This document shows, piece by piece, positions 1 through 6,350 of a stretch of DNA of 6,350 bases. The notes beneath the pieces were generated by a model. It was not told where the DNA came from. It saw only the letters and a program-made list of their open reading frames with translations, and did no database searches. This stretch comes from a virus (taxonomy: Duplodnaviria; Heunggongvirae; Uroviricota; Caudoviricetes), in the IMG/VR virus record IMGVR_UViG_3300029461_000060; one strand, written 5' to 3'. The translations under genes and the position numbers were made by a program. Positions within the stretch are counted from its first letter, which is position 1, and each line of letters opens with the position of its first letter.

Positions 1-1644
1 GCTGCGGCTAACAGCCAGAAAGCTGCGAAGACGAGTGAAACTAACGCAAAGTCCAGCCAGACGGCAGCGAAGACCAGCGAAACGAATGCCAAAGCCAGCG
101 AAACTGCGGCAAAAAACAGTCAGGATGCAGCGGCCCAAAGCGAGAGTGCCGCAGCTGGTTCTGCAAGTGCGGCAGCTAATAGCCAAAAAGCTGCAAAAAC
201 CAGTGAAACTAACGCAAAGACGAGTGAAACAAAAGCAGCAGCCAGCGAGATAGAAGCAACGTCAGCCGCAACAAGAGCAGAGAATGCAGCCCGGATTGCA
301 GAAGATGCCGCTGATCCTGCTTCAGTCCCTCCGCTTCCTGATATCTGGCTACCCTTGAATGATTCTCTGGAAGCGATAACAGGGTATGCCCCGGGCTATA
401 AAACAATAACCATCGGCAGTGATGAAATAACAATGCCTGTTAATGGCATATGCCAATTTAGCCGCGCTTCATCAGCAACGTATATTGATAAGTCCGGGCA
501 TATTACCGTGGCAGGGAATAACGTTCCTCGTTTTGAAAAATATGGTTTGCTGATAGAGAATCAGCGAACAAACATGTTCGTAAATAGTTTTAATCCTGAT
601 GCGTGGAATAAAAGCGGTGGTATATCTGTAACATCATCAACAGATGAATTTGAGTTTAAATATGGACGTTTCACAGTAGGAAGCGACATAGCAGGAACGA
701 CAACAGGGAGAAATATATGCACAGTTGCTGGTAATAAAGGCATAGATGTGACTGGCGATGATCAGTACAGTAAAGGTCCGTATGTTACCGCGTCGTTCAG
801 GGTAAGAAGTGATCTCAATGTTCGCGCACGTATCCGTTTTGAACGGTATAACTCGGAAGGATACACTTTCCTTTGTGACGCCTATTTGTCATTACAGACT
901 CATGAACTACAAATTACGGGTGGTAATGCCCAGCTATTAACAGCAAACTTTGAAATCGACCCTGGTAGTGGATGGATATATTTTCAGGCAACACTGAAAT
1001 GTCTGCCAGAATGGGGAATGGTTGGTACGCAGCTGCAAATTGCAGCCGACAGAGCAGTGGGGGCTTTTGCAACAGGTGACTGGATAGAAGTAACCACCCC
1101 GCAATTCGAGTATGGTGCTTGTGCAACTTCCTTTATCATAACGACAACAGAGCCAGCGACTCGTGCATCAGATTTATGTAAATTTCCGCTGATGAAAAAT
1201 ATGTATACCATGCCTTTTACGTTCATGGTGGAAGTCCATAAAAACTGGTTTATTTCTCATAATGCTGCACCGCGTGTCATTGATTCAGAAAATCACCAGT
1301 CCGGAGGCCCATTTATTATGGGGTTTGGTTCTTCTGGAACTATCAGTCAGGATGGTTATTCGTATTGCGATATAGGCGGGGCTAACCGGCGTGTATATGA
1401 GTCATGCGGAGTAAGAGATCTCGTTATGGGATTCAGGGTTAAGGCTGACGGCATGACATGCTCATTTGCAAATAAGCATATAAGCACTGAAACCAAAACA
1501 GTATGGAAATATATTCGTGAAGCAGCCGTGATTCGAATCGGGGGGCAAACGACGACAGGATTACGACACCTTAATGGTCATATAAAAAACCTCCGTTTCT
1601 GGAACAGAGCATTGTCAGATACGCAGCTTAAGGAATACGTATAA
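1..1644 (+). CDS. Side tail fibre protein, 5'-partial (Stf-like shaft repeats plus a distal lectin-like receptor-binding tip)
   Basis: Frame 1 is open from nt 1 with no stop until TAA at 1642-1644, so the gene starts upstream of the window; the ORF track begins at TTG 355 only because there is no in-frame start earlier. Residues from nt 1-250 read AANSQKAAKTSETNAKSSQTAAKTSETNAKASETAAKNSQDAAAQSESAAAGSASAAANSQKAAKTSETNAK, which matches the Ala/Lys/Ser/Glu-rich 'phage tail fibre repeat' of lambda Stf-type fibres (from memory). The C-terminus ends LNGHIKNLRFWNRALSDTQLKEYV (nt 1570-1641), resembling the C-terminal signature of concanavalin A-like/LamG-type lectin domains (from memory, not searched). 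Confidence 0.8.
   Translation, partial: AAANSQKAAKTSETNAKSSQTAAKTSETNAKASETAAKNSQDAAAQSESAAAGSASAAANSQKAAKTSETNAKTSETKAAASEIEATSAATRAENAARIAEDAADPASVPPLPDIWLPLNDSLEAITGYAPGYKTITIGSDEITMPVNGICQFSRASSATYIDKSGHITVAGNNVPRFEKYGLLIENQRTNMFVNSFNPDAWNKSGGISVTSSTDEFEFKYGRFTVGSDIAGTTTGRNICTVAGNKGIDVTGDDQYSKGPYVTASFRVRSDLNVRARIRFERYNSEGYTFLCDAYLSLQTHELQITGGNAQLLTANFEIDPGSGWIYFQATLKCLPEWGMVGTQLQIAADRAVGAFATGDWIEVTTPQFEYGACATSFIITTTEPATRASDLCKFPLMKNMYTMPFTFMVEVHKNWFISHNAAPRVIDSENHQSGGPFIMGFGSSGTISQDGYSYCDIGGANRRVYESCGVRDLVMGFRVKADGMTCSFANKHISTETKTVWKYIREAAVIRIGGQTTTGLRHLNGHIKNLRFWNRALSDTQLKEYV
16..218 (+). repeat. Degenerate ~36-bp in-frame coding repeats of the fibre shaft
   Basis: cagaaagctgcgaagacgagtgaaactaacgcaaag (16-51) and caaaaagctgcaaaaaccagtgaaactaacgcaaag (183-218) are near-identical; acggcagcgaagaccagcgaaacgaatgccaaagcc (61-96) is a more diverged copy. 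All encode (Q/T)(K/A)AAKTSETNAK-type units. Confidence 0.7.
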
Positions 1645-1913
1645 TGCGGGATATAACATTACGATTCGATAACAGAGAACAGTTTAACGCAATTGTATAT
1701 GACAGTGGCCTGTTCAGTCTTGAAGAAGAAAATGGGGTTCTTGTTGATGTTATTGGCTGCATTATTGATTACGAGGAGCCAGAAAACGAAAGATGTACGG
1801 GCATTGATCGCGGTGGTTTTTTCGTAAACATGAGGATTGTTGATAGCAGTAAAAACATATCTTCTTTAATGCCTTTCATTACGACAGATCAGCATGTAAG
1901 GACATGGGCTTAA
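1644..1913 (+). CDS. Hypothetical small acidic protein (89 aa), translationally coupled to the upstream fibre gene
   Basis: ATG at 1644 overlaps the upstream TAA by 1 nt (TAATG); aagga at 1630-1634 is a plausible Shine-Dalgarno. No transmembrane segment and no motif I recognise. Its position between two fibre genes suggests a fibre-associated accessory or chaperone role, but that is inference only. Confidence 0.5.
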   Translation: MRDITLRFDNREQFNAIVYDSGLFSLEEENGVLVDVIGCIIDYEEPENERCTGIDRGGFFVNMRIVDSSKNISSLMPFITTDQHVRTWA

Positions 1914-1925
1914 TGGAGTAAGACA

Positions 1926-2966
1926 ATGGTTACAAAAACAGTAATTCCTGATGACATCAAAACGCTAAAATCGGATGTTAGTAAATTAAAAACCGATCAA
2001 GGAAACTACGCAACAAAATCTTATGTAGACAATAAAACAACATGGAATGGTTATTGCAATGTAATCTATGATCAAAAAACATTGCCAACAACTGGAACTA
2101 TATTCAGCGGTAAGCTGCATTTGTCAAATAAGACTGGTGAAACGGAAAACGCTTATAGTGACATATATACCAGAAAAAATATTGATGGTACTAAAGATAC
2201 AATGACGAGGATCGTCACACATAACGGGACAAAAGGTATCTTTTGGGACTTTAGTGATCTTTACGGAGGAACTTTAATTTTTCCAGGCAGTGATGGTTAC
2301 CTTAAGATGGGGAACTGTCTCATGTCGTATGGTGTGCGGGGAAGTAACGCGCTTATTAAGTTTGATAATACAGACTCATTGCAGATCAAATATGCTAATC
2401 ACGGGTCGACCATGACACTAAACACGCAAGGTACGGCGTATTCTGGTGTGTCGACGTTATTATGGGGAAATTCCAGTCGTCCAGTTGTTTATGAAATTAG
2501 GGATGATGGCGGGCTTTTTTTGTTTTATGCACAAAGGAACCCAGATAAAACCTATCAGCTTGAGATAAACGGGTCATGCAAGGCTACATCATTCGACCAG
2601 GTGTCGGACAGAGATCTTAAAGAAAACATTCAGGTTATTGATAATGCCACTGAGCGCATCAGATTAATGAATGGGTATACTTACCGTCTCAAGTCTAATG
2701 GTATGCCTTATGCTGGCGTTATTGCGCAAGAGGCACTTAATGCAATCCCTGAATCAGTTGGTAGCACAATAAAGTACAAGAGCGGGGACAATGGGTCTGA
2801 TGGAGAAGAGGGAGAAAGATACTATACCGTTGATTACTCAGGCGTAACGGGTTTGCTTGTTCAGGTAGCCAGAGAGTCAGACGACAGGATAACAGCACTG
2901 GAAGAAGAAAACGCAGAATTAAGACAAAGATTATCTGCAATTGAGGCGGCGCTTGCGTCTAAATAA
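1926..2966 (+). CDS. Second tail fibre/tailspike-like protein with a C-terminal intramolecular chaperone auto-processing domain (peptidase S74-type)
   Basis: Good Shine-Dalgarno GGAG at 1916-1919, 6 nt before ATG 1926. The C-terminal ~120 aa start with SDRDLKENIQVIDNATERIRLMNGYTY, a Ser-X4-Lys arrangement followed by conserved hydrophobic positions, and end in a heptad-like helix ITALEEENAELRQRLSAIEAALASK. This is the pattern of the auto-cleaving C-terminal chaperone domain described for phage K1F endosialidase and T5 L-shaped tail fibre. Confidence 0.8.
   Translation: MVTKTVIPDDIKTLKSDVSKLKTDQGNYATKSYVDNKTTWNGYCNVIYDQKTLPTTGTIFSGKLHLSNKTGETENAYSDIYTRKNIDGTKDTMTRIVTHNGTKGIFWDFSDLYGGTLIFPGSDGYLKMGNCLMSYGVRGSNALIKFDNTDSLQIKYANHGSTMTLNTQGTAYSGVSTLLWGNSSRPVVYEIRDDGGLFLFYAQRNPDKTYQLEINGSCKATSFDQVSDRDLKENIQVIDNATERIRLMNGYTYRLKSNGMPYAGVIAQEALNAIPESVGSTIKYKSGDNGSDGEEGERYYTVDYSGVTGLLVQVARESDDRITALEEENAELRQRLSAIEAALASK
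2604..2966 (+). other. Predicted intramolecular chaperone (S74-type) domain; candidate autoproteolysis site at the Ser codon 2604-2606
   Basis: tcg gac aga gat ctt aaa at 2604-2621 encodes S-D-R-D-L-K, in frame with the ATG at 1926. Ser and Lys five residues apart correspond to the catalytic dyad of S74-type domains (established for endosialidase, from memory). Confidence 0.6.
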
Positions 2967-2972
2967 TATTAA

Positions 2973-2995
2973 GGGGCCGAGCGCCCCGTTTTATT
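2973..2995 (+). terminator. Rho-independent terminator of the fibre operon
   Basis: ggggc (2973-2977) pairs with gcccc (2983-2987) around loop cgagc, followed by gttttatt. It lies 7 nt after the TAA at 2964-2966. Confidence 0.65.
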
Positions 2996-3308
2996 GGGTA
3001 GGATGAAAATGGATATAACACCTNNNNNNNNNNNNNNNNNNNNNNNNNNNNNNNNNNNNNNNNNNNNNNNNNNNNNNNNNNNCGGGAACTGGGCTTACGG
3101 AGCGATAGCCGGTTGTACGTTCTTCATTGCGCGTGAACACACCCAGGCAGAATATCGCTGGATTGAAATGTTCGGGCATGGCAAGCGTATGAATATGCCG
3201 TGGTGGGGCGGTTTTGATCCACGCGCGTGGGATGTGGCAAGCATGATGGATTTTGCTGTGCCGGTGGTGGCGTGTCTGCTGGTCTGGCGGTTAGTTAATC
3301 GTGGGTGA
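2994..3308 (+). CDS. Hypothetical small membrane protein, interrupted by the N-run (start and frame continuity uncertain)
   Basis: After the gap, 3083-3305 reads GNWAYGAIAGCTFFIAREHTQAEYRWIEMFGHGKRMNMPWWGGFDPRAWDVASMMDFAVPVVACLLVWRLVNRG with TGA at 3306-3308. There are two hydrophobic stretches (AYGAIAGCTFFIA and FAVPVVACLLVWRLV). Codon choice is E. coli-like (CTG, GTG, GCG, CGT, CCG), unlike the flanking AT-rich DNA. The part 5' of the gap (MGRMKMDITP) cannot be trusted to be in the same frame. Confidence 0.4.
   Translation: MGRMKMDITPXXXXXXXXXXXXXXXXXXXXGNWAYGAIAGCTFFIAREHTQAEYRWIEMFGHGKRMNMPWWGGFDPRAWDVASMMDFAVPVVACLLVWRLVNRG
3024..3082. other. Assembly gap or masked stretch (59 N)
   Basis: Uninterrupted run of n characters; true length and sequence are unknown. 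Confidence 0.99.
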
Positions 3309-3754
3309 AAAAGCATGTTTAGTGTACTTTCCCGAAACTGATAGTAAGTGGCGAGATTAATTACCTGCTTCAGACTGAATGATTTTTTGCAAGCGCCACA
3401 GAAGTAATAGGGGTGAGTGAAAAAATATTATATATTAATGAATTGCGTTATTGCATCATCAGCTCAAAATGATGAATAACTAGAATTCCTGTCATAGCAT
3501 TAATGGCTGAATTGGTGGGATGATATATCAGATAGAGTATCAATAAAAGCTGGAATGCATGTGGATTCAAATGGTTTTTGGCTAGATGATACTTATATCA
3601 TATATTATATGAAGTATTTTAATGTTGCTCTGGAGGGAAATAGTGAGAGATGCACGGCGAAGCACGTCTTGAACTAAATATACACAAGTAAATCATGCTT
3701 TCGCCGCTGTATTAGAGCTTTGTTTCAGATTTGTTAATCGCCAGGTATTACCCC

Positions 3755-3776
3755 ACCAAAAAAATGATTTTTTGGT
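3755..3776 (-). terminator. AT-rich palindrome just downstream of the KAP NTPase stop (possible weak terminator)
   Basis: accaaaaaa (3755-3763) and ttttttggt (3768-3776) are exact reverse complements around loop atga. It lies 14-35 nt beyond the minus-strand stop (TGA, complement of 3790-3792). The stem has only 3 G-C pairs and there is no separate U-tract, so it is weak. Confidence 0.3.
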
Positions 3777-3789
3777 AAAGTGGATGTTC

Positions 3790-5532
3790 TCATAATTTGT
3801 TAATGGCAATTTTAACTGTTCTGTTTAGATCGTATATGGCTCCAAATTTAAAGCTTTCTTTATAGGAAAGGCAAAAAATATCAAGTTTTTGACTAAGATA
3901 AATAAGTTTGTTTTTTTCATTAGTGGCGAATTGTTTTATGTTGCTGATTTGATAGTTGCTACGCAAGAAAGAACTAAATTGCTCAATATCATTAACTGCC
4001 CAATTCTTTAAAACGCATTTTGTTACAAATGATACACCAAGTACTTCAAGCGGCTTATAATTTCCGAATGGATCTAAAGTGGTTAATTGGTTAGCATTGA
4101 ATGATGCCCAGCCATTCAATTCTAATTGCAACTTAATAGTGTTGAGTTCACGCATTTTGATCGTGCTTTCATAACGGTAAAATGAAATTGAGTACAGCAA
4201 TTTGCTATCTTCAAAACCACTATTTAAGCTATTTTTTCTATCAAGTGAGTATAGCTCAAAGCATTCTGCAACTTCATTGTCAGTGAATCCGTTCAGAATC
4301 GAAGTGACAAACTTTAGAGTTATAATTGGTGATTTTGGTAGGTATTTATGTGTGGTTAAATACTCATAATTCTGAAACGCTTTTATCCATTCATAGAAAT
4401 TACAGTCAATCTTACGGCAAATTAAGTCGACAAGTGTATTTGAAAGTTCCTTTTCATTTATCTCATGTAATTCTGGACGTGCTGATATTGCAATTTCTCT
4501 CATAGTAAGCCGTTTTGCTTCATAAAACAAAACATCCAATATGTCATTTAATGAAGCTTGTCCGCTATAATACCTTTTAATCTCAGGTTTTATTTTGTAA
4601 TTATTCAATGCTAACCATAGCACTCTCTCACTATCACTTGATTTCTCGGTGTTTAATAAAAAAGTTGGATCTTTGTCCTTGAGAAGATCCTCAAGAGAGT
4701 GATTATGCAAAAATAATAAAATGAAGAAAGAGCATATTGAGTTTAAAAGAATTGTTGATGGTATTCGCCAAGAAAGATGAGGATATGATTTAACGTATTC
4801 ATATAATGGCGTAACTGTGTCCAAAATACGCATCAAAATACGGATGTTAACTATGTTGTTATTTTTTACTATATCCTCAAAGAGAATTTTATCTTCCTGT
4901 GGGAATTGGGAAAGCTTTCCATTTATTATATCTATATCCAATATTTCCTCTGGATGCGGATTATAATGAAGTGTTTCTGCAATGAGTTTTTCCTTGTGTT
5001 CTATTTTTAAACCAGACTCAGTTGATGTATTGGTAATAATAATAAAGTCTAAATTTGAGTTCATCTCGGACATATAAAGAGAATGGCAATATGTCAAAAT
5101 TTCACTAACTAATGATTTTTCGGATATTCTCTCTATATCATCCAATATAAAAATACCATCCAGTTTTGATAAAATGTTTTCTCTAACACTTGCACCAATA
5201 GAATTAAACATGCTGTTAATAATATTGGCACTTGCAGGTGAGCCGCTGGCAATGCTACCTATCCCTGATAGACTTTCGAGCCCGGATTTAAATGTTTGTA
5301 TATCTTGCAGGTAGTAACAATCTATAATTTTAGCTTTGAAATCTGATAAGGATTTAATACCTAGTAAAGAAATATAATAGAAAATGTTTTTATCATAGTA
5401 CTTGGGGAATTTTTTTCTGATAAAGTGAGTCTTTCCTGTGCCCCAGCTCCCATCAAGCAAAATCAGACCATCTCTTTTTTGTGAAAGTAGATGTATTATT
5501 TTTATAATAAGATTGCTGTTAGAGTATTTCAT
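3790..5532 (-). CDS. KAP-family P-loop NTPase (PifA-like), candidate phage-exclusion/abortive-infection protein
   Basis: Minus-strand ORF. The ORF track starts at TTG (5533-5535), but the adjacent ATG (complement of 5530-5532) is the more likely start. Walker A GSWGTGKT is at 5428-5451 (reverse complement gggagctggggcacaggaaagact, checked by hand). Walker B-like FILDDIER is at 5128-5151. The GxWGxGKT P-loop plus hhhDDxxR Walker B is the KAP NTPase signature (from memory). The gene is about 30% GC by hand count, well below its neighbours. Confidence 0.75.
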   Translation of the reverse strand: MKYSNSNLIIKIIHLLSQKRDGLILLDGSWGTGKTHFIRKKFPKYYDKNIFYYISLLGIKSLSDFKAKIIDCYYLQDIQTFKSGLESLSGIGSIASGSPASANIINSMFNSIGASVRENILSKLDGIFILDDIERISEKSLVSEILTYCHSLYMSEMNSNLDFIIITNTSTESGLKIEHKEKLIAETLHYNPHPEEILDIDIINGKLSQFPQEDKILFEDIVKNNNIVNIRILMRILDTVTPLYEYVKSYPHLSWRIPSTILLNSICSFFILLFLHNHSLEDLLKDKDPTFLLNTEKSSDSERVLWLALNNYKIKPEIKRYYSGQASLNDILDVLFYEAKRLTMREIAISARPELHEINEKELSNTLVDLICRKIDCNFYEWIKAFQNYEYLTTHKYLPKSPIITLKFVTSILNGFTDNEVAECFELYSLDRKNSLNSGFEDSKLLYSISFYRYESTIKMRELNTIKLQLELNGWASFNANQLTTLDPFGNYKPLEVLGVSFVTKCVLKNWAVNDIEQFSSFLRSNYQISNIKQFATNEKNKLIYLSQKLDIFCLSYKESFKFGAIYDLNRTVKIAINKL

Positions 5533-5589
5533 CAAGTTTTCTGGCTCGCTGTTAAAAATAAAACAGTATATGAAAATAATTTTCCTGTA

Positions 5590-5618
5590 ATCTTATAAAA
5601 AATGATAATCCATCTCAA
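5590..5618 (-). promoter_or_regulatory. Putative sigma70-like promoter for the KAP NTPase gene
   Basis: On the minus strand, TTGAGA (complement of 5613-5618), a 17-nt spacer, then TAAGAT (complement of 5590-5595), about 60 nt upstream of the ATG. Found by eye in very AT-rich DNA, where chance matches are common. Confidence 0.2.
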
Positions 5619-6141
5619 ACAGCAGACACAAGGCTCCCTACTTGATTTTTAATCATCCGTACAGTGCGAGACACATCGTGCCAGATAAACTTACTTGTCG
5701 GTATTGTATCATCGGCAACTATCACCTCAGCCTCTTTTCTCCATCATCTGACCTCATACCCTAGTGAGCTTTATATGCCGACAGTGCTAGTAGTCGCTAG
5801 TCGTGAGAATTAACTAGATCATTGTCAGTTGCTGGCGTCACTATCAGGAAACCTTCCGCTTATCTTTCTTTAGGTTCGGATGGTGTCCATCTGTATTAAT
5901 TTGTGGTTACCATTAATTCGATGAATAAATAGTGTTATTTTTTGTCTCCTTCCTTTTCCGTTTGTACCAACAATCAGCGATATAAAGTCACAATTATCAA
6001 CTAAAACAGCCTGGTTAGACGATGTACTTCATTGAAGCGATGACAATGTTAGTCAATGTCAAACAGAGATAGTGCAATCACTACTTTTTTAGTGTTACCA
6101 TGATTTTACTGGGTGAAAAACTTGCTGTGTCGATTTTTCAT

Positions 6142-6164
6142 TTGTGTACCAAATTGTGTACCAA
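6142..6164 (+). repeat. Tandem direct repeat TTGTGTACCAA x2 (1-nt spacer) upstream of thrS
   Basis: Copies at 6142-6152 and 6154-6164; a related tttgtaccaa lies at 5961-5970. Each unit contains the GTAC palindrome. Confidence 0.6.
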
Positions 6165-6228
6165 TTTAGCGACTGTTGGCTAGATGGATGCGCAATGAAT
6201 TGAAAACAAACAAATTTTCTCTTTGTAT

Positions 6229-6270
6229 GTGATCTTTCGTGTGGGTCACCACTGCAAATAAGGATATAAA
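6229..6270 (+). promoter_or_regulatory. thrS: thrS translational operator: anticodon-like stem-loop plus Shine-Dalgarno
   Basis: GUGAUC (6229-6234) pairs with GGUCAC (6244-6249), with one G-U wobble, around a loop that exposes CGU (6238-6240) preceded by U, i.e. a tRNA-Thr(CGU) anticodon-loop mimic. aagga at 6260-6264 is the Shine-Dalgarno, 6 nt before ATG 6271. This is consistent with the known autoregulation of thrS, where the synthetase binds an anticodon-arm mimic in its own leader. Confidence 0.6.
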
Positions 6271-6350
6271 ATGCCTGTTATAACTCTTCCTGATGGCAGC
6301 CAACGCCATTACGATCACGCTGTAAGCCCCATGGATGTTGCGCTGGACAT
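6271..6350 (+). CDS. thrS: Threonine--tRNA ligase, 5' end only (3'-partial at window edge)
   Basis: Translation MPVITLPDGSQRHYDHAVSPMDVALD matches the enterobacterial ThrRS N-terminus as I recall it; good Shine-Dalgarno immediately upstream. Confidence 0.9.
   Translation, partial: MPVITLPDGSQRHYDHAVSPMDVALD

Follow-up and report, generated by a model that had tools for sequence, protein, structure and literature searches.

A tail fibre cassette with a small partner protein and a putative distal branch at the right end of an Escherichia coli lambdoid prophage

We analysed a stretch of 6,350 nucleotides (nt) of viral DNA (the window), which is the right end of an Escherichia coli lambdoid prophage and covers the distal part of its late operon. 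It carries a cassette of three fibre genes (ORFs A, B, and C; Table 1) that is widespread, modular, and already in the literature, and that is ordinary apart from the role of ORF B. The gene structure and domain identities of the cassette are clear, its A-type tip and ORF B are strictly linked, and ORF C is optional and exchangeable and has a conserved N-terminal anchor. We consider it likely that this end of the late operon encodes a modular proximal fibre with an optional distal branch, ORF B being the partner of the proximal tip. ORF A would be the proximal fibre, held to the tail tip by the N-terminus seen in full-length copies, and ORF B may be an assembly factor or adaptor specific for that tip, in the genomic place of Tfa. 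ORF C would dock through its anchor of ∼15 residues onto the unit formed by the A tip and ORF B, trimerise by means of its C-terminal S74 chaperone, which is predicted then to cleave itself off at Ser227, and supply a second receptor-binding domain, giving a branched fibre with two specificities. Such a dual or branched apparatus, already suggested in an earlier note on this DNA, is our best reading, because ORF C has a conserved anchor and is found together with the A tip and ORF B across unrelated virion types, observations from which we infer the physical docking.

Table 1. Features of the fibre cassette and its downstream flank, with positions in the window.
Feature	Position	Strand	Evidence or remark
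ORF A, Stf-type side tail fibre, 3' part	1..1644	+	547 aa visible plus stop; 5' end cut by window
ORF A shaft, Ala/Ser/Thr/Lys-rich repeats, aa 1-105	1..315	+	Tandem DNA repeats of 42 + 21 nt
ORF A tip, neck, aa 106-192, PLPDIWLPLNDSL...PRFE..GLLIE.QRTN	316..576	+	Conservation
ORF A tip, variable CBM-like beta-sandwich, aa 193-374, putative glycan-binding receptor domain	577..1122	+	Equivalent of GTA head-spike-fibre domain
ORF A tip, C-terminal domain, aa 375-547, LamG_3/ConA-like signature at end	1123..1641	+	Below-threshold Pfam match
ORF B, 89 aa, small alpha/beta protein, tip partner	1644..1913	+	PHROG 1361; TAATG junction
ORF C, 346-aa short distal fibre	1926..2966	+	PHROG 4563 (tail fiber protein), E 5e-200
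ORF C N-terminal anchor, MVTKTVIPDDIKTLKS	1926..1973	+	Alignment of C alleles
ORF C intramolecular chaperone Peptidase_S74, aa 227-346, C-terminal coiled coil	2604..2963	+	PF13884
Terminator-like site after ORF C, GC-rich hairpin GGGGCCGAGCGCCCC then T-run GTTTTATT	2973..2987	+	
ORF D, ∼100-aa hydrophobic protein, with 58-N mask at 3025-3082	3003..3308	+	PHROG 1443, E 1e-41, family of unknown function

ORF A is open in frame 1 from the first base of the window to a TAA stop at 1642 to 1644. It matches PHROG 1419 (tail protein) with an E value of 1e-234 over profile positions 238 to 793 of 793, and its nucleotide identity to the side tail fiber protein genes of phages PhiR11_1, PhiR47_1, and PhiR55_1 is 93 to 97%. 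Full-length homologues are ∼786 amino acids (aa) long, with the prophage tail-fibre N-terminal domain (PF08400) at the N-terminus and an identical tip; the PhiR11_1 homologue (784 aa) is annotated as Stf. The shaft region matches the shafts of many tail-fibre PHROGs and is followed by a globular tip of ∼440 aa in three parts: a neck, a central beta-sandwich, and a C-terminal domain. The neck is the best conserved of these (mean pairwise identity, 74% among 21 diverse alleles), with many invariant columns. Because the neck and ORF B are conserved equally in lineages without ORF C, their conservation is not attributable to ORF C docking.

The central tip domain matches the NCBIfam GTA head-spike-fibre domain NF048003 above its cut-off and is predicted by AF2 to be a beta-sandwich resembling carbohydrate-binding modules. 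The C-terminal domain has a conserved framework around a variable core (aa 426 to 505). At its end, the LamG/ConA-like signature that the earlier note had placed at 1570 to 1641, on the tip of an Stf-like shaft, is real but weak: Pfam Laminin_G_3 (PF13385) matches aa 495 to 543 (nt 1483 to 1629) with an E value of 6.5e-4 and 20.3 bits, under the gathering score of 27.6, and matches 6 of 17 ORF A family members at E ≤ 0.01. The AF2 pLDDT of the C-terminal domain was ∼25, and the neck was likewise modelled with low confidence (17-sequence alignment). Searches of PDB sequences with ORFs A, B, and C and with a profile of the A C-terminal domain returned nothing useful, the profile search being empty. 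The proposal that the tip is lectin-like stands in so far as it is lectin- or CBM-like, as indicated by the NF048003 match and by the published "galectin-like domain" of the homologous IrisVonRoten Gp22 (PMC11990801), but the likeness is strongest in the central domain and not in the C-terminal stretch. The RcGTA head spike fibre protein, to which NF048003 belongs, binds capsular polysaccharide (PMC10218006), although ORF A belongs to a tail fibre, not to a head spike, and comes from a different host clade. Most likely, the ORF A tip would bind surface polysaccharide (O-antigen or capsule) reversibly.

The module had been called unusual, but the A-B-C arrangement is common in phages of Escherichia and Salmonella, and parts of window positions 1 to 3400 are matched in 1,906 of 5,426 complete E. 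coli genomes. The cassette immediately follows J (and lom) in the inducible lambdoid phages PhiR11_1, PhiR47_1, and PhiR55_1 and in Nesevirus 2G7b, and it follows gpI in P2-like prophages; it is also present in Seuratvirus VogelGryff. Comparison with annotated dual-fibre phages, as the earlier note had proposed, finds the same cassette in Tequintavirus IrisVonRoten (gp22 to gp24) and AKFV33 (ORF137 to ORF135) and in Nonagvirus JenP1 (gp23 to gp25; Queuovirinae). Over the full tip, ORF A is 34 to 57% identical to all cassette members compared, and its end carries the conserved GH[IV]RN.R.W...L.D.Q..E.V domain together with the neck and the variable beta-sandwich. Both Tequintavirus examples have been described: AKFV33 in 2012, with a two-gene tail fibre (PMC3326045), and IrisVonRoten in the BASEL-2 paper, where a proximal and a distal fibre were modelled with AlphaFold-Multimer (PMC11990801).

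The three genes of IrisVonRoten (Bas32 of the BASEL collection) have the same order and overlapping junctions as those in the window; the A tip is 49 to 55% identical, ORF B is 36% identical (HMM E, 2e-45), and the distal fibre has the same N-terminal anchor as ORF C and, like it, an S74 chaperone. IrisVonRoten differs in its T5-type N-terminus and virion, in the absence of ORF D, and in a "T-shaped" distal fibre of 574 aa with two receptor domains, compared with 346 aa for ORF C. AKFV33 ORF137 is homologous to ORF A through the whole tip (34% identity; E, 1e-74) and shares its terminal motif (GHIRNLRIWNR.L.D.Q..E.V), ORF136 is a homologue of ORF B, and ORF135 begins with MTTYTNIPQDITKLK and has the chaperone site SDRRLK; unlike the window, AKFV33 is a lytic T5-like phage with other receptor domains. 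By mass spectrometry, four proteins were found in total in AKFV33 virions, ORF137 among them; ORF136 and ORF135 were not reported, and the authors do not discuss the homologue of ORF B (PMC3326045). The branched, L-shaped LtfA/LtfB fibres of DT57C and DT571/2 resemble ORFs A and C by concept, a tail-bound proximal fibre bearing a second fibre and each having a separate O-antigen specificity (PMC4728585, PMC10713586). No homologue of ORF B was found for DT57C, which is not among the 40 phage records with ORF B. With lambda Stf/Tfa, the cassette shares the slot after J and lom and, in full-length A homologues, PF08400; however, the lambda Stf tip is Tfa dependent, whereas the ORF A tip is CBM-like and LamG-like, and ORF B is unrelated to Caudo_TAP.

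The window's overall combination was absent from every complete E. coli genome of the collection. Positions 3301 to 3800 are 100% identical to a thrS-adjacent island of E. coli 2452, and the right half of the window is overall ∼95% identical to it. In that island, the ORF A homologue is annotated as a pseudogene, lacks its N-terminus, and is fused behind a truncated rrrD, with tail genes absent upstream. Since the chromosomal sequences closest to the right half carry this 5'-truncated pseudogene, the ORF A copy in the window may be a nonfunctional remnant. That the module in this genome is the dead cargo of a decayed prophage, with no fibre made, is therefore a serious possibility, if one short of probable; it fits both the island and the missing combination, but ORFs B and C and the visible part of ORF A are intact and 99.8% identical to copies in a prophage whose tail genes are complete. 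Moreover, such decay would bear on expression in situ and not on gene identity, and the 5' end of ORF A lies beyond the window.

ORF B is a real gene whose translation is coupled to that of ORF A, and its product is obligatorily paired with the A-type tip. The 89-aa reading frame had been recognised from the sequence, and both its start, which overlaps the ORF A stop by exactly one base (TAATG), and its match to PHROG 1361 (E, 1e-30) support it. A homologue search with the single sequence found 4 proteins only, owing to a word-index limit, and an alignment query of a 5.8-billion-protein set raised the count to 350. The invariant residues of the family are M1, D3, F8, G38, G58, V61, N62, R64, I65, R86, and W88. 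ORF B was linked to an A-type tip in 65/65 loci picked by ORF B and in 80/80 loci picked by the A C-terminal domain. In a scan of a genome collection, the A domain was matched in two Escherichia species, and ORF B is present in both of the species-representative genomes; the same scan with the ORF B alignment gave no match, its confirmation step having used the divergent window allele. AF2 modelled ORF B as an alpha/beta fold with moderate confidence (pLDDT, 67) and generic fold matches. A PKD/Ig-like domain was considered for ORF B and rejected as motif resemblance rather than homology: the ORF B profile matched giant PKD-repeat proteins at 3 to 13 bits per repeat, the total being summed over 5 to 11 repeats, through a common G-Y-x-V-x-V-x-x-x-D-like strand, while Pfam PKD gave no match on ORF B and AF2 gives an alpha/beta fold instead.

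It is unlikely, in our view, that ORF B is purely a folding chaperone of the A tip, that is, a nonhomologous analogue of Tfa absent from the virion, with ORF C docking on the A neck or the LamG-like domain. Its place at the tfa position, its coupling to a fibre gene, and its linkage to ORF A with or without ORF C all fit such a role, but dedicated chaperones are not usually required for the folding of CBM-like and LamG-like beta-sandwiches, and family, profile, and fold searches found no similarity of ORF B to any known chaperone. The proteins detected in AKFV33 virions did not include the homologue of ORF B, although those proteomics are too shallow to rule out a 10-kDa component. Further, the BASEL-2 legend has the distal fibre attached to the proximal fibre protein itself, whereas the IrisVonRoten record names the homologue of ORF B a "tail fiber protein".

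The ATG of ORF C is preceded by GGAG 8 nt upstream. Its N-terminal MVTKTVIPDDIKTLK fits the motif MxTxTxIPxDIxxLK, which is also found in a P2-like 303-aa fibre, in AKFV33 ORF135, and in 37 viral loci; all C alleles share this anchor irrespective of tip or folding type (S74 chaperone or Tfa), as their alignment shows. Mosaic breakpoints fall just past the anchor, at ∼nt 1962 to 1969: PhiR55_1 matches positions 1 to 1969 and JenP1 positions 1962 to 2894, ORF C being 94% identical in nucleotides to JenP1 gp25 from nt 1962 on. ORF C is present in 37 of the 80 loci, and at least 30 lack it despite having space for it; one prophage ends right after ORF B. Alleles with the chaperone have 227, 234, 346, 388, or 574 to 586 aa, and an allele without S74 (303 aa; Gp34_trimer type) is followed by a Caudo_TAP Tfa gene in a P2-like prophage.

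A second fibre with its own chaperone domain had also been proposed, and PF13884 matches ORF C at aa 227 to 278 (E, 2.3e-12; 47.4 bits; gathering score, 22; profile positions 1 to 57 of 58), which explains why this fibre would need no Tfa. The motif S227-D-R-D-L-K232 (SDxxxK; S-x-x-x-x-K) stands at profile position 1, and we take its Ser and Lys to have the roles of those in K1F endosialidase. There was also a weak match to the chaperone region of the long tail fibre 6f45. ORF C resembles other S74 fibres and spikes (K1F endosialidase and T5 pb1) in its S74 domain, Ser...Lys start motif, and helical C-terminus, but it is very short (226 aa when mature, as predicted) and has a docking anchor instead of a virion-attachment domain.

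Alternatively, ORF C might be an independent fibre placed elsewhere on the tail, its adjacency reflecting only the co-transfer of receptor-binding genes. We consider this improbable, because the A tip and ORF B are followed by C alleles with the same anchor in P2-like myoviruses as well as in three siphovirus groups unrelated to one another; since these phages have no further tail-tip or baseplate protein in common, the A-tip/B unit is the only partner that ORF C has in all of them. Many prophages do have ORFs A and B without ORF C, and in one locus (L063) the downstream S74 protein lacks the anchor motif, as an independent fibre might. The position of the breakpoints immediately past the anchor, the published multimer models that seat the distal fibre on the proximal fibre, and the genetic precedent for branching in DT57C argue instead for the branched fibre.

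Five terminator-like sites were seen against 1.1 expected; that after ORF C is given in Table 1. ORF D lies 3' of ORF C in the window, PhiR11_1, and 2G7b and directly 3' of ORF B in loci without ORF C, and it is missing from the T5-like, Queuovirinae, and P2-like versions of the cassette. It is a lambdoid-specific gene following the last fibre gene and probably not a fibre component.

The window contains no canonical Tfa, in agreement with the earlier note: no ORF matched Caudo_TAP or another Tfa family in Pfam at E ≤ 1, PHROG and NCBIfam were likewise devoid of Tfa matches, and tblastn of Tfa proteins and remnants against the window gave no match (best E, 2.5). The note had allowed that the 89-aa ORF might prove to be a Tfa homologue; hhalign of its family against Caudo_TAP returned a probability of 0.5%, and by its sequence ORF B is not one. 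As the C allele in the window carries its chaperone in cis, no Tfa is needed here. The lack of Tfa had been taken as a hallmark of the architecture, which it is not, since a Caudo_TAP gene follows when the distal fibre is Tfa dependent; in related prophages, the cassette is also directly followed by 3' remnants of tfa. Thus, although the window has no Tfa and ORF B is none, we find it very hard to credit an unusual, possibly novel dual-fibre architecture marked by a missing Tfa, the cassette being common and in the literature and Tfa appearing whenever the distal allele depends on it.

Going beyond the branched fibre as such, we tentatively suggest, as something that may well not hold, that ORF B represents an uncharacterised class of accessory proteins of tail fibres, without relation to Tfa, and with the A neck would form a universal socket for distal fibres bearing the ∼15-residue anchor, whether these fold with an S74 chaperone in cis or depend on Tfa. 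This would allow plug-and-play host range across lambdoid, T5-like, Queuovirinae, and Drexlerviridae siphoviruses and P2-like myoviruses.

For annotation of prophages, the presence of a following Tfa gene is set by the type of distal fibre. For phage engineering, the A-type tip and ORF B are inseparable and are to be moved as a pair, while the distal fibre is swappable, with the module boundary right past the 15-residue anchor. Hundreds of phages, BASEL model phages among them, carry a member of the ORF B family, and the role of ORF B is a directly testable question. The cassette already shapes host range in many coliphages, and the window adds one more allele.

Three co-directional genes on the plus strand fill positions 1 to 2966 of the window: A, an Stf-type side tail fiber gene; B, an ORF of 89 amino acids (aa); and C, a distal fiber gene of 346 aa with a Peptidase_S74 domain. 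The features that the earlier note had described are present, namely, the shaft and tip of A, the TAATG overlap, the S74 domain in C, and the absence of a tail fiber assembly protein (Tfa) from the window. The window is the right end of an Escherichia prophage adjoining thrS. The prophage end is separated from thrS by a 32%-GC island with the gene of a KAP-family NTPase, which matches the PADLOC candidate defense family PDC-S49 (E value, 7e-16) and PHROG 4740 (function unknown). D, the ORF downstream of C, always follows the last fiber gene in lambdoid prophages, which is C, or B at a distance of 10 nt where C is missing. It is missing from the T5-like, Queuovirinae, and P2-like versions of the A-B-C cassette and is possibly a moron or a gene for superinfection exclusion. 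ORFs of 41 to 74 aa at 35-253 (+), 41-166 (-), and 209-433 (-) were rejected as genes; they result from the biased composition of the repeats in the A shaft.

Features of the window, with coordinates on the strand presented.
Feature	Position	Strand	Details
A	1-1644	+	frame 1; open at the window's left edge
B	1644-1913	+	start overlaps the A stop codon by one base (TAATG)
C	1926-2966	+	
GC hairpin and T-run, terminator-like	2973-2987		precedes D
D, small hydrophobic ORF	3003-3308		∼100 aa; PHROG 1443, function unknown; 58-N mask inside (N-run 3025-3082)
KAP-family P-loop NTPase gene	3790-5535	-	581 aa; Pfam E value, 8e-7; GC 32%
thrS	start at 6272		

The module had been called unusual, a description that does not hold. 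In lambdoid phages and prophages, the same gene order comes immediately after J/lom, and it occurs in Nonagvirus JenP1 (gp23-25), Seuratvirus VogelGryff, and the Tequintavirus phages IrisVonRoten (gp22-24) and AKFV33 (ORF137-135); in P2-like prophages, the cassette stands after gpI, with the tip fused to a gpH-type N terminus. Parts of window 1-3400 are matched by 1,906 of 5,426 complete E. coli genomes. The arrangement is also already published: a paper of 2012 presented the tail fiber of AKFV33 as made up of the products of two genes, ORF137 and ORF135, and mass spectrometry detected ORF137 in virions (PMC3326045). The cassette is annotated inconsistently in public records. PGAP names A a "phage head spike fiber domain-containing protein" or a "prophage tail fiber N-terminal domain-containing protein"; the B homologue of IrisVonRoten (bas32_0023, L005 5001-5279) is a "tail fiber protein" and elsewhere a "hypothetical protein"; and the distal S74 fiber of VogelGryff (bas25_0024, L006 4767-5933) is a "putative lateral tail fiber chaperone."

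A consists of an Ala/Ser-rich repeat shaft (aa 1 to 105) followed by a globular tip of ∼440 aa. It matches PHROG 1419 ("tail protein"; E value, 1e-234), and its DNA is 93 to 97% identical to the gene annotated "side tail fiber protein" in PhiR11_1, PhiR47_1, and PhiR55_1, all lambdoid phages. The lectin-like signature proposed for the end of the tip is present but scored below threshold: Laminin_G_3 on aa 495 to 543 scored 20.3 bits (E value, 6.5e-4) against a gathering score of 27.6, and 6 of 17 members of the A family matched at an E value of ≤0.01. The central domain (aa 184 to 389) matched the NCBIfam "GTA head spike fiber" domain above its cutoff, the same domain found in the RcGTA head spike fiber, which binds capsular polysaccharide (PMC10218006). 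An AlphaFold2 model of the tip, built with 17 homologues, was confident only at aa 193 to 374 (pLDDT, 80 to 93), where it predicts a beta-sandwich. Across 21 diverse alleles, this carbohydrate-binding module (CBM)-like domain was the most variable part of the tip (mean identity, 43%) and the neck (aa 106 to 192) the most conserved (74%), and the C-terminal domain had a variable core (aa 426 to 505) within a conserved frame; this is the pattern that would be expected of a receptor-binding domain on a conserved scaffold. Thus, the domain match, the model, and the conservation pattern support a lectin-like tip, mainly via its central domain.

The A-type tip and B form a strict pair. In all 65 loci selected via B, an A-type tip ORF ends at the B start, the two sharing 1, 4, or 8 nt, and in all 80 loci selected via the A C-terminal domain, B is immediately downstream, as it is in both species-representative genomes with this domain. 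Lambdoid prophages with an A-type fiber (598 or 686 to 690 aa) and B but no C form a large class (L067-L146, L043, and L149), which indicates that the function of B is tied to A rather than to C. B matches PHROG 1361 (E value, 1e-30) and, with 350 homologues, represents a conserved family, with further members on plasmids and in isolates of Drexlerviridae. Searching 1.8 billion cluster representatives returned 91 clusters, essentially all of free-standing proteins of ∼90 aa, and sequence searches of Pfam, NCBIfam, PADLOC, and PDB gave no match. The AlphaFold2 model (33 sequences) is a beta-alpha-beta-beta-alpha fold of moderate confidence (pLDDT, 67), for which Foldseek against viral models found only uncharacterized phage proteins of ∼80 to 105 aa. 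Our preferred view is that B stays at the tip as an assembly factor or adaptor; a chaperone with a purely catalytic role is a serious rival. A relationship to giant PKD-repeat proteins was rejected, as the few matches (P0272, P0278, P0287, P0300, P0316, and P0324) sum weak scores of 3 to 13 bits over 5 to 11 repeats through a common strand motif (...G-Y-x-V-x-V-x-x-x-D...); the resemblance is probably a coincidence of motif, a very distant Ig/PKD relationship being formally conceivable. B is not a Tfa homologue, the comparison of the B and Caudo_TAP (Tfa family) profiles giving a probability of 0.5%.

C is optional and exchangeable and keeps a single element, its N-terminal anchor of ∼15 residues. 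It follows B in 37 of the 80 loci selected via the A C-terminal domain; in at least 30 of the 80, C is missing despite room for it, and a D-type gene starts 10 nt after B, and one group of prophages ends directly after B, adjoining host zntB. Chaperone-bearing alleles of 227 to 234, 346, 388, and 574 to 586 aa all start with MxTxTxIPxDIxxLK, the same anchor that opens a 303-aa Gp34_trimer-type fiber of a P2-like prophage. Mosaic boundaries in the DNA fall just past the anchor, with PhiR55_1 matching window 1-1969 and JenP1 matching 1962-2894.

No Tfa-type protein or remnant was found anywhere in the 6.35-kb window. As had been proposed, C can fold without one, having its own S74 chaperone domain, which scores far above its threshold (E value, 2.3e-12; beginning S227-DRDL-K232). 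In the P2-like loci (L065/L066 4001-8052), a gpH-type fiber fused to an A-type tip is followed by B, by the 303-aa anchored fiber, which has no S74 domain, and by a Caudo_TAP Tfa of the canonical type. The cassette is therefore found on both sides of the divide between siphoviruses and myoviruses, and Tfa is present where the distal allele needs one, so that the window lacks it because of the kind of distal allele and not because of the architecture. Short 3' tfa remnants (...LLEAWKKYRVLLNRVDTS...) just downstream of the cassette in lambdoid relatives (L147 12322-12432, L004 9248-9546, and L149 4521-4715) suggest that recombination replaced the 3' part of stf, along with most of tfa, with the cassette.

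The window is itself a mosaic. The A tip and B (1-1969) match PhiR11_1/PhiR55_1-type phages, and C and the region rightward (1962-6350) match the island next to thrS in strains of the E. coli 2452 type, whose A-tip/B allele is a different one. In E. coli 2452, the nearest chromosomal relative, C and the downstream region are kept at ∼95% and B is only 29 to 36% identical; the window's combination of A tip/B and C was found at ≥80% coverage in none of the complete E. coli genomes of the collection. The closest relatives next to thrS carry A as a pseudogene that lacks its 5' end and lies behind a truncated rrrD, without tail genes, and the window's copy, in which the 5' end of A lies beyond the edge, may likewise be nonfunctional. 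A prophage with a complete tail gene set carries the same A, B, and C alleles (99.8% identity). At the thrS locus of these closest relatives (E. coli 2452; L001 1-13662), DLP12-like emrE, ybcK-ybcO, rusA, and truncated rrrD abut the A pseudogene, and in strain Ecol_881 the right junction of DLP12, appY-ompT-envY, flanks a 99.8%-identical cassette, which suggests a prophage-prophage recombination or inversion.

The earlier interpretation is thus partly supported, in that the lectin-like tip and the Tfa independence of C hold and branching is the best reading. For branching, the anchor of C is shared across virion types; the IrisVonRoten distal fiber with its chaperone has been modeled in the BASEL-2 paper as attached to the proximal fiber, whose galectin-like C-terminal domain its authors suggest to be an additional receptor-binding domain (PMC11990801); and branched lateral fibers were established by genetics in DT57C (PMC4728585, PMC10713586). 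A would be a trimeric proximal side fiber whose variable CBM-like domain, and probably also the variable core of its C-terminal domain, binds O-antigen or capsule reversibly, the role proposed for lateral fibers in these phage groups. B would be synthesized in step with A through translational coupling, as a dedicated partner of the A-type tip. Since the A tip and B are the only components common to all virion types with C, C, where present, would dock on this unit via its anchor; the neck and B are equally conserved in lineages with and without C, and conservation therefore does not locate the docking site. C would trimerize through its S74 chaperone, which would cleave off at Ser227, and would contribute a second receptor-binding domain.

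Follow-up and report, generated by a model that had tools for sequence, protein, structure and literature searches.

The cargo end of a prophage in the thrS leader

The window, by which we mean the whole analysed stretch of 6,350 nucleotides, comprises one end of an E. coli prophage that is integrated in the leader of thrS, and the gene of a KAP-family P-loop NTPase (KAP gene) is cargo at this end. The features are:

355..3308, plus strand: lambdoid side-tail-fibre module (ORFs, Pfam), which borders the cargo slot on its phage side
3695..3745, plus strand: 3' remnant of umuC with the final 17 codons, running towards the KAP gene
3790..5532, minus strand: gene of the KAP-family P-loop NTPase with 580 aa and a stop codon; entered in RefSeq as WP_000877736.1, 'P-loop NTPase fold protein'
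5590..5618, minus strand: promoter-like site (TTGAGA, 17 nt, TAAGAT) from a consensus scan; it lies ~58 nt before the ATG and overlaps with the SRAP remnant at its end
5615..5964, minus strand: decayed gene of an SOS-response-associated peptidase (SRAP, PF02586), detected by tblastn in two frames
6053..6240, plus strand: attR, made up of a diverged thrS promoter/leader copy that the phage carries (about 6053-6207) and, behind it, the att core (about 6208-6240)
6271..6350, plus strand: chromosomal 5' end of thrS (annotation of strain 2452)

The fibre module consists of a 429-aa fibre part, an 89-aa ORF, a 346-aa fibre with a Peptidase_S74 chaperone domain, and a 104-aa ORF, and it shares 94-97% nucleotide identity with the Escherichia phages PhiR11_1, PhiR47_1 and PhiR55_1. 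At the other end of the window, the 5' end of thrS is matched in all 5426 of 5426 complete E. coli genomes, and in strain 2452, which has kept the KAP gene in a degraded prophage remnant of 18.5 kb, the segment K-12 2919-3106 is found at both prophage ends. The mismatches to K-12 are all located at 6037-6207, with zero from 6208 onward, and as this comparison puts the crossover at about 6208-6240, a 28-bp exact repeat was rejected as att core. The KAP gene is the last intact gene ahead of attR. An earlier note on this DNA had placed it between the prophage tail fibres and thrS, and it indeed lies within the prophage, in a variable slot that has the tail-fibre module on one side and attR on the other, where related phages carry other cargo, including a PDC-S15/FRG gene (a PADLOC candidate) and a HEPN-like gene.

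The same note had described flanks without long ORFs, which is correct inasmuch as no ORF of more than 50 aa is found in 3309-3789 (481 bp) and 5533-6270 (738 bp), but the flanks are not empty, as they contain the SRAP remnant, the umuC stub, and attR. Of SRAP, only residues ~88-206 are left, the N-terminal portion having been lost, and the reading frame shifts near 5735; the remnant was detected with E-values of 4e-17 and 1e-15 when the SRAP proteins of loci L004 and L011 served as tblastn queries. The umuC stub alone has a tblastn E-value of 0.32; it is 41 bp away from the KAP stop codon (39 bp in L004) and lies inside a region of 74% nucleotide homology to L004 that covers window positions 3695-5692. 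An Rfam scan of the whole window with E-values up to 1 gave zero RNA families.

The KAP gene and its upstream region

The ORF list has the reading frame at 3790..5535 on the minus strand with a TTG start, and the ATG at 5532 was taken, which results in 580 aa and agrees with WP_000877736.1, the protein that RefSeq has for strain 2452, as well as with the N-termini of homologues. The ORF is intact and has the Walker A and Walker B motifs that had been read from it, at 5428-5451 and 5128-5151. With 580 codons at 31% G+C, full-length homologues down to 30% identity, and dN/dS values of 0.08-0.2, it is far beyond chance. The low G+C content that had been estimated for the gene relative to the fibre genes was likewise found, with 31.6% in the gene and about 44% in window positions 1-3300 (the fibre genes), and all 300-nt windows from 3600 to 5550 are in the range of 0.30-0.34. 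However, the term "AT-rich island" is not appropriate, as at every locus the AT-richness is a property of the KAP gene itself, which has 31-34% G+C within a frame of SRAP and umuDC genes with 51-54% G+C.

Inspection of the sequence indicates a weak ribosome-binding site before the KAP gene. The promoter-like site at 5590..5618 is a candidate site, and the TATAAGAT element of this putative promoter is kept in the window and in loci L004, L099 and L125; in promoter and terminator scans, sites were no commoner than in shuffled sequence. A possible LexA box at CTGT..ACAG, 20-40 nt upstream of the KAP ATG, was rejected, because its CTG-CAG spacing is 12 nt and not 10. Canonical LexA boxes are found only ahead of umuD and dinI, in other loci, and none precedes SRAP-KAP.

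The encoded protein

The protein can be divided into the following parts:

4783..5532, minus strand: N-terminal AAA+/STAND-like NTPase core with helical lid, residues 1-250
5428..5451, minus strand: Walker A at residues 28-35, GSWGTGKT, which includes the Trp that is typical of KAP proteins
5128..5151, minus strand: Walker B at residues 128-135, FILDDIER, located on model strand E126-131
3793..4782, minus strand: C-terminal all-alpha, solenoid-like domain, residues 251-580

In an alignment of 27 family members, G28, W30, G31, G33, K34 and T35 of Walker A are invariant, as are D131, D132, E134 and R135 of Walker B in the aligned members, and a sensor-like N168 and R231 vary little or not at all. 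AlphaFold2 predicts an AAA+/STAND-like NTPase that is followed by a confident alpha-solenoid of 330 aa. The spacer between Walker A and Walker B contains a conserved Gly/Ser/Ala-rich loop (residues 77-109) with low pLDDT, and this is the position at which Tmn has its membrane helices (10.1101/2022.08.21.504612). The spacer is not among the top Kyte-Doolittle windows; the top 19-residue windows, with a peak of 2.09, all begin at residues 256-260, outside the NTPase core, and this stretch is a helix of the C-terminal domain that is not hydrophobic in distant homologues. Judged by the Kyte-Doolittle windows and the AlphaFold2 model, there are no inserted membrane helices in the NTPase domain.

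The top structural matches are ORC/Cdc6, TnsC and MuB, which are DNA-binding AAA+ proteins of the initiator type. A BFVD fold search gave generic AAA+ matches only, with TM-scores below 0.3, a profile search against PDB sequences gave no match below an E-value of 0.04, and an NCBIfam search with the 580-aa protein nothing useful. Pfam, fold and profile searches revealed no enzymatic effector fold in the protein, be it a nuclease, TIR or another one, and so agree with the earlier view that the C-terminal part has no effector motif.

Family assignment and relation to known systems

The assignment to the KAP-family P-loop NTPases stands: the Pfam profile KAP_NTPase (PF07693) matches with 29.0 bits (E 8e-7) and thus above its gathering cut-off of 20 bits, although the match is partial, with residues 7-169 on profile positions 6-192 of 293. 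Among the 38 homologue clusters, 27 have a precomputed PF07693 match, and the protein matches PHROG 4740 with an E-value of 5e-18. According to Aravind et al. in 2004, KAP proteins are said to have a Walker A motif GxWGxGK[ST] with a Trp and a Walker B motif hhhhDD[LI][DE]R. GSWGTGKT and FILDDIER have these motif forms, and a helical C-terminal extension is present as well. Two or four inserted membrane helices are common among KAP members but not universal, and the 580-aa protein is without them.

The description as PifA-like could not be maintained, as an hhalign comparison of the family profile with PifA of the F plasmid aligned 29 columns around Walker A, with a probability of 60%. PifA, whose exclusion of T7 is set off by gp1.2 or gp10, shares with the protein the PF07693 domain, the P-loop GxWGxGK[ST] with Trp (GAWGSGKT in PifA), and the character of a large single protein on a mobile element. 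However, PifA is longer, at 741 aa, and the entire KAP profile matches it with 148 bits, whereas on the 580-aa protein two thirds of the profile match, with 29 bits, and in F, pifC is directly upstream of pifA, whereas here an SRAP pseudogene is upstream and there is no pifC-like neighbour. The F plasmid was absent from the tblastn matches against PLSDB (72,556 plasmids), which included two plasmids in all.

In PADLOC-DB, searched with E-values up to 1, the only matches are the candidates PDC-S49 and, weakly, PDC-S20, and no model of a validated system is matched. The best match is PDC-S49 (PDLC05031, E 6.9e-16; PDLC05029, 3.5e-13; PDLC05030, 9.4e-7), the profiles of which have a comparable length (619-629 positions versus 580 aa), but the match is partial and covers profile positions 27-258 of 624 (37%) with residues 24-249, which is the NTPase half. 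Two distant full-length homologues match PDC-S49 from end to end, P0077 with residues 23-598 on 27-619 and P0056 with 22-571 on 25-606, and P0056 also aligns with the query from end to end (5-572). As its own match is partial while P0056 and P0077 match PDC-S49 throughout, the query represents a divergent sister group of PDC-S49. PDCs are candidates that were collected by "guilt-by-embedding" in BREX, DISARM and type I RM loci (10.1101/2024.01.29.577857). The KAP gene differs in that it is not embedded in such loci but sits between SRAP and umuC remnants in a prophage, and at the close KAP loci that were examined there are no BREX, DISARM or type I RM neighbours. A text search found no papers that name PDC-S49 or WP_000877736.

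The closest functional precedent comes from Firmicutes, where a KAP NTPase with a region of unknown function of ~320 aa is a validated single-gene defence that requires Walker B and the unknown region; the tested examples are EF_KAP of Enterococcus faecalis and three gut-metagenome proteins (PMC13552941; PMC12632615). By its published description, EF_KAP resembles our protein in being encoded by a single gene on mobile DNA and in having a KAP NTPase followed by 320-330 residues without recognisable domain or structural relative, but EF_KAP has membrane helices, one of them within the NTPase domain, whereas the 580-aa protein has none, and the hosts differ, being Firmicutes in the one case and Enterobacteriaceae in the other. 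Tmn, a membrane KAP-type NTPase that synergises with Gabija (10.1101/2022.08.21.504612), is also a KAP-type single-gene defence with an alpha-helical C-terminal part, and it differs by two membrane helices within its NTPase domain. Neither a model of Tmn nor one of QatA, both of them validated KAP-type defence components, matched in PADLOC-DB with E-values up to 1. The tmn and Qat models are presumably part of that database. As the neighbours of the KAP gene are pseudogene remnants, there are also no qatBCD partner genes. Of the three parts of Avs-type STAND proteins, which are an N-terminal effector, an NTPase and C-terminal sensor repeats, the protein fits two, and the N-terminal effector domain is missing, with Walker A already at residue 28. 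ORC/Cdc6-type AAA+ proteins score above STAND proteins, and there is no Pfam match to NACHT or NB-ARC above the cut-off.

Exchange of KAP alleles in a conserved frame

The gene had been regarded as solitary, but it is what survives of an SRAP-KAP-umuDC module, and the remnants of that module lie in both flanks. The frame, in which SRAP and KAP have the same direction and umuC-umuD (plus dinI) converge on KAP, is intact in Citrobacter and Enterobacter prophages; it recurs with KAP alleles of 100, 72, 70, 58 and 39% identity and also on an Enterobacter plasmid; an intact SRAP at the equivalent position is found in L004-6, L011-12, L099 and L103. In the window, KAP is intact, and SRAP and umuDC are decayed. 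Between the same pairs of loci, SRAP proteins are 88-96% and UmuC proteins 84-96% identical, but KAP proteins only 35-80%, and the nucleotide homology between loci ends at the 3' ends of both KAP-neighbouring genes. To judge from these comparisons, KAP is exchanged as a cassette within a conserved frame. All comparisons gave dN/dS values of 0.08-0.2, with both domains constrained, and the overall purifying selection together with the saturated dS points to a swapping of old alleles rather than to demonstrable positive selection. A relative in Rheinheimera with 23% identity has umuDC 1.5 kb away.

Homologues are located mainly on mobile elements. Relatives reside in prophages, among them 11 IMG/VR proviruses and Mu-like prophages, in an ICE-like element, in genomic islands, of which one bears a colicin, and on a plasmid. 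A scan of genome contigs gave only distant relatives among the matches listed. Of the 5426 complete E. coli genomes, 71 carry the KAP gene. An uninterrupted ORF with 99% identity or more is present in 65 genomes, the sources of which are humans, gulls, dogs and river water. At least one copy, in L100, is frameshifted, and cluster P0016 is truncated to 404 aa.

Likely function

The KAP gene is a plausible candidate for an anti-phage gene, and genes of this kind are already known. The reading that we favour, with modest confidence, is a single-gene, NTP-switched sensor that protects the lysogen against other phages. What the analysis establishes is the fold with its motifs, the purifying selection, the location within the prophage, the association with mobile elements, and the cassette-like variability; we infer the defence function and all mechanistic steps. 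The soluble KAP-type AAA+/STAND-like NTPase with its 330-residue alpha-solenoid is accessory cargo ("moron") of a thrS-integrating lambdoid prophage, and its C-terminal solenoid would serve for recognition, either of a phage protein or of a host complex that is altered by the infection. This recognition would switch the NTPase, for which K34 of Walker A and D131/D132 of Walker B should be required, and a nucleotide-driven, probably oligomeric form may then block the infection directly, by sequestering or remodelling its target or by consuming NTP. A direct block by the NTPase itself is suggested because there is no separate enzymatic effector domain. The abortive-infection mechanism that had been proposed was pure inference, and the only KAP protein with unknown region that was tested in this respect, EF_KAP, has been reported not to act through abortive infection (PMC13552941).

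Several observations count against a role in defence. The PF07693 match of 29 bits is weak and partial, the membrane helices of the Tmn and EF_KAP types are absent, some relatives in Cronobacter, Pseudoalteromonas and Colwellia reside in islets among housekeeping genes, a tblastn search of 50,697 deposited phage genomes gave no match, PADLOC-DB gave none to a validated system, and the selection is purifying overall, with no demonstrable positive selection. In addition, the genes that recur next to KAP (SRAP, umuDC and dinI) have to do with DNA damage and not with defence. The NTPase could serve a DNA-damage module of the prophage together with SRAP (an abasic-site crosslinking peptidase), UmuD'2C (a translesion polymerase) and DinI. 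During SOS or prophage induction it could, in the manner of an ORC/TnsC-like ATPase, bind to DNA or load and regulate these factors, to name one possibility. The recurrence of the frame with divergent KAP alleles, even on the Enterobacter plasmid, the umuDC genes near the Rheinheimera relative, and the structural matches to ORC/Cdc6, TnsC and MuB would fit to this. However, in the window KAP has stayed intact next to a frameshifted SRAP stub and umuDC reduced to 17 codons, and KAP occurs alone in Cronobacter, the ICE-like element, the colicin island, and Mu-like prophages. KAP also has its own conserved promoter-like element, while SRAP-KAP lacks a LexA box, and the cassette exchange of a gene with such a deviating G+C content is unexpected for a co-adapted partner, which altogether makes such an accessory role quite improbable. 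Hardly more probable is that KAP serves the prophage itself, by addiction or stabilisation, counter-defence, or competition between mobile elements, in which case exclusion would be incidental. The latter has been argued for PifA, the primary function of which is probably not phage restriction according to authors quoted in PMC13552941. Many kinds of mobile element carry a KAP gene, and it persists in the degraded prophage of strain 2452, but this persistence in a dead prophage fits a host benefit at least equally, and there is neither a conserved antitoxin-like partner ORF beside KAP, where the flanks are pseudogene remnants, nor a toxin-like fold.

The least probable alternative is that KAP is neutral, horizontally acquired AT-rich cargo that is probably silenced in E. 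coli and has no current function there. DNA with such an AT content is a typical target of H-NS in E. coli, and the weak ribosome-binding site, the low frequency of the gene in E. coli genomes, and the frameshifted and truncated copies agree with such a fate. On the other hand, dN/dS is low throughout and both domains are constrained, and the ORF has remained intact and nearly identical in 65 genomes of varied origin while both neighbours decayed.

Going beyond the protective sensor that we favour, one may speculate that the position between SRAP and umuC in enterobacterial lambdoid prophages is a dedicated exchange slot for AT-rich cassettes with old and highly divergent KAP alleles, whose soluble products, devoid of membrane helices, would form a new type of single-protein immunity without enzymatic effector, with the invader sensed and neutralised by NTPase and solenoid by themselves, or that the NTPase couples the detection of phages or DNA damage to SOS-tolerance genes; we regard this as unlikely, if slightly less so than the alternatives above.

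If the KAP gene is protective, an enterobacterial branch without membrane helices joins the single-gene defences based on KAP NTPases, which is readily testable in E. coli, and the PDC-S49 superfamily with its ~600 representative clusters would gain an experimental footing. If it is not protective, it is an ordinary hypothetical moron. The alleles with 35-80% mutual identity in one conserved frame constitute a natural series that can be used to map specificity to the C-terminal solenoid, and in case of protection the SRAP/umuDC end of lambdoid prophages would be a place to seek further cargo. On the Enterobacter plasmid, DUF3800, HNH and dcm genes are found near KAP.

A divergent KAP-type NTPase

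The minus-strand frame of about 580 codons that the earlier note had described is present, and its ATG at 5532 is the start of the RefSeq model WP_000877736.1 ('P-loop NTPase fold protein', E. coli strain 2452) and agrees in the alignment with the N-termini of all homologues. In an alignment of 27 members, the columns of both quoted Walker motifs are invariant, and the gene is as poor in G+C as had been noticed (31.6%, against 44% in window 1-3300). It occurs in 71 of 5426 complete E. coli genomes, contiguous with thrS in every one, and 65 of the 71 copies are at least 99% identical.

3790..5535, minus strand: KAP open reading frame; ATG at 5532, giving 580 aa
5428-5451, minus strand: Walker A, GSWGTGKT, residues 28-35
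5128-5151, minus strand: Walker B, FILDDIER, residues 128-135

The proposed membership in the KAP family holds by score and motifs, with Pfam KAP_NTPase (PF07693) matched at 29 bits against a cut-off of 20 by residues 7-169 on positions 6-192 of 293, a match that is above the curated cut-off, yet weak and partial. An NCBIfam search of the protein gave nothing useful, PHROGs places it in family 4740 (E 5e-18), the function of which is not known, and in PADLOC-DB no model of a validated system was matched, the only matches being the candidate defence family PDC-S49 (E 7e-16; residues 24-249, 624-position profile) and, weakly, PDC-S20. The PDC systems are 145 candidates, themselves untested, that were detected through their position within BREX, DISARM or type I RM loci (10.1101/2024.01.29.577857). 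As more remote homologues align over their whole length with PDC-S49 profiles, and the query can itself be aligned from end to end with one of these, cluster P0056, it is a divergent relative of the PDC-S49 candidates, a sister branch of that superfamily. In a literature text search, no paper named the protein accession or PDC-S49.

The label 'PifA-like' is justified only by shared membership of the Pfam family: F-plasmid PifA (741 aa) matches the whole KAP profile with 148 bits, but the profile-profile comparison aligns the query family with it over 29 columns only, around Walker A (probability 60%), and tblastn against 72,556 plasmids matched two plasmids, F not among them. The query is thus no specific relative of PifA, nor is it one of Tmn or QatA.

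A word-indexed search gave no more than 38 clusters, almost all of about 580 aa and, where the source is named, mostly from Enterobacteriaceae. When 1.84 billion representatives were searched exhaustively, 595 relatives were returned at E<=1e-3, 88 at <=1e-10 and 22 at <=1e-30, many of them 550-620 aa long and alignable end to end. Outside the Walker motifs, S55, G58, E181, K182, N229, R231 and W382 are invariant in the alignment, and N168, at the end of strand 4 in a sensor-1-like position, nearly so.

The AlphaFold2 model built on the family alignment has a mean pLDDT of 84.5, and its fold matches all extend over about 200-260 residues. The absence of any recognizable nuclease, TIR or other effector was upheld at the level of the fold. 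Between Walker A and B, residues 77-109 form a conserved loop rich in Gly, Ser and Ala and modelled with low confidence, which by Kyte-Doolittle contains no segment hydrophobic enough for a membrane helix, whereas in Tmn, a membrane KAP-type defence protein, membrane helices are inserted in the NTPase domain. Strongly hydrophobic windows start only at residues 256-260 (Kyte-Doolittle peak 2.09), in a helix of the C-terminal domain, and this hydrophobicity is absent in distant relatives.

A decayed SRAP-KAP-umuDC module

The flanks had been described as lacking long ORFs, and their 481 and 738 bp indeed hold no ORF of more than 50 aa, but they are not empty, as remnants of a SOS-response-associated peptidase (SRAP) gene and of umuC are found there.

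5964..5615, minus strand: SRAP pseudogene, frameshifted and N-terminally truncated, residues ~88-206 only; tblastn E 4e-17 in two frames
3695-3745, plus strand: last 17 codons of umuC, convergent on KAP, 41 bp from its stop as in Citrobacter

The match of the umuC stub is weak alone (E 0.32), but it lies within 74% nucleotide homology to the Citrobacter locus L004 over 3695-5692. In Citrobacter amalonaticus (KAP identity 70%) and in a second lineage (39%), an intact SRAP gene (PF02586) precedes KAP by 65-80 bp, and KAP is convergent with umuC-umuD, with dinI beyond, at a lambdoid prophage end; the same frame is found on an Enterobacter cancerogenus plasmid. Targeted tblastn in all fetched loci found the frame intact in L004-6, L011-12, L099 and L103, SRAP partly decayed in L101-102 and a umuC fragment in L098. 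Because SRAP and umuC remnants flank the gene, the E. coli copy is a fragment ('umuC-KAP-'SRAP) with KAP as the sole survivor; the gene had been called solitary, and it alone is intact, but not without traces of its former neighbours. These pseudogene remnants, which account for the 'empty' flanks, are new here. The 386 bp to the left of the stub (3309-3694) are confined to the 71 E. coli genomes that carry KAP, with no other match in anything searched. DUF3800 proteins are encoded near the module in Citrobacter (L004 7836-8882, minus strand) and on the Enterobacter plasmid (L125 14076-15296, minus strand), the latter with a weak PDC-S51 match and with HNH, DUF4928 and dcm genes nearby.

A further new finding is the exchange slot at SRAP/umuDC. 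When loci are compared pair by pair, identity is 88-96% for SRAP and 84-96% for UmuC, but only 35-80% for KAP in the same pairs. Nucleotide homology between L004 and L011 ends 24 nt before the SRAP stop and resumes 30 nt inside the umuC 3' end, with none detectable between these points, and in every locus KAP has a G+C content of 31-34% in a surrounding frame of 51-54%. All pairwise comparisons give a low dN/dS (0.08-0.2); the C-terminal half, at 0.12-0.21, slightly exceeds the NTPase half, at 0.08-0.18, and purifying selection acts on both. Given these low ratios and the saturated dS, the pattern looks like an exchange of old alleles through recombination at one fixed slot, and not like rapid evolution in situ. 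Upstream of KAP, the 82-bp spacer contains a TATAAGAT element that is conserved and has a TTGA-type -35, though a promoter scan was no richer than in shuffled sequence; canonical LexA boxes precede only umuD and dinI, with none before SRAP-KAP and none in the window.

In L100 (1-1663), one IMG/VR provirus, the E. coli allele is matched by tblastn in two pieces that overlap at locus position ~590, which suggests a frameshift, and there is a truncated 404-aa cluster, P0016, with 39 member sequences, so the gene may be lost in some lineages.

Cargo slot and other genomic contexts

Over window 1-3312, the fibre module shares 94-97% identity with that of the Escherichia phages PhiR11_1, PhiR47_1 and PhiR55_1, and the DNA following the same small ORF varies among these and related phages. 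In PhiR11_1 it encodes a 456-aa FRG-domain protein (L002 13208-14578, minus strand; PADLOC candidate PDC-S15, E 7e-99), a 253-aa HEPN-like protein (sub-threshold HEPN_RiboL-PSP match) and IS2; in PhiR63_1 and Tritos PinR and YnaE, with DinI in PhiR63_1; and in PhiR49_1 a methyltransferase, a hydrolase and OmpT, while PhiR47_1 continues directly to dinI and int. This is a cargo slot, the equivalent of the lambda b-region, in agreement with the hotspot that the earlier note had named. None of the deposited phage genomes encodes the KAP protein; 11 provirus contigs of IMG/VR do, at the contig edge each time.

1926-2966, plus strand: 346-aa fibre protein; Peptidase_S74 (endosialidase intramolecular chaperone) domain, residues 227-278

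This fibre gene shares 94% DNA identity with that of the unrelated phage JenP1, which suggests fibre-module exchange. The last ORF of the module (2994-3308, 104 aa) includes 59 masked positions (N, 3024-3082).

Among relatives, mobile contexts predominate but are not universal, since some copies are islets among housekeeping genes, such as the solitary one of Cronobacter sakazakii (60% identity). One 30% relative has colicin and immunity genes as neighbours, and near it are genes for AlpA, antirestriction and RadC as well as an IS; another adjoins AcaB and TraU with integrases near, in an ICE- or IncC-like element. Of the full-length relatives at 22-25%, some are in Mu-like prophages, others in an integrase-plus-Toprim island or, as islets, between housekeeping genes, one of these beside hipA. 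A 23%-identical full-length relative in Rheinheimera soli (L017 13104-14826, plus strand) has umuD-umuC about 1.5 kb downstream, which may be coincidental or may point to a wider association of this NTPase family with umuDC cargo.

Probable function

Established are an intact NTPase catalytic apparatus, a large constrained helical domain, carriage on mobile elements and allelic diversity; neither an effector fold nor a partner gene was found for KAP. In Enterococcus, KAP NTPases with a region of about 320 residues of unknown function protect against phages, which requires Walker B and that region, and EF_KAP acts in a mode other than abortive infection (PMC13552941; PMC12632615). The query has the same architecture as this recently validated class. 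Tmn is reported, in an account cited in PMC13552941, to hydrolyse ATP and cause plasmolysis. Protection against phages or other mobile elements by a single-gene NTP switch is our favoured reading, with a probability somewhat better than even. The C-terminal alpha-solenoid would sense either a protein of the phage or a host complex that has been perturbed, whereupon the NTPase might switch, probably via oligomerisation as AAA+/STAND proteins do, and could directly stop the infection through sequestration, remodelling or the consumption of NTP; any particular one of these downstream steps is much less likely than protection as such.

That KAP instead serves the element itself, for instance in addiction or counter-defence, appears improbable, though a shade less so than that it is an accessory of the SRAP/UmuDC damage module, against which it counts that KAP survives alone in the window and stands alone elsewhere. 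Silent neutral cargo is the least probable explanation, as the dN/dS values and the intact copies speak against it.

Integration at the thrS leader

In strain 2452, the espL1-thrS interval contains a degraded lambdoid prophage of 18.5 kb in the order integrase ... Q ... partial lysozyme ... fibres ... KAP. K-12 positions 2919-3106, which lie 216 to 29 nt before the ATG of thrS, are present at both prophage ends. At the right end, mismatches to K-12 are all within window 6037-6207, with none from 6208 on, which places the att core at ~6208-6240, in the thrS leader 31-63 nt before the ATG. In the remaining E. coli genomes, the match to the window begins at 6136. KAP is consequently inside the prophage as its last intact gene before attR, the right end at thrS, and the position between tail fibres and attachment site that had been assumed for it is correct.

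6053-6240 (fetched locus L001, 4161-4348): phage-borne thrS promoter/leader copy and att core, from comparison with K-12

This integration with a phage-supplied leader copy is likewise new; in two aligned stretches, the copy in the phage arm is 78-87% identical to the native one. As the upstream DNA is supplied by the phage, thrS in lysogens would be read from it. The gene is autoregulated through its leader, and the phage-supplied leader might alter this autoregulation in lysogens. An exact 28-bp repeat, ATTTGTGTACCAAATTGTGTACCAATTT, which consists of two tandem TTGTGTACCAA units, occurs at window 6140-6167 in the phage-borne leader copy and at L001 4477-4504, 25 bp upstream of the integrase gene, and these repeats may be arm-type binding sites of the integrase.
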